Assembly (NCBI GenBank): GCA_017549765.1
Contig: JAFYNM010000008.1
Location: 74,733-138,732 of the forward strand
Length of the DNA: 64,000 bases
Reading direction: 5' to 3'
DNA from: Bacteroidales bacterium
Lineage (GTDB): Bacteria; Bacteroidota; Bacteroidia; Bacteroidales; WCHB1-69
Shown here: positions 1-64,000 of the stretch, piece by piece
Numbering within the stretch: position 1 is the stretch's first letter
Layout: the number at the start of each line of letters is the position of its first letter
Made by a program: the position numbers and the translations under genes
The notes under the pieces: generated by a model
Told to the model about the DNA's origin: nothing
The model's input: the letters and a program-made list of their open reading frames with translations, nothing else
Database searches by the model: none

Positions 1-1718
1 ACCAGAATGTGGACCAAAACGGCAAATACATCTTGAAAGGTATCATCAATACGGTGCGGTGGAATGAACCTGCCCCTGACGGCTCCGGCGGCAAGAAACT
101 TGACCCCGAAGTGCTGACCAACCTCATCAACTACCTGAGCGCAGTGGATTTGAGCAACAAGAATGTGACCGTGGATGTGCTGGGTGATGCATATGAATAC
201 CTGATCAAGCGGTTTGCCGACGAAAACAAGGGCGGCACCATGGCGGGACAGTTCTACACGCCGCAAGAGGTGGTGGACATCATTGTGCGCTACCTAAAAC
301 CGCAGAAAGGCGAGACGGTGTATGATCCCACTTGCGGTTCCGGCGGTTTCCTGCTGAATGCCGCTAAGTACGCCCGCGCCAGCTATGACACACAAAAGAG
401 CATCCGACTTTTCGGACAGGAATTGGTGTGGAACACGTGGGCCATCTGCAACATCAACATGATTCTGCATGGCTTGGATGCCCGCATTGAGCAGGGCGAC
501 ACCATCCGCGACCCGAAATTCAAGGACGAAGAGAATGAGCTGGAACTGCGCACCTTCGACAAGGTTATGGCCAATTTCCCTTTTTCGATGGAGAACTGGG
601 CACAGAACGGAGAACCAAAAAAGGACAAAAATGGCAACACAAAACCGAAGAAGGACGGCACCCCGCAGATTGAATACAAAAAGGAGTTTACGGATGCCTA
701 TAACCGTTTGATTTACGGCATTCCACCATATAGCAACGGCGACTTTGCCTTCTTGCAGCATATCATCGCTTCGTTGGATGAGAAAGGCAAGGCCGGTGTG
801 GTGTGTCCGCAGGGTGTTTTGTTCCGCGGACAGCCCGAAAAGACCGAAGAGGAAGACGGCCAGAACCGCAAGGCTGATGTGGAATACCTGATTCGACGCG
901 GTTTCCTGCAAGGAGTGGACTTCTCGCAGCATACCAACATCATTGATGCCATTGTGGTGCTGCCGGGCAACCTATTTTACGGTACGACCATCCCCGGTGC
1001 CATCATCTTTTTCGACAAAAACAAGCCCGAGGAGCGCAAAGACAAGGTGCTGATGGTGTATGCCGCCAAGAAGGGCTGGTGCCGCGAAGAGGCCAACATG
1101 AGCGTGTTGGAACCACAGGATGTGCTGCGCATCTCCACCATTTTGGAAAGTTGGGGCGATGTGGAAAAGGCCAAGCATTGGATCAAACTCCAGAAAAACC
1201 GGTTGCATATCCGCATTGAAGAGGAGTTGGATTTCCAGCTTTCCGAAATTGAAAACGATACCAAAGAAGAGATTGCCAAGCAAACCGATAAGTTGGCCAA
1301 AGCCCAATTGGCGGTACAAAACAAAGTGGATAATAACAAGAAGCCAACTGCCGGAGAGTTGAAGGCCGTGGAGGCTGCGCAGAAAGCGTTGGACAAATTG
1401 CTGGCCGACAAGACGGCACGAGAGAACGCCGCCAACGAAAAAGCCGTGAAGCAGCGCAAAGCCATTGCCGACGTGGAGGCGGAACTTTTGCAGATGCTGG
1501 CTGACCCCGAACTGCGCAAGCGTTATTTCTCCATCGTGGATATGGGCGAGATTGAGGAGAACGAGTTCAACCTCAACATCCCGCGCTATGTGGATACCTT
1601 CGAGCCGGAAGAGCAGATTGATTTGAAGCAAGCCATTGCCGATTTCAAGGCGGCGATGCAAGCGGAAACAACGGTGGAGAAGGAGTTGGAGAAACTGTTG
1701 GAAACAATTGATAATTAA
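1..1718 (+). CDS. hsdM: Type I restriction-modification methyltransferase subunit (5' end outside window)
   Basis: DVLGDAYEYLI, GQFYTP, SAM-binding YDPTCGSGGFL, motif IV variant ANFPF, C-terminal FNLNIPRYVDT. The frame is open back to the window edge. Confidence 0.95.
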   Translation, partial: QNVDQNGKYILKGIINTVRWNEPAPDGSGGKKLDPEVLTNLINYLSAVDLSNKNVTVDVLGDAYEYLIKRFADENKGGTMAGQFYTPQEVVDIIVRYLKPQKGETVYDPTCGSGGFLLNAAKYARASYDTQKSIRLFGQELVWNTWAICNINMILHGLDARIEQGDTIRDPKFKDEENELELRTFDKVMANFPFSMENWAQNGEPKKDKNGNTKPKKDGTPQIEYKKEFTDAYNRLIYGIPPYSNGDFAFLQHIIASLDEKGKAGVVCPQGVLFRGQPEKTEEEDGQNRKADVEYLIRRGFLQGVDFSQHTNIIDAIVVLPGNLFYGTTIPGAIIFFDKNKPEERKDKVLMVYAAKKGWCREEANMSVLEPQDVLRISTILESWGDVEKAKHWIKLQKNRLHIRIEEELDFQLSEIENDTKEEIAKQTDKLAKAQLAVQNKVDNNKKPTAGELKAVEAAQKALDKLLADKTARENAANEKAVKQRKAIADVEAELLQMLADPELRKRYFSIVDMGEIEENEFNLNIPRYVDTFEPEEQIDLKQAIADFKAAMQAETTVEKELEKLLETIDN

Positions 1719-1730
1719 TAGTTTACGAGA

Positions 1731-3467
1731 ATGGGAGAATTCGACATACATACATTGCAACATCAGCCCGAAGGGCAGCAGTTCGACCGCAAGAGCTTTC
1801 GGATTGATGCAAAATCATTGGCGGTGATACTGGTTGCTTTTGCCAATGCCGATGGTGGCGATGTGGTGATAGGCATAGAGGATGACGGCCGTATTACGGG
1901 CATCAACGGGAACGACGACCATCTGAATGAGTTGCTCAGAGCCCCTTTCGATTTCTGTGTCCCCTCGGTAAACGTTGAGGTGCATTTCATTGATTGCACT
2001 GATGCAAATGGAACTCCCAATCGGGTTTTAGTGATGCATGTTGAACCCAGCATGCAGGTGCATGCCAACCAAGCCGACGACGCTTTCTATCGGGTTGGCG
2101 ACAAGTCGAAAAAACTGAATTTTGAGATGCGTATGCAGTTGTTCTATGCCAAAGGCGGCCGCTATTACGAAGACGAGCCTGTTTATGGAGCAACTATGGA
2201 CGACTTAGACCTTGACTATGTTAAGGAGTTTTGCGACAAAATAGGTTATGCCAAAGATGCCGAGACTTACCTGCGTACCAACAAAGGCTATGTTACCACT
2301 GCGAACGGAGCGGATAAAGTTTCCGGGGCGGCCATCTTGTTGTTCGGCAAGGACCCGCAGAAGTTTTTCCAACGTGCACGAATCCGCATTGTACGTTACG
2401 ACGGCGATGAGGAACGTTTTGGACGGGAAATGAACGTGGTGAAAGATGTGTCGTTTGAGGGGCGCATTGTGGAGATGACGCAAAAGGCCATTGATTTTGT
2501 GGACACACAGATAAAGGAATACAGCTTTTTGGGCGAGGACGCCCGATTTGTCACCATTCCCCAGTATCCGCCTTTCTGCTGGACAGAGCTCATCGTGAAT
2601 GCCGTGGCTCACCGCGACTACAGCATATTGGGCACGGACATCATAGTGAAAATTTTCGACCACCATTATGTGGTGGAAAGTCCGGGCATATTGCCGGGCA
2701 TGGTGCGCATCGACAATATACGGCAGATGCACTTCTCGCGCAATCCGAAAATTGTCCAGTTTATGCAGCAGTACAAGCTGGTGAAGGAGTTCGGCGAAGG
2801 CGTTGACCGTATGTTCCGCGAAATGGCCGAAGCCGGCAACCCTGCGCCGGAGTATAAGCAGATAGATTTTATGCTGAAGGTGAAACTCACCTCGGCAATG
2901 AGGGAAGAAAAAGATACCGCGAAAAAAAGTAACATGAAAAGTAACATGATACTCGAAAAAAGCAGCGTCAAAAACGAGCATCTTATCATAGAAACCATCA
3001 AGGCAAACCCTTCGGCTCCGATTCCTATTTTTCAGAAAATCACAGGATTGTCAAGAAGTGGTATTTGGAAGATTCTCAATAGGTTGCGCGAAAATGAAGT
3101 TGTCCGCCGCATCGGTTCCGACAGAGATGGTTACTGGGAAATTGTGGAGAAAAGCGAAATGGAAGGCGCATTGAAAAGCAAGAAAAAAAATAAAAATGGC
3201 ATTGCAAATGACACTGTAAATAGCACTGAAAATGGCACTGAAAATGCCCTAGAAAATGACACTGTAAACGACCGAATGGATAATGAAAAAAAGTTGTTGT
3301 TTGCAATTATAGAGCATCCCAACTATACATACGAGCAATATGCGGAACTGATTCATATTTCCAGAAGGACAATTGCAAGGATGTTGAAGAATTTGCATGA
3401 AAACGGCATCATCCGCCGCGTGGGTCCCGATAAGGGTGGCCATTGGGAAGTAATTGGGAATGAATAA
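1731..3467 (+). CDS. AlbA_2 (Schlafen-like) / RecG C-terminal-like (HATPase_c_4) protein with two C-terminal wHTH domains
   Basis: EGQQFDRKS and AFANADGG..IGIEDDG (AlbA_2). ELIVNAVAHRDY, SRNP and GEGV motifs. Two RRxG..xGxWE wHTH endings. Confidence 0.85.
   Translation: MGEFDIHTLQHQPEGQQFDRKSFRIDAKSLAVILVAFANADGGDVVIGIEDDGRITGINGNDDHLNELLRAPFDFCVPSVNVEVHFIDCTDANGTPNRVLVMHVEPSMQVHANQADDAFYRVGDKSKKLNFEMRMQLFYAKGGRYYEDEPVYGATMDDLDLDYVKEFCDKIGYAKDAETYLRTNKGYVTTANGADKVSGAAILLFGKDPQKFFQRARIRIVRYDGDEERFGREMNVVKDVSFEGRIVEMTQKAIDFVDTQIKEYSFLGEDARFVTIPQYPPFCWTELIVNAVAHRDYSILGTDIIVKIFDHHYVVESPGILPGMVRIDNIRQMHFSRNPKIVQFMQQYKLVKEFGEGVDRMFREMAEAGNPAPEYKQIDFMLKVKLTSAMREEKDTAKKSNMKSNMILEKSSVKNEHLIIETIKANPSAPIPIFQKITGLSRSGIWKILNRLRENEVVRRIGSDRDGYWEIVEKSEMEGALKSKKKNKNGIANDTVNSTENGTENALENDTVNDRMDNEKKLLFAIIEHPNYTYEQYAELIHISRRTIARMLKNLHENGIIRRVGPDKGGHWEVIGNE
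3195..3266 (+). repeat. Degenerate 12-bp in-frame tandem repeat (six units) in the linker between the wHTH domains
   Basis: aatggcattgca/aatgacactgta/aatagcactgaa/aatggcactgaa/aatgccctagaa/aatgacactgta. Confidence 0.8.
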
Positions 3468-3493
3468 TGTACAATTGACAATGAACAATGATG
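3452..3493 (+). repeat. Heptamer tandem array (AATnnnn x6) at the albA/hsdS junction
   Basis: aattggg aatgaat aatgtac aattgac aatgaac aatgatg. Confidence 0.7.
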
Positions 3494-4726
3494 GAGAAAA
3501 TAGGCAAATACATAACCAACTATATAAAGGGTAAAACGCCGAAAGTTTTGTTCGACAGCGAATTGTTGGACACCTTGCCGTATTTGTCCCCTGACTATTT
3601 AAGAGGTGTTTCCAACCCAGAATTGTATGCAAAGCAAGATGCAAAAACTATTGTGATAGATGACGGTGAGGTGATTGTGTTGTGGGATGGCAGTAATGCT
3701 GGTGAAATATTGATTTCCAAGAAGGGGATTTTAGCATCAACAATGACGATGCTAAAATTTGATAAAACAGAGATAAACAAAGCGTATTTCGGTTATTCTT
3801 TCCAGAACTTGGAGTATATTTTGAAAGCAAAAACGGCAGGTTCTGGCATTCCTCACGCAGACAAAGGCGTTATTAGCAAATTGGAATTTTACAAGCCCTC
3901 TCTTCCCGAACAGACCGCCATTGCCAATATTCTCTCGAAGGTGGACGAGGCGATAGCGGCGGTGCAGGGCAGCATTGCCGCCGCCGAGCGGCTGAAGAAG
4001 AGCCTGATGCAGAACCTCCTCACCGGCCGCATGAAACCCGACGGCACACTCCGCAAAGATGATGAGTTCTATATGGACGAGAAGTTCGGAAAAGTGCCGA
4101 AGGGGTGGGAAGTGAAAAGATTAAAAGACATTTGCTTAAATTCTGGTGATTATGGAGCCAATGCTTCAGCAATTGACTATGATGAAACCAAGCCACGTTT
4201 TATCAGAATTACAGATATTGACGATTTTGGTCAACTTTTGGAGGATGGGAAAGCTGGAATGGCTGGCGACAACTATTCGAAATACCTGTTGGAAGAAGAT
4301 GATTTTCTTTTCGCAAGAACAGGTGATACGGTTGGAAAGTCTCTTTTGTACAAAAAAGAAATGGGACTTGCAGTTTATGCAGGCTATTTAATAAAATTCT
4401 CGTTTGATAAGAGCAAGGTTTTGCCAGAGTATTTTGATTTGATTGCAAAATCGGAGTTCTTTGAAGCATTTAAAATAGCGATGAAACGTGTTGGTGCAAA
4501 ACCGAATATAAATTCGAGAGAATACTGTTCTTTTAGGTTCCTGTTGCCATCAGATACTGAAGAACAAAAAGAGATTTATAGAAAATTTGCTAATATAGAT
4601 AAATCACAAAAGTCGAAACAACAAAAAATCACCACCCTTGAGCGGTTGAAGAAATCGCTGATGCAGAATCTGCTGACGGGGAGGGTGAGAGTAAAAGAAA
4701 AAACATTTAAATATTATAACATATGA
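3488..4726 (+). CDS. hsdS: Type I RM specificity subunit
   Basis: Two variable TRDs, with the conserved repeat ERLKKSLMQNLLTGR twice, PSLPEQTAIA and VPKGWEVKRL. Confidence 0.95.
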   Translation: MMEKIGKYITNYIKGKTPKVLFDSELLDTLPYLSPDYLRGVSNPELYAKQDAKTIVIDDGEVIVLWDGSNAGEILISKKGILASTMTMLKFDKTEINKAYFGYSFQNLEYILKAKTAGSGIPHADKGVISKLEFYKPSLPEQTAIANILSKVDEAIAAVQGSIAAAERLKKSLMQNLLTGRMKPDGTLRKDDEFYMDEKFGKVPKGWEVKRLKDICLNSGDYGANASAIDYDETKPRFIRITDIDDFGQLLEDGKAGMAGDNYSKYLLEEDDFLFARTGDTVGKSLLYKKEMGLAVYAGYLIKFSFDKSKVLPEYFDLIAKSEFFEAFKIAMKRVGAKPNINSREYCSFRFLLPSDTEEQKEIYRKFANIDKSQKSKQQKITTLERLKKSLMQNLLTGRVRVKEKTFKYYNI

Positions 4727-5787
4727 CAGATAGTGCAGCGAATAATTTGAAAGGAATAACCTTAAAAACGGGTTGGACAGTTATTGAAAAAATCACTAAG
4801 GATGATAATTCTACAGGTTCCGTATTTTCAATTTGTTATAAGGTAAAGAAAAACGATAACATATGCTTTCTAAAAGCTTTTAATTTCACACCTTTTTTCC
4901 AATTATCTGAACAAAGTGGGCAAAACCGTTCTATTACTGATATCATTGGCGATATGATTAATGCTTATAAATATGAAAGAGATCTTTCTAAACACTGTAA
5001 AATGGGACATGTGACCAAGGTCGCTTTCGTCATTGATTCTGGAGAAGAAATTATTCCAAACTTTTCTATCAATATTGTTCCATATCTGATATTTGAGCTA
5101 GCTGACGGTGATGTCAGGCACAACCTTCAATATTCAGAAAGATTAGACCTTGCATGGAAATTGAATTCATTACGTGAAGTTGCTACTGGGCTCAAACAAT
5201 TACATAACGTAAATGTTTCGCATCAAGATTTGAAGCCATCAAATATTTTACTTTTTGACAAGGAGTCAAAAATTGGAGATCTAGGACGGTCTATGTGTAA
5301 AGATATTGAAAACCAATACAATAATCAAATATATTCTGGAGATTGGAATTATGCACCGCCAGAATTAATGTATGGTTATTATGAACAAGATTGGGAAAAA
5401 CGAGCTTACGCTACCGATTGTTATCTATTGGGGAGTATGGTTGTTTTTTATTTTGCAGGAATCAGCATGTCTGCATTATTGCTAAAACATATTCCAAACG
5501 AATTTAGATGGGAGAATTATAGAGGTTCTTTTGATGAAGTAAAACCCTATTTGATCGCTGCCTTCGGTGATGCTATGACTGAATTTTCTAATTGTATTGA
5601 GTTGGAGTATTTTCGAAATGAGCTAAAACAAATAGTAGAATATCTTTGTTTCCCATTTCCGGAAAAAAGAGGACATCCCAAGAATATTGCAAGTGTTGGA
5701 AATAGTTATAGTCTTGAGCGATTTATTACAAAATTTGAATTATTAAGAAGAAAAGCAGAATTAAATATAAAAACATGGCAGCAATAA
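4723..5787 (+). CDS. Hanks-type Ser/Thr protein kinase (cytoplasmic, non-RD)
   Basis: FLKA (catalytic Lys), HQDLKPSN catalytic loop, KIGDLG, YAPPE, TDCYLLG. ATGA overlap with the hsdS stop codon. Confidence 0.92.
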   Translation: MTDSAANNLKGITLKTGWTVIEKITKDDNSTGSVFSICYKVKKNDNICFLKAFNFTPFFQLSEQSGQNRSITDIIGDMINAYKYERDLSKHCKMGHVTKVAFVIDSGEEIIPNFSINIVPYLIFELADGDVRHNLQYSERLDLAWKLNSLREVATGLKQLHNVNVSHQDLKPSNILLFDKESKIGDLGRSMCKDIENQYNNQIYSGDWNYAPPELMYGYYEQDWEKRAYATDCYLLGSMVVFYFAGISMSALLLKHIPNEFRWENYRGSFDEVKPYLIAAFGDAMTEFSNCIELEYFRNELKQIVEYLCFPFPEKRGHPKNIASVGNSYSLERFITKFELLRRKAELNIKTWQQ

Positions 5788-7322
5788 TTGAAGAAAAAGA
5801 ACGCAGGGTTATTCCCAATTGGCGTTCATTTGAGATCACAGCTTCTTTAGGAGAATTAAATGCAAATAAATTAAAAAGCAAGGATTTTTCTAAATTATCT
5901 ATTGATTCATACATACGAGATTTTCGGAACAATTCCAGTGTTCCATTTGCTGCCGATTTGATAAGTGCTGCTTTAGTAAATGGATTCGATGACAATAACA
6001 ATGTTAAAGATGCAGCACAATTCTTGTTAAACAATAAACAAAAAATAACCACGTCGCAAGAAGAATTGGCATATAGAATACTTAATGGTCCAATTGGTTC
6101 ACAGGATGTAATTGAGGGTATTACAATTAAACAATTAAACGATTGTATAACTAATCAAGACTTTATAAAAAGAATTAGAGTGTTAAAACAGCATCTTATC
6201 GAGTTCCCATATAATCCAATTGCATGGGTTGAGCTGTCTCGGTGTTATTCTATTCTTGGACAAGAGGGAAAAGCTATGCAGACCATGAAATATGCCGTGC
6301 AATTGTCTCCTGATAATAGATTCGTAATTAGAAGTGCCACGCGATTATTTACTCATTATGACGAACTTGATTTAGCACAATATGTGTTGCGTCATAGCGG
6401 AATGTTACGAAAAGATCCATGGTTGCTTTCTGCAGAAATATCTGTAAATACACTGAAAGGGAAAGTTTCAAATTTACTAAAACGAGGAATTGAAATCATC
6501 GATTCAAACAACTATTCTCCTTTTTCAACAACCGAATTAGCTGCATCTATTGGTACTGTTCATTTGTTGGCAGGAGATAGAAAGAAAAGCAGAAAATTGT
6601 TTACCCAATCACTTGTTTCCCCTAATGATAATTCAATTGCCCAAGTTGAATGGGTCTTGAATAGCAAAGACAAGAGTTTGTTTGATAAAGGCGCAATTAA
6701 CATCAAAACGCAGTATAGTTATGAAGCTATGGCAATATATAATTTCTATAATAATAATCTAATAGATGCTTTGAATAATGCATGCCAATGGTTTTGTGAC
6801 ATGCCGTTTTCAAAAAGGCCAGTTATGATGGGAAGTTGTGTTGCTGATTTACTAAACAATAAAAATCTTGCAATAACTTTTTTAAAAAAAGGCCTAATGT
6901 CCAATTCCAATGATTGTCAATTATTGAACAATATTGCATACTACTATGCTTTGGAAAACAATCTTGACGAAGCAAATAAATACATAGAACGAATTGATCA
7001 CAAACTAGTTGGAGAGGTAGATGGTATTTGCATAACGGCAACAAAAGGACTGATCAAATTCCGTGAAAAAGATTATGAATGTGGTCGTGAATTATATCTC
7101 CGTGCAATTGATAGCACCACCATGTTAAGAAATAAAGAACTTAACTATAAAGCGATTTTGAATTATACGAGAGAAGAAATTATGGCTAAGTCGGATCATA
7201 TAGAACCTGCTATGAATTTAATAAGTGAAATGAAAGATATAGATAATATGAGTATTGAGATCAAAAAAATTCATTCCGAAGTTGTTGAGTTATATCAAAA
7301 GAATAAAGAAAGTAATATTTGA
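5775..7322 (+). CDS. TPR-repeat protein coupled to the kinase
   Basis: TPR-like units (PYNPIAWVELSRCYSILGQEGKAMQTMKYAVQLSPDN; QLLNNIAYYYALENNLDEA). 13-nt overlap with the kinase. AT-rich. Confidence 0.8.
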   Translation: MAAIIEEKERRVIPNWRSFEITASLGELNANKLKSKDFSKLSIDSYIRDFRNNSSVPFAADLISAALVNGFDDNNNVKDAAQFLLNNKQKITTSQEELAYRILNGPIGSQDVIEGITIKQLNDCITNQDFIKRIRVLKQHLIEFPYNPIAWVELSRCYSILGQEGKAMQTMKYAVQLSPDNRFVIRSATRLFTHYDELDLAQYVLRHSGMLRKDPWLLSAEISVNTLKGKVSNLLKRGIEIIDSNNYSPFSTTELAASIGTVHLLAGDRKKSRKLFTQSLVSPNDNSIAQVEWVLNSKDKSLFDKGAINIKTQYSYEAMAIYNFYNNNLIDALNNACQWFCDMPFSKRPVMMGSCVADLLNNKNLAITFLKKGLMSNSNDCQLLNNIAYYYALENNLDEANKYIERIDHKLVGEVDGICITATKGLIKFREKDYECGRELYLRAIDSTTMLRNKELNYKAILNYTREEIMAKSDHIEPAMNLISEMKDIDNMSIEIKKIHSEVVELYQKNKESNI

Positions 7323-7337
7323 TAATTGTCAATTGAA

Positions 7338-7475
7338 ATGAAAACTTCCATCCGCTTCTATAACGACCGCGAGGTGTCTTCGGTGCCTTCGACAAGCTCA
7401 GGCACCGTAATAGAAAAACAAACTTCCACACCGAGAAGACCGGTGGTTGAGCCTGTCGAAACCACCGCAGAATAA
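7338..7475 (+). pseudogene. 45-codon remnant: N-terminus of a Bacteroidota Fic/BRO-like protein fused to REP-derived sequence
   Basis: Translates MKTSIRFYNDREV, then SSVPSTSSGTV...PVVEPVETTAE*. The first 13 aa resemble the start of Fic-family proteins (recalled, not searched). Confidence 0.5.
7381..7467. repeat. Inverted pair of REP-like palindromes (REPIN-like doublet)
   Basis: CGGTGCC-TTCGACAAGCTCA-GGCACCG (7381-7407). The reverse complement of 7441-7467 is CGGTGGT-TTCGACAGGCTCA-ACCACCG. Confidence 0.8.
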
Positions 7476-7476
7476 T

Positions 7477-7511
7477 AATTGTACATTGTACATTGTTAAT
7501 TGTAAATTAAA
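7477..7511 (-). repeat. Heptamer tandem array upstream of hsdR, inverted relative to the 3452-3493 array
   Basis: aattgta cattgta cattgtt aattgta aattaaa. The reverse complement contains aatttac aattaac aatgtac aatgtac. Confidence 0.7.
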
Positions 7512-7516
7512 AAGTT

Positions 7517-10500
7517 ATGTCAAAATTATCCGAAGCGAAATCCGTTGAAACAAAAGTCACCGAATGGCTGTCCCAGATTGGATGGGAATACCGTTCGGTG
7601 GAGGATTTGAAGCAATATAACCGTCTGCAAACTAATGTGGTGATTGAACCGATATTGGTGGAGAAGGTGATGGAGCTTAACGGCATCAGCCAGCAGGCGG
7701 CCAAGTCGGCGGTGGAGACGCTGCTCAACAACTTGCGCAATCCTATTCCCATCGAGGGCAACGAGAAGTTCCTCAACCAATTGTCGGAAGGCGTAACCAT
7801 TACCATCGACCGGAAAGACCGCACTGTCCGTTTCATCGACTTTGAAGATATTTGGCAGAATTCGTTCATCGTCACCAACCAATATGCGGTGCAGCAGGTG
7901 CGGGCAGACATTTGCCTGTTGGTGAATGGTATCCCGTTGGTGCCCATCGAAGCCAAGCAATGCGCACGGCGCGGCACCAACTGGCTCGAAGGTGTGCGTC
8001 AGTTCCAGACCTACGACCGCCGAAGCGACAAGCTGTTCATCAGTCACCTCTTTGGTGTGGCCTGCAACGGACGGCTGAGCAAATACGGCATTCCGGGCGC
8101 ATCGGCATCGTACTTCAACGAGTGGAAGGATTCGATTATCGCCAACAAGTACGACAATCCGCTACTGAAACCCGAAAACGACCTTTGCCGTGTTTACAAA
8201 GACGAGGATGACGGATTGATGCACTTCGATGTGGAACGGCTTCCAAACGGGCAATTGCTGGAGCAGATGAAGTTCGGCATTATTGGCTTGCTACAGCCGG
8301 AGCGGGTGCTTGACATTTTACAACATTTCATCGTATTTGAGCGCGATGATGGCAGGATTATCAAGAAAGTGGCGCGTTACCAGCAGCTTCGGGCCGCCAA
8401 CAAGATTGTAGATAGGGTGGTGCAGTCGGAAAAAGCTCAAGGCGTGATTTGGCACACGCAAGGTTCGGGCAAGTCACTCACCATGCTTTACACTGCCTAT
8501 AAACTCCGTAAGACGGAAGCCCTTGCCGACCCGACCGTTTTCATTGTGGTCGATCGTAAGGATTTGAAAGACCAGATGGGCGATACCTTCTTTGATTGCG
8601 AGTTTCCCAACGCGCGCATCGTGCTGAGCGTGGGCGATTTGAAAAGCATTCTTCGCGACAAACCTGCAGGAGTATTTATTACCACCATACAGAAGTTCAG
8701 AGAGTTAGGCGAAGTCAAAGACGAGCGTGGCAATGTGGTGGTGCTCATTGACGAGGCACACCGCACCGAATATGGCGACTATCAGATGGAACTGCGGGCG
8801 GTGCTGCCCAACGCCAAACGCTTCGCCTTCACGGGAACGCCGATTCCGAAGACTCATCAGGAGTTCGGCACCAAAGACGAAAGTGGCAAAGTGGAGTATT
8901 ATTTGGACAAGTACAGCGTCATTGATGCCATCAGCGATGGGGCTACCAAGCCCATACGCTACACCTTGGGACCATCGCAGTGGTTCTTGGACAAGGAGAA
9001 CCTGAAGAAAGGTTACGAAGAGATTACCGCCGATTTGGAGGAAGATCAGAAACGGTTGGTGGAACAGCGTGTACAGCCGTGGAAAACCCTGATGAAGAAG
9101 CCCGAACGCATCAAGACTTTGGCCGCCGATATTGCCAATGATTTCCGCGAGCGTTTGGAACCGCAGGGCTTCAAGGCGCAGGTAGTGGCCGTTGACAAAG
9201 AGGCTTGCGTGTTGTATTACAATGAATTGTTGAACTATTTCGACCCATCGGAAATCCGTATCATCTTTTCCACGGGGCAATACGAAACAGGCGAGCGTTA
9301 TGATCTCTTTTCACCTTTCTACATTGATGACAAAGAACGCAAACGTCTGATAGACAACTTTAAGAAAAGGATTACGGAAGAGGAAATCGCCAAAGGCAAT
9401 AACTTGAAAATCTTCATTGTCTGCAACATGTTGCTTACGGGCTTCGATGCCCCGATTGAGCAGACCATGTATTTAGACAGTCCGCTGCGTGATCACAACC
9501 TGTTGCAGGCGGTGGCCCGTACCAACCGCCCGTATGATTATGGCGAAGGGGAAATGAAACTTTCAAAGGAATTTGGCCGCATTGTGGATTATGTGGGTGT
9601 GTTTCAAAACTATAAGGAAGCCTTGAACTACGATCCTGCCGACATTGGCGAATTTGAGGATGTGGATGCGCTGTTAAAAGAGTTCCCTAAAGAATTGGAT
9701 AAGGCCTTTGAGCCGTTTGCAGCAATCAAATTGGAAGACAGCTACGAATGCGAGATGGCCATCATCCGCAAGCTGAGCGAGATTGACCACGGTCAGTTTG
9801 AGAACCGTTTCCATGGGGTGGTGCAGTTGTGGGAAGCCATTTCTCCCAATCCGGGTTTGCGCCCATTCCGCAACCAATACCTGTGGTTGGTTACCATCTA
9901 CGAACTGTATTTGGAAGAGTTCCGTCGTGTGAATTTCGATGCGGAGTTTTATGCCGCCCAAACGCGCAAATTGTTGGAAGAGAGCGCCACTTTGCTCAAT
10001 TTCCGTGGCCATCTGCCCGAAATCACCATCGATGCGGATTATCTCACCAAATTGGAGGAAACCAGACTTTCGCCTTCCGACAAGGCCGAGAAAATCATCC
10101 GCGACATCGAGACGATGATTCGCACTAACCAGAATAACAGTGCCATTTACATTGAGTTTCAGGAGCGTTTGGATGCGTTGATTCAGATGAAAAACGCCAA
10201 TGCACTTGAAATCGAAGGACTTCTTAAGAAACTCAGCGAACTTTACACCGAAGTGGATGAGGCGATTGAGATTCCCAAGAAGATGGGTTTTGCCGACAAA
10301 GGGACGTTTGAGATATTCCAGATCATCAAAAACGAACTGTCCGATTTCGACGAGCAGTTGGTGCGTGAGTTTTCCAACGAGCAGGCGCAACGGATACTAT
10401 CCAAGATTTACATTGGTTGGCAGGAGGTACCGCAGGAATACAACCGTTTCAAAGCCGACATGGAACTGTTGGCCGCCAATCCGAAATACGAATCCTTGAA

Positions 10501-10570
10501 TCTCGACTTTGACGGTCCGTTGGGCGATACTTTGATGAAATCCATCCTTCAGAATTTCAGCTTGAACTAA
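7517..10570 (+). CDS. hsdR: Type I restriction endonuclease subunit R
   Basis: Nuclease motif RADICLLVNGIPLVPIEAK. Helicase motifs HTQGSGKS, DEAHR, FTGTP, LLTGFDAP and QAVARTNR. Confidence 0.96.
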   Translation: MSKLSEAKSVETKVTEWLSQIGWEYRSVEDLKQYNRLQTNVVIEPILVEKVMELNGISQQAAKSAVETLLNNLRNPIPIEGNEKFLNQLSEGVTITIDRKDRTVRFIDFEDIWQNSFIVTNQYAVQQVRADICLLVNGIPLVPIEAKQCARRGTNWLEGVRQFQTYDRRSDKLFISHLFGVACNGRLSKYGIPGASASYFNEWKDSIIANKYDNPLLKPENDLCRVYKDEDDGLMHFDVERLPNGQLLEQMKFGIIGLLQPERVLDILQHFIVFERDDGRIIKKVARYQQLRAANKIVDRVVQSEKAQGVIWHTQGSGKSLTMLYTAYKLRKTEALADPTVFIVVDRKDLKDQMGDTFFDCEFPNARIVLSVGDLKSILRDKPAGVFITTIQKFRELGEVKDERGNVVVLIDEAHRTEYGDYQMELRAVLPNAKRFAFTGTPIPKTHQEFGTKDESGKVEYYLDKYSVIDAISDGATKPIRYTLGPSQWFLDKENLKKGYEEITADLEEDQKRLVEQRVQPWKTLMKKPERIKTLAADIANDFRERLEPQGFKAQVVAVDKEACVLYYNELLNYFDPSEIRIIFSTGQYETGERYDLFSPFYIDDKERKRLIDNFKKRITEEEIAKGNNLKIFIVCNMLLTGFDAPIEQTMYLDSPLRDHNLLQAVARTNRPYDYGEGEMKLSKEFGRIVDYVGVFQNYKEALNYDPADIGEFEDVDALLKEFPKELDKAFEPFAAIKLEDSYECEMAIIRKLSEIDHGQFENRFHGVVQLWEAISPNPGLRPFRNQYLWLVTIYELYLEEFRRVNFDAEFYAAQTRKLLEESATLLNFRGHLPEITIDADYLTKLEETRLSPSDKAEKIIRDIETMIRTNQNNSAIYIEFQERLDALIQMKNANALEIEGLLKKLSELYTEVDEAIEIPKKMGFADKGTFEIFQIIKNELSDFDEQLVREFSNEQAQRILSKIYIGWQEVPQEYNRFKADMELLAANPKYESLNLDFDGPLGDTLMKSILQNFSLN

Positions 10571-10571
10571 C

Positions 10572-11225
10572 ATGCTTCCAGATCATTATACCGTTTGTCG
10601 CCGAGAGGTCAAGAATGCCCGTCTGCGTGTCAACGAAGACGGCAGTGTTCGTCTGTTCGTACCTCTTTCTTTCACAGACGAGGACATCGAGAAACTACTT
10701 GAAAGAAAAAAAGGATGGATAGCGTCAAAACAGAAGTTCTTCCAACAGAAATCCAAAATCCAGCTCCGACGCAATGAGCTCCTGCTTTTCGGCAATCGTT
10801 ATGCATATTACTACTCTGCACAATACAAAAACAAAGTGGTAGTCAATCACGAAAGCAGGACCATCCAAGCGCAACGTGACCTGCTGGATTCAGCTGTTCA
10901 GGAAAAATGGCTGAAAAGTGTGGCTAAAAGACATATTACCGAACGAGTTGAAACCTTGTCTGAAGCCTGGCTCTTGCCTTACAACAAACTCTATATCCGG
11001 AGTCAGAAACGGAAATGGGGCAACTGCTCCTCCGAAAAAAACATCTCCTTCAACTGGCGGTTGATTAAAGCACCAACGTTTGTCCTGGATTATGTCATTA
11101 TTCACGAATTGTGTCACACCATCATCATGAAACACAATTCCCATTTCTACACGATGCTTCGTTCTCATTGTCCCGATTGTGAAGCGGCGCAGAAGTGGTT
11201 AGATAGGTTTGGGAATAGTTTGTAA
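10572..11225 (+). CDS. M48/YgjP (DUF45)-family zinc metallopeptidase-like protein
   Basis: KWGNCS, ISFNWRL, DYVIIHELCH...HNSHFY. A common downstream neighbour of hsdR. Confidence 0.9.
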   Translation: MLPDHYTVCRREVKNARLRVNEDGSVRLFVPLSFTDEDIEKLLERKKGWIASKQKFFQQKSKIQLRRNELLLFGNRYAYYYSAQYKNKVVVNHESRTIQAQRDLLDSAVQEKWLKSVAKRHITERVETLSEAWLLPYNKLYIRSQKRKWGNCSSEKNISFNWRLIKAPTFVLDYVIIHELCHTIIMKHNSHFYTMLRSHCPDCEAAQKWLDRFGNSL

Positions 11226-11269
11226 TGTCGCAAAATGCTACAGCATATACTCGTTAATATGTCCAATTG

Positions 11270-11836
11270 CTAAAACCTATGCTCATACCCGACGCGCAGC
11301 ATGATCGTGTATCTCGGGTAGCCAAAGTCTAACTGGCCATTGTCGTTGACCTCTTCCCAGTTACAGAATAGGGTGCCGTGTATGCCTATGGTCAGCTTGT
11401 CTTGATCTGTCAATTTGATGCGGCCACCCAAACCCAGGGTGCCGCCGAGGTCCAAAACCTCCTTCGCGTTTGCGGCGACGGGACTGTCGAAGCAGACTCC
11501 GAGCAGGATTCCTCCTTGTACATAGAAATGTGGCAGGTGAAATACCATTTCCACGGGAATGAGCATGCTGTTAATGTATTGGTCGCCGCTAATAAAGATA
11601 TGCTCGTAGCGTAGCCCCGTGTGCACGCCCCAGTACGGATGGAAGTCATAGCGCATCCCTATGCCAAGGCCAAAGCCAGGAAAGACACCAGAGAAGATAA
11701 TTGGCGATTTGTCAATGCCACCACTCACATCGGCTGTGATGTTGTAACCTTTTTGAAATTCCGGATTGGGATTTTGAGCCTCTGCTGGAAGCACGGTCCA
11801 TAGGCATAAACATAAAAATGGAATAATCCTTTTCAT
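11270..11836 (-). CDS. Small outer-membrane beta-barrel protein
   Basis: Signal peptide, alternating beta-strand pattern, terminal VGYEHRF. Confidence 0.7.
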   Translation of the reverse strand: MKRIIPFLCLCLWTVLPAEAQNPNPEFQKGYNITADVSGGIDKSPIIFSGVFPGFGLGIGMRYDFHPYWGVHTGLRYEHIFISGDQYINSMLIPVEMVFHLPHFYVQGGILLGVCFDSPVAANAKEVLDLGGTLGLGGRIKLTDQDKLTIGIHGTLFCNWEEVNDNGQLDFGYPRYTIMLRVGYEHRF

Positions 11837-11847
11837 TGCGACTGGGT

Positions 11848-12168
11848 TTAGAGGATGTCTGTTTGATGTTTGTCGATATTTTCAAGCACCTCTTGCATCT
11901 GCTCCAGCGCTTCGTGGTGGCGTTCCAGCAGGTTCCAGATGCCGTCTTCGCTGAGCACGCCGCGCTGCAGGTCTTGGGGAAGCTGGTTCAGCTCGTCAGC
12001 GCGGCGATCGGCGTGCCATTCGGGGCTGCCGAGATAGGCATCCAATAGTCTCAGATCCTCCAGAAGGGCCTCATACTCGTCCATTGCTGCCTCCAGGCGT
12101 GTCAGAATCTCGTCGGCGTGGTTCAGCCGCTGCTCCATCGATTCTATTCTTTTGATATTCTCATCCAT
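11848..12168 (-). CDS. DUF4298-family protein
   Basis: YLGSPEWHAD...RGVLSEDGIWNL motif. TAnnTTTG promoter at 12190-12197 (-). Confidence 0.75.
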   Translation of the reverse strand: MDENIKRIESMEQRLNHADEILTRLEAAMDEYEALLEDLRLLDAYLGSPEWHADRRADELNQLPQDLQRGVLSEDGIWNLLERHHEALEQMQEVLENIDKHQTDIL

Positions 12169-12217
12169 ATGTAATTGTCAAATTCTGTGCAAAAGTATAA
12201 AAGATTTCCGATAGGGC

Positions 12218-12250
12218 AAAAAAATAACGCCTCGTTTATGGAGGCGTTAT
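12218..12250 (-). terminator. Rho-independent terminator after rpsS
   Basis: ATAACGCCTC / GAGGCGTTAT stem followed by a U-run on the minus strand. Confidence 0.8.
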
Positions 12251-12308
12251 GCATATAAAGAATGATAGGTATATCTAAGGAAGAATGCAGAGGTAAGGTT
12301 CTGTGATA

Positions 12309-12587
12309 TTATCTGGAACCTTTGTCTTTTTGTCCTGCGTGTCCTCTGAATATACGGGTGGGAGCGAACTCGCCCAGTTTATGGCCGACCATGTTCTCCG
12401 TTACATAGACGGGGATGAACTTGTTGCCATTGTGAACGGCGATGGTAAGACCTACGAAATCCGGGGAGATCATAGAGGAGCGGGACCAAGTTTTGATGGT
12501 GCTCTTCTTACCGGAGGCCTGAGCGTCGAGAACGCGTTGTTCCAGTTTGTAGTGTATATAGGGACCTTTTTTTAATGAACGACTCAT
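12309..12587 (-). CDS. rpsS: 30S ribosomal protein S19
   Basis: [27 protein letters not shown]. Confidence 0.98.
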
Positions 12588-12605
12588 AGTATTAGGATTT
12601 TAAGA

Positions 12606-13430
12606 TTATTTCTTTCTTCTTTCAATGATATACTGGCTGGAGTTCTTCTTCGGGCGTCTGGTCTTATAACCCTTAGCAGGCATACCGTTACGGGAACGAG
12701 GATGTCCACCGGAAGCACGACCTTCACCACCACCCATCGGGTGATCGACAGGGTTCATGACGACACCACGGTTGCGAGGACGTCTGCCTAACCAGCGGCT
12801 TCTACCGGCCTTACCGGATACTTCGAGGCTGTGGTCAACGTTGGAGACGATGCCGATGGTAGCTTTGCAGGCGCAGAGGATCATACGGGTCTCGCCAGAG
12901 GGCAGTTTGATAACGGCGTAGCGGCCGTCGCGGGACATCAGCTGGGCGTAGGAGCCGGCGCTGCGGGCGATCTTGGCGCCCTGACCAGGTCTCATCTCGA
13001 TATTGTGGATGATGGAGCCGAACGGGATCTCACCGATAGGAAGGCAGTTGCCCAGGTCCGGAGACACGCCGGAGCCGCTTTGGATCACTTGGCCGACCTT
13101 GATGCCGTGAGGAGCCACGATGTAGCGTTTCTCACCGTCTGCATAGAAGACCAAAGCGATACGGGCGGAGCGGTTCGGATCGTATTCGATCGTCTTGACC
13201 GTTGCGGGAACTCCGTCTTTCTCACGTTTGAAATCAATCATTCGGTACATCTTCTTGTGACCGCCTCCGCGGTACCGTACCGTCATCTTACCACTGTTGT
13301 TTCTTCCGCCTGTCTCATGTCTGGGACACAACAAACTCTTTTCCGGTTTGTTGGTGGTAATGTCATCAAATGCGCTGATCACTTTGAAGCGCTGACCCGG
13401 CGTTACTGGTTTGTACTTTTTTAATGCCAT
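12606..13430 (-). CDS. rplB: 50S ribosomal protein L2
   Basis: [25 protein letters not shown]. Confidence 0.99.
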
Positions 13431-13435
13431 TGCTC

Positions 13436-13726
13436 TTAAATGTTACTGTAAAAATCAATTGTTTGTTCTTTGTCCACGAACACATAGGCCTTCTTGAAGT
13501 TGTTCTTCTGACCTGTGATGACGCCAGCTTTAGTGTTTCGGCTCGTGGCTTTTCCGCGCTGGATGAGCGTGTTCACGCGGACTACTTTTACTCCATAAAC
13601 GGCTTCGATTTCCTTTTTGATTTCGGGCTTGGTGGCTGTGCGGGTCACCATGAAACCATAACGGTTGAACTTTTCAGCCGCTTGCGTCATCTTTTCGCTG
13701 ATGATGGGTTTTATTATGATACTCAT
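13436..13726 (-). CDS. rplW: 50S ribosomal protein L23
   Basis: [19 protein letters not shown]. Lies between rplD and rplB. Confidence 0.97.
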
Positions 13727-13752
13727 TGTTGTAATCTTTACGGGTTATTAAA

Positions 13753-14382
13753 TTATTCGCCTAACATTTTGTTCAGCTCGTTCAGACCGCTTTCGCAAAT
13801 GATCAGGTGACCAGCGTTGAGCACGTGGTAGGTGTTCGCGTCCATGGCGCGCATCACGTTGGTGCGTTGCAGGTTGCGGCAGGACAAGAAGATGTTCTTG
13901 TCGTTGTTGGCTGTCAAGAGCAGCGTCTTCTGGCCTTCCAGTTTCAGGTTCTTGAGCATGGCTGCGTAAGCCTTGGTCTTGGGAGCCTCGAAGGAGAAGT
14001 CTTCCACCACGGTGATCTTGCCTTCCTGTTGTTTGTAGGTGAAGGCGGAGAAACGGGCCACTCTTTTCAGTTTCTTGTTCAACTTGAAGGAGTAGTCTCT
14101 CGGGTGAGGACCGAACACGGTGGCACCGCCACGGATGGTCGGGGATTTGATGCTACCGGCACGTGCGCCGCCAGTACCTTTCTGTCTTTTCAGCTTACGG
14201 GTACTACCGGAAACGGTGGAACGCTCCAAAGTGTCGTGCGTGCCTTGTCTCTGATTTGCCAAATATTGTTTCACATCAAGCCAGATGGCGTGATCGTTGG
14301 GTTCCACATTGAAGATCTTGTCATTCAAAGTGACCGTCTTGGCAGTTGCGCTGCCGTCTATATTATAAACTGTTAACTCCAT
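13753..14382 (-). CDS. rplD: 50S ribosomal protein L4
   Basis: [23 protein letters not shown]. Confidence 0.98.
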
Positions 14383-15002
14383 CTCTCAATAATTATATAA
14401 GATCCATTAGCTCCGGGTACAGAACCTTTCACTAAAACTAAATTCTTTTCCTTCACAATCTTCAAAATCTGAAGGTTGATGACTTTAACCTTGGCATTGC
14501 CCATCTGGCCTGCCATGCGCATACCCTTGAATACGCGGGAAGGGTAGGAGGAAGCACCCATGGAACCGGGGGCTCTCAGACGGTTGTGCTGACCGTGCGT
14601 GGCATCGCCGACACCGCCAAATCCATGACGCTTCACAACGCCCTGGAAACCTTTACCCTTGGAGATGCCGCTCACATCGACAAACTCTCCCTCAGAGAAG
14701 ATGGTAACGTCCAACACCTCACCGAAACTTTTCTTGTGACCTTCCTCGAAACGAGTGAACTCGCGGACGATCTTCTTCGGCGTGGTACCGGCCTTGGCGA
14801 AATGACCCTTCAGGGATTTCGTCGTGTTTTTCTCTTTCTTTTCGTCGTAACCCAATTGGATTGCACTGTAACCATCCTTTTCGATGGTCTTGACTTGCGT
14901 GACGACGCAAGGACCAGCCTCTAACACTGTGCACGGCACCATCTTGCCGGAGGCATCGTAGATGCTAGTCATCCCAATTTTCTTTCCTATTAATCCTGAC
15001 AT
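14373..15002 (-). CDS. rplC: 50S ribosomal protein L3
   Basis: [27 protein letters not shown]. Confidence 0.98.
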
Positions 15003-15123
15003 TTTTTTGTTAGTTTGTATAAATTATTAATTCATTCTGCATTTTCAGTAATGCCATTCCTTGATTCAATAAACTGAAAATCAATCGTTTATTGTTCTTT
15101 TGCGGTATATACTAAAAAGCCTG

Positions 15124-15131
15124 CAAATATA
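15124..15131 (-). promoter_or_regulatory. Bacteroidota -7 promoter element (TATATTTG) upstream of rplC
   Basis: Matches the TAnnTTTG consensus about 120 nt upstream of the rplC start. Confidence 0.6.
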
Positions 15132-15248
15132 CATTTTTTTCTATATCACAACACTTTGCGGATTTTTTTTTATCAACAATCCTGTTGTGCGCGCATAATG
15201 ACACCCCATCCTCTCCATGTTTTTTTGCACACTATTCCAAAATTATTG

Positions 15249-15256
15249 TATTTTTG
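15249..15256 (+). promoter_or_regulatory. -7 promoter element (TATTTTTG) for the tetR-RND operon
   Basis: TAnnTTTG 26 nt before the ATG at 15283. Confidence 0.6.
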
Positions 15257-15282
15257 CACGCTTAAACGAAAAACGTGTAAAA

Positions 15283-15930
15283 ATGAACAAACTGAAGACT
15301 GACGAGGTGATACAGAAGGTGGCCGCCTTCCTCTTCCAGAAGTTCGGATTCGAGAAGACTTCCATGGAGGAGATCGCCCGCACAGCACATAAGTCGAAAC
15401 GCTCCGTATATAACTACTTCCGCAACAAGGAGGATCTCTTCAGCTCGCTGGTCTCCTCCGAGATAGAGCACATCCGCCAGAGCCTCCAGCCCCTGACAGA
15501 GGATGAGAGCCAGCTGGTGCTGCCTCGCCTGCGCCAGTATCTGCTGCTGCGCGTGGAACTCATCGCCCGCGCCGAAAACCTTCGCGTGGCCCTGCGCGAC
15601 AAGATGCTCAACGACCACGACGACCGCTTCCTGGATCTGAACAACGCCATGTCACAGTTCGAACAATGGGAGCATGGCGTCTTCAAGAAGGTCTGGTACG
15701 CCAAACCGACCGAGGACCTGTCTGGGACCGTGGAACTCCAAGCCTCCGCCTTCGCCGACATGCTCCAGGTGACTCTCAACGGTCTGACCCATACCTTCTT
15801 CGCCGAAGATAAATACGAGCAATACAAAACTTCCTATCAGATGCTGGTGGACCTTATCATCAACAGCATCTTTTTCCAGTTTGCGGGACATCCGCTTCCC
15901 GAATACGACGGACTTCCAACATCGAATTAA
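15283..15930 (+). CDS. TetR/AcrR-family transcriptional regulator
   Basis: FQKFGFEKTSMEEIA...SVYNYFRNKEDL HTH. Start moved to the ATG downstream of the promoter. Confidence 0.92.
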   Translation: MNKLKTDEVIQKVAAFLFQKFGFEKTSMEEIARTAHKSKRSVYNYFRNKEDLFSSLVSSEIEHIRQSLQPLTEDESQLVLPRLRQYLLLRVELIARAENLRVALRDKMLNDHDDRFLDLNNAMSQFEQWEHGVFKKVWYAKPTEDLSGTVELQASAFADMLQVTLNGLTHTFFAEDKYEQYKTSYQMLVDLIINSIFFQFAGHPLPEYDGLPTSN

Positions 15931-15948
15931 CCATACAATATTATATAT

Positions 15949-16449
15949 ATGAAAAAACGTCATTTATTTTTGATCTCTTGTCTGTTGATCCTGTGTGTGG
16001 GATGCGAAACGTCCATGCATAAGGTTACAGGAGACTATAGCTACAAACAGTCTGGCCTGGTCGTGTTTGCGGACGCCGATGGCCAACAGGTCACCATCCT
16101 GGCTACCAAGCAAGGCCAGCTGAACATCCTGAAAGACCGGCAGAGCAAGGACGGCGACATCTTGGTGACCTTCAACGAGATGGGTGGCGGCACCTATGTC
16201 TGCGACGGCAAAATCAAGGGCGACTCCATATTCCTGAGTCCTCACGAGTTCAGCACACGCTTCTCCACGGCGGATTCGGTGGTGAACCTTACTCAACTGG
16301 GGAAGGTCTATACCGTGCAGTCCACGGGCCGCGGAGTCATCCGCGAGGATATGATCCTGATGGAAGAAAACTGGATCGGCCGACCGGAGGACGGAACGCT
16401 CATGCGGCTGCATGCCGACAAGATCACCCTGTTAGCAGAGAAAAACTAA
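15949..16449 (+). CDS. Hypothetical lipoprotein
   Basis: Signal peptide ending in CVG-C lipobox, operonic spacing. Confidence 0.7.
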   Translation: MKKRHLFLISCLLILCVGCETSMHKVTGDYSYKQSGLVVFADADGQQVTILATKQGQLNILKDRQSKDGDILVTFNEMGGGTYVCDGKIKGDSIFLSPHEFSTRFSTADSVVNLTQLGKVYTVQSTGRGVIREDMILMEENWIGRPEDGTLMRLHADKITLLAEKN

Positions 16450-16456
16450 CCAGTAG

Positions 16457-17518
16457 ATGCCTATGAAAACATCCATGATCATAAAGAGTCGGCTGTGGCT
16501 GGTTGCGAGCCTCTCCTTTGCCTTCATGGCGCTGTCGTGCAAACATCATGAGGAGGCGAAGGTCGAGAATCCTGTAGAGGTATGTGTGATGACGGTGGAC
16601 ACGATGAGTGACGGGGTGCTCCGCTCCTATGTGGGGGAGGTCTCCGAGAATCTCTCCTTGGCTTTGGGCTTCCCGATGGGAGGCCGGGTGGAGAAGGTCT
16701 ATGTGCACGAAGGCGACAAAGTCCGGGCGGGACAATTGCTGGCCTCCGTGGACAAGACGTCGGCTCGCAACGCGTACCAGTCGGCCAAGGCGACCCTTGA
16801 CCAGGCCCAGGATGCTTATAACCGTCTGAAACAGGTCTATGAGCAGGGCAGTGTGGCGGAAGTCAAATGGGTGGAGATGCAGACCAACCTGGACAAAGCC
16901 CGTTCTTTGGAACAGTTGGCCAAGAAGCAGCTGGAAGACTGCGACCTCTATGCCCCCGTCTCCGGCGTAGTGGAGCGTTGTGACGCCCAGGCAGGCGCCT
17001 CCCTTCTGCCGGGCATGCCAGCCGTCACCCTCCTGGACGTCCATACCCTGTCGGTCTCTTTCTCTGTGCCCGAAGATGACATCTCGTCCATCCGTGTCGG
17101 CGACACCGCGACGGTGCAGGTGCCGGCGCTGGATGACCGAATGCTCAAAGTGAAGATTACCGAGTGCGGGGTCTCCGCCTCCCGAGTGGTGCATAGCTAT
17201 CAGGTCAAGGCGGTCTTTGTGCGCCCGCCGGCGGAACTCCTGCCGGGCATGGTCTGCAAGGTCAAAGTCGGCAAGCCCGTCACCTCTTTCCAAGGACTGG
17301 TGGTCCCGGCCAAGTGCGTGCAGACACATCCGCAAGGGCAGTGTGTGTGGCTCGTCCGCCAAGGCAAAGCACAGCGTGTCTTGGTGCAGGCCTCCGGCTT
17401 CGTGGCCAATGGCGTCCTCATCAGCGAGGGCCTCCAGCCTGGCGACACCCTGGTGACCGAGGGCATGCAGAAACTCTATCCCCAAGCTCCCGTCGTCATT
17501 CATCCCAATACCCGTTAA
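16457..17518 (+). CDS. RND efflux periplasmic adaptor (MFP)
   Basis: GRVEKVYVHEGDKVRAGQLLA lipoyl half-motif, LYAPVSGVV, LLPGM, EGLQPGD. Confidence 0.93.
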   Translation: MPMKTSMIIKSRLWLVASLSFAFMALSCKHHEEAKVENPVEVCVMTVDTMSDGVLRSYVGEVSENLSLALGFPMGGRVEKVYVHEGDKVRAGQLLASVDKTSARNAYQSAKATLDQAQDAYNRLKQVYEQGSVAEVKWVEMQTNLDKARSLEQLAKKQLEDCDLYAPVSGVVERCDAQAGASLLPGMPAVTLLDVHTLSVSFSVPEDDISSIRVGDTATVQVPALDDRMLKVKITECGVSASRVVHSYQVKAVFVRPPAELLPGMVCKVKVGKPVTSFQGLVVPAKCVQTHPQGQCVWLVRQGKAQRVLVQASGFVANGVLISEGLQPGDTLVTEGMQKLYPQAPVVIHPNTR

Positions 17519-17530
17519 GATCCTGTTCCC

Positions 17531-20500
17531 ATGTCTAAGCCCAAGTCCAATCATATCCTTGCCGCTATCCGCAGCCACAATATCATCTTTTTTATTGTGA
17601 GCTGTCTGGTGTTGTTCGGTATCTTCGGCTTGACGCAGATGAACAAGGATGAGTTCCCGCAGTTCACCATCCGGCAGGGGGTGGTGGCGGCCATATACCC
17701 TGGGGCCTCCGCGCTCGAGGTTGAGGAACAGGTGACCAAACCCTTGGAACGCTTTCTTTTCACCTATGAGGAGGTCAATAAAGAGCTGACCTACTCCACG
17801 ACCGAGAATGGAGCGGTGTATATCTATGTGGAACTGAACACCTCGGTTAAACACAAAGACGAGGTCTGGTCCAAGATCCGCCACGGCCTGCAGCTCTTCA
17901 AGAAGACCTCGTTACCTGCCGGTGTGCTGGAGGTGGTCGTGGTGGATGACTTCGGTAATACGGCCTCCATGTTGTTGGCGGTGGAGTCTCCCGACCGTAC
18001 CCCGCGCGAATTGGAGGAGTATGCCGGCCGTCTTTGCGACAACCTGCGCACGATACCCGAGATGGGCCGCATCAAGATCACAGGGCAACAAAACGAGGAG
18101 ATCGCTGTTTTGGTGGACCAAGACCGTCTGGCCTCCTATGGCATCAGCCAGCGCTCCCTGCTGGTGGAGCTTGCCACGCAGGGGTTGCGCACCGTCAGTG
18201 GCAGTGTGGATAACGAGGCGGGCGAAGCGCTGGTCTTCCTGGACATGCCCTACCAGTCGGAATATGAGTTGGGAGAGCAGATCGTCTATGCCGACCCTTC
18301 CGGCAGCGTGGTGCGCCTTCGCGACATCGCCACTATCCAGCGCCGCTATGCCGAGCCCAAGAGCTGTATCAAACATAATGGGGCACCTGCCGTGCTTATC
18401 TCCATGGAGATGAACCCCGGCAACAATATCGTCGCCTTCGGCAAGAAAGTCGAGAAGATCATCGAACAGACCCGCAAGGAGATCCCGCCCGATGTGGATA
18501 TGCTGAGGATTACCAACCAGCCTAAGGTGGTGGACAAGTCGGTGATGTCTTTCTTGCGCGACCTGCTCTTCTCCATCGTGGTGGTCATCGCGGTCATGTT
18601 GCTGCTCTTTCCGTTGCGCACGGCTCTGGTCTCCAGCTCCAGTGTGCCCGTATGCACGGCCATCACGATGGGCCTCATGTACATCTGCGGCATCGAAATG
18701 AACACGGTGACGCTGGCCGCCTTGATTGTCGTCCTCGGTATGATCGTGGACGACTCGGTGATCGTCATCGATGGCTATTCGGACATGATCCAGGGAGGCC
18801 ACTCCAACCTCTATGCGGCGGTGACGAGTACCAAGCAACTCTTTGTGCCGATGTCGCTGGCTACGCTGGCCATCTCGGGCATGTTCTTCCCGATGACGCG
18901 TATCATCACCGGGCCGTTGGGCGATTTTGTGCAGTTGTTTCCCTTTACGGTGGCCTTTGCGCTGGTCTGCTCCATCTTCTACGCGGTCTGGATCATCCCG
19001 TATATCGCCACCCGATATATCCATCGCCGGCGACCGGGAATGCAACTCGGCCGTTTCGCTGCTGCGCAGAACCGCTTCTTCGAACGACTGCAGACAATCT
19101 ATGAGAAGGTGCTGTCCTGGTGCTTCCGGAATCCGGCCTTTGTCGTCTTGTTCGCCTTTTTTGCCATCGGTATGGGTGCCTTGATGTTCTCTCGTCTGCA
19201 TATCCAGATGTTGCCGAAAGCCGACCGAGAGTGCTTTGCTGTGGAGATCCATCTCTCCCAAGGCAGCTCTTTGTCCCAGACCATGGCCGTTGCCGATAGC
19301 ATGGAGCATATCTTGCGGGATGACCCAAGGGTTGTCTCGGTGACCTCTTTCATCGGATGTTCCTCGCCGCGTTTTCATGCCACCTATGCGCCGCAGATGG
19401 CCCACAAGAACTATGCCCAGTTTATCGTCAACACCAAGTCAGAACGAGATACCCGTCATGTGTTAAAGGATTATTCGGAAAAATATGCCCATCATTTCCC
19501 CAATGCCTATGTGCGTTTCAAACAGATCGACTATCAGGCGGTGAAGAATCCCGTGGAGGTACGGCTGACAGGAGATGATCTTGAGACGCTGAAGCAGCTC
19601 TCGGATTCGTTGAAGAGCTTTATGAATACCCAACCATCGATGGCATGGGTGCACTCCGACATGGATGAGACCTCCCAAAACATCAGTGTGCGGCTGAAGG
19701 GCGACGAGGCTACCCGGCTGGGCGTCACCCAGAGCATGCTGTCGATATACCTCTCCTCGGCATTGGACGGGCAGGCGCTGACCTCGGTGTGGGAGCATGA
19801 CTACAAGGTGCCCGTCATGCTCTATACCGCCAGTGGTGGCAAAGATATGAGCTATCAAGATATGGAGGACTTCCTCATCCCCACCTCCATCCCTTCAGTG
19901 TGGGTGCCCCTGCGACAGGTGGCGGATGTGCAGCCCGCCTGGAGCGAGGCGGTCATCGGCCATCGCAACGGAATGCGCACCGTCACGGTGGGCGCCGACC
20001 TGCGCGACGGCTATAGCCAACCCGAGGTTATGAAGGTGATAGACCGATATGTGGATAATGATCTTTCCAAACATATTCCCCAGGATGTGACCCTCTCCTA
20101 TGGCGGCCTTACCAGCGTCAACGGTCAGGTGATTCCGCAGATAGCGCTGAGCTTTGTCGCTGCTGTCCTGGTTCTTTTCGTTTTTCTGCTGTATCATTTT
20201 GCTAAAATAGATGTGGTTATGCTGACCCTCTCCGCCAGCCTCATCTGTATTTTCGGTGCCTCGTTGGGCCTCTTCATCTTCCGGCTCGACTTCAGCATCA
20301 CCGCTGTGTTGGGAGTGGTGAGTCTCATAGGCATCATCGTCCGTAATGCCATCATCATGTTTGAATATGCGGAGGTGCTGCGGACAGAGCAACACAAGTC
20401 GGCCAAAGAGGCGGGCTTCGAGGCGGGACGGCGCCGTATGCGCCCCATATTCTTGACATCCGCCACCACGGCACTGGGCGTGATGCCCATGATCGTGGCC

Positions 20501-20626
20501 CACACCGCCCTCTGGATGCCCATGGGCGTGGTCATCTGCTTCGGCACTATCTTTTCACTACCGCTGGTCGTCACGGTGCTGCCCGTGGCCTACTGGCAGA
20601 TTTTTAAAAAGGAGGATAAAAAATGA
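17531..20626 (+). CDS. RND efflux permease (AcrB/D/F family)
   Basis: YPGASALEVEEQVT, GMIVDDS, RRMRPIFLTS, about 1030 aa. Confidence 0.95.
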   Translation: MSKPKSNHILAAIRSHNIIFFIVSCLVLFGIFGLTQMNKDEFPQFTIRQGVVAAIYPGASALEVEEQVTKPLERFLFTYEEVNKELTYSTTENGAVYIYVELNTSVKHKDEVWSKIRHGLQLFKKTSLPAGVLEVVVVDDFGNTASMLLAVESPDRTPRELEEYAGRLCDNLRTIPEMGRIKITGQQNEEIAVLVDQDRLASYGISQRSLLVELATQGLRTVSGSVDNEAGEALVFLDMPYQSEYELGEQIVYADPSGSVVRLRDIATIQRRYAEPKSCIKHNGAPAVLISMEMNPGNNIVAFGKKVEKIIEQTRKEIPPDVDMLRITNQPKVVDKSVMSFLRDLLFSIVVVIAVMLLLFPLRTALVSSSSVPVCTAITMGLMYICGIEMNTVTLAALIVVLGMIVDDSVIVIDGYSDMIQGGHSNLYAAVTSTKQLFVPMSLATLAISGMFFPMTRIITGPLGDFVQLFPFTVAFALVCSIFYAVWIIPYIATRYIHRRRPGMQLGRFAAAQNRFFERLQTIYEKVLSWCFRNPAFVVLFAFFAIGMGALMFSRLHIQMLPKADRECFAVEIHLSQGSSLSQTMAVADSMEHILRDDPRVVSVTSFIGCSSPRFHATYAPQMAHKNYAQFIVNTKSERDTRHVLKDYSEKYAHHFPNAYVRFKQIDYQAVKNPVEVRLTGDDLETLKQLSDSLKSFMNTQPSMAWVHSDMDETSQNISVRLKGDEATRLGVTQSMLSIYLSSALDGQALTSVWEHDYKVPVMLYTASGGKDMSYQDMEDFLIPTSIPSVWVPLRQVADVQPAWSEAVIGHRNGMRTVTVGADLRDGYSQPEVMKVIDRYVDNDLSKHIPQDVTLSYGGLTSVNGQVIPQIALSFVAAVLVLFVFLLYHFAKIDVVMLTLSASLICIFGASLGLFIFRLDFSITAVLGVVSLIGIIVRNAIIMFEYAEVLRTEQHKSAKEAGFEAGRRRMRPIFLTSATTALGVMPMIVAHTALWMPMGVVICFGTIFSLPLVVTVLPVAYWQIFKKEDKK

Positions 20627-21975
20627 AGACATGGAGAAATTATGGGCTGCTTGTCATGCTCTGCATGCTCCTCTGCGGTGGACTCTGCGGACAGTCGCTC
20701 TCGTTGGACACCTGCCTGACTCTGGCCCTGCAACACGATGCCACTGTCTGTAATGCCCAGCTGAATGTCGAGACCGCCCGTTTGGTCAAAAAGCAGGCCT
20801 TCACCAAATACTTCCCCAATGTGAGCGGCGTGGCCCTCGGCTATTATGCTCTGCACCCATTGGTGGAGTATGGCATCGATGATATCGACAATGCGACGGC
20901 CCGGCAGTGGTTGCACAACTTCTATATGCAATATGGTCACGCCTTGGGAATACCGGAGTCGCTCTCTTTTGCTGAAAAAGGACTCTCCGTAGGAGCCACT
21001 CTCGTGCAGCCCCTCTTTATGGGCGGTCAGATTGCCAACGGCAACCAGCTTGCCAGGGTAGGGGTGGAGGCTGCCGAACTGCAATATGGCCTCCGTCAGC
21101 AGGAAGCCCTTCTGAAGACGGAACAAAGCTATTGGCTGGTGGTCTCCCTGAAGGCCAAACAACGGACCGTTCTGAGCGCATTGGACTTTCTGGATACCCT
21201 CTATCGGGATGCCCAGACGGCTCAGACAGCAGGACTGATAACGCGTAACGAGGTGCTCAAGGTTTCCCTGAAACGCACGGAGATGCAGTCCAATCTGCTG
21301 ACCATACAGAATGGTATCCTCTTGGCGCAAAGAGCCTTGTGCCAGATGATCGGAGTTCCATATTCGGATGAGATAGAACTTACCGACACACTCCCGGCTG
21401 TCGTGAACGACCCCAAGAACCTCTATGCGGATCCCGACGCAGCCGTCTCCCACAGGATGGAGAGCCGACTGCTGAACCTGCAGGTGGAAGCGGCCCGGTT
21501 GCAACGGCGGATGACCCTCGGCGAAGCCTTGCCGCATCTGATGGTAGGGGCAGGCTTTGCATACGGCAACCTCGTCTTTGACGACTACGCCGCCAATGGA
21601 CTCGTCTTCGCCTCTTTGCAGGTGCCCTTGACAGGCTGGTGGGAGAATGCCTATAAGCAGAAGGAGGCCACCCTCAAGATGCAGGCTGCCCAACGCGACT
21701 ATGTTGACCTGACAGAAAAGATGACCCTGGAGACCCGACAGGCTTGGAATAGTTTGGAGGAACGCTTTGCCCAGTTGGACCTCATGGAGAAGATGGTCGA
21801 GGAGGCTTACGCGAACCTGCAGACTACCCGGCAAAACTACGAGGCAGGTCTGGTGCCGCTCTCCGATCTTCTGGAGGCCCAGACCCTCTATTGCAACGCC
21901 TTGGACCAACAGGTGGATCGGCAGATAGACTTCAAGATGGCCGAAGCCCGCTATCTCCAGCTGACCCGTTTCTGA
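20623..21975 (+). CDS. TolC-family outer-membrane efflux protein
   Basis: Signal peptide, QPLFMGG, YEAGL...DLLEAQ. Follows the RND permease. Confidence 0.92.
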   Translation: MKTWRNYGLLVMLCMLLCGGLCGQSLSLDTCLTLALQHDATVCNAQLNVETARLVKKQAFTKYFPNVSGVALGYYALHPLVEYGIDDIDNATARQWLHNFYMQYGHALGIPESLSFAEKGLSVGATLVQPLFMGGQIANGNQLARVGVEAAELQYGLRQQEALLKTEQSYWLVVSLKAKQRTVLSALDFLDTLYRDAQTAQTAGLITRNEVLKVSLKRTEMQSNLLTIQNGILLAQRALCQMIGVPYSDEIELTDTLPAVVNDPKNLYADPDAAVSHRMESRLLNLQVEAARLQRRMTLGEALPHLMVGAGFAYGNLVFDDYAANGLVFASLQVPLTGWWENAYKQKEATLKMQAAQRDYVDLTEKMTLETRQAWNSLEERFAQLDLMEKMVEEAYANLQTTRQNYEAGLVPLSDLLEAQTLYCNALDQQVDRQIDFKMAEARYLQLTRF

Positions 21976-22092
21976 CCCGCTGTTTTAGGTGGGATTATTT
22001 TACATGGTGATGAACAAAAATTATGTATATTTGCCCTCCCTCGCAAAAAGGGGAAATATTATCTTAATCACCTGTAAATTAGAAGTTTACTT

Positions 22093-24156
22093 ATGAAAAA
22101 GTTTGGAGCTCTAACACTGCTTTGCGCAGTTTGTTTTTTTGTTTTTTCCAGTTCTGCACCTATGATGACGAAAGTGAAACCCAAAAAGAACAAATCAGGC
22201 GTTACTTTGTCGAATCTTGACAAATCTGTGAAACCGTCTGAGGATTTTTATCAATATGCTTGTGGCGGTTGGATGCAGCTCAACCCGCTGAAAGATGAAT
22301 ATGCCCGTTACGGCAGTTTCGACGTCTTGGCTGAAAACAACCAGAAACAACTGAAAGAATTGGTCGAGAATCTGGCCAAGAAGACGTATGCCAACGGCAC
22401 TGTTGAGCAGAAGGTCGGTGACCTCTACAAGATAGGTATGAACACCGACAAGATAGAAGCGCAAGGTGCCGAGCCTATCCAGCAGGACCTGCGGAAGATT
22501 GCTGCCATCCAGCGTTCTGGCCTGACGGCTGCGTTGGCTGATATGGCCCTGAACGGAGGGTTCCCCTTCTTCGGGCTCTTCGGCTCTTCCGATCCCGACA
22601 ACAGCGCCATGACGATGGCCTATTTCTGGCAGACGGGTCTGGGCATTGGCGACCGTGATTACTATCTGGATGCTGACCAGCAGAATATCCGTGATGAGTA
22701 TGTGAAACTGCTGACCAAGATGTTCAACATCTCCGGTTACAGCGAGATGGCTGGATTCAAAGGAAGCGAGCAGGTGATGGCCAAGAAGGTGCTCGCCTTG
22801 GAGACTGCCATGGCCAACTTCTTCGTGGACAAGACCGTCTTGCGCGACCCCTATCAGACTATTCACAAGATGACACCGGCGGATTTCCAGAAGATGCTGC
22901 CCGCCGTGAATATCAACGAATATCTCCAAAAGCTGAATCTGAAACTGGATACCGTGAATGTGGGTCAGCCTTCCTACTTCCAAGGCTTGAACAGCCTGCT
23001 CACGATTGCCGATATGGATATCATCCGTGCCTACCTGGCCTGGAATGTCATCCGCAGTGCCGCTCCCTTCCTCAGTTCCGAGTTTGTGGATGCCAACTTC
23101 AACTTCTATGGCAAGACGCTCTCCGGCAAGGTGGAGAACAGCCAGCGCTGGAAACGCGTCATCAACACCATTGATGGAACGCTGGGCGAGGCCCTGGGCC
23201 AGATGTATGTGAAGGCCTACTTCCCGGCAGAGGCCAAGGTCCGGATGGAACAGCTGGTCAAGAACCTGCAGTGGGCCCTTGGCGAGCGCATCAAGAACTC
23301 CACTTGGATGACGGAGGCTACCAAGAAGAACGCCCTGGACAAACTGGCTGCCTTCCGCGTGAAGATCGGCTACCCGGATGAGTGGCGCGACTACAGCGCA
23401 TTGGAGATCAAGGACGACAGCTATTATGCCAACATCCAGCGTGCCTCCCGCTTCGAGATGGCTTATAATCTCTCCAAGATCGGCAAACCCGTGGATCCGA
23501 CCGAGTGGCAGATGACCCCGCAGACGGTGAATGCTTACTATGAGCCGAACACCAACGAGATCTGCTTCCCTGCCGGCATCCTGCAACCGCCCTTCTTTGA
23601 TATGAATGCCGACGATGCCGCCAACTACGGTGCCATCGGCGTGGTGATCGGCCATGAGATGACGCACGGCTTCGACGATCAGGGCCGTAACTATGACCTC
23701 AAAGGAAACCTCACCGACTGGTGGACTCCCGAAGATGCCAAGGCCTTCACCGACCGCGCCCAACTGATCGTGGATCACTTCAACTCCATCGAGGTGGCTC
23801 CCGGCGTATTTGCCAACGGTGCCTTTACCTTGGGAGAGAATATCGCCGACAATGGTGGTCTCAATGTCTCCTTCACCGCTATGAAGAAGGCCATGAAAGA
23901 CGATCCCAAAGCCATCAAGCCGTTGATGGACGAGTTCACCCCTGAGCAACGCTTCTTCCTGGCCTACGCCGCCGTCTGGGCTGCCAACATCCGCCACGAG
24001 GAGATCCTGCGCCGCACTAAGACCGACCCGCACGCGTTGGGCCGCTGGCGCGTGAACGCCACACTCCGCCACATCGACGCTTTCTATGACGCCTTTAATA
24101 TCAAACCTACCGATCCCATGTGGATGGCTCCTGAAAAACGCGCCCGCATCTGGTAG
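22093..24156 (+). CDS. pepO: M13 (neprilysin/PepO-type) metalloendopeptidase, exported
   Basis: DFYQYACGGW, VNAYY, GHEMTHGFDD, GENIADNGG. Confidence 0.93.
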   Translation: MKKFGALTLLCAVCFFVFSSSAPMMTKVKPKKNKSGVTLSNLDKSVKPSEDFYQYACGGWMQLNPLKDEYARYGSFDVLAENNQKQLKELVENLAKKTYANGTVEQKVGDLYKIGMNTDKIEAQGAEPIQQDLRKIAAIQRSGLTAALADMALNGGFPFFGLFGSSDPDNSAMTMAYFWQTGLGIGDRDYYLDADQQNIRDEYVKLLTKMFNISGYSEMAGFKGSEQVMAKKVLALETAMANFFVDKTVLRDPYQTIHKMTPADFQKMLPAVNINEYLQKLNLKLDTVNVGQPSYFQGLNSLLTIADMDIIRAYLAWNVIRSAAPFLSSEFVDANFNFYGKTLSGKVENSQRWKRVINTIDGTLGEALGQMYVKAYFPAEAKVRMEQLVKNLQWALGERIKNSTWMTEATKKNALDKLAAFRVKIGYPDEWRDYSALEIKDDSYYANIQRASRFEMAYNLSKIGKPVDPTEWQMTPQTVNAYYEPNTNEICFPAGILQPPFFDMNADDAANYGAIGVVIGHEMTHGFDDQGRNYDLKGNLTDWWTPEDAKAFTDRAQLIVDHFNSIEVAPGVFANGAFTLGENIADNGGLNVSFTAMKKAMKDDPKAIKPLMDEFTPEQRFFLAYAAVWAANIRHEEILRRTKTDPHALGRWRVNATLRHIDAFYDAFNIKPTDPMWMAPEKRARIW

Positions 24157-24186
24157 GTCTTTTGTGAATCTAGAATATTTATTTGT

Positions 24187-25131
24187 ATGACAGAAAAGAA
24201 ACTCGCAGTGATTGCCTTCGGAGGCAATGCACTCTTGAAAAGCAAACAAAGAGGAACCTATAAAGAACAACTGGACAATGTGACAGAAACCTGCCGCTCC
24301 CTGATCCCGATGATCAAGGCAGGCTATAATATCGTTATCGGTCATGGCAACGGTCCCCAGGTGGGCAACGTGATGCTGCAACACAAGGCGGGCAAGGCCA
24401 CCTATGACGTGGAAGACATGCCCCTCAACTTCTGTGTGGCCGAGACGCAAGGATCTATCGGTGCCTTGATTGAAGACGGTCTTCGTCATATCTTTGCAGA
24501 AGAGGGCTGGGACAAAGACACCGTGACCCTGCTGACCCATGTGGAGGTGGATGCCAACGATCCCCACTTCTGGAACCCCACCAAACCCGTGGGTCCCTAT
24601 TGCTCCGCCGAAGAGGCTCAGGAGTACCATGAGGCTACCGGCGATGTCTATCATGAGGATCCCAAGGGCAACGGATGGCGCAAGGTGGTGGCTTCACCCA
24701 AACCTATCCGTATCCAGAATATCAAACTGATCCGTCAACTGGCCGACCAGGGCATCATCGTCATCACCGTGGGTGGCGGCGGCATCCCCGTGGCCATGAA
24801 AGACGGCTATCTGCAAGGCGTGGAGGCTGTCATCGACAAGGACCTCGCCTCTGCCCTGACCGCCACCCAGATCCAGGCCGACGAGTTCTATATCCTGACG
24901 GATGTGCCCAAGGTCTATATCAACTTCCGCAAGCCGAACGAGAAAGCGTTGGATGAGATCACCGTCAAGGAGGCCAAGAAGTATCTGCAGCAAGGTCAGT
25001 TCACAGAAGGCTCTATGGCTCCCAAAATCCGCGCTGCCATACTCTTCGTGGAGGCCACTGGCCATCCTTGTATCATCACAGAAGCCGGAAAACTGGGCGA
25101 CGAGTCCTGCGGTACCCGTATCGTGAAGTAA
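24187..25131 (+). CDS. arcC: Carbamate kinase
   Basis: AFGGNAL, HGNGPQVG, PTKPVG, VIDKD, GSMAPK. Confidence 0.96.
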   Translation: MTEKKLAVIAFGGNALLKSKQRGTYKEQLDNVTETCRSLIPMIKAGYNIVIGHGNGPQVGNVMLQHKAGKATYDVEDMPLNFCVAETQGSIGALIEDGLRHIFAEEGWDKDTVTLLTHVEVDANDPHFWNPTKPVGPYCSAEEAQEYHEATGDVYHEDPKGNGWRKVVASPKPIRIQNIKLIRQLADQGIIVITVGGGGIPVAMKDGYLQGVEAVIDKDLASALTATQIQADEFYILTDVPKVYINFRKPNEKALDEITVKEAKKYLQQGQFTEGSMAPKIRAAILFVEATGHPCIITEAGKLGDESCGTRIVK

Positions 25132-25136
25132 TCGAC

Positions 25137-25184
25137 AATTAAACAATTAAACAAATACACAATTAAACAAATAAACAACTAAAC
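25137..25184 (+). repeat. Octamer tandem repeat (consensus AATTAAAC x6)
   Basis: aattaaac aattaaac aaatacac aattaaac aaataaac aactaaac. Confidence 0.85.
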
Positions 25185-25193
25185 ACCATCATT

Positions 25194-26195
25194 ATGGCAT
25201 TCAATTTAAGAAACAGAAGCTTTCTGAAACTGTTAGATTTCTCCCCGAGAGAGATCCAATTCTTCCTTGACCTGGCTCGCGACCTCAAACGCGCGAAATA
25301 TGCCGGTACCGAGCAACAACGTCTCAAAGGCAAGAACATCGCCTTGATTTTCGAGAAGACCTCTACCCGTACCCGTTGTGCCTTTGAAGTGGCCGCTTAC
25401 GACCAAGGTGCCCATGTGACCTATCTCGGACCTTCCGGTTCCCAGATCGGCATAAAGGAGTCTATGGCCGACACCGCCCGCGTGCTGGGTCCTATGTTCG
25501 ACGGTATTGAGTATCGTGGCTTCGCCCAGGCAACTGTGGAAGACCTCGCCAAGTTCGCCGGCGTGCCCGTATGGAACGGTCTTACCAATGAGTTTCACCC
25601 GACCCAGGTGCTTGCCGACTTCCTGACGATGAGCGAGCATGTGGACAAACCCCTCAACCAAGTGACCTACGCTTACCTCGGAGATGCCCGCTTCAACATG
25701 GGTAACTCTTTGATGGTCGGTGGCGCCAAGATGGGCATGGATGTCCGTATCGTGGCTCCCAAGGCTCTCCAGCCGAATCCTGAGCTCGTGAAGCAATGCA
25801 AGGCTATCGCCAAAGAGACCGGTGCCAAGGTGACTGTGACCGATGATGTCAAGAAAGGCGTCAAAGGCTGCGACTTCCTCTATACCGACGTGTGGGTGTC
25901 CATGGGCGAGCCCGCAGAAGTGTGGAAAGAGCGTATCAACCTGTTGAAACCTTACCAGGTGAACAAAGAGACCATGAAGCTTACCGGCAACCCGAAGTGC
26001 AAGTTCATGCACTGTCTGCCCGCTTACCATAACCTGGAGACCCAGGTGGGCCGCGATGTGCACAAACAATTCGGCTTGGACGGTATCGAGGTGACAGAGG
26101 ATGTTTTCGAATCTGAGAACTCTATCGTTTTCGATGAGGCTGAAAACCGTATGCACACCATCAAGGCTGTCATGGTGGCTACCCTCGGCGACTAG
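25194..26195 (+). CDS. argF: Ornithine carbamoyltransferase (probably catabolic, ArcB type)
   Basis: STRTR, HPTQ, DVWVSMG, HCLP. Adjacent to arcC. Confidence 0.95.
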
Positions 26196-26218
26196 TCATT
26201 CGCCAAGGCATACTTAAT

Positions 26219-26253
26219 AAGCGGGGTACTTGCAAAAAGTGCCCCGCTTTTTT
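26219..26253 (+). terminator. Rho-independent terminator
   Basis: AAGCGGGGTACTT / AAGTGCCCCGCTT stem with a T-run. Confidence 0.85.
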
Positions 26254-26275
26254 GTAAAATAATGAAGGGAAACGA

Positions 26276-26590
26276 CTATGCGACTGTGATGGCAGTGCCC
26301 GTGGCGATGACCATGAGCATGGAGTTTCCCACGACTTCAAAGTCTAAATCAATGCCGACAACAGCATTGGCACCTAACTTCTCTGCACGTGCCGTTAACT
26401 CTGCTAATGCATCTTCCTTGGCTGCGATAAGCTCCTTTTCGTAAGTCCGGGAACGTCCGCCAAAGAAATCACGTAATCCAGCAAAAGCATCTTTGACAAA
26501 GTTAATACCGGCAATGACCTCTCCTGTGACAATGCCATGGTATTGTGTGATCTGTTTTCCTTCAATTTGGGGTGTTGTGGATAAAATCAT
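26276..26590 (-). CDS. YbjQ/UPF0145-family protein
   Basis: [28 protein letters not shown]. Confidence 0.92.
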
Positions 26591-26668
26591 AGTAGTAAGA
26601 CTTAATGATATGATGATATGATGTGTTGTCGGATAAAGGCTTTTCAGGAAGCGATGATGCTCAACTTG

Positions 26669-29600
26669 TTATTGCCCATTGCGGTTTTCCTTTGTGTCCT
26701 TTGTGCCTTTGTGGTTCTTCTTCTTCACCCTCTTCTTAGGACTGTTGAAATCCTGCTTGAATGCCAAAGCAACCCCTGCGGTATAGTTGATCTGGTTGTC
26801 CACGAAATGGTACTCGTCGCGCTCCCCGATATAGGTGTAGGCTTTGAGCTTCCACGTCCCCTTGGGGTTGATGTTGTAGTTGACGATGAAGTCGCCATAC
26901 ATATTGTTCAGGGCGGAGGTGTTGCGGTCGTCGTAATAGCCGATGCTGGTCTCGAGGGATATCTTGTCCTTCAACAGGTTGGCACCCGCCGTGACTCCAT
27001 ATTCGGCGGAAGTCTTGTCGGTAGCCTGGTTGTAGGTGATGCCGAACGACCCCTTCTGGTTGGCCATCATATTGCCCAATATGTTGTTGATCATATTGCT
27101 GAACAGGTTGAGTCCGCTGGCCCCCAAGTCGGTCTCGCCAGAGAACATGTCGTTGGGCATGAAGTTGTTGGTCATCAAGAAATAGGCGAACTGCTTGGTG
27201 AGGTTCTCTTTGTTGGTGGTGTCGATGGCGTTGTAGAACATGGTGCGCACCTCGTTGCTGCTGTTGGGCAACTCAAAACTGAAGGTGGGCTCTATCTGCC
27301 GCATCAGCTGGCCGTTCAAATGGATGTACGAGTTGACGTTCACATTGCCGCTCAAAGATTCCTGGGTGAGGATGTTGTTGAGCGATGTCTTGGAGGTTTT
27401 GTAGGCACTCACCTTGACAAGCATGTTCTCCAAAGGACCGTCAAAATGGATGTTTCCTCCCGGGACTAGTACAAAACGTGAGTTCACAACATTGTAAAGG
27501 GCAATCTTGAAGTCTCCAGAGTTGAGTCCTAAATTGCCATATAGGTTAAGTTCGTCGTTGGCATCGTTGTAAAGCAATTGGAAACGCCCCTCTGCCTTGG
27601 CATTCATGGTTCCTCCGATCGATTCCAAGATAAGGGTGACATCCGCATCATTGGTGACGTTGAAGGTGAAGTTGAAATCCAAGGCAGCACCGGAATGGGG
27701 CTCCATCAGCTCGGCAATCTCGTCGCTGTCCGTTTTCTTGGGTTTGAAGTAGATGACACTTGACTGGGAGGCAGAGTTCACTGAACTGACCTGTAGGGTG
27801 ATGTGCGTTCCATCCAGTGTGGTCAGGTTGGGACCGAGGAATGAGAGTGTGTTCTCGTCGCCCTTGATGCTAATATCCCCAGCCGCGTATGCCTTGCCGT
27901 AGAAGACACTGTTCACACTTCTCGGGGTGTTGAGCGCCATAATCCGATTTGTGTGGATGTTTAAGTCTATCTTCATGTCTTTGAATAGATTATGGCGGAT
28001 GATGCCACTCATATAGGCCGTATTCTTGTCAGGATCATGAATCAGCATCTTGTCAAAGACAATTCCCTCCTCGTTGAAGAGGATGTCTTGGTTGCGCACA
28101 ATATAATTGGTGTTGAGTGCCGTGATGCCCATGTCGGCATCCAGGACATGCACCACCCCGTCGAAGTACGATTTCTTGGGGTTGATGTAGATGGAAAGAT
28201 CGCCGGACGCCTTGCCTCGGATGTGGTCGCTGAAACTGGACAGGAAAGGGGAGAGGAAACCGGCGTTCAGCGTGTCGAAATGAGTCTTGATGGTGAAGCT
28301 CTTTTGGTCGATCTTGTAGTCTCCGTTCAGCCGAGCCAGAAGATGCTTCTCCTGAAGGAACCCCCGGAAACTCTGATCCAACATTTTCTGGGAAGGAATG
28401 GTCAGGCTGTCACTGAAAATGCCTCCCGTAAATCCAATCTTGCCCATCGTGTCCAATAGAGCGGATATAAACACCTGCCCGATAGGCTCCTCGTTGAAGG
28501 TGAAGTCGCCGGCAAAAGCCTTGCCGAGGACGATGGTCTTTCCTTTCCGGTTGCCGATATTGATTTTGGCAGACACATCACCATCTATCGAGATGCTGGG
28601 CAACAACGGGTTGACGAGTTCCAGGTCAACTTCGGAGAGGGACACCGTCAGCAAGTCGTTGGAATTTTTGGCATAGCTGCCGTTGACCTCTATGCTACTG
28701 CCCCGGTTGGCAAATTGCAAGTCATGGACAACCAGCCTGTCTTTCTGGATGTGAATTTCATTCTCATTGTTGAAGTTCCAGTCCAGATTATTCAGGAACA
28801 CCTTGGAATTGCGGAGGCCAAGCACTATGTCGTCCGCGTTCTTCAGAGAAGCAATGCCAGAAAGGTTGCTGATATTAGTGGCAGAGTTGAAAGGATTGTG
28901 CCACTGGATGTCGTAGTTGATGGTGTCATGGACGGCATCGGCGGTGGCCGCCACATTGTCGAAGGTCAGTCGCGACTGGTTGACGAACACGATGGCGGAG
29001 TCGCTGGACAGGTTCAGCGCCAGCGTCTTTTCCGGACTGTCATAACCAGTGAGGGAGATGTTGTGGACCATGACCTTGTTGCGTAATGCGAAAAAGGGCG
29101 AACTGGCGGAGATGGCGGTTCTGGACTCTTTGGCGTTGATGTCGACATCAACCATCGAGTTGGGCGCAATGAACAGGTCGGGGAACAGAAACTTGGTGAC
29201 GGAGTAGGTGCGGTATGTGTTCAGGTGAAACTTTACATAGCCATCTTGGATGGACTCCTCGGTGCTGGCCATGTCGGATTGCGCTGTCTGCTTCACCAAG
29301 CCAGGCACGACATGCTGTAACATGCCGACGAGAGAATCCTTGAGCGTCTTCATCTCGTAGTTGGTCTCCAATGAGGCGTTGGCAATGCCAGAGGAGAGGA
29401 TGTATTTATGGATGTTATCCATGTTGATGGCCGTGAAACGGAGTCTCTCCCCTTGCACACTGTCGGTGGCGGTCTTGACACGGATGTTGTCGAAGGCTAT
29501 GAAGCCGTTGGCATCGTTGAGATTGGTTCCGCGCATCATAATGACGAAGTTGTCGAATCCCACCTCGAAGTTAGGGTTCTGTTGCAAGGTGAGGAGCGCC

Positions 29601-31279
29601 TTCTGAAATCCTTTGGCAGTGGCGGAGTCTATCGGTGGCATGGCGGAGGCAATGGCCCCGGCATTCAGTTGCGACAGCTTGATGTTGCCTTGCAGGGAGG
29701 GGCGCTCCTCTGTCATGTCCAGCTGGGCCACCACATCTCCCTTGATGTTGGGATCCCGGGTGGTGAGTTCCAAATTGTATAGGCGGTTTTGATAGTCCCC
29801 CTCCACCTTGCTGTGGCGGATGTTGTACCCCATGAGCCGTATGTCGGAGATGTCGCCGTCCAGATGGGCGCGCAAGGAGCTGAAGTCTGCAGTGGTCCAG
29901 GTGGTTCCATCCATGGAGCCGTCCACGGTGAGGTCGGCATGGGTGGTGCCAACGAGGTTCCCTTTGCCTGTGAGCTTGGCCAAGTTGAGGCCGTTGGCTT
30001 TGACATTGCCCTTCAACTGCATCTTGCCATTGTCGGGCAGGGTGCTCAGATGTGCTTGCAACATCCCCGCAGAGGAGCTGGTGTTGAGGTTGGTGGTGAA
30101 GGTGTTGGGTGTGCCTACGAAGGAACCGTTCAACTGCACCGTGCCCAACTTCTGGGCCACTTTTGGTAACGTGATACCCTTGCCACCCGGCAGCGTGAAG
30201 GCCACTAGCTCGGGCAGACTGCATGCTGCAGAGTCGATCTGCGCATTGATGCGCGCATTCCAGAAATTCGTGATATCTTTGAAGGAGAAATCACCCGCCA
30301 GCTTGGTGAACATGCCCCACCGCGCTTTCAGGTTGATGAGGCTGAAGTCGTTGACATAGCCCTGCACACGGTCCGACTGGATGGTGAAGACATCCTCCAT
30401 GCCCTTGATGGCCGGTGCCCAGCAGGCCACGTCACCCATCGCCAAGACGGTGGGACGGATGTTAGCCGTGATCAATACCGAGTCTAAAAACTCCCCGTAG
30501 GTCTTCCACTCAGGATAGGAGAATTTCAAGTCCAAGTCCAGATTGCTTCGGTCGGTGACGGCCTTGAAGTTCTTGAAGGTGAGCGAGGTGTCACAGATGT
30601 TGAACTGGCCGCTGCCGTTCTTCATCTTGAAGCCGCCATATTGCGTGAAGGCCATCTTCTGAAAGTCGGCGGAGACATTGGCGCCGACAAGCTTGAAGGG
30701 CTTCATGTCCCAGTTGATGTCCTTGAATTCCAGGTAGTAATAGTCGATGTCGGGATTGCCTTTGGTGTCATAGACGACCCGTTTGTTGTCGTTGATGAGC
30801 ACAAAACGGGAATCGGTGAGATAGACATGGGAACCCTCCAGTTCAAAAGGCGCTTTCTTTTTCTCCTTGTGAAACTTTTTGGCCCATTGGGCAATGTTGA
30901 TGGTCTCTTCGCCTTTGTAGGTGCGCAGCACGATGTTGGCCTTGGAGAGCTCCACGGTGCCGAACTTTAACTGGACGGGCTTGGTCTTGACCGAGAGAAG
31001 GCGACCCTTGACCTTGCCCACATAGATCATGTCGTTGTTGTGATGGTCGGCGATGCGCACCCCTTCGGCGGCAATCTTCAGCGATGGGGTGATGTGGATG
31101 CGGTCGATGGAGATCTCGGTGCCCCACTTTTCGCTGATTTTCTGCGTCACCTTGCTGACGGCGAAGGTCTGAACGGCAGGCACAAAGCAGAGGCCCACAA
31201 TGAGCAGGTCCAGGGCGATGAGCCCCAGAAATACCCAGAGGAGTATCTTCCAAATTTTTTTTCTACTTTTGCCGCTCAC
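26669..31279 (-). CDS. tamB: TamB/DUF490-family translocation and assembly module protein
   Basis: N-terminal anchor, long beta-rich body, DUF490-like C-terminus. Divergent from tsaD. GTG start. Confidence 0.8.
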   Translation of the reverse strand: MSGKSRKKIWKILLWVFLGLIALDLLIVGLCFVPAVQTFAVSKVTQKISEKWGTEISIDRIHITPSLKIAAEGVRIADHHNNDMIYVGKVKGRLLSVKTKPVQLKFGTVELSKANIVLRTYKGEETINIAQWAKKFHKEKKKAPFELEGSHVYLTDSRFVLINDNKRVVYDTKGNPDIDYYYLEFKDINWDMKPFKLVGANVSADFQKMAFTQYGGFKMKNGSGQFNICDTSLTFKNFKAVTDRSNLDLDLKFSYPEWKTYGEFLDSVLITANIRPTVLAMGDVACWAPAIKGMEDVFTIQSDRVQGYVNDFSLINLKARWGMFTKLAGDFSFKDITNFWNARINAQIDSAACSLPELVAFTLPGGKGITLPKVAQKLGTVQLNGSFVGTPNTFTTNLNTSSSAGMLQAHLSTLPDNGKMQLKGNVKANGLNLAKLTGKGNLVGTTHADLTVDGSMDGTTWTTADFSSLRAHLDGDISDIRLMGYNIRHSKVEGDYQNRLYNLELTTRDPNIKGDVVAQLDMTEERPSLQGNIKLSQLNAGAIASAMPPIDSATAKGFQKALLTLQQNPNFEVGFDNFVIMMRGTNLNDANGFIAFDNIRVKTATDSVQGERLRFTAINMDNIHKYILSSGIANASLETNYEMKTLKDSLVGMLQHVVPGLVKQTAQSDMASTEESIQDGYVKFHLNTYRTYSVTKFLFPDLFIAPNSMVDVDINAKESRTAISASSPFFALRNKVMVHNISLTGYDSPEKTLALNLSSDSAIVFVNQSRLTFDNVAATADAVHDTINYDIQWHNPFNSATNISNLSGIASLKNADDIVLGLRNSKVFLNNLDWNFNNENEIHIQKDRLVVHDLQFANRGSSIEVNGSYAKNSNDLLTVSLSEVDLELVNPLLPSISIDGDVSAKINIGNRKGKTIVLGKAFAGDFTFNEEPIGQVFISALLDTMGKIGFTGGIFSDSLTIPSQKMLDQSFRGFLQEKHLLARLNGDYKIDQKSFTIKTHFDTLNAGFLSPFLSSFSDHIRGKASGDLSIYINPKKSYFDGVVHVLDADMGITALNTNYIVRNQDILFNEEGIVFDKMLIHDPDKNTAYMSGIIRHNLFKDMKIDLNIHTNRIMALNTPRSVNSVFYGKAYAAGDISIKGDENTLSFLGPNLTTLDGTHITLQVSSVNSASQSSVIYFKPKKTDSDEIAELMEPHSGAALDFNFTFNVTNDADVTLILESIGGTMNAKAEGRFQLLYNDANDELNLYGNLGLNSGDFKIALYNVVNSRFVLVPGGNIHFDGPLENMLVKVSAYKTSKTSLNNILTQESLSGNVNVNSYIHLNGQLMRQIEPTFSFELPNSSNEVRTMFYNAIDTTNKENLTKQFAYFLMTNNFMPNDMFSGETDLGASGLNLFSNMINNILGNMMANQKGSFGITYNQATDKTSAEYGVTAGANLLKDKISLETSIGYYDDRNTSALNNMYGDFIVNYNINPKGTWKLKAYTYIGERDEYHFVDNQINYTAGVALAFKQDFNSPKKRVKKKNHKGTKDTKENRNGQ

Positions 31280-31291
31280 AATATTAGGTCT

Positions 31292-32308
31292 ATGTCAGTA
31301 TATATTTTGGGTATCGAATCCTCGTGCGATGACACTTCTGCAGCGGTCATCCAAGACACTACGATTCTTTCTAATGTCATTGCCAGCCAGAAGGTTCATG
31401 CAGAATATGGCGGGGTGGTGCCGGAGTTGGCGTCCCGTGCGCATCAGCAGAATATCATCCCCGTGATTGACACGGCATTAAAGCGTGCAAAAATACATAA
31501 AAATCAATTATCCGCCATCGCTTTCACAAATGGTCCCGGATTGCTCGGATCCCTGCTCGTAGGTAGCTCTTTCGCCAAGTCCATGGCCTATAGCCTGAAC
31601 ATCCCTTTGGTGGAGGTGGACCATCTGCAAGCCCATGTATTGGCCAATTTCCTGCAAAAACCTGAGGCACAGAAACCTGTGCCCTCGTTCCCGTTCCTCT
31701 GCCTGACAGTCTCTGGCGGCCATACTCTGTTGCTGCAGGTCAACGACTATTTCGACATGCAGCGCCTCGGCGGCACCATCGACGACGCCGCGGGCGAGGC
31801 TTTCGACAAGGCGGCCAAGATCCTCGGATTACCCTATCCCGGCGGTCCCGTCATCGACAGATATGCCCAAGAGGGCGATCCCGACCGCTTTCAGTTCTCC
31901 ATCTCCCATCTGCCCGGCCTCGACTACAGCTTCAGCGGCCTCAAGACCTCCTTCCTCTATTTCGTTCGGGATAACCTGCAGGAGAATCCGCACTTCATCG
32001 AGGAGAACATCCACGACCTGGCCGCTTCTATCCAGAAGGCCATTATCCAGTCGCTGATGAATAAGATGGAGAAGGCGGTGAAGCAGACCCGCTGCAAGGA
32101 GCTGGTCTTCGCGGGTGGTGTCTCCGCCAACTCGGCCCTGCGCGCCGCCGCCCAGAAGCTGGCCGACAAGTACCACTGCCACCTCTACCTGCCCTCGTTG
32201 GACCTTACCACCGACAACGCCGCCATGATCGCCGTGTGCGGGTATTTCAAATTCTTGAAAAAGGAGTTCGTCAATGTCGATGTGGTGCCGTATAGCAGCA
32301 GCCGGTAG
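31292..32308 (+). CDS. tsaD: tRNA threonylcarbamoyladenosine (t6A) transferase
   Basis: ILGIESSCDDT, GGVVPELASRAH, HLQAH, DDAAGEAFDK, TDNAAMI. Start corrected to the ATG at 31292. Confidence 0.97.
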   Translation: MSVYILGIESSCDDTSAAVIQDTTILSNVIASQKVHAEYGGVVPELASRAHQQNIIPVIDTALKRAKIHKNQLSAIAFTNGPGLLGSLLVGSSFAKSMAYSLNIPLVEVDHLQAHVLANFLQKPEAQKPVPSFPFLCLTVSGGHTLLLQVNDYFDMQRLGGTIDDAAGEAFDKAAKILGLPYPGGPVIDRYAQEGDPDRFQFSISHLPGLDYSFSGLKTSFLYFVRDNLQENPHFIEENIHDLAASIQKAIIQSLMNKMEKAVKQTRCKELVFAGGVSANSALRAAAQKLADKYHCHLYLPSLDLTTDNAAMIAVCGYFKFLKKEFVNVDVVPYSSSR

Positions 32309-32322
32309 TCACCTTTCAAGTC

Positions 32323-33423
32323 CTAATAATAGGTGATTACCCTCTCGTAGATGTTGTGTTGCACTCTTTTGTGCTTCAGATCTTCTGCATTTTCGATGGT
32401 CTCCACGGCGCGGATCCAGTTGCCGTACTCGTCGTATTCGTAGCTGCGTGTCCGCCGCGATTCGAGCATTAACCCGAGATAACGGTCCGATTCGCCTTTC
32501 TTCTTGTGCTTGTAATAAAGACTTTCTACCACATTTCCGTGCTTGTCGTATCTTGTGACTTCCTTGCCATATGAATCTTCTCTGGTTTCGTCTGTCAGCC
32601 TGCCGTCCGCATCATAGCGGTAGGTCATGATGCCTGCTGTCAGTTTCTCCAAAAAATCTGTCCCGCTCAGATGAAAGTAGATGGTCGTGTGGCGCATGTT
32701 GCTGTCCAACACAGTTCTTCCTGTCAAGATGCCGTCCCTGTAATCGCGTATCACGATGCTGTCACCCATGAAAAAGTATTCGTGAGAGGTCACGACGGTG
32801 TCTTCGGCATCGTAAACCGTCGCGCTGATGAGATTTCCCACCTCATCATACTGATAGGTTCTGTGAAAGGCACACAAGGTGTCCCCATGCTCGTCCAATA
32901 TCACGTTGTAAATCAGGTCGTTGTTTTGGTCAAACACCTGAATGTAGCGCCGCAGGTAGGGGAGGTAATCCTTACACCAACTGCGTTGATCCTCCACGCG
33001 ATTTCCTTGCTCATCGTAATATTCCGTAAAACTTTCGCCGTGGAAACGGGTGGTGTCGCGGGTGCACTTCTCCAAAAGATTCCCCTGCTTATTGTATTGT
33101 TCCGTGACGGTTTCCAATAGTTTTCCTTTGGTGATCTGCTTGGACCGCTTCTTCATCTTCGCTGCATAGCGGAACTGCTGGACCTTCTGCACCGGACCGT
33201 TGAGGGTGGCTCGGGACCAGTCCATTTCCGGCACTTTCACGGGAGCGGCCGTGGTGGTGTCGTGCGGCAAGGTGATCGGTTTGTAATAGCTGGTGTCGCA
33301 CTCGGCGTTGAATATACAGGCCAGGAAGATTGTGAAGGCGAGCAGAAGCAATAGGAGCGTGAATCCGATGATGAGCAACAGGCGCGTTGCTTTTATTTTT
33401 CTTTTGAAAATCCGGGGCGACAT
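32323..33423 (-). CDS. Membrane-anchored hypothetical protein with YD-like repeats
   Basis: N-terminal hydrophobic segment, LNGPVQKV, repeated YDxxGN, C-terminal YDEYGNW...ERVITYY. Confidence 0.7.
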   Translation of the reverse strand: MSPRIFKRKIKATRLLLIIGFTLLLLLLAFTIFLACIFNAECDTSYYKPITLPHDTTTAAPVKVPEMDWSRATLNGPVQKVQQFRYAAKMKKRSKQITKGKLLETVTEQYNKQGNLLEKCTRDTTRFHGESFTEYYDEQGNRVEDQRSWCKDYLPYLRRYIQVFDQNNDLIYNVILDEHGDTLCAFHRTYQYDEVGNLISATVYDAEDTVVTSHEYFFMGDSIVIRDYRDGILTGRTVLDSNMRHTTIYFHLSGTDFLEKLTAGIMTYRYDADGRLTDETREDSYGKEVTRYDKHGNVVESLYYKHKKKGESDRYLGLMLESRRTRSYEYDEYGNWIRAVETIENAEDLKHKRVQHNIYERVITYY

Positions 33424-33533
33424 ATTTTAGGCTGAGGCTATAATGATAATGTGAGAGTAACGTAGGCCGGTTTGTGTTTATTGTTCAAATATTGTGTACA
33501 TTTGCCCCCTCATTTTTTAAATCCAAAGTCCCT

Positions 33534-34532
33534 ATGCGTTCCCCTCTCATTTTCCTCCTGTCCCTCACCTTTTTGCTGATCAGCTGCCATCAAGACAAAC
33601 GGCAACAGATTGCCGGCACCTGCTTCGGCACGATGTACCATATCACCTATCTGGGCGATGAGGACAAGAACCTGCCCGCCCGCGTGGACTCCCTCCTCGC
33701 AGAACTCAATAGTACTTTCTCTATCTTCGACACCGCCTCGCTGATCTCCCATGTCAATGCAGGCAAATCCAGTATTGTTAATGCGGACTTTGAGCATGTC
33801 CTGCGCTGCGCCACCGAGGTGGCTCGTCACACCGGCGGGGCCTTCGACTTCACCGTGCAACCGCTGGTGGAGCTCTGGGGCTTCGGGCGCAACAAGGAAC
33901 CTCGACAGGTCGCCCTGGAACAGCTCGACTCGGTGCGACAGTTCGTCAACTATAAGCTGGTGGCGCTACACGACAGTGTGCTCGTCCGGGTGGATCCCCG
34001 CACCCAGCTCAACTTCAACGCCATCGCCAAAGGATATGCCGTGGATAAGATGGCGCAATTCCTGCTCCAGCAAGGCTATGATAACTTTATCGTGGAGATT
34101 GGCGGTGAGGTGGTATGCCATGGCACCAAAGATGGCAAGCCGGGCGGCAAATCATGGGTGGTCGGCATCCAGGTGCCCACCGCGACCAAGGATGGCGCCG
34201 TGGAGAGCAGCGTCCGCTTAGAGCCCGGGAAACGCGCCGTGGCCACCTCCGGCAACTACCGCAACTACTTCGAGAAGGAGGGCAAACGCTATACCCATAT
34301 TCTGGATCCCCGCACAGGCACACCTGAGGAGACCAACCTGCTCAGCGTCACCGTGCTGGCCCCCGACTGCATGACGGCCGATGCCTATGCCACCGCCTTC
34401 ATGGTGCTGGGCGTGGAGCGCTCCATGGAGCTGCTGTCCCAACACCCTGAACTGGATGCCTACTTTATCTACGATGAAAAAGGGGAGTATCAAACCATGT
34501 TCACTGATTTCTTTGCTTCAGAGCAGAATTAG
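33534..34532 (+). CDS. apbE: FAD:protein FMN transferase (lipoprotein)
   Basis: LISC lipobox, GAFDFTV, AIAKGYAVD, ATSGNY, HILDP, ADAYATA. Confidence 0.94.
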   Translation: MRSPLIFLLSLTFLLISCHQDKRQQIAGTCFGTMYHITYLGDEDKNLPARVDSLLAELNSTFSIFDTASLISHVNAGKSSIVNADFEHVLRCATEVARHTGGAFDFTVQPLVELWGFGRNKEPRQVALEQLDSVRQFVNYKLVALHDSVLVRVDPRTQLNFNAIAKGYAVDKMAQFLLQQGYDNFIVEIGGEVVCHGTKDGKPGGKSWVVGIQVPTATKDGAVESSVRLEPGKRAVATSGNYRNYFEKEGKRYTHILDPRTGTPEETNLLSVTVLAPDCMTADAYATAFMVLGVERSMELLSQHPELDAYFIYDEKGEYQTMFTDFFASEQN

Positions 34533-34603
34533 TATGCATTTTATTTTGCATGGTCTCAATGTGATTTCTAGTTTTTTTATACTTTTGCAAAAATCTTAAA
34601 CAT

Positions 34604-34942
34604 ATGCAGATTCTTCAGGAGAAAATCTCAAGAGATAAACTTAAGGTGTTGGCAGCTAATATTTTTGTTGACATGATTAAAGGTGTTGCCGATGTGAAGC
34701 TTGGCCTATTGGCGGTCGATGCTGAATTGCATGCCGACTTGGAATCCATGCTGCTTGACAATGGTTCTGAACAGGAAAATCTTTGGGGATTCAACCTGTA
34801 TCCAGATGAGACAGGTGATGACTTTATTGAATTTGATTCTTTGATCAATATTAGGGCTTGGCAAGGAAATCGTAGCCGAGATGTAGAAGATGAAAATGTG
34901 CGCAAACAAATTAAAGACTTGATTTCCAAATATATTGAATAA
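34604..34942 (+). CDS. DUF5674-family protein
   Basis: ELHADLE..LLDNGSEQENLWGFNLYP, IEFDSLINIR. Own promoter element TACTTTTG at 34580-34587. Confidence 0.8.
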   Translation: MQILQEKISRDKLKVLAANIFVDMIKGVADVKLGLLAVDAELHADLESMLLDNGSEQENLWGFNLYPDETGDDFIEFDSLINIRAWQGNRSRDVEDENVRKQIKDLISKYIE

Positions 34943-35271
34943 TGATGCAGCATGAGAACCTAGGAAAAGGCGCTTGGGCTGAAATGCCCTTGGCCCAGCA
35001 AATGGCGAATATTGGAAGTGAAAGTTTTCGCGCCACCAAATGGCTTATGAAAGGTCGTGCTGACAATGCCGATCGAGCCTTTGAGAGAATGCAGGAACTT
35101 GTTGATCTCAGCATCGCTTTCTGCCGCCGAAATACTCCAAATCGAATGGCATTTCTTAAAGAAATTTGCCGTTTTAGAGAATTGTTCTGTGAAGCATACC
35201 TTTCAGCTGATCTGGATGAGCTAAATGCTCTCAATAGTTATCTTGATCAGTTTGCTAAAGTTAAAAAATAG
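34942..35271 (+). CDS. Conserved helical hypothetical protein, partner of DUF5674
   Basis: W..MPLAQQMANIGSE, KEICRFRE. TAATG overlap with the upstream gene. Confidence 0.75.
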   Translation: MMQHENLGKGAWAEMPLAQQMANIGSESFRATKWLMKGRADNADRAFERMQELVDLSIAFCRRNTPNRMAFLKEICRFRELFCEAYLSADLDELNALNSYLDQFAKVKK

Positions 35272-35311
35272 GCATTTATGTAGTTTTGCAGCCTGAATTA
35301 TCATCAATACT

Positions 35312-37477
35312 ATGGAAGAACTTGGAAAGAAAATCATAGAGGCTCTCTCCACGGGCAAAACCGAGAAACTGAACTATAAACAGATCGCCGCCAAGGTGGG
35401 CATCTTCGACAAGAAGGGTAGGGAGCAGGTGAAACAGCAGATCGACCGTCTGGTGGCCGCCAAACAGCTCCTCAAGTCAGGGCGCGGCAAGTATCGCATC
35501 AACTATAGACAGGTCAGCGGCAAAGACTCCCACCGTAACTATGTGGTGGGCCGCATCGAGATGAAACGCAGCGGCATGGCCTTCGTGGTGCCGCAGGACG
35601 AGCCCGTCAACAAGACAGACGAGTCGCTTTCCGACGACATCTTCATTGCCGATGGCAACCTGGGCACGGCCCTGCACAACGACATCGTCAAGGTGCTCGT
35701 CTTCCCGACCCGCCGCGGCAAGCGCCGTGAGGGCCAGGTGGTGGAGGTGGTGAGCCGCAGCAAGAAACAGCTCGTGGGCACCATCAACATCTCCAAGGGG
35801 GTGGCCTACTTCATCCCCGACAACGCCTACTTCCGCCGCGATGTCATCATCCCCGGCCGTCTGCTCAAGAAAGCCAAGAGCGGCGATAAGGTGGTGGTGA
35901 CCATCACCGACTGGGTGCAGGGCACGCGCAGCCCGCTGGGCGAGGTGCTCCACGTCCTCGGCAAGCCCGGCGGCAACGAGGTGGAGATGCTCTCCATCCT
36001 CGCCGAGAACGACTTCCCCCTCAAGTTTCCGAAAGCGGTGGAGGAGGCCGCCGAAGCCATCCCTAACGAGATCACGCCCGAAGAGCTCAAGAAACGCCGC
36101 GACTTCCGCAACGTGACGACCTTCACCATCGACCCGGAGGATGCCAAGGACTTTGACGATGCCCTCTCCTTCGAGAGGCTGGAAGAAGGCCTCTTCCGCG
36201 TGGGCATCCATATCGCCGATGTGTCGCACTATGTGAAGCCCGGCTCTGTCATCGATGCCGAGGCCTACGAGCGCGGCACCTCCGTATATCTCGTGGACCG
36301 CACCATCCCGATGCTGCCGGAGGCACTGTCCAACAACCTCTGCTCGCTGCGCCCGCACGAGGACAAGCTCTGCTATAGCGCCGTCTTCGACATCGACGAG
36401 AACGCCAAGGTGCATAAGGAGTGGTTCGGCCATACTGTCATCAACTCCGACCGCCGCTTCAACTACGAGGAGGCGCAGGAGATCATCGAGACAGGCAAGG
36501 GCGACCTCGCCGAGGAGATGCTCCAGCTCCACAAGATTGCCCAGGTGCTCCGCCAAAAGCGCTTCGATAATAACGGCATCAACTTCGAGACCGAAGAGGT
36601 AAAGTTCAAACTCGACGAGAACGCGCACCCCATCGGCGTCTATCTCAAGGTGCAGAAGGAGGCCAACTGGCTCATCGAGGAGTTCATGCTGCTCGCCAAC
36701 CGCCGTGTGGCCGAGAAGGTCGGCAAGAAACGCGTAAACCAGAAACAACCCAACGTGTTCGTCTATCGTGTGCATGACAAGCCGCTGGACGAGAAACTCA
36801 ACACCTTCAAGAACTTCGTCAAAAAGCTGGGCTTCGACCTGCGCACCTCTTCGGTGAAGACGCTCAACGCTTCACTGAACTCGATGCTCGCCTCCGAGAA
36901 GGGCAAGCCGGACTACAATATGCTGAGCAAGCTCTCCATCCGCATCATGGCCCGCGCGGAGTACTCCACCGACAATATCGGCCACTACGGACTCGCGTTC
37001 TCCCATTATACCCACTTCACCTCGCCCATCCGTCGTTACCCCGACCTGATGGTGCATCGGCTGCTGGATCGCTATCTGTCTAATCAAGAGTCGGTTGACA
37101 AAGAAGAATACACCGAATACTGCAAACACTGTTCCCAGATGGAGCAGCAGGCTACCCAGGCGGAGCGCGACTCCGTCAAGTACAAACAGGCCGAGTATCT
37201 GGTGGACAAGGTGGGCGAAGTGTTCGATGCGACCATCTCCGGCATCTCCAAGTGGGGTGTCTATGCCGAACTCACTGAGTCGCACTGCGAGGGTATGATC
37301 CCGATGCGCGCTTTCGATGACGATTTCTACTACATCGATGAGGAGAACTACACGCTGGTGGGCCTCCATAAGGGCCGCAACTTGCGCTTCGGCGACCCCG
37401 TCAAGGTGAAGGTCGTCTCCGTGGATCTGATCAAGAAACAGATGAATTTCGACATCATCTTTGAGGGTAGAAAATAA
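35312..37477 (+). CDS. rnr: Ribonuclease R
   Basis: TIDPEDAKDFDDA, IEEFMLLAN, HFTSPIRRYPD, C-terminal S1 domain. Confidence 0.97.
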   Translation: MEELGKKIIEALSTGKTEKLNYKQIAAKVGIFDKKGREQVKQQIDRLVAAKQLLKSGRGKYRINYRQVSGKDSHRNYVVGRIEMKRSGMAFVVPQDEPVNKTDESLSDDIFIADGNLGTALHNDIVKVLVFPTRRGKRREGQVVEVVSRSKKQLVGTINISKGVAYFIPDNAYFRRDVIIPGRLLKKAKSGDKVVVTITDWVQGTRSPLGEVLHVLGKPGGNEVEMLSILAENDFPLKFPKAVEEAAEAIPNEITPEELKKRRDFRNVTTFTIDPEDAKDFDDALSFERLEEGLFRVGIHIADVSHYVKPGSVIDAEAYERGTSVYLVDRTIPMLPEALSNNLCSLRPHEDKLCYSAVFDIDENAKVHKEWFGHTVINSDRRFNYEEAQEIIETGKGDLAEEMLQLHKIAQVLRQKRFDNNGINFETEEVKFKLDENAHPIGVYLKVQKEANWLIEEFMLLANRRVAEKVGKKRVNQKQPNVFVYRVHDKPLDEKLNTFKNFVKKLGFDLRTSSVKTLNASLNSMLASEKGKPDYNMLSKLSIRIMARAEYSTDNIGHYGLAFSHYTHFTSPIRRYPDLMVHRLLDRYLSNQESVDKEEYTEYCKHCSQMEQQATQAERDSVKYKQAEYLVDKVGEVFDATISGISKWGVYAELTESHCEGMIPMRAFDDDFYYIDEENYTLVGLHKGRNLRFGDPVKVKVVSVDLIKKQMNFDIIFEGRK

Positions 37478-37507
37478 AAGTGGTTCCTGCCGTAAAGCAG
37501 AAACCAC
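37478..37507. terminator. Hairpin between the convergent rnr and TPR genes
   Basis: AGTGGTTcCTGC / GCAGaAACCACT stem. Confidence 0.55.
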
Positions 37508-37537
37508 TATGACTGAACCATGATGCTGTCAGCTTGA

Positions 37538-40500
37538 TTATCTGTTCGCCAGTTTGGCGAAGTATGCCAGCTTTTGCTTCAACACTTTGATCTCATTGGG
37601 GTCGGCGGTCGGGTCGTTCTCCAAAAGATCTATCATGGAACTGATGCTGACCACAGCCCAATGGGCTACGCTTTGGGCATTCGTGGCATTGTCGGCAAAC
37701 TTGACGGCATTGCTGTATAATTCCTTGGCTTTGTCGTAGTCCTCATCTTCTTCATAGATAGCACCGCGGAGCCAGTAGTTGCGGACGAGATCTTCTTCCA
37801 CCGCACTGCGGTACTCTCCGTTATAAATCTTCAGCAAGATGGCGTCAGACTTGTCCAGCTTCTCCAAGCCCATATAGAGAAGCTCGGCCTGTGCATAGCA
37901 GAGGGCATTGCGATAATGCTGGAAGGAGAGCTTGTAGGCCATGTTGATGTCGTTGGTATCCATACGGCAGACCTGTTCCATCAATTCGGTCAGGGTGTCG
38001 CGGGTGTTGATGGCCTTGAGGAACCACTGTTTACGGTTGGCGGTGTCCACATCGGCCATTCCTTGGTAACAGGCGGCCAAGGGGATGTCGATATCAATCA
38101 AGTTGCCACGCCATTTGGTGTAAGAGGTGTCTTTGAAAACAAGGTCGTTCATGCGGAGGCATTCTTCATAATACGGGATAGCCTGCTCGGCGGAGTCAAG
38201 ACCGCGATAAACCTCTGCAAGTGCATAGTTGGCCTGCATGTAGGGCACGTCCATGCCGTCTTTGTATTGGTTGAGCAAGGTTAGTGTCTCGATAAGCTCT
38301 TTTTCGTGGGCGATCTTCAAGTTGGGGTCGCTTTCCAAATTGGCGATTTTACGGGTACTCTCCGCATAGTTGGTCATGTAGTCGAGATCTTCGTGGGCAA
38401 ACTGCTTGTAGTAGGCGGCCTTCTCTTTCTGGACTCTGAAGTATTGCGGGATGTCGTTCTGGTCCTTATAGTACTCTTCCATGATCTGGAGTACGCTCTC
38501 ATAACGGTCGGAAGGGGTCTCCAAGGGATACGTCCCGTAATACTCCTCCGACTGTCTGATAAGCTGATAGGCTTTCTTCTCGTTACCCTGCTGGTAAGTG
38601 TTGATGCCTTTGGTGAAGTACATCTCGCCCAGACTCCGGAAGGTGGTGCTGTCGCCGGCAGCGATGGCTTTTCGCATCCATTTCTCCGCCGTCTTGTAAC
38701 ATTTCTCCGCTGCAGACAAGTTTTTCTGGGTGCGATATACGTCCCCCTCAAACCAATAGGCCGATCCCTTGAGATTTAAGTATTGAGGCATGATGTCGGA
38801 TGGGATGTTGGGCTCCTCGGCCAGGATTTTTCGGTAGGAAGCAATTGCCTGGTCGTATTGCTCTGAATAAAGGTAGGCATCGCCCATCTGGAGATAATTG
38901 GTCAGATAGGGAATCCACCAATGATGGTCTCTGGAAACCGCCTGCTTGAAATAGTCGTTGGCGAGTTGATACTGCGACACGCCCTGTTCATACAATTCCC
39001 ATTTGTAGAGCCGCTCGGCCACGTTGTTATAGTGCTTGGCTTTGGCAGCCTCAAACGGAATCTTCTCCTCCAGAGCTTGCATCTTCAACAATTCATTGGT
39101 GAAGTCGTTGAGTTCGTTCGAAGTCTTGAACTGGCCCGTGGCATTCATGTAGGCCTCCGTGACGTTGTTGAAACGCAGATAGTTCCTCAAAAAGGCAAGA
39201 GGATATAATTGTTGGATGATGTCGTGGGAGGCACGATAGTTCTGGAAGTACTGCTTCAAGACAGCTTCCCCTTCCTCCTCTGCACTCAAGCTACGCCAGT
39301 AGATATCGGACGAGATCTGCATGTTGGCGACAGAGAAATACTCTGGATATTTCTTGACCAAAATCTGTTGGATCTCATTCAGCTTCTTCTCTACCGAGAG
39401 GATGGAGTCGTGCTCGTCATTGATGGTCTGGAAAAGATTGTATAGATTGTACCCTGTGATACCATATAACAACTGCGCCATGTCATTATCCGGATAGTTA
39501 CGGTACAGATGCTCACATAGATTCATCAGGTCGAAGGAGATGTTGATGATCTTGTCGTTGTTGATGGGCATATAGGAGTCTGTCATCTGGAAAGTAGGGT
39601 AGAAGAGACTCCAGAATCCAACCACATCATTACGGAATACCCCTTGATTGTAGGTCTCCAGATAATGTTTGCGATAATACAACAGACTATCCATGCAGTC
39701 GGATGCCTTGAGGGAGTCTTCGATGGTATAGTAGGCATCGTAGAGTCCTTGATACTGGTTGCTGAGGACGTTGCAGAAGTCGTTGTAGGTAAAATGTGGT
39801 GCCAATTCTTTGACCTTCTTCACACGATTTTCGGATGCTTGGACAAAACGTTCGTTGTCGATATTTTTATTTTGGTAAGCTGGATCCTCGAAATAGACCT
39901 CCCAAACAGGAACTCTGTTGTTCTTGCGCTCCTTGTCGCTCACCTCTTTCCATTCATCGTACAGATTGTCGCTGCCGAGGGCATGCAGATGAGAGACAGT
40001 GCTGTTGAGGTTGAACTTCTGTTCGTAAAGAATCCGGGAGTAATCGCTGTATTTGCTGGTGTCTTCTGTGGAGGTGTAAAGTGTGCGGAGGTCCATATAA
40101 CGGGCGATGCGGATCAGGTTCTCGTGGCTTCGGTCGTTCGGCACAATCTGCTCCCGCGCCATTGTGACCGCCTCGTTGATCTTTCCGTCGAGCAGCAGTT
40201 CTTTCATCTCCGCAGGCATGGTGCGATCGTTGTAGGTAATGTTAGTGATATCCAACGCATCGCTCAGCAGGAAACCGGCGTCAGTGAACAAGGTGCCCTC
40301 CGTGTCAAACATCCGCTGGGCGAAGTCGTCCCGGCTGTCTGGATCGTCCTTGCTCTCTTGGAAAGCGTCTCGGATTTTGTCGGTCAACAAGTTGATATCT
40401 TTCCCGAAAAGCTTCATGAAAGCATTCGTAACCCCTTGTTCGTAGAGGGAGTCGGGAATCATGTAGGAGAACAGGGTGTCGCTGCTCTGCACATCACCCC

Positions 40501-40777
40501 ATTGGTAACGGCCCATGTAGGTGAGGGCGGAGTATCCGTCAAGATACCACCAGTCGTGGGAGAGATAGGCACCTTTGAATTCATTTGGCAATACGGCGAC
40601 AGCCACGCCCTTGGCGTTGGTCTGCAACTGCTGCCCGTTTAGGACTAACTTGGCGCCTGCCAGCGGCTTGCCGGTCACGGCGTCGGAGACCTTGAAGATT
40701 TGCTTTACTTGTGCCATGCCGGACAACATGCCGGCAACCAGCAACGTACATAACAGGAGGGGTCGAAAAGCTTTCAT
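37538..40777 (-). CDS. Large exported TPR-repeat protein (about 1079 aa)
   Basis: Start moved to MKAFRPLLL (signal peptide, promoter TATCTTTG at 40810-40817). DAVTGKPLAGA carboxypeptidase-regulatory-like N-domain, multiple TPRs. Confidence 0.8.
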   Translation of the reverse strand: MKAFRPLLLCTLLVAGMLSGMAQVKQIFKVSDAVTGKPLAGAKLVLNGQQLQTNAKGVAVAVLPNEFKGAYLSHDWWYLDGYSALTYMGRYQWGDVQSSDTLFSYMIPDSLYEQGVTNAFMKLFGKDINLLTDKIRDAFQESKDDPDSRDDFAQRMFDTEGTLFTDAGFLLSDALDITNITYNDRTMPAEMKELLLDGKINEAVTMAREQIVPNDRSHENLIRIARYMDLRTLYTSTEDTSKYSDYSRILYEQKFNLNSTVSHLHALGSDNLYDEWKEVSDKERKNNRVPVWEVYFEDPAYQNKNIDNERFVQASENRVKKVKELAPHFTYNDFCNVLSNQYQGLYDAYYTIEDSLKASDCMDSLLYYRKHYLETYNQGVFRNDVVGFWSLFYPTFQMTDSYMPINNDKIINISFDLMNLCEHLYRNYPDNDMAQLLYGITGYNLYNLFQTINDEHDSILSVEKKLNEIQQILVKKYPEYFSVANMQISSDIYWRSLSAEEEGEAVLKQYFQNYRASHDIIQQLYPLAFLRNYLRFNNVTEAYMNATGQFKTSNELNDFTNELLKMQALEEKIPFEAAKAKHYNNVAERLYKWELYEQGVSQYQLANDYFKQAVSRDHHWWIPYLTNYLQMGDAYLYSEQYDQAIASYRKILAEEPNIPSDIMPQYLNLKGSAYWFEGDVYRTQKNLSAAEKCYKTAEKWMRKAIAAGDSTTFRSLGEMYFTKGINTYQQGNEKKAYQLIRQSEEYYGTYPLETPSDRYESVLQIMEEYYKDQNDIPQYFRVQKEKAAYYKQFAHEDLDYMTNYAESTRKIANLESDPNLKIAHEKELIETLTLLNQYKDGMDVPYMQANYALAEVYRGLDSAEQAIPYYEECLRMNDLVFKDTSYTKWRGNLIDIDIPLAACYQGMADVDTANRKQWFLKAINTRDTLTELMEQVCRMDTNDINMAYKLSFQHYRNALCYAQAELLYMGLEKLDKSDAILLKIYNGEYRSAVEEDLVRNYWLRGAIYEEDEDYDKAKELYSNAVKFADNATNAQSVAHWAVVSISSMIDLLENDPTADPNEIKVLKQKLAYFAKLANR

Positions 40778-40969
40778 ACGGATAATGATGATTGATTTGA
40801 ATAATGCGGCAAAGATAATAACTTTATTTATTTTTAGGATGCAAAAAATACGAAAGGTTGCAGCCGTCACTTTTTTATTTTGGTTGTAAAAAATCCACCC
40901 GATGTTTTTATGCCTCCATCCGCTGAAAATTGTGTATTTTTGCCGTCTTGTTGAAAAAATCATGACCCT

Positions 40970-42334
40970 ATGAAAGTCCATTTTATCGCTATCGGAGGCA
41001 GCGCCATGCACAACCTGGCCATTGCCCTCCACCTCAAAGGCTACGAGGTGACCGGCTCTGACGACGAGATCTTCGAACCCGCCAAAGGCCGTCTGGCCAA
41101 ATATGGTATCCTGCCTGACACCATCGGTTGGGATCCCGACAAACTGACTCCCGACCTTGACGCCGTCATCCTGGGCATGCACGCCCGTATCGACAACCCC
41201 GAACTGATCAAAGCCAAAGAACTGGGTCTCAAGATCTATTCCTACCCAGAATACCTCTATGAGCAAAGCAAAGACAAAGTGCGCATCGTGGTGGGCGGAA
41301 GTCACGGCAAGACCACCATTACCTCTATGATCATCCATGTGCTGCAACAGAACCATATTGAATGCGATTATATGGTGGGTGCCCTGCTCGACGGCTTCGA
41401 GGTGATGGTACGCCTCTCCGAGACGGCCAAAGTGATGGTCATCGAGGGCGACGAGTACCTGACATCCCCCATCGACCGCCGTCCCAAGTTCCATCTATAC
41501 CAGCCTACCATCGGCATCATCAGCGGCATCGCCTGGGACCATGTCAATGTCTTTCCGACCTTCGACATCTATGTGAAACAGTTCGAGATATTCGCCAATA
41601 TGATCCCTTCCGACGGTCAGTTTATCTATTGCGAGGATGACAAGACTCTCTGCGAGGTGGCGGAAAAGATACAACAGGCGCCTCGCCAGCCCTATGGCGT
41701 GCACCCCTATCATATCAAGGACAGCGTCACCTACCTCGACACCCCGTACGGCGAATTCCCGCTCCAGATCTTCGGCAAGCATAACCTGACAAATCTCAAC
41801 GCAGCGCGCTATGCCTGTATGGCCGCCGGCGTCTCCGAAGAAAACTTCTATAAAGCGATCTCCACGTTCAAGGGGGCTTCCAAACGCCTGGAACTGGTAG
41901 TCAAAAAAGACTCTTTCGTGATGTATAAAGACTTCGCCCATTCACCTTCCAAACTCAAAGCCACCGTCTCTGCCGTCCGGGAGCAATATCCCGACCATCA
42001 TCTCATCGCCTGTATGGAACTCCATACCTTCAGCAGCCTGACGGAACAGTTCCTGACACAATATGCCGGCGCCATGGATGAAGCCGATGAGGCTATTGTC
42101 TATTTCTCCCCCGAAGCGATACGCCACAAACGTCTTCCTGAGTTGACCGAGGATATGGTTCTCCGCGCTTTCGGCCGCCCCGACCTGACTGTCATGACAG
42201 ATTCCCAAGCCCTCCAAAATAAACTTCTCGCCATCCCGACAGTCAGTACCGTTCTCTTGATGATGTCGTCAGGAGATTTTAATGGAATTAATCTGAATAA
42301 TCTAGGTGAAAAAATTATATCTTTGCCGCTCTAA
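40970..42334 (+). CDS. mpl: Mur ligase family protein (Mpl/MurC-like)
   Basis: HFIAIGGSAM, GGSHGKTT, EGDEY, DFAHSP. Confidence 0.85.
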   Translation: MKVHFIAIGGSAMHNLAIALHLKGYEVTGSDDEIFEPAKGRLAKYGILPDTIGWDPDKLTPDLDAVILGMHARIDNPELIKAKELGLKIYSYPEYLYEQSKDKVRIVVGGSHGKTTITSMIIHVLQQNHIECDYMVGALLDGFEVMVRLSETAKVMVIEGDEYLTSPIDRRPKFHLYQPTIGIISGIAWDHVNVFPTFDIYVKQFEIFANMIPSDGQFIYCEDDKTLCEVAEKIQQAPRQPYGVHPYHIKDSVTYLDTPYGEFPLQIFGKHNLTNLNAARYACMAAGVSEENFYKAISTFKGASKRLELVVKKDSFVMYKDFAHSPSKLKATVSAVREQYPDHHLIACMELHTFSSLTEQFLTQYAGAMDEADEAIVYFSPEAIRHKRLPELTEDMVLRAFGRPDLTVMTDSQALQNKLLAIPTVSTVLLMMSSGDFNGINLNNLGEKIISLPL

Positions 42335-42362
42335 ATTTTAAAGCTCAAAAATTAAAAACATA

Positions 42363-43457
42363 ATGAAAAAATTAACCTTATTTTTAGCATTGTTGGTGTC
42401 ATTCTGTATGATGAATGCCCAGCCGGAGATCAAGTTTGACTCTCAAACGTATGACTTCGGTAAAATCAAAGAAGAGGGTGGTAAGGTCACCGGCCGTTTC
42501 GAGTTTACCAATGTGGGTAACGAAGACCTGATCCTTGTCAATGTGAAACCAGGCTGTGGCTGCACCGCCGCCAACTATTCCAAGGAACCGATTGCTCCCG
42601 GCAAGAAAGGCTATATCGAGGCTACCTATAACCCCTATAACCGTCCCGGCGCCTTCAACAAGAACATCCGCGTCACGACCAACGAACCCCGTTTCGAGCA
42701 AGAGAACGCCGTTCCGCACATGATCTTCATCAAAGGCGAAGTGCTGAAACGCCCCCCTACACAGTTTGAACAAGCCTATTATACCAATGGTAACGGCATG
42801 GCTCGTGTCAAAGTCGGCAGCGTGACCCATAATATGCTGAATACCGAGGTGGTGCGCGATACCTTCAAGGTTCGTAACTTCTGGGACAAGCCCGTCTCTT
42901 TCAAACTGGAACAAAAACAAGATTTCGTTACAGAAGTTTCCAGAAGCTTCGGCGAATCCCTGCAACCTGGCCAAGAAGGCTTTATTATCCTCCAATATGA
43001 TGCTGGCAAACGTAACAGCTTCGGTCAGATGAAGGATATGGTGGTCTTTTTGACGAACGACTCTATCGAACCCAGAAAGAGCATCCATTATGCAGTCAAC
43101 ATCAAAGAAGACTTCTCCAAGTTGACGGACAAAGAACTGAAAATGGCACCTGCCGCCGTGTACAGCACCATTTCCTATGCCTTTGGCGATGTGCAGAAGA
43201 ATACACAAAGCGTAGCCAAAATCACCATCAAGAATACGGGCCGCTCTCCGCTGTTGATTCGTCAAGTGGTCGCCAACTCCGGCTATTTCAAAGCCTCTTC
43301 CGATGTGCGTGAGGTGCCTGTTAATGGTACCGCCACCGTGACGGTCACATTCAAGGCTAGCAACAGACCCGGTATGCAGAAAGCGACTATCGAGGTGGTT
43401 ACCAACGACCCTGCCAATCCTGTTCAGGTGATTGATGTGAATGCCAACATTCTGTAA
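42363..43457 (+). CDS. DUF1573 Ig-like domain exported protein
   Basis: Signal peptide, YDFGKI, PGCGCT, PIAPG, TNDP. Confidence 0.85.
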   Translation: MKKLTLFLALLVSFCMMNAQPEIKFDSQTYDFGKIKEEGGKVTGRFEFTNVGNEDLILVNVKPGCGCTAANYSKEPIAPGKKGYIEATYNPYNRPGAFNKNIRVTTNEPRFEQENAVPHMIFIKGEVLKRPPTQFEQAYYTNGNGMARVKVGSVTHNMLNTEVVRDTFKVRNFWDKPVSFKLEQKQDFVTEVSRSFGESLQPGQEGFIILQYDAGKRNSFGQMKDMVVFLTNDSIEPRKSIHYAVNIKEDFSKLTDKELKMAPAAVYSTISYAFGDVQKNTQSVAKITIKNTGRSPLLIRQVVANSGYFKASSDVREVPVNGTATVTVTFKASNRPGMQKATIEVVTNDPANPVQVIDVNANIL

Positions 43458-43477
43458 TAGAATTTTAGGATAAACAG

Positions 43478-43512
43478 AAAGAGAGACGTCATTTCGATGG
43501 CGTCTCTCTTTT
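43478..43512. terminator. Bidirectional terminator
   Basis: AAAGAGAGACGTCAT-TTCG-ATGGCGTCTCTCTTT between convergent genes. Confidence 0.88.
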
Positions 43513-44699
43513 TAATATAGGAAGTTGTTGTACGGATAGATCTGGATATGCAGTTTCTTGATCTCTTCGTACAAGACTGCTTTCATCTCCGCAATGTTTT
43601 CCTTTGTCTTGGCAGAGACGAAAAGGGCCGTCTGATTGTTCTTGGCCATCCAGGAGGATTTCAACTCCTCTAAAGTGATGTTCTCTCTCGTCTTGGGAGT
43701 CAGGTCCTCGGGATCCTTTTCAACCCAGGAATACTGATCTATCTTGTTGAAGATGATGATGGTGGGCTTGTTGGCCGCGTTGATCTCCGACAAGGTCTGG
43801 TTGACAACGGCAATCTGCTCTTCAAACTCCGGATGGCTGATGTCCACCACGTGCAACAACAGGTCCGTCTCGCGAATCTCGTCCAAGGTGGACTTGAACG
43901 ACTCCACCAGTCCGTGCGGCAGCTTCCGGATGAAGCCTACCGTGTCAGACAGGAGGAAGGGCAGATTCTCGATGACCACCTTGCGGACGGTGGTGTCCAG
44001 CGTGGCGAAGAGCTTGTTCTCAGCGAAGACGTCGGAGTTGCTCAAGAGGTTCATCATCGTGGATTTGCCCACGTTGGTATAGCCTACCAGCGCTACCCGG
44101 ACAAACTTGTCACGGTGCCCGCGCTGGGTGGTCTTCTGCTTGTCAATCTCTTTCAGACGCTTCTCCAGAAGTGATATTCTTTGCCGGATGATACGTCGGT
44201 CGGTCTCGATCTCCTTTTCACCTGGCCCGCGCATGCCGATACCACCGCGCTGCTTCTCCAAGTGCGTCCACATACCCGTCAGACGGGGCAACAGATATTT
44301 GTATTGAGCCAACTCCACTTGTGTCTTGGCGTGGGCTGTCTGCGCCCGTGTGGCAAAGATGTCCAGGATAAGGTGCGTCCGGTCCATTACCTTGCAGCCC
44401 AACAGCTGCTCTATGTTGCGCTGCTGCGAAGGACTCAACTCGTCATCTATCACCACCATGTCCACGTGGTTCTCATGCACATAGTCGGCCACCTCCCGGA
44501 TCTTGCCGGACCCTAAATAGGTGCGTGGGTCAGGGTGCGACAGGTTCTGCGTGAAGCGCTTGACCTCACTGCCTCCCGCTGTCTCCACCAGGAATGCAAG
44601 CTCGTTGAGATACTCATGCGTCTTCTCTTCCCCTACGTTGGGCGTGCATACGGCTACCAATACCGCACTCTCACTGGTGTCAACCACTTGGCTGTTCAT
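43512..44699 (-). CDS. hflX: GTPase HflX
   Basis: RGPGEKEIETDRR, GYTNVGKS, FATLD, DTVGF, NKID. Confidence 0.97.
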   Translation of the reverse strand: MNSQVVDTSESAVLVAVCTPNVGEEKTHEYLNELAFLVETAGGSEVKRFTQNLSHPDPRTYLGSGKIREVADYVHENHVDMVVIDDELSPSQQRNIEQLLGCKVMDRTHLILDIFATRAQTAHAKTQVELAQYKYLLPRLTGMWTHLEKQRGGIGMRGPGEKEIETDRRIIRQRISLLEKRLKEIDKQKTTQRGHRDKFVRVALVGYTNVGKSTMMNLLSNSDVFAENKLFATLDTTVRKVVIENLPFLLSDTVGFIRKLPHGLVESFKSTLDEIRETDLLLHVVDISHPEFEEQIAVVNQTLSEINAANKPTIIIFNKIDQYSWVEKDPEDLTPKTRENITLEELKSSWMAKNNQTALFVSAKTKENIAEMKAVLYEEIKKLHIQIYPYNNFLY

Positions 44700-44703
44700 A
44701 AGG

Positions 44704-46554
44704 CTATTCTACGGAGACGGATTTAGCTAAGTTTCTAGGCTTGTCCACGTCGCAACCACGAATCAAGGCGACGTGGTAGGCTAACAGCTGCAACGGCACA
44801 GAAGCCACCAGCGGGGTAAGCAACTCCTCGGTGCGTGGGATCTCAATGCAGAACTTCGACATCCCCTTGACGGTGGTGTCTCCCTCCGTGACGATGGAGA
44901 TGATGGTGCCCTTGCGTGCAATGACCTCCTGGATGTTGCTGACAATCTTGTCGTAGGTGAGCTGCTCCGTGGCAATGACGATGAGCGGCATGTGCTCGTC
45001 GATGAGCGCAATGGGACCGTGCTTCATCTCCGCTGCCGGATAGCCTTCCGCATGGATGTAGGAGATCTCTTTCAACTTCAGAGCACCTTCCAAGGCGACG
45101 GGGTAGTTGATGCCTCGTCCCAAGAAGATGGCGTTCGGGCGGGTGGCCACAAACTGGGCTATCTTCTGGATATGTTGCTCTTTGGCTAAGATGCGCTCTA
45201 TCTTCTCCGGGATGGACTCCAAGTCGTTGATCAGCTGGTGATACATGGACTTGGAGATGGTGCCTTTGCGCTGCGCCAGGCTCAAGGCCATCAGGGTCAA
45301 TACCGTGACCTGTGCGGTGAAGGCTTTAGTGCTGGCCACACCGATCTCAGGTCCCGCGTGCGTGTAAGAGCCAGCCATGGTCTCCCGCGCCAGCGTGGAA
45401 CCCACGACGTTACAAATGCCGATGACCGTGGCCCCATGACGCTTGGCTAACTCTACCGCCGCCAAGGTGTCGGCAGTCTCGCCAGACTGCGATATGGCGA
45501 TCAAGACATCGTCTTCATATAGGATAGGATCGCGATAGCGGAATTCGGAGGCGTATTCCACCTCAACCGGTATGCGGACCAGACTCTCAATCAGGTATTC
45601 GGCTACCAGTCCTGCATGCCAAGAGGTGCCGCAGGCAGCAATGATGAACCGTTTGGCATTCATCATCTTCTGCTCATATTCAATCAAACCACCCAAGGAA
45701 ACGACCTCTTTCTTCAGGTTGATACGTCCGCGCATACTGTCGCGGATGGACTTCGGCTGTTCGAAGATCTCCTTGAGCATGTAGGTCTCAAAACCACCCT
45801 TCTCAATCTGGTCCAAAGTCATCTCCAATCGCTGATAGTGCGGATTCTTGAGCAACGCATGCTCGTCGCGGATGTTGCGGATGCGGAGCGGATTCTCCAA
45901 GGAGACTACCGCCACGTCGCCATCTTCCAGATAGACGACCTTGTTGGTGTACTCCACAATGGGCGCGCCGTCAGAACCGATGAAGTACTCATTGTCTCCG
46001 ACACCAATCAGCAACGGACTGCCTTTCTTGGCCAGAATCAGCTGGTCAGGGTTGTCAACGGACAGGATGGCCAACGCATAGGTGCCCTCCACCCGGGAGA
46101 GTGCCAGCATGACAGCCTCGTCCAAGGGGATGTTGTCCTTTTGCTGCACCTCTTTGATCAGGTGGACCAAGACTTCGGTGTCGGTGTCGCTCTGAAATAC
46201 ATAGCCGCGATTCTGGAGCTCTTTCTTCAAACTAAGATAGTTCTCGATGATGCCGTTGTGGATTAATGCCAGACTATGGTCTTCGGAGAGATGCGGGTGC
46301 GCGTTCTGCTCGTTGGGCTCCCCATGGGTGGCCCAGCGTGTGTGCGCTATGCCGGCATGCGCCGACGTGTCTTTGGTTAAACAATAATCTTCTAAGTCGG
46401 AAACCTTGCCGCGCTTCTTGTATAAGGTGATGCTGCCAGACTGCATCAAGGCTACTCCGGCACTGTCATAACCGCGGTATTCCAGTCTGTGAAGACCTTT
46501 CATCAGGATGGGATAGGCTTCGTTGCTGCCTGTGTATGCCACAATTCCACACAT
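44704..46554 (-). CDS. glmS: Glutamine--fructose-6-phosphate transaminase
   Basis: MCGIV, HTRWATHG, SQSGETAD, PRNLAKSVSVE. Confidence 0.98.
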   Translation of the reverse strand: MCGIVAYTGSNEAYPILMKGLHRLEYRGYDSAGVALMQSGSITLYKKRGKVSDLEDYCLTKDTSAHAGIAHTRWATHGEPNEQNAHPHLSEDHSLALIHNGIIENYLSLKKELQNRGYVFQSDTDTEVLVHLIKEVQQKDNIPLDEAVMLALSRVEGTYALAILSVDNPDQLILAKKGSPLLIGVGDNEYFIGSDGAPIVEYTNKVVYLEDGDVAVVSLENPLRIRNIRDEHALLKNPHYQRLEMTLDQIEKGGFETYMLKEIFEQPKSIRDSMRGRINLKKEVVSLGGLIEYEQKMMNAKRFIIAACGTSWHAGLVAEYLIESLVRIPVEVEYASEFRYRDPILYEDDVLIAISQSGETADTLAAVELAKRHGATVIGICNVVGSTLARETMAGSYTHAGPEIGVASTKAFTAQVTVLTLMALSLAQRKGTISKSMYHQLINDLESIPEKIERILAKEQHIQKIAQFVATRPNAIFLGRGINYPVALEGALKLKEISYIHAEGYPAAEMKHGPIALIDEHMPLIVIATEQLTYDKIVSNIQEVIARKGTIISIVTEGDTTVKGMSKFCIEIPRTEELLTPLVASVPLQLLAYHVALIRGCDVDKPRNLAKSVSVE

Positions 46555-46612
46555 GGTTCAATGGTGATGTTTGAGTTATGAATCTTACAATAGAATGGTT
46601 AAAGGCTTGATT

Positions 46613-47920
46613 CTAATAGGTAGAATAAGAAATCTCTAGACGTAGTCGTTGGTCGTTGGAAAGCCCGGTGCCGCCAATGATGAGACGGTTGGATCTGACA
46701 CCCGAACCACGCACGACAAGGTTGACGGAATTGGTGAGGGGACTGGTGCCAGACACTAACTGCTGCACATATTTGGTGATGCGAAAACGGTATTCATGTT
46801 TGGTCGCATCATAGGTGCCACCATAGTAACTGGCACTGGTGTAATAGTCGTCATCCGGCAGATAGGTGATCTTGCCGTCCTGCTTGATGCCTTGCAAGGT
46901 CAGGTTGACAGGATGTACCAGGTATTGCTCGTCGGGAGAGAGGTCTTTGATAACCAACTCCGCCTTGTTGATGACAACCCGGTTGCCCAACGATTGGAAA
47001 GCATCTTGAAGATAAGGGAAGGTGATGACCGTCTTGACACCGCCCGAGCCTTGCACGTAGAGCGTGGAGGTGCCCTCGTTTTGGTCGCCTGCCACTACCT
47101 CCTGCAGGAAGGATGCACTCGTGGAGGCGTTGTAGTCATGACTGTAACGGGTGAAACGGACACCGTCGGAGCTGCACCCGATTTTGTATCGCAATCCCGT
47201 TTGGTCAGCATTGTGATAATATATCGTGATGCCGCTGAGCGAACTGGTCATACTGGTGAGCAAAGTATAGCCTGTGGTGCCGGTATGAGAGACGGCCGTG
47301 ATGCACAAACCCTTCAGAAAAGATGAAAAGTTGTGGTTCATCTCATATTGATGGTTGAGCAGATACTGCCCAAAAGAATTGCTGAGAGGGATGCGGATGT
47401 GTGGACTGTAAATGGCGGTGTCCACCACTACCTCTTGGTTGGGACGGATGGCATAGTCTGTCAGACTGTAGTTTAGCGGAGTGGGGTCGTAAGCCACCGT
47501 GTTGTTTTGATAATAGTTGTGTTCCTTCAATAAGGATTCCGTCAACTGATGGATACGGATGCCGACGCGGGCATTGGTGTCGCCATAATAGCTGGCCAGC
47601 TGCAAGGTGAAGATGCAGGAGTCGATGACCGGATTGGTACCGAAATTGACATTGTCGGCACTCATGGCGAGTTGCGTGTAGATGGAGGCCACTGTGGAAC
47701 CGAAGACGGGGTCGTAAAGGTGCCCCACGATGTTGCCCGACAAATTTGTGGTGTTGATGGTGTCTTCTATAATGGAATAGGCCGATACCGTAATGGTGTC
47801 CGTGAAGTCAGTGCCGATCTGGCTGATGTCGCCTAAACCTATCGGGGAGTTCTGATTGGTGCAGCTTGGGAGAAGAGTTGCGAAAAGTAACAATAAACCG
47901 AAAAGATGGAACTTGTTCAT
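46613..47920 (-). CDS. DUF4270-family lipoprotein
   Basis: LPSC lipobox, YDPVFG, VINKAEL. Lies between the glycogen synthase-like gene and glmS. Confidence 0.75.
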   Translation of the reverse strand: MNKFHLFGLLLLFATLLPSCTNQNSPIGLGDISQIGTDFTDTITVSAYSIIEDTINTTNLSGNIVGHLYDPVFGSTVASIYTQLAMSADNVNFGTNPVIDSCIFTLQLASYYGDTNARVGIRIHQLTESLLKEHNYYQNNTVAYDPTPLNYSLTDYAIRPNQEVVVDTAIYSPHIRIPLSNSFGQYLLNHQYEMNHNFSSFLKGLCITAVSHTGTTGYTLLTSMTSSLSGITIYYHNADQTGLRYKIGCSSDGVRFTRYSHDYNASTSASFLQEVVAGDQNEGTSTLYVQGSGGVKTVITFPYLQDAFQSLGNRVVINKAELVIKDLSPDEQYLVHPVNLTLQGIKQDGKITYLPDDDYYTSASYYGGTYDATKHEYRFRITKYVQQLVSGTSPLTNSVNLVVRGSGVRSNRLIIGGTGLSNDQRLRLEISYSTY

Positions 47921-48742
47921 TTATTGGGCAGTTTTGTCGGATTCTATCAGTTGATCGTAAAATTCATCGTATAAATCCACATAATTGTCATCCTCAGGAT
48001 GGAAAAGCGTCAATTTCTGCAGCTTCTCAATGTAGGTGCAAAGACGTTTGCCCGTGCCTGGCGTGACACATACCGCATCGGAATAGTCTATGGCCGTCTG
48101 GATCAACTGGTCGTAGCCTGGATTGCGGAAATGGTTGAGGTTTGCCGTCGGGATGTTCGTCTGCTGCAATTTTTTCTTGAAATTGGTCGGGAACTTCTCT
48201 GTGAAGGAGTCCGGCATGATGGAGTAAACCAACTTGCTGTTCTGGAAAAGAGGATCGTCTTTATATACCGTCTTGATGAACAAGGGCACTAAGGCGGAAA
48301 TCCAACCGATGCAATGGATGACATCGGGGTCCCAGCCTAGTTTGCGCACCGTCTCGATCACACCCTTGGCATAAAAGATGCTTCTCGAGTCGTTGTCTGC
48401 ATAAAAGACCTGGTTCTCATCGTAATAGGTGCTCTTGCGCTTGAAAAAGTCTTCACTGTCAATGAAATAAATCTGCATGCGCACGCTCTGCAACGAGGCT
48501 ACCTTGATGATGAGCGGATGGTCGGTGTCCTCAATGATGATGTTCTGTCCCGACAACCGGATCACCTCATGCAACATGTGCCGATGATCATTCACACACC
48601 CGAATTTAGGCATGAAAGTGCGGATCTCATTTTTGCGCTCTTGGATGCCCTGAGGGAGATAACGGCATATATTTGAAATGTAACCCTCTGGGAAATAGGG
48701 AAATATCTCGGAGGTCACATATAATATCTTTTTCTTCTCCAT
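47921..48742 (-). CDS. Glycogen/starch synthase N-terminal (GT5) domain protein
   Basis: KILYVTSEIFPY, RTFMPKFG, LHEVIRLSG, WDPDVIHC. Only 273 aa. Confidence 0.85.
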   Translation of the reverse strand: MEKKKILYVTSEIFPYFPEGYISNICRYLPQGIQERKNEIRTFMPKFGCVNDHRHMLHEVIRLSGQNIIIEDTDHPLIIKVASLQSVRMQIYFIDSEDFFKRKSTYYDENQVFYADNDSRSIFYAKGVIETVRKLGWDPDVIHCIGWISALVPLFIKTVYKDDPLFQNSKLVYSIMPDSFTEKFPTNFKKKLQQTNIPTANLNHFRNPGYDQLIQTAIDYSDAVCVTPGTGKRLCTYIEKLQKLTLFHPEDDNYVDLYDEFYDQLIESDKTAQ

Positions 48743-48834
48743 AAGCTATATTTTTTTCAGCCGCAAAGATAGCATTTTTTTTTTATTTTTTGGTGGCTGG
48801 AATTAAAAAAAATGTATTTTTGCCGACCCTTAAA

Positions 48835-48918
48835 GCCCAGGTGGTGGAATTGGTAGACACGCTACTTTGAGGGGGTAGTGGGAGTACTCCCGTGCAAGTT
48901 CGACTCTTGTCCTGGGCA
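48835..48918 (+). tRNA. tRNA-Leu (anticodon GAG), long variable arm, CCA not encoded
   Basis: GCCCAGG/CCTGGGC acceptor stem, GGAATTGGTAGAC D-loop, CTAC-TTTGAGGG-GGTAG anticodon arm, GTTCGACTC T-loop. Promoter TATTTTTG at 48815. Confidence 0.96.
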
Positions 48919-48924
48919 CATGAT

Positions 48925-48961
48925 AAAAGGCTCTTTATCTTGAAGATAGAGAGCCTTTTTT
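48925..48961. terminator. Bidirectional terminator between the tRNA and uvrC
   Basis: AAAAGGCTCTTTATC / GATAGAGAGCCTTTT. Confidence 0.85.
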
Positions 48962-49030
48962 GTTGTATGAGCCACGGGATATGAGCACGTGTTACCGCGC
49001 GGGGTCATGATGTGTCCGAGTGCGTTACGC

Positions 49031-50806
49031 TTAGCCGTTTTGCGCCAAATAGGCGATGAGGTCCGAAGCCCGCTTGGCACCAATCACCGCCGCCAAGGCT
49101 TCTACTGAGGCATTCTTGATGCCCGACAACGACCGGAACTCCTTGAGTAACCGCTTCTTAAGAACAGGACCAATGCCCGGTGCGTGGTCCAATGCCGAAG
49201 TCATGCTGGTCTTCGACCTCCGTTTGCGGTGGTGGGTGATGCCGAAATGGTGTACCTCGTCACGCACCTCCTGCAGCAGCCGCTGCGCCTCCGAGCGTTT
49301 GTCAATATAGACGGGCAGGTCATCCCCTACCTTGTAGATGTCTTCCAGCCGCTTGGCAATGCCCACCAGCATCAGACGGTCTTCAATGTGTAATGCCTGG
49401 ATGGCCTTGTAGGCCGCGTGCAGTTGCCCTTTCCCACCATCGATTACCACGAGGTCCGGCAAAGGCTTCTCCTCTTCCAACAAGCGATGGTAGCGCCGGA
49501 AGACGACCTCTTCCATGCTCGCGAAGTCGTCGGCCCCTACCACGGTCTTGATGTTGAAGTGCCGGTACTCTTTCTTGGCTGGCTTGCCGTCGATAAAGCA
49601 GATCATGGCAGCCACCGGGTCTTCACCCTGGGTGTTGGAGTTGTCAAAACACTCGATGTGGCGCGGCAAGGTCTTCATGCCCAACGCTTCTTTCAGCGAC
49701 TGCAATACCCGCTGGCTCCGTCTCTCCGGATTGACCAAATCCTGCCGCTTCTTCTTCTCTAACATGTAAAAATGTGCATTCCGGATGGCTAACTCCACCA
49801 GCTTTCTCTTCTCTCCACGCTGGGGCACCTGTATGTCCCACCCCTCTGGCACCAACTTTGGCATGAAAGGTACCAAAACGGTGTCAGACAATCCCTCCAT
49901 GCGGGAGGAGATCTCCAGAATGCCATTCCATAGCGTCTCCTCGCTGTCCCGCTCTATGTTGTTGCTGATCTCGATGATGTGCGCCTGCACAATGGCCCCG
50001 TCCACAATACGCAGGAAACTCACATACGCACAGTCCTCTTCCTCTTCGATGCCGAAGACGTCCATGTTGGTGAGGGATGCGCTGACTACAACCGATTTGC
50101 CGATGAACTGATGCAGGATCTCAATGCGCTGCTTCAGCTCGGCCGCTTTCTCGAATTCCCACTTCTCCGCATGCGCCATCATCTCTTCTTTCAATTCGCT
50201 GATGACCTCCTGTCGCTTGCCCTTGATGATGTCCGCTATCCGCGCGATATTGCGCTGATATTCTTCCTTGGAGATGAAACCGCTGCAGGGCGCTGAACAA
50301 CGCTTCAGCTGGTACTGCATGCAGGGTCGGTCGCTCTGTACCAACCGGCGGCACGTGCGCAACGGAAATATCTCCCGAATGGTGTCCAACAAGACATTCA
50401 TCGACTTGACGGAGGAGTAGGGGCCAAATAACTGCATGGTGGCTGGGTCGGGACGCCGGGTGGAGAAGACCCTCGGGAACTCCTCCTTGCTGATCGCGAT
50501 CCAAGGGTAGGACTTGTCATCCTTCAGCATGATGTTGTATTTGGGCTTGAACTCCTTGATCATGCTGTTCTCCAATAACAAAGCCTCCCATTCGGAGTCT
50601 ACCACGGTGGTCTGTATGTCGCGAATCTTGGTGACCAGCATCCGCACTTTGGCGGAGTCGTGCTCTTTGTTGAAATAGGAGGACACACGCCTCTTCAGCC
50701 GCTTGGCCTTCCCTACGTAGATGATGGTGCCTTTCTCGTCCAAAAAACGATAGACACCAGGCTTCTCGGGCAAGGATTTTAATATGAGACGTAGATTCTC
50801 CCGCAC
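49031..50806 (-). CDS. uvrC: Excinuclease ABC subunit C
   Basis: PGVY..IIYVGKAK GIY-YIG, IECFDNS, DGGKGQ, HhH GIGP. Confidence 0.97.
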   Translation of the reverse strand: MRENLRLILKSLPEKPGVYRFLDEKGTIIYVGKAKRLKRRVSSYFNKEHDSAKVRMLVTKIRDIQTTVVDSEWEALLLENSMIKEFKPKYNIMLKDDKSYPWIAISKEEFPRVFSTRRPDPATMQLFGPYSSVKSMNVLLDTIREIFPLRTCRRLVQSDRPCMQYQLKRCSAPCSGFISKEEYQRNIARIADIIKGKRQEVISELKEEMMAHAEKWEFEKAAELKQRIEILHQFIGKSVVVSASLTNMDVFGIEEEEDCAYVSFLRIVDGAIVQAHIIEISNNIERDSEETLWNGILEISSRMEGLSDTVLVPFMPKLVPEGWDIQVPQRGEKRKLVELAIRNAHFYMLEKKKRQDLVNPERRSQRVLQSLKEALGMKTLPRHIECFDNSNTQGEDPVAAMICFIDGKPAKKEYRHFNIKTVVGADDFASMEEVVFRRYHRLLEEEKPLPDLVVIDGGKGQLHAAYKAIQALHIEDRLMLVGIAKRLEDIYKVGDDLPVYIDKRSEAQRLLQEVRDEVHHFGITHHRKRRSKTSMTSALDHAPGIGPVLKKRLLKEFRSLSGIKNASVEALAAVIGAKRASDLIAYLAQNG

Positions 50807-50810
50807 AATA

Positions 50811-51902
50811 TTAACGAAGTGTGATGTCCTCCACTGGAGTATTCAGTAACAAATGTCCTGGATTGATGCCAGTGGTGAAACTCTTCTTGAGCTTTCCGCC
50901 TTTGTCGAACCAGTAGATCTTTCCGCTAACGGAGAAACTTAAAGCGTCACTGATGAAGACGTCGCCGTTCAACGGATTGACACAGATGCCGTAAGGTGTC
51001 TCGATCTGGGTGCCGTCGGTGATGAAGTTTTCGGAGACAATCTCATCGGTGTTCAAATCCATTACCTTGATCCAGGAATCATACGTGTAGAAGTCGTAGT
51101 GATATATGTAGGCATAATGATCGTTGATGGTGAAGTTCAGCACGGCCATGTCGTATGTCTTGACAACCTCGTCGGTCTGGGCATCGATTTTCAGGAAGTT
51201 GTAAGGTACGTCGCCATAATCGCCACGGGTGACCAGATAGACATAATGGTCGCGATAACTCTGCAAAATGCCGGGGTTGATGCCGACCTCGATCTCTTTG
51301 GTGACGCTGAACGTGTTGGGGTCTATGACGGAGACGGTGTGCCCGTAGTTGGGATTGTTGAGACCTCCGGAATTGGAAACGTATAGCTTGCCGTTGCAGG
51401 CACAGATGCCCTCGGGGTTGGGACCGGAATGGACGCTGCCATCTATCTCTAAAGTGGCGGTGTCGATCTTGACCACGTCACCGTCAAAACAGGAGACATA
51501 AGCTTTGTTATGATAGAATGCTATATAGCGCGGCTCCTTGCCGGTGAGAGCAATGGCCTTGATGGAGGTGCCGTCACTCCGCAACACTTCTAACGTGTTG
51601 GAGTTGTTGACCACGCAATAGAGTTTGGAACCATAGCGCTGCAGATCGTTGCCGGTGTCACCCAAGCCACGGCCGTTCTGCTGCAAGAAAAGATCTTGGG
51701 AGATCTCACCAGTGTCAAAATTATAGTAGGACAAGGTGCTGTTGTTCATCTGAAAAACGCCTTCGTTAAGAATGTACAAACCGTTGGCAAAACTGTCAGG
51801 AATAGGCTCCGGAGTTGGCTGGGGACGGTGACAGGAAGCACTCAGGCCGATTAATCCGACCAACAATAAAAACAGACAAGGGGTTAGGATCTTTTTCATC
51901 AT
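50811..51902 (-). CDS. YncE/DUF5074-type beta-propeller surface lipoprotein (BtuG-like)
   Basis: SASC lipobox, YILNEG, NGRGLGDTGND, KLYCVVNNS, PYGICVNP. Confidence 0.75.
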   Translation of the reverse strand: MMKKILTPCLFLLLVGLIGLSASCHRPQPTPEPIPDSFANGLYILNEGVFQMNNSTLSYYNFDTGEISQDLFLQQNGRGLGDTGNDLQRYGSKLYCVVNNSNTLEVLRSDGTSIKAIALTGKEPRYIAFYHNKAYVSCFDGDVVKIDTATLEIDGSVHSGPNPEGICACNGKLYVSNSGGLNNPNYGHTVSVIDPNTFSVTKEIEVGINPGILQSYRDHYVYLVTRGDYGDVPYNFLKIDAQTDEVVKTYDMAVLNFTINDHYAYIYHYDFYTYDSWIKVMDLNTDEIVSENFITDGTQIETPYGICVNPLNGDVFISDALSFSVSGKIYWFDKGGKLKKSFTTGINPGHLLLNTPVEDITLR

Positions 51903-52002
51903 AGATGTAGTTTTTCAAATTTTGGCAAAAATACACATTTTAAAGTCGCAAAGGCCCAGCGACAATTTTTTTGAAAAAGCCAGACGGAGAGGCCCCAAAA
52001 CG

Positions 52003-52032
52003 AAAAAAGGCGCCCCGGGGAGGGGCACCTTT
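52003..52032 (-). terminator. Terminator after rpmG-DUF4295
   Basis: AAAGGCGCCCC / GGGGCACCTTT stem with an A-run on the + strand. Confidence 0.7.
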
Positions 52033-52054
52033 CTTCAACCATGAAAACAAAATA

Positions 52055-52210
52055 TTACTTTTTAGCCAAAAAGTCTTTAACAGTGGAGGAGTCAACCACA
52101 GCTTCCTTGAAGGTGTAGGCTCCAGTCTTAGGTGAACGCTCCATTCTCACCACGCGGGTGTAAGTTACGCCACCTTCTCTTTTCAACGTTGCAACTACTT
52201 TCTTTGCCAT
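52055..52210 (-). CDS. DUF4295-family small protein (51 aa, absent from the ORF track)
   Basis: MAKKVVATLKREGGVTYTRVVRMERSPKTGAYTFKEAVV... directly after rpmG, as is usual in Bacteroidota. Confidence 0.88.
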   Translation of the reverse strand: MAKKVVATLKREGGVTYTRVVRMERSPKTGAYTFKEAVVDSSTVKDFLAKK

Positions 52211-52225
52211 CTTTACTTGATTTTA

Positions 52226-52414
52226 TTATTTAACTTCTTTGTGAATGGTCATACGTTTCAGATACGGATTGTATTTCTTCAATTCCAATCTGTCGGGAGT
52301 GTTCTTTCTATTCTTCGTGGTTATATAACGAGACATTCCAGGAACACCACTGGCTTTCTGTTCCGTGCACTCAAGAATGACTTGTTGACGTGCTTCTTTA
52401 GTTTTCTTTGCCAT
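52226..52414 (-). CDS. rpmG: 50S ribosomal protein L33
   Basis: [28 protein letters not shown]. Confidence 0.97.
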
Positions 52415-52546
52415 ATTTTTCCTTCAATTTTTAACTCGGCAAAAATACATTTTTTTTTGATACCCTGTATCGTTGCCTTTATATTTTTTATTATGGTGGT
52501 GTGTTTATTTATAAAACTCTTTAAATCAATTTATTAACTTGTTATT

Positions 52547-53560
52547 TCAGACACTCAAAAGCTCCCAAAGACGGTCTTTGAGTTCTGTTAGATGTTGGTT
52601 TGTGAGGGCTGAAATCGTAATGCAAGGCCAATATTTTGGCAATTTCGATTCGATTTTTCGTACCTCTTCTTCCGTGGTCAGATCGCATTTGGTGATGGCA
52701 ATCAGATACTGCTTGTCGAGCAGTTCCGTGTTGTATTGTCGCAATTCGTTCCGAAGGATTTCAAATTCTTTTTTGATCTCGTCAACGCTCTTGATGCCCT
52801 CTTCGGATGCGATGGGTATCATAAAGAGCAACACGGAGTTACGCTCGATGTGGCGCAGAAAGCGCAAGCCTATGCCTTTGCCTTCCGACGCTCCTTCGAT
52901 GATGCCGGGGATGTCGGCGATGACAAACGACTGAAAGTCGCGGTACGCCACCATGCCGAGGTTCGGTTTCAACGTGGTGAACGGATAGTTGGCGATCTTG
53001 GGTCTTGCATTGGAAATCTGGCTGATGAGGGTGGACTTGCCCGCATTGGGGAATCCAACGAGTCCGACGTCCGCCAGCACCTTCAATTCCAGGGAGATCC
53101 AGCCTTCTGTGCCCGACTCTCCGGGTTGCGCGAAACGGGGCGTCTGCATCGTGGCACTCTTGAAATGCACATTGCCTAACCCTCCGCGTCCGCCTTTCAT
53201 CACTACCAGCTCTTGGCCGTCTTCCAAGACCTCGCCGACCACCTCGTCGGTGTCCACCAACTTGACGATGGTTCCCAGGGGCACCTCTATGTAGGCGTCC
53301 GCTCCGTTCTTGCCAAAGCACTGGTTCTTCTGCCCGTTCTCGCCATTCCCCGCGAAGATATGCTTGGTGTAGCGCAGGTGCAGCAACGTCCACAGGTTGC
53401 GGTTCCCCTTGACGATGATGCTGCCGCCTTTGCCGCCGTCACCACCGTCCGGACCAGCCTTGGGATTTCTGGCCGTGCGCGCCAGATGCGCCGACCCGCC
53501 CCCTCCGTTTCCGGAACGGCCGAAAATCTTGACCAGATCGATGAATTGTTCTTCTGCCAT
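52547..53560 (-). CDS. obgE: GTPase Obg
   Basis: GPDGGDGG, GFPNAGKST, YPFTT, DIPG, TKCD. Confidence 0.97.
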   Translation of the reverse strand: MAEEQFIDLVKIFGRSGNGGGGSAHLARTARNPKAGPDGGDGGKGGSIIVKGNRNLWTLLHLRYTKHIFAGNGENGQKNQCFGKNGADAYIEVPLGTIVKLVDTDEVVGEVLEDGQELVVMKGGRGGLGNVHFKSATMQTPRFAQPGESGTEGWISLELKVLADVGLVGFPNAGKSTLISQISNARPKIANYPFTTLKPNLGMVAYRDFQSFVIADIPGIIEGASEGKGIGLRFLRHIERNSVLLFMIPIASEEGIKSVDEIKKEFEILRNELRQYNTELLDKQYLIAITKCDLTTEEEVRKIESKLPKYWPCITISALTNQHLTELKDRLWELLSV

Positions 53561-53590
53561 TACTTCTTTTGAATCTTAATTAGATAAAAC

Positions 53591-53616
53591 AAAAGCACTT
53601 ACACCACGGTAAGTGC
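53591..53616 (-). terminator. Terminator-like hairpin after rpsJ
   Basis: GCACTTAC / GTAAGTGC stem with a U-run on the minus strand. Confidence 0.7.
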
Positions 53617-53671
53617 CTTCGTCTTGTCGTTAATAACGCCTGCCTTATGTCCAGACGTTACGATTCCTTCA

Positions 53672-53986
53672 TCAGACCTTGATTTCTACATCAACGCCGC
53701 TGGGCAACTCCAGCTTCATCAAAGCGTCGATCGTCTTCGTCGTAGTACCATAGATGTCCAGGATTCTCTTGTAGGTGGAAAGCTGGAACTGCTCTCTGGA
53801 TTTCTTGTTGACGAAAGTGGAACGGTTGACGGTGAAAATCTTGGTGTGGGTTGGCAATGGAATAGGACCAACCAAAACGACCTTGTCGTCTTTCACACCC
53901 TCTACGGTCTTGACGATCTTCTCGGCAGACTTGTCCACCAAAGTATGATCGAAAGATTTTAATTTAATTCTGATTCTGTGACTCAT
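53672..53986 (-). CDS. rpsJ: 30S ribosomal protein S10
   Basis: [34 protein letters not shown]. Confidence 0.97.
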
Positions 53987-54027
53987 GTTGTTTGTTTATT
54001 ACGTAATAATTAATTTATTTTTTGTCT

Positions 54028-56121
54028 CTATAATAAAAATCTACCTTCATTTACGATATACTCTTTGATGTCAGCGGGGACTTCGGTATAAGCCAGGAAC
54101 TCCATGCTGTAGGAGGCGCGGCCGGAAGAGATGGAACGCAGCGTGGTGACATAGCCGAACATTTCTGCTAACGGCACCTTGGCCTTGATGGTCTGGAAGC
54201 CGACTTTGGCATCGATGCTCTCGAGGATGGAACGTCTCCGGTTCAAGTCGCCGGTGACATTGCCGATATACTCGTCGGGCGTGTTGATTTCCACTTTCAT
54301 GATAGGCTCCAGGATGCGTGTCTCCGTTTCGCGGATGGCATCGCGGAAGCCAATCTTGGCACATACCTCGAAAGACATGGCGTCGGAATCCACGGGATGT
54401 GCCTCGCCGTCCAGCACTGTCGCTTTCATGCTCTCCAGCGGGAAACCCCACTTGCCATTGGTCATGGCCATCTGGAAACCTTTCTCCACACCCGGCATGT
54501 ACTCCTTCGGAATGGCTCCGTTGGATACCTTGTTGACGAACTGCAGACCGCGGGATTCGTCGTCTGTCGGCGCCAGTTCGAACTCGATCTTGGCGAAAGA
54601 GCCCTTGCCGCCAGTCTGACGTTTGTAAACGGCTACGTGATGCAACGGTTCGGAAAGAGCCTCCTTGTAGGTGACCCTCGGTTTGCCGTGGTTGCACTCG
54701 ATGCCGAACTCCCGTTTCAGACGGTCTAACAGAATCTCCAAGTGCAGCTCGCCCATGCCGCTGATGAGCAGTTGGCCGGTCTCCTCGCTCTGTGTGACCA
54801 CAAAGGTCGGGTCTTCGTCGGCCAGTTTCCCTAATGCCAGGATCAACTTCTCTTCGTCATCTTTCGTTTTGGGCTCGATGGCGATTTGGATGACCGGCTC
54901 GGGGAAGGTGATGTTCTCCAGAAGGATGGGGTGTCTGTCGTCGGTGAGACTATCGCCCGTGTGGATCTCCTTCATCCCGACCAGTGCCACGATGTTGCCT
55001 GCGGAGACACTCTCCAGCGGTTGCTGTTTGTTGGAGTGCATCTGCAGGATCTTGGCGGCACGCTCGCGTTTGCCTGTGGAGGCGTTGAACACGGTCTCGC
55101 CGGATTTCAACTCGCCGGAATAGACCTTGATGAAGGTCAACTTGCCCACGTAGGGGTCGGTGGCGATTTTGAAGGCCAAGGCTGCAAACGGCGCGTTCAC
55201 GTCCATGGGACGGCTCTCCTGCTCCTCGTTCTTGGGGTTGATGCCGGTGATGGCCGGCAGGTCCATGGGGGAGGGGAGATACAGCACAATGGCATCCAGC
55301 AACTTCTGAACACCTTTGTTCTTGAAGGAGGAACCGCAAAGCACTGGCTCGATCTGGCGTGCGATGGTGGCACTCCGGAGGGCGTCGATGATCTGCTGCT
55401 CGCTGATGCTGTCGGCATCTTCCAGATACTGCTCCATGAAGGCTTCGTCCAACTCGGAGAGGGTCTCCAAAATGTTGGTGCGGCACTGCTGGGCCTCCTC
55501 AGCCATGTCGGCGGGGATGGGTACCTCCTCGTAGGTGGCGCCCAGCGTGTCCTCTTCCCATTGGTAGGCCTTCATCTCGATGAGATCGACGACACCAATG
55601 AAACTGTTCTCAGCCCCGATAGGCAGCTGGATGGGCAGCGGATTGGCATGCAGCCGCTCCCGGATCTGCTTGACGACAGCCTGGAAATTGGCACCGGCAC
55701 GGTCCATCTTGTTGACGTAGCAGATGCGAGCCACATCGTACTTGTTGGCTTGATGCCAGACAGTCTCCGATTGTGCCTCCACACCGCCCACGGCACAGAA
55801 GATGGCCACCGCTCCGTCCAGAATGCGGAGGGAGCGCTCCACCTCGACGGTGAAGTCCACGTGCCCCGGCGTGTCAATGATGTTGACTTTGTAGTCATGC
55901 TGGTTGTGCTTCCAGAAGACAGTCGTGGCCGCACTCGTGATGGTGATGCCGCGCTCCTGCTCCTGGACCATCCAGTCCATGGTGGCTGTGCCCTCGTCAA
56001 CCTCTCCGATCTTGTAGTTCTTGCCCGTATAATAGAGAATGCGCTCCGTCGTCGTCGTCTTGCCGGCGTCGATGTGAGCCATAATCCCAATGTTGCGAAT
56101 ATGTTCCAACTCTTGTGACAT
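54028..56121 (-). CDS. fusA: Elongation factor G
   Basis: [34 protein letters not shown]. Confidence 0.96.
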
Positions 56122-56169
56122 GATGCTTCTCTGAAATACGGTCGTAAATGAAAGGCAGAGATGGGATGA

Positions 56170-56637
56170 TTACATGCGCATGTGAGCGAATGCCTTGTTG
56201 GCTTCTGCCATTCTGTGGATTTCCTCTTTCTTCTTGAAAGCGGCACCCTCGCTCTTGTAAGCTGCCATGATCTCCTGGGCCAACTTGTCGGCCATGGTCT
56301 GCTCGTGACGCTTGCGTGCGAAGGATATTAAGTTCTTCATACCTACTGATTGTTTTCTGCCCGGCTTGATTTCCTCAGGGACAGGCAACGTGGTACCACC
56401 GACGCGCTTGCTCTTTACCTCTACGCTGGGAGTGACGTTCTCCAAGGCTTTTTTCCAAACCTCAAGACCGTTCTCTTTGGTCTTCTCCTCTACAATGTCG
56501 ATGGCTTTGTAGAAGATCTCGAATGCGAGATTCTTCTTTCCCTTCAACATAATGTTGTTTACGAACTTCGTTACTTGTTCGTCATTGAATTTCGGATCCG
56601 GAAGAATGATCCTTTTCTTTGCATGTGAATTTCTCAT
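56170..56637 (-). CDS. rpsG: 30S ribosomal protein S7
   Basis: [22 protein letters not shown]. Confidence 0.97.
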
Positions 56638-56715
56638 AACTTTGTATCTTCAATAATGATTATTTACTCTTGAATCACCAATCACGGCGTTCAATTTACT
56701 GACTTTGGCGCCTGT

Positions 56716-57096
56716 TTATTTAGCGGCTTTGGGTTTCTTGGCACCATATTTGGAACGACCCTGGTGACGTCCGTCAACACCTGCGGAGTCCAATGCACCG
56801 CGCACGACGTGATATCTTACACCAGGAAGGTCTTTAACACGGCCTCCGCGTACCAACACGATGCTGTGCTCTTGCAAGTTGTGACCTTCACCTCCGATGT
56901 AGGCGTTCACTTCCTTACCATTGGTCATTCTTACTCTCGCCACCTTACGCATGGCTGAATTCGGTTTCTTCGGGGTCGTAGTGTAAACCCTCAAACAAAC
57001 GCCGCGACGTTGCGGACAGGCATCCAATGCCTTGGACTTACTTTGTGAAGTAAGCTTCTTTCTTCCTTTTCTTACTAATTGTTGAATAGTAGGCAT
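56716..57096 (-). CDS. rpsL: 30S ribosomal protein S12
   Basis: [18 protein letters not shown]. Confidence 0.99.
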
Positions 57097-57156
57097 ACAA
57101 TTTTTATTTGTTAAACTTTTAATTTAGATTGATTTATACCCAATTTTTTGGGCCTG

Positions 57157-57164
57157 CAAAAATA
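57157..57164 (-). promoter_or_regulatory. -7 promoter element for the str operon
   Basis: TATTTTTG about 60 nt upstream of rpsL. Confidence 0.6.
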
Positions 57165-57286
57165 CACTTTTTTCCATTCAATGACACATCCGTCCCCATT
57201 TTTTTTGCACTGTATTATAAAAGCCGCTCTTTCCAACGGAGGAGCGGTTTTCAATGGTGCCTGCGAGATAGGTGTCAACACTCAAT

Positions 57287-57311
57287 AAAAAAGGTGACCG
57301 AAATGGTCACC
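57287..57311 (-). terminator. Terminator after the ECF sigma cluster
   Basis: GGTGACC-GAAAT-GGTCACC with an A-run. A second hairpin lies at about 57219-57251. Confidence 0.7.
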
Positions 57312-57322
57312 CTGATTTTTGT

Positions 57323-57844
57323 TTATCTCTTGCCCTTACTTTGCGTAGCTGTGTTCACATCTTTGGAGGCTGGCTGCGTGGTGGCGGCAGACTTGGTCTT
57401 CTGAGCTACCGCATTGCGCTTGTATTGCTCGTCAAAGGTGTAGAAGTCGAACAGATGGCGGGGAGAGAGGATGGCCTTGATCTTTTTGTAGAAGTTGGCG
57501 TCCAGTGTGTTCAGGTTCCTCTTGAGTTCCATCTTCTGGTCCATCATATAGGCGATCTGGTCGGAGGAGAGAAGCTCGATGCTCTCTTTGTTGCGCGGAT
57601 CGTATTTGATTTTCTTGCTCTCCAGATTCTTCTTGAAAGTCTCATGATAGGTCATCTCGCTATGCAGGTACTTGTCATATTCTGCCCAGAAGGACTTGGC
57701 CTCAGTCTGGTTCAACTTCAGATGCTCTTTCATATAGGAGATTCGGTCCTGGATTTTCTTTTCGACGTCGGTGCTGGTGCTTTGTGCGCTTAGGATGAAT
57801 GCGCCACAAACAATCATGGTGAGGGTTAAGATAATCTTTTTCAT
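57323..57844 (-). CDS. Exported helical protein (Spy/CpxP-like), accessory to the ECF sigma
   Basis: Signal peptide, LKLNQTEAKSFWAEY, ILSP. Confidence 0.65.
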   Translation of the reverse strand: MKKIILTLTMIVCGAFILSAQSTSTDVEKKIQDRISYMKEHLKLNQTEAKSFWAEYDKYLHSEMTYHETFKKNLESKKIKYDPRNKESIELLSSDQIAYMMDQKMELKRNLNTLDANFYKKIKAILSPRHLFDFYTFDEQYKRNAVAQKTKSAATTQPASKDVNTATQSKGKR

Positions 57845-57856
57845 TGTAAGGTGGAT

Positions 57857-58168
57857 TTAAAAGTTATAATAATCGATCTCGGTCAGTTCAGCGCTGTAGT
57901 ACTCGATCAATTGGTCGTCCAGTTTGTTGGCCGTCTGCGGGGTCTCCACCAAGGTGCCTTGGTCTTTCTTGTCTTGGTTGCGGAGATTGATAAATAACAC
58001 TGAACAAATCATCACCAGACAAACCGCTGCAATGGAACTCATCCAGAGGTTTCTTCTTTTACGTTCTTCTTTGTGAATGGTGTCCATGACATTGTCGGTC
58101 AGGTGCTCGAAATATCCTTCCGGGATATTGTACCGCTCTTCTTTGCTAAGTTGATCTAAGTCTAACAT
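57857..58168 (-). CDS. Putative single-TM anti-sigma factor
   Basis: IPEGYFE motif and one TM segment. Directly downstream of the ECF sigma. Confidence 0.65.
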   Translation of the reverse strand: MLDLDQLSKEERYNIPEGYFEHLTDNVMDTIHKEERKRRNLWMSSIAAVCLVMICSVLFINLRNQDKKDQGTLVETPQTANKLDDQLIEYYSAELTEIDYYNF

Positions 58169-58211
58169 AATTTCTGAACTGAAAAAAAACAATTCTATGA
58201 CTATACAACCT

Positions 58212-58769
58212 TTAAAAAGTTAAATGCTCTGAAATATTTTTTTTGATTTTTTCCACAGCGAAATGGTAGGAGGCTTTGAGCGCACTCTCGGAGGTCCCGA
58301 AGATCTCGGCCATCTCGGCGTAGGGTGTCTCGTCGTAGTAACGCATGGTGAAGACGGCGCGCTGTTTGGGCGGGAGCTTGATGATGGATTCCTGAAGCAG
58401 ATTCTCAATCTCTGAAGGGGAGATGAAGTTGGTCTCCGCCTGGGTGACCACCATGAAGTCGGTGTAGCTGTCGTCGTTCAGGTTCAGCAGCTTTTTCTTC
58501 TTCTCTATGAAAGTCAGGGCCTCGTTGGTGCAGATGCGCGAAATCCAGGTCTTGAGGGCAGAATCGCCCCGGAAGTTGTCCAGGTTGCGCCAGATCTTCA
58601 GACAGACGTTCTGGGTGACGTCGTTGGCGTCTTCGTGGCTGACAACGATGCGGCGCGCGTTGTAGTAAATGAAACGCTGATACTTGTTGAGCAACAACTT
58701 GAAGGCCTCTTCTTTGGTCTTCTTGTTGGAAAACAACTGTAAAATATATTCGTCGGTAATAGTGGCCAT
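58212..58769 (-). CDS. ECF RNA polymerase sigma factor
   Basis: DANDVTQ, FRGDS..TWISRI, LPPKQRAVF..YAEMAE. Confidence 0.93.
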   Translation of the reverse strand: MATITDEYILQLFSNKKTKEEAFKLLLNKYQRFIYYNARRIVVSHEDANDVTQNVCLKIWRNLDNFRGDSALKTWISRICTNEALTFIEKKKKLLNLNDDSYTDFMVVTQAETNFISPSEIENLLQESIIKLPPKQRAVFTMRYYDETPYAEMAEIFGTSESALKASYHFAVEKIKKNISEHLTF

Positions 58770-58775
58770 TGTGGT

Positions 58776-59729
58776 TTATTTGCGTACAATAACTCTCTTG
58801 CAGGCCTCTTTGATGTGCTCTTCGTCAAGATGATATAAGGTCATCAGCTCTGAAGGCGTGCCACTCTCGCCGAACTTGTCATCCACGGAAACCATCTCCA
58901 CCGGGGTGGGCAGCTTCCGGCAAAGGAGCTGGCAGATGGAGTCGCCCAGACCACCGTTCATGAGATGTTCCTCGGCTACCACACAGCAGCGGGTCTTTCG
59001 GACGCTGTTCAGCACGGCCTCCTCGTCCAACGGCTTGATGGTGGCGATGTCGATGACTTCAGGGCTGAAGCCTTCCTCAGACAGGGTGTAGGCAGCTTGG
59101 AGTGCAGGATAAACCATGTGCCCCGTGGCAAAAATGGTCACGTCGGTGCCCTCGTTCATCGTGATGGCCTTGCCAATGACGAATGGCTGGTCTTCAGGGG
59201 TGAAGACAGGCACAGAAGGGCGTCCGAAACGGAGATACACCGGCCCATTGTATTCGGCGGCGGCAATCGTCGCCATCTTCGTCTGGTTGTAGTCGCACGG
59301 ATTGATGACCACCATGTTGGGAAGCATCTTCATCAACCCCAAATCCTCCATCATCTGATGGGTGGCGCCATCCTCGCCGACGGTCAAACCGGCATGGGAG
59401 GAACAAATCTTCACATTTAAGTTGGAGTAGGCTACCGCCATGCGGATCTGGTCGTAAACCCGGCCCGTCATGAAACCGGCAAAAGTGCTGGCGAAGGGTA
59501 CCTTCCCGCTTAACGCCAAACCGGCGGCAATGCCGACCATGTTGGCCTCCGCAATGCCCACTTGGATGAATCTGTCCGGGAACTCTGACTTGAATCCCCC
59601 CATCTTGACACTGCCTGTGACATCAGCCGTGAGCGCAAAAACATTGGGGTTCCGTTTGCCCGCTTCTACCAGACCGTCGCCGAATCCAGAACGGGTGTCT
59701 TTCTTTAAGGTGCTTTCTATTTTTTCCAT
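58776..59729 (-). CDS. Transketolase C-terminal subunit (split transketolase)
   Basis: GIAEANM, GEDGATHQ, GPVYLR, IKPLD, EEH. Confidence 0.92.
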   Translation of the reverse strand: MEKIESTLKKDTRSGFGDGLVEAGKRNPNVFALTADVTGSVKMGGFKSEFPDRFIQVGIAEANMVGIAAGLALSGKVPFASTFAGFMTGRVYDQIRMAVAYSNLNVKICSSHAGLTVGEDGATHQMMEDLGLMKMLPNMVVINPCDYNQTKMATIAAAEYNGPVYLRFGRPSVPVFTPEDQPFVIGKAITMNEGTDVTIFATGHMVYPALQAAYTLSEEGFSPEVIDIATIKPLDEEAVLNSVRKTRCCVVAEEHLMNGGLGDSICQLLCRKLPTPVEMVSVDDKFGESGTPSELMTLYHLDEEHIKEACKRVIVRK

Positions 59730-59834
59730 GCTGGTGATAGTTTGCTAAAAAAAGAAAATGCAAAAATACGAAAAATGATAAAAGCAAGTTATAAAAAAAA
59801 TTACTTTATTTGTATGTTCATTTTTTAAACGTGG

Positions 59835-62800
59835 ATGAAGACCTGTTTAAGACTGCTGCTTATATTATTATTGTATGCTCCAACGCTGTCGGCCCAGACC
59901 GGTAGCCCAGTCCGATTGTCTCACCACCTTGTGGACACGCTCTCCTTTTCCATTGATACGCTCTCTATTGTGCCGGGCTCTTTCCATCCCATAGGACTCG
60001 ATCCCGACAGCTACACCCTCGACCCGATTTCCGCCACCCTGAAACTGAAGGATTCCACCCTCCTGGGCAAGGTTATCTCTTATGAGTACCAAACCTATTC
60101 GATGGATTTTTCCAAACCATTATCTCACAAGTCTATCCAACTTTTGGAACAGGCCACACCTTATGTCGTCACAAATCCTGAATATCCCGCCCTTTCCCTT
60201 GAAAAGGAGGAGGACCGGACTCGCATGGTGAGCTCGGGGTCTATCTCCCGCGGTGTCTCGGTGGGCAATAGCCAAGATCTGGTGTTGAACTCTTCCTTAA
60301 ATCTCCAATTGTATGGAAATCTCACAGAAAATCTTCAACTACAGGCAGTTATATCGGATAAAAATATTCCAATACAACCAGAAGGCAACACACAGAATAT
60401 TCAAAATATTAATAATGTATATATAAAATTGTTGTACAAAGATCGTGCTACGGTAAGTGCTGGCGACATAGCACTTCCGGCTCCCAAAAGTCAATTTCTT
60501 TTCGCTACTGGTGATTTGCTGGGCATGGACGGCTCTGTCACTTCGATGTTTAAGGATAATATGGTGTTAACCAATAGGTTGGGTGGCGGTGTGGCCAAAG
60601 GGCGTTTTGTGCAACAGACCATCCAGCCCCAGAGCGGGGTGCAGGGACCCTACAAATTGATGGGTGAGTATGGCGAACTAGGCATCGTGATCATTGCCGG
60701 CTCCGAACGTGTCTATGTGGATGGAAAACTCCTTGTTCGCGGACAAGACCAGGACTATACGATAGACTATAACACGGCGGAACTGACCTTTACACCTGCC
60801 ATGTTGATGGCCCCGGAAAAACGTGTGGTGGTGGAGTTTGAATATGCCGACCGTCATTATGCCCGATACGACTTGTATTCCTATAATGATTTTCAAATCA
60901 ACCGGCATCATCTGCATGTGAACTTTTATCAATCCCAAGATCTGAAAAACCAATCGCTGCAACCGGAACTTTCAGATGCCCACAAACTCTTTCTCTCTCA
61001 GATGGGAGACCAGGATGCCGCCGCCTACCACATCTTTGAGACAGTACCTTTTGCGCAAGACCGCGTGCAATATGAGCGCCGCGACACGCTGGTGAACGGC
61101 CAACCCTATACGGGTATATATGTCTATACGACAGACCCCAGTGCAACAGTGTATGCGCCCACATTTACCTATGTGGGTGCCAATAAGGGATCCTATCGCT
61201 TGCAGTCTTCCACCACCAATGGTCGCGTCTTCGTCTGGGTGGCTCCCGAGAACGGGCACTTGCAAGGGGATTATGAGGCCGCAGTCCAGCTCACTACTCC
61301 CAAGATGGCTCAGATGCTGACGATTGCCTCGGAGAGCCAGTTGACCAAGCGTTTCTCTTTCTCTAACGAGTTGGCACTCTCTCATTATGACCAGAATCTG
61401 TTCTCCAAACTGGACGACAAGGATAATGTCGGCTTTGCCTATCATGCCTGTGCCAAGCATGTGCAGCCGTTGCAGAGGTTGCGTGACGATACAGCGACAT
61501 GGCGTCTGCAGTCGGAAATCGAATGGCAGTTTGTTCATCGGAATTTCCATGCCATAGAAAGATTCCGGGAGGTGGAGTTCGCCCGTGACTATAACTTGAC
61601 CAACCAGGACTCTGTTCCCCGCTCCGAGCAGATGTTGCATGCTTTGATATCCGTTCAAAAACCTGGAGTGAGCACGACATCCTACTCCCTGAACTGGTTT
61701 TCCCGACTGAAGGAGATGTACGCCCTCCGGCATGTGCTGTTTTCCCGTCAGCAATGGAAGGGCTTCCTGTTCGACACCAAGACCTCCTTCCTTCATTCGA
61801 ACGACGCCCTACAACGCACCCGCTACTGGACATCCAGCAACCAACTCTCCTATTCTTTCAAACCGATCGAGATTGGGGTGCGCCATCTGTTGGAACATAA
61901 TCTGTTCCAGGATGCATTGACCGATACTTTGCGATCTAACAGCTTTTCTTTCAATGAGTTTGAGATCTACTTCAAGAACAGCGCTCAACAGACCAAGTAT
62001 CATTATCTGCTTGCCTATAAAAATAGGGTGGAGTGGTCTCCCGACACCTCCGGCCTACGGCAGCATCTCGCTATCCATGAGGCACGAACCTCTTTTGGAA
62101 TACATCACTGGAGGAACCATCAGCTCTCTATCCAAGGAACCTACAGAAACCAAAGGCTGGTGGAGAGCATGAATGCGGCAGAGCACTATTTCGTGGGAAG
62201 TGCAGAATATACGGGTCGTATCTGGAAGAAGGCCATTGTGCTCCAGACCTATTATGAAGTCGGGAGCGGCATGGAACAACAGAAAGTCTTCACTTTCCTG
62301 AAGGTGGCACCCGGACAGGGCACGCACGTGTGGAACGACTATAATGGGAACGGCATAGAGGAATTGGAGGAGTTCGAGGTGGCGGCATTCCAGTATGAAG
62401 CTGATTATGTCAAGGTGTTCCTCGCCAGCAACGACTATATCAATACGTTCAACAATCAGTTGACGCAAAGCGTGCAGTTCCGTCCTGCCAACCTGTGGAG
62501 TCAGCCTCTCGGGTTCCGCAAGTTCCTTTCCCGTTTTTCAGATGTGATGATGATCCGTTCCCAAATGAAGAACCTGCTCCCCAATATGAATCCTTTCCAT
62601 CGGAATATGGAGGACACCAATGTGGTGAACCGCAATATGGTCCTGAACAACACGCTCTCCTTCAACAACAGCTCCTCGAAGTTCGCCTTTGACTTTATCG
62701 TACAGGAGAGCCAGCAGAAGAATCTGCTTTATTATGGCTTTGAACGGTCGAATGTCAGTCTTCAACATGTGGTCCTGAAGAGCGCGCCGGTGCGTTTTCT

Positions 62801-63272
62801 TCGGTTGCAGGTAGGATATCTCCATCAAGAGACAGTCAACCAATCGGAGTCTATGACTTCCCGTTGTTATCAGATCCTTCACCATCAGACGGAATCTCGC
62901 GTGATGTTTCAACATCGCAATATCCTGACCCTTACGGCCGACTATATCTGGATGTGGAAACATGAGGCGAAGACGGAGTCCATGATGCGCGCGCACAAAG
63001 CGTCGCTGACTGCCGATGTCAGGATGGCCAAGTATGGCGTGCTCACAGGGAGTGTCCAATATGTGCTTATGGGAGGCTCGGTGCCGGCCAACTCCTCTAT
63101 TTCCTATGTGATGCTGGAGGGCCTCTCCATAGGCCAGAACGCCCTGTGGGAGCTTAGATACCAGCTTTCGCTGAATAACTATCTGCAACTTGCCTTCTAC
63201 TATGAGGGACGCTATTCCCAGGGACATCGGGTTGTCCATACCGGAAATGTGACGGTCAAGGCTCAATTTTAA
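59835..63272 (+). CDS. Large conserved Bacteroidota outer-membrane protein
   Basis: Signal peptide, SRGVSVGN, PIQPEGNT, GSERVYVDG...DYTIDYN, terminal VKAQF. Confidence 0.75.
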   Translation: MKTCLRLLLILLLYAPTLSAQTGSPVRLSHHLVDTLSFSIDTLSIVPGSFHPIGLDPDSYTLDPISATLKLKDSTLLGKVISYEYQTYSMDFSKPLSHKSIQLLEQATPYVVTNPEYPALSLEKEEDRTRMVSSGSISRGVSVGNSQDLVLNSSLNLQLYGNLTENLQLQAVISDKNIPIQPEGNTQNIQNINNVYIKLLYKDRATVSAGDIALPAPKSQFLFATGDLLGMDGSVTSMFKDNMVLTNRLGGGVAKGRFVQQTIQPQSGVQGPYKLMGEYGELGIVIIAGSERVYVDGKLLVRGQDQDYTIDYNTAELTFTPAMLMAPEKRVVVEFEYADRHYARYDLYSYNDFQINRHHLHVNFYQSQDLKNQSLQPELSDAHKLFLSQMGDQDAAAYHIFETVPFAQDRVQYERRDTLVNGQPYTGIYVYTTDPSATVYAPTFTYVGANKGSYRLQSSTTNGRVFVWVAPENGHLQGDYEAAVQLTTPKMAQMLTIASESQLTKRFSFSNELALSHYDQNLFSKLDDKDNVGFAYHACAKHVQPLQRLRDDTATWRLQSEIEWQFVHRNFHAIERFREVEFARDYNLTNQDSVPRSEQMLHALISVQKPGVSTTSYSLNWFSRLKEMYALRHVLFSRQQWKGFLFDTKTSFLHSNDALQRTRYWTSSNQLSYSFKPIEIGVRHLLEHNLFQDALTDTLRSNSFSFNEFEIYFKNSAQQTKYHYLLAYKNRVEWSPDTSGLRQHLAIHEARTSFGIHHWRNHQLSIQGTYRNQRLVESMNAAEHYFVGSAEYTGRIWKKAIVLQTYYEVGSGMEQQKVFTFLKVAPGQGTHVWNDYNGNGIEELEEFEVAAFQYEADYVKVFLASNDYINTFNNQLTQSVQFRPANLWSQPLGFRKFLSRFSDVMMIRSQMKNLLPNMNPFHRNMEDTNVVNRNMVLNNTLSFNNSSSKFAFDFIVQESQQKNLLYYGFERSNVSLQHVVLKSAPVRFLRLQVGYLHQETVNQSESMTSRCYQILHHQTESRVMFQHRNILTLTADYIWMWKHEAKTESMMRAHKASLTADVRMAKYGVLTGSVQYVLMGGSVPANSSISYVMLEGLSIGQNALWELRYQLSLNNYLQLAFYYEGRYSQGHRVVHTGNVTVKAQF

Positions 63273-63594
63273 CCCTCGACCTTTTTTTCTCTCATTGCCG
63301 GTCTCTGAAATTCCTTTTTTTTTGAGCCGAAGAAAATTTTTTTATAATCAACTTATTATCAACATGTTGAATATTTTTATCCATTCAACTGGTATTTTTT
63401 TTTTATCAAGTGTTTGAAACAAAAAAAAATGTTGTATTTTTGTCGCTTAAAATTCTAAAAGTGAGTTATAGTATGTAACTTTTTTTGAGGATTGTAGTAT
63501 AACACTATTCCATAACGTATGGAAAAACAATTCTTGAAATTGCATAACAAACTGGCTTTTAGGCAGTTGTGTGGTAAATTAAAAGAATTATATA

Positions 63595-64000
63595 ATGAAT
63601 ATTAGGATCATTAAAATCGGTATTTTGGCATTGTTTATGATGTCTTTTGCTGTGAAAAGTTTTGCGCAGGATGATGTGCAATTTACGCTTTTTCCGTGGG
63701 CAACATCCTATTATAACGCGGGTGGTATCGGTGAGCAGAACAACACGCTTTGTTTTACCGCTATCTATGGAAGCAAATATACCGGTTGGAATGATGTTTA
63801 TTATGATGAAAATGGTGTGGAGCATAAGGACAAGACAGCTCCGCAGGATTTTCTTTTCAATTTAGAGTCTTATCTTAAAAAGTTACATGGCTCTTTAGGC
63901 CTCTCCCTCGTTAGTGATCGTATTGGTTACTATCAGAATATCGGGGTGAAGTTAGGCTATTCGTACAAGTTGAGAGTCGGTGGTGGACACCTTGGCATTG
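63595..64000 (+). CDS. PorP/SprF-family type IX secretion membrane protein (3' end outside window)
   Basis: My translation: MNIRIIK...FAQDDVQFT..YYNAG...APQ...GLSLVSDRIG...GYSYKL. Promoter TATTTTTG at 63435-63442. Confidence 0.75.
   Translation, partial: MNIRIIKIGILALFMMSFAVKSFAQDDVQFTLFPWATSYYNAGGIGEQNNTLCFTAIYGSKYTGWNDVYYDENGVEHKDKTAPQDFLFNLESYLKKLHGSLGLSLVSDRIGYYQNIGVKLGYSYKLRVGGGHLGI

What the first reader, a model, noticed from the sequence alone, without database searches (positions are those of the whole stretch)
4693..7337. Ser/Thr kinase + TPR cassette inserted between hsdS and hsdR: candidate new anti-phage system
Seen in sequence: two strongly AT-rich genes sit inside an otherwise higher-GC type I RM operon. 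The kinase start overlaps the hsdS stop (ATGA) and the TPR gene overlaps the kinase by 13 nt, which suggests translational coupling. Composition shifts right after the conserved HsdS end (GRVRV). The kinase has intact catalytic motifs (HQDLKPSN, DLG, APPE), an atypical glycine loop (STGSVFS) and no TM or sensor domain. Established: the hsdS-hsdR slot hosts back-up defence genes such as PrrC in EcoprrI, and stand-alone kinases such as Stk2 and PD-T4-6 cause abortive infection. Inference: the TPR protein senses a phage protein or RM inhibition, or restrains the kinase, and the kinase then phosphorylates host or RM targets. I know of no described kinase + TPR system in this position.
Basis: partly seen in the sequence, partly recalled or inferred. 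Interest (0 to 1): 0.82.

Follow-up and report, generated by a model that had tools for sequence, protein, structure and literature searches.

The report
Kinase-TPR defence candidate inside restriction operon
Two tightly coupled genes, a protein kinase and a TPR-repeat partner, sit as a foreign cassette between the specificity and restriction genes of a type I restriction operon; the pair is real and probably an anti-phage module, but it is already catalogued as the untested candidate PDC-M71.

Summary
A 354-aa Hanks-type kinase (4723-5787) and a 515-aa TPR protein (5775-7322) lie between hsdS and hsdR. They have an ATGA overlap with hsdS, a 13-nt overlap with each other, and 32.8% GC against 51.3% for the genome.

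The novelty claim does not hold. Both proteins match PADLOC-DB models PDC-M71A and PDC-M71B over their full length (E 4.9e-153 and 1.7e-177). PDCs are candidates predicted by Payne et al. (bioRxiv 2024) from embedding in BREX, DISARM or type I RM systems. I found no test of PDC-M71 in print.

New here:
- In 73 of 74 evaluable loci from many phyla the TPR gene directly follows the kinase.
- The pair sits right behind a type I S gene in 6 of 64 loci, which needs at least 4 changes on a quick kinase tree.
- Same-genus genomes carry other defence cargo in the same hsdS-hsdR slot.
- A complex model supports binding of the TPR N-terminus to the kinase substrate-docking face (ipSAE 0.84, best control 0.25).

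Most likely this is an autonomous, mobile, TPR-gated kinase abortive-infection module.

The parts
3..1718 (+). hsdM, type I RM methyltransferase. Its 5' end lies 322 nt before the window (start at L102:11679).
   Evidence: Pfam N6_Mtase E 2.1e-77; PADLOC MTase_I E 3.9e-85; ORF start seen.
1731..3467 (+). Schlafen AlbA_2 / HATPase_c_4 / winged-HTH gene embedded between hsdM and hsdS.
   Evidence: Pfam SLFN_AlbA_2 7.8e-20, HATPase_c_4 6.8e-16, HTH_24 2.3e-13. It is 71% identical to the gene at the same place in same-genus genome G024.
3465..3490 (.). AT-rich heptad repeats just upstream of hsdS, in inverted orientation relative to the copy at 7471-7516.
   Evidence: Sequence. A regex scan of the whole genome finds only these two runs of three or more heptads.
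3488..4726 (+). hsdS, type I specificity subunit. Its stop overlaps the kinase start, and it carries a nine-residue tail (EKTFKYYNI) past the ...VRVK end seen in relative G014.
   Evidence: Pfam Methylase_S 1.1e-23; PADLOC Specificity_I 4.2e-47; junction; ends of the relatives' hsdS.
4723..5787 (+). Hanks-type Ser/Thr protein kinase, 354 aa, equal to PADLOC PDC-M71A.
   Evidence: PDLC04780 E 4.9e-153 over residues 3-349 of 354; Pfam Pkinase 58.7 bits against a cut-off of 31.7; catalytic residues invariant in 25 sequences.
5775..7322 (+). TPR-solenoid partner, 515 aa, equal to PADLOC PDC-M71B. It has an N-terminal helical domain of about 105 aa followed by a TPR superhelix.
   Evidence: PDLC04781 E 1.7e-177 over residues 1-510; AF2 model with pLDDT 88 and pTM 0.78, all-alpha; only generic TPR matches in the PDB.
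7338..7376 (+). Remnant of a BroN-Fic gene (PDC-S04): start plus the first 13 codons only.
   Evidence: Window 7319-7376 is 94.8% identical to the start of the full-length BroN-Fic gene of G024. The G024 gene continues where the window diverges.
7377..7470 (.). GC-rich imperfect inverted-repeat (long hairpin) element interrupting the Fic remnant.
   Evidence: RNA fold -39.9 kcal/mol, z -4.46, 0 of 200 shuffles as stable. One copy in the own genome. Variants with other loop letters occur in metagenome contigs.
7471..7516 (.). AT-rich heptad-repeat junction motif directly upstream of hsdR.
   Evidence: 92.9% identical to the stretch upstream of the Fic gene in G024. Also present before Fic in G014. 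Very high contig depth in gut metagenomes with many different flanks.
7517..10570 (+). hsdR, type I restriction subunit.
   Evidence: Pfam SWI2_SNF2 1.1e-62 and HSDR_N 1.4e-30; 88% identical to hsdR of G024.
10572..11225 (+). YgjP-like metallopeptidase gene, last gene of the operon.
   Evidence: Pfam YgjP-like 1.8e-49; conserved after hsdR in G024.

Best explanation
The two genes are an autonomous, horizontally mobile two-gene module. It is PADLOC candidate PDC-M71, lodged as cargo in the variable hsdS-hsdR slot of a type I RM operon in an animal-gut bacterium; its closest kinase relatives are from Bacteroidales.

Proposed mechanism:
1. The kinase is a catalytically competent Hanks-type Ser/Thr kinase and acts as the effector.
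2. The TPR protein binds it 1:1. Its N-terminal helical domain and first repeats cover the kinase C-lobe substrate-docking face: the alphaD region, the catalytic loop at P172-S173, the P+1 loop at 207-211 and the alphaF-alphaG region. This keeps the kinase gated or aimed.
3. A phage cue captured by the TPR solenoid, or loss of the partner when host expression is shut off, releases or redirects the kinase.
4. The kinase then phosphorylates host or phage proteins and stops the infection, probably at the cost of the cell (abortive infection).

Shown here: identity with PDC-M71, intact catalytic motifs, near-obligate gene pairing and coupling, mobility, the cargo-slot context, and a predicted interface. 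Inferred: anti-phage function, the trigger, the targets, and whether binding inhibits or aims the kinase.
For: Identity and catalytic competence
- Full-length PADLOC matches: PDC-M71A E 4.9e-153 and PDC-M71B E 1.7e-177.
- The catalytic residues are invariant in 25 homologues.

Pairing
- The TPR homologue lies directly downstream on the same strand in 73 of 79 fetched loci. Of the 6 without it, 4 end at the contig edge, 1 is only a 33-aa match, and 1 (L078) is a broken kinase with no partner. That makes 73 of 74 evaluable.
- In 72 loci, stop-to-start spacing is an overlap in 28, a gap of 0-20 nt in 43, and more than 20 nt in 1.
- Distant homologues at 28-30% identity lie on Deinococcus and Arthrobacter plasmids. 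They keep the kinase in front with a 4-nt overlap.
- No third gene is conserved: 345 of 444 neighbour proteins are singletons.

Mobility
- The kinase model matched in 5 of 301 genomes of the order, in 5 genera.
- The pair is lower in GC than its flanks in 58 of 61 loci.
- The quick kinase tree mixes phyla.

Defence context
- The same slot in same-genus genomes holds dGTPase, BroN-Fic (PDC-S04) and a Schlafen-like gene in G024. In G014 it holds a TMEM43-like gene, RhuM (PDC-S05) and BroN-Fic.
- Neighbours within two genes across loci include type I M (6 of 119), S (5 of 119), type IIG, AbiEi, DrmD, BrxH, SoFic, PsyrT and integrases.

Binding
- ipSAE 0.84 (three runs, 0.84-0.85) against a best control of 0.25. 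The mark was reached by 58 of 80 solved complexes and 2 of 110 mismatched pairs. The runs share at least 90% of contacts and the partner pLDDT is at least 86. The interface is kinase 131-138, 172-173, 207-211 and 242-291 with TPR 19-70, 89-106, 140-150 and 177-184.

Family size
- The TPR family has 2222 representatives at E <= 1e-30. The 150 listed are 316-556 aa, mostly about 500-530 aa.
Against: - No experiment on PDC-M71 was found. The only paper holding the name is a soil-virus survey, and the cold-seep preprint tested other PDCs.
- Many loci have housekeeping neighbours such as tRNA synthetase, ribonucleotide reductase and transporters. I did not compute a defence-enrichment statistic against a background.
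- The kinase is unusually conserved for an immune gene, with 71% mean column identity across phyla. The predicted interface is no more conserved than the rest: 0.72 against 0.73 for the kinase and 0.59 against 0.61 for the TPR.
- The AF2 monomer model of the kinase is poor (pLDDT 66, catalytic segment below 50), so active-site geometry could not be inspected.
- The complex score is a model's confidence, not a measurement. It used my own alignments, so the calibration counts hold only roughly.
- No homologue was found in 50,697 phage records, so nothing links the module to a phage partner.
Confidence: 0.6

Rival explanations
1. RM guard, on the PrrC model. The pair is functionally tied to the type I enzyme. 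The TPR solenoid monitors HsdS/HsdM/HsdR, and the kinase fires, or modifies the RM subunits, when a phage anti-restriction protein disables restriction.
For: The window has the same position as prrC, between hsdS and hsdR; Payne et al. describe PrrC as almost exclusively embedded in type I RM. The pair sits immediately after a type I S gene or an M-S fusion in 6 of 64 loci with a called upstream gene, in three different gene orders. That label needs at least 4 changes on the quick kinase tree, and 0 of 500 label shuffles need as few. In the window the hsdS reading frame runs into the cassette and ends in an ATGA overlap. A kinase inside a methylation-based defence operon has a precedent in MADS (passages read).
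Against: 58 of the 64 loci have no type I S gene in front. Only 1 of the 73 fetched loci (L032) has hsdR behind the pair, as the window does. The window's closest relatives, L002 and L003 at 82% and 80% identity, are not in type I operons; L002 lies next to AbiEi. Other cargo occupies the same slot in same-genus genomes, which points to a permissive slot rather than a specific partnership.
Confidence: 0.12
2. Addiction or toxin-antitoxin module with no direct anti-phage role. A toxic kinase is held by a labile TPR antitoxin, and the pair persists by stabilising the DNA it rides on, here the RM operon.
For: The genes show a tight two-gene, overlapping architecture. The predicted complex covers the substrate face of the kinase. 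The pair occurs on plasmids next to a relaxase and IS elements. Its distribution is patchy and mobile.
Against: The gene order is kinase first and partner second, and the partner is large (515 aa), conserved over its full length, with many invariant positions outside the predicted interface. That suggests more than neutralisation. The defence-rich slot and neighbours argue for immunity. This rival is not exclusive of the best explanation.
Confidence: 0.15
3. Ordinary signal-transduction pair. The kinase has a TPR scaffold or adaptor and regulates host physiology, and sits in the RM operon by chance.
For: Hanks kinases with TPR adaptors are common in bacterial signalling (recalled, not tested). 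The kinase sequence is highly conserved. Several loci have only housekeeping neighbours.
Against: The kinase model matched in only 5 of 301 genomes of the order. The pair is lower in GC than its flanks in 58 of 61 loci. Its neighbourhoods are never conserved. It is embedded in RM operons repeatedly, and the slot is otherwise filled with defence genes.
Confidence: 0.08

Closest known systems
PADLOC-DB v2 phage defence candidate PDC-M71 (Payne et al., bioRxiv 10.1101/2024.01.29.577857; outline, sections 10 and 17 and passages read)
   Same: Both proteins match its A and B models over their full length, are adjacent on one strand, and are embedded in a type I RM operon. Embedding is the criterion by which PDCs were picked.
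   Different: Nothing differs in kind. What is added here is the pairing census, the variable-slot comparison and the predicted interface. PDC-M71 is not discussed by name in the main text (0 occurrences of 'PDC-M'). The supplementary tables that define it could not be seen.
Stk2 of Staphylococcus epidermidis (Depardieu et al. [quoted passage not shown]
   Same: [quoted passage not shown] The catalytic core is similar: PD-T4-6 E 6.8e-14 and Stk2 E 1.7e-10.
   Different: The matches cover only residues of about 115-246 of 354. Those systems are single genes, whereas this kinase has a near-obligate TPR partner.
PrrC / EcoprrI (mechanism recalled; the statement that PrrC is almost exclusively embedded in type I RM was read)
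   Same: Cargo between hsdS and hsdR of a type I operon, and the idea of a latent second line of defence.
   Different: PrrC is an ABC-ATPase anticodon nuclease. No such domain is found here. The pair is mostly found outside type I operons.
MADS (8-gene methylation-associated defence system with kinase MAD6; bioRxiv 10.1101/2023.03.30.534895, passages read)
   Same: A protein kinase encoded in one operon with a methylase and a specificity subunit.
   Different: NCBIfam MAD6 scores 36.6 bits against a cut-off of 460. PADLOC mad6 matches only residues 121-216. There is no TPR partner in MADS, and I found no MAD3/MAD4-type genes in the window operon.
TPR-sensor immune proteins such as Avs/STAND (recalled)
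   Same: A TPR solenoid as a plausible receptor for a phage protein.
   Different: There is no NTPase domain, and the effector is a separate kinase. Fold search gives only generic TPR solenoids: LbcA, APC subunits, OGT/SPY, Tom71 and IFIT1, with TM 0.20-0.44.

Membership tests
PADLOC PDC-M71 | Protein A matches the PDC-M71A model over its full length | tested here: met
   PDLC04780 E 4.9e-153, residues 3-349 on profile 6-349 of 352.
PADLOC PDC-M71 | Protein B matches a PDC-M71B model over its full length | tested here: met
   PDLC04781 E 1.7e-177, residues 1-510 on profile 1-512 of 515.
PADLOC PDC-M71 | A and B are adjacent on one strand | tested here: met
   13-nt overlap in the window; 73 of 74 evaluable loci.
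PADLOC PDC-M71 | Demonstrated anti-phage activity | not testable with these tools
   No test found in print (searches; passages).
Hanks-type (eukaryotic-like) Ser/Thr protein kinase | Pfam Pkinase above the gathering score | tested here: met
   58.7 bits against a cut-off of 31.7.
Hanks-type (eukaryotic-like) Ser/Thr protein kinase | Catalytic residues: beta3 Lys, alphaC Glu, HxD..N, DxG, APE | tested here: met
   K51, E85, H167-D169-K171-N174, D186-G188 and P212-P213-E214 are invariant in 25 sequences.
Hanks-type (eukaryotic-like) Ser/Thr protein kinase | Canonical GxGxxG glycine-rich loop | tested here: not met
   The loop reads STGSVFS. Only G32, F35 and S36 are invariant. It is an atypical loop, conserved family-wide.
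Stk2 / PD-T4-6 single-gene kinase defences | Full-length match to the family model | tested here: not met
   Only the kinase core matches: PD-T4-6 residues 115-237, E 6.8e-14; Stk2 residues 124-246, E 1.7e-10.
Stk2 / PD-T4-6 single-gene kinase defences | Stand-alone gene | tested here: not met
   The TPR partner is present in 73 of 74 evaluable loci.
PrrC-type RM-embedded back-up | Located between hsdS and hsdR | tested here: met
   Window and L032.
PrrC-type RM-embedded back-up | Near-exclusive embedding in type I RM | tested here: not met
   6 of 64 loci with a called upstream gene.
PrrC-type RM-embedded back-up | ABC-ATPase plus anticodon-nuclease domains | tested here: not met
   Pfam hits are only kinase and TPR families.
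MADS (MAD6 kinase) | Match to MAD6 at the curated cut-off | tested here: not met
   NF047741 scores 36.6 bits against a cut-off of 460.
Type I restriction-modification (host operon) | HsdM, HsdS and HsdR all present and open | tested here: met
   Pfam and PADLOC matches for all three; all three ORFs are open.

The most novel reading that the evidence does not exclude
The kinase-TPR pair is a guard of the type I restriction enzyme. The TPR solenoid reads the state of the Hsd complex, and the kinase is unleashed when a phage anti-restriction protein disables it. That would make it a kinase-based analogue of PrrC. It would also explain why the pair has landed directly behind hsdS at least four times in different type I gene orders.
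Probability: 0.12. Interest if true: 0.75.

Novelty: already known. Interest (0 to 1): 0.38.

Why it matters
If PDC-M71 protects against phages, it would be a widespread two-component kinase immunity module. The TPR partner family has 2222 clusters at 50% identity with E <= 1e-30, and the pair is found in many phyla. The predicted gate, in which a TPR protein covers the kinase substrate-docking face, is simple and testable.

The locus also gives a clean natural example of an hsdS-hsdR cargo slot that swaps defence genes between species of one genus. That supports embedding as a discovery rule. For the scan itself, the lesson is that this finding rediscovers an existing catalogue entry and is not a new system.

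Tried and rejected
- **E. coli genomes:** no match to window 3400-7700.
- **Phage records:** no TPR homologue at E <= 1e-10.
- **Fused kinase-TPR forms:** the 'longer' search gave one 820-aa kinase plus ribonucleotide-reductase protein, probably a gene-call artefact, and no fusion. This is weak evidence, as the tool itself says.
- **Kinase monomer model:** too poor to use (pLDDT 66), so it was not fold-searched.
- **Fold search of the TPR model:** only generic TPR solenoids.
- **PDB sequence search with the kinase profile:** only remote eukaryotic kinases, best MAPK7 at E 5e-12.
- **NCBIfam:** no specific family for either protein.
- **Interface conservation:** no difference from the rest of either protein.
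- **Reads, RNA run X20:** three short contigs lie inside the TPR gene (6095-6257, 6397-6622, 7055-7205, with 0-2 differences). DNA can be present in such a library, so this is only a weak hint of transcription. Parts without cover say nothing.
- **Reads, DNA run X3:** one contig joins 4694 to 7336, skipping 2641 nt, at depth 20.4 and side 41. The letters between are not known, and a direct join would fuse hsdS in frame to the Fic start. It may therefore be an allele with other cargo and not a clean empty site. I do not build on it.
- **Reads, run X7:** a 2994-nt contig matches only from 4722 onward. Its unlike upstream part may be another context or merely a diverged hsdS allele below the 90% likeness threshold.
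- **Other joints:** those at 3489-3497 to 7474-7485 have sides of 34 nt or less and fall in the repeated junction motif, so I treated them as repeat artefacts.
- **Sigma-70 promoter scan:** not run, because the closest relatives are Bacteroidota, whose promoters differ (recalled).
- **Careful tree search:** did not finish. The tree used is the quick one, with SH-aLRT support only.

Full report
**1. The observation**

The window starts inside a type I RM operon on the + strand. The genes, in order:
- hsdM, 3-1718. Its start lies 322 nt upstream of the window.
- a Schlafen-AlbA_2/HATPase_c_4/wHTH gene, 1731-3467
- hsdS, 3488-4726
- a 354-aa kinase, 4723-5787
- a 515-aa TPR protein, 5775-7322
- a 194-nt gap
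- hsdR, 7517-10570
- a YgjP-like gene, 10572-11225 (domains for all genes)

The kinase motifs are there. They are invariant in 25 homologues, and the glycine-rich loop is atypical across the whole family.

Both genes have 0.328 GC, against 0.513 for the genome.

Small corrections:
- The TPR ORF ends at 7322.
- The AT-rich zone already begins in the 3' half of hsdS (0.359 GC).
- HsdS continues 10 residues beyond GRVRV.

**2. What it is**

PADLOC-DB v2 holds models for exactly this pair. The kinase matches PDC-M71A at E 4.9e-153, and the TPR protein matches PDC-M71B at E 1.7e-177. Both matches are full length.

PDC stands for 'phage defence candidate'. [quoted passage not shown] The main text does not name PDC-M71, and the supplements were closed.

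- The only paper in the library holding 'PDC-M71' is a soil-virus survey.
- A cold-seep preprint tested PDC-S01, S02, S05, S09, S27, S70, M05 and HEC-01, but not M71.
- Other searches for a kinase+TPR defence found nothing relevant.

So the pair is catalogued but, as far as these searches show, untested.

Matches to Stk2, PD-T4-6, mad6 and MkoA cover only the kinase core. NCBIfam MAD6 scores 36.6 bits against a cut-off of 460.

**3. The family**

The kinase has 1851 hits in the 90%-cluster collection. The TPR profile finds 2222 representatives at E <= 1e-30; the 150 listed are 316-556 aa, mostly about 500-530 aa.

*Pairing.* A scan of one genome per species returned 79 loci, mostly Bacteroidota. 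They also include Pseudomonadota, Acidobacteriota, Planctomycetota, Cyanobacteriota, Chloroflexota, Bacillota, Campylobacterota and others.
- The TPR homologue lies directly downstream on the same strand in 73 of the 79.
- Of the six without it, four stop at a contig end, one is only a 33-aa match, and one (L078) is a broken kinase without a partner.
- Spacing in 72 loci is an overlap in 28, a gap of 0-20 nt in 43, and a larger gap in 1.
- Homologues at 28-30% identity on Deinococcus and Arthrobacter plasmids keep the same order with a 4-nt overlap.
- No third gene is conserved: 345 of 444 neighbour proteins are singletons.
- No fused form was found, which is weak evidence.

*Mobility.*
- In the window's order, the kinase model matched in 5 of 301 genomes, each in a different genus, and in 0 of 14 control genomes.
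- The pair is lower in GC than its flanks in 58 of 61 loci.
- A quick kinase tree interleaves phyla.

Together this describes a rare, mobile, self-contained two-gene module.

**4. Context**

*Across loci.* Within two genes of the pair, the commonest Pfam families upstream are N6_Mtase (6 of 119 proteins), HTH_3 (6), Methylase_S (5), HsdM_N (5) and Eco57I (5). Downstream they are Helicase_C and ResIII (6 of 117 each) and phage integrase (3). Housekeeping genes occur too. PADLOC adds AbiEi, type IIG, DrmD, BrxH, SoFic, PsyrT and PDC-S04 in small numbers.

*Link to type I RM.* The pair follows a type I S gene or an M-S fusion directly in L014, L015, L016, L017, L019 and L032. That is 6 of 64 loci with a called upstream gene, and L015 and L016 carry identical kinases. 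Three gene orders occur, and only L032 repeats the window's M-S-kinase-TPR-R order. On the quick tree this label needs at least 4 changes, and none of 500 label shuffles needs as few. The link to hsdS is therefore recurrent but applies to a minority of loci.

*The slot in the same genus.*
- In G024 the operon is the same (hsdR 88% identical). Between hsdS and hsdR it carries a dGTPase, a BroN-Fic gene (PDC-S04) and a second Schlafen-like gene.
- In G014 the slot carries a 701-aa TMEM43-like gene, a RhuM gene (PDC-S05), a 31-codon hsdR 5' fragment and BroN-Fic.
- In the window only the first 13 codons of that BroN-Fic gene remain (7338-7376). They are followed by a 94-nt hairpin element.

The slot is thus a cargo site whose content changes between species of one genus.

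*Wider flanks and metagenomes.* The operon itself lies between housekeeping genes: Sua5 and a decarboxylase upstream, and ribosomal protein genes downstream. Near-identical copies of the cassette occur in contigs of animal-gut metagenomes from several studies. What those contigs do and do not show is set out under Tried and rejected.

**5. Structure**

The TPR protein models well (pLDDT 88, pTM 0.78). It is an all-helical protein with an N-terminal domain of about 105 residues followed by a TPR solenoid. The PDB offers only generic TPR matches.

The family has invariant motifs along its whole length. The N-terminal RRxxPNWRxF, PNDN...AQ..W, W..D.P and LNY.REE are examples.

The complex job gave ipSAE 0.84 in three runs, against a best control of 0.25:
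- The mark was reached by 58 of 80 solved complexes and 2 of 110 mismatched pairs.
- The runs agree in at least 90% of contacts, and the partner pLDDT is at least 86.
- My own alignments were used, so the calibration counts hold only roughly.

The interface puts TPR residues 19-70, 89-106, 140-150 and 177-184 on kinase residues 131-138, 172-173, 207-211 and 242-291. In Hanks kinases these are the alphaD region, the catalytic loop, the P+1 loop and the alphaF-alphaG face, where protein substrates dock. That assignment comes from motif positions and general kinase knowledge; I could not check it in coordinates.

The model supports binding but does not show it. Whether the contact inhibits the kinase, presents a substrate, or makes the partner itself a substrate is open.

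**6. Mechanism and rivals**

| Reading | Confidence |
|---|---|
| Autonomous TPR-gated kinase module acting by abortive infection | 0.6 |
| Guard of the type I enzyme, on the PrrC model | 0.12 |
| Addiction (toxin-antitoxin) module without a defence role | 0.15 |
| Ordinary signalling pair | 0.08 |

The best reading rests on the near-obligate pairing, intact catalysis, mobility, defence-slot context and the predicted interface. The guard reading is favoured by the recurrent placement behind hsdS. It is disfavoured because most loci lack type I genes.

**7. Verdict**

- The defence-candidate interpretation is reasonable and partly supported.
- The claim of a new system is not supported, because this is PDC-M71.

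The remaining interest lies in the fact that nobody appears to have tested it, and that it offers a simple, testable kinase-gating mechanism.

Noticed in passing
window 7338-7376: Start and first 13 codons of a BroN-Fic gene (PADLOC PDC-S04). The gene is full length at the same place in same-genus genomes G024 and G014. Here it is cut off after '...REV'.
   Followed up: yes
window 7377-7470: A 94-nt GC-rich imperfect inverted repeat that folds into one long hairpin (-39.9 kcal/mol, z -4.46). It is single copy in the own genome. Metagenome contigs show variants with other loop letters and raised depth. It may be a small mobile element or a terminator between the cassette and hsdR.
   Followed up: partly
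window 3465-3490 and 7471-7516; also L093:5825-5866 and L095:9375-9402: Runs of AT-rich heptads of the form (A/C)ATTGTN lie before hsdS (inverted) and before hsdR. These are the only two such runs in the 2.45-Mb genome. The same motif precedes the BroN-Fic gene in G024 and G014. In gut metagenomes it has very high contig depth with many different flanks. It could be a shared promoter or leader, or a recombination site for cargo exchange.
   Followed up: partly
window 1731-3467: A Schlafen-AlbA_2/HATPase_c_4/winged-HTH gene is embedded between hsdM and hsdS. It is 71% identical in G024 and absent from that position in G014. Its best PADLOC match is a pAgo-labelled model (E 1.4e-41). G024 carries a second, diverged copy in the hsdS-hsdR slot.
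   Followed up: partly
L095:9246-9338 (G014): A duplicated 31-codon 5' fragment of hsdR lies between the RhuM and BroN-Fic genes. This suggests that cargo was inserted by recombination involving the hsdR start.
   Followed up: no
L093:8415-8560 (G024): A tandem array of roughly 11-nt units lies directly upstream of hsdR, in place of the heptad motif seen in the window.
   Followed up: no
L078:1255-2303: The only evaluable locus without a TPR partner. The kinase there is split into two overlapping frames (degraded), although 9.5 kb of downstream DNA is available.
   Followed up: no
L103 (Deinococcus plasmid NZ_CP026518.1): A distant kinase-TPR pair lies a few genes from a Pycsar effector-family gene and an adenylate/guanylate cyclase gene, among several IS elements.
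   Followed up: no
window 12606-15002 (- strand): Ribosomal protein genes L2, L4 and L3 lie about 1.4 kb downstream of the RM operon. The operon therefore sits between housekeeping genes and not in a large island.
   Followed up: partly
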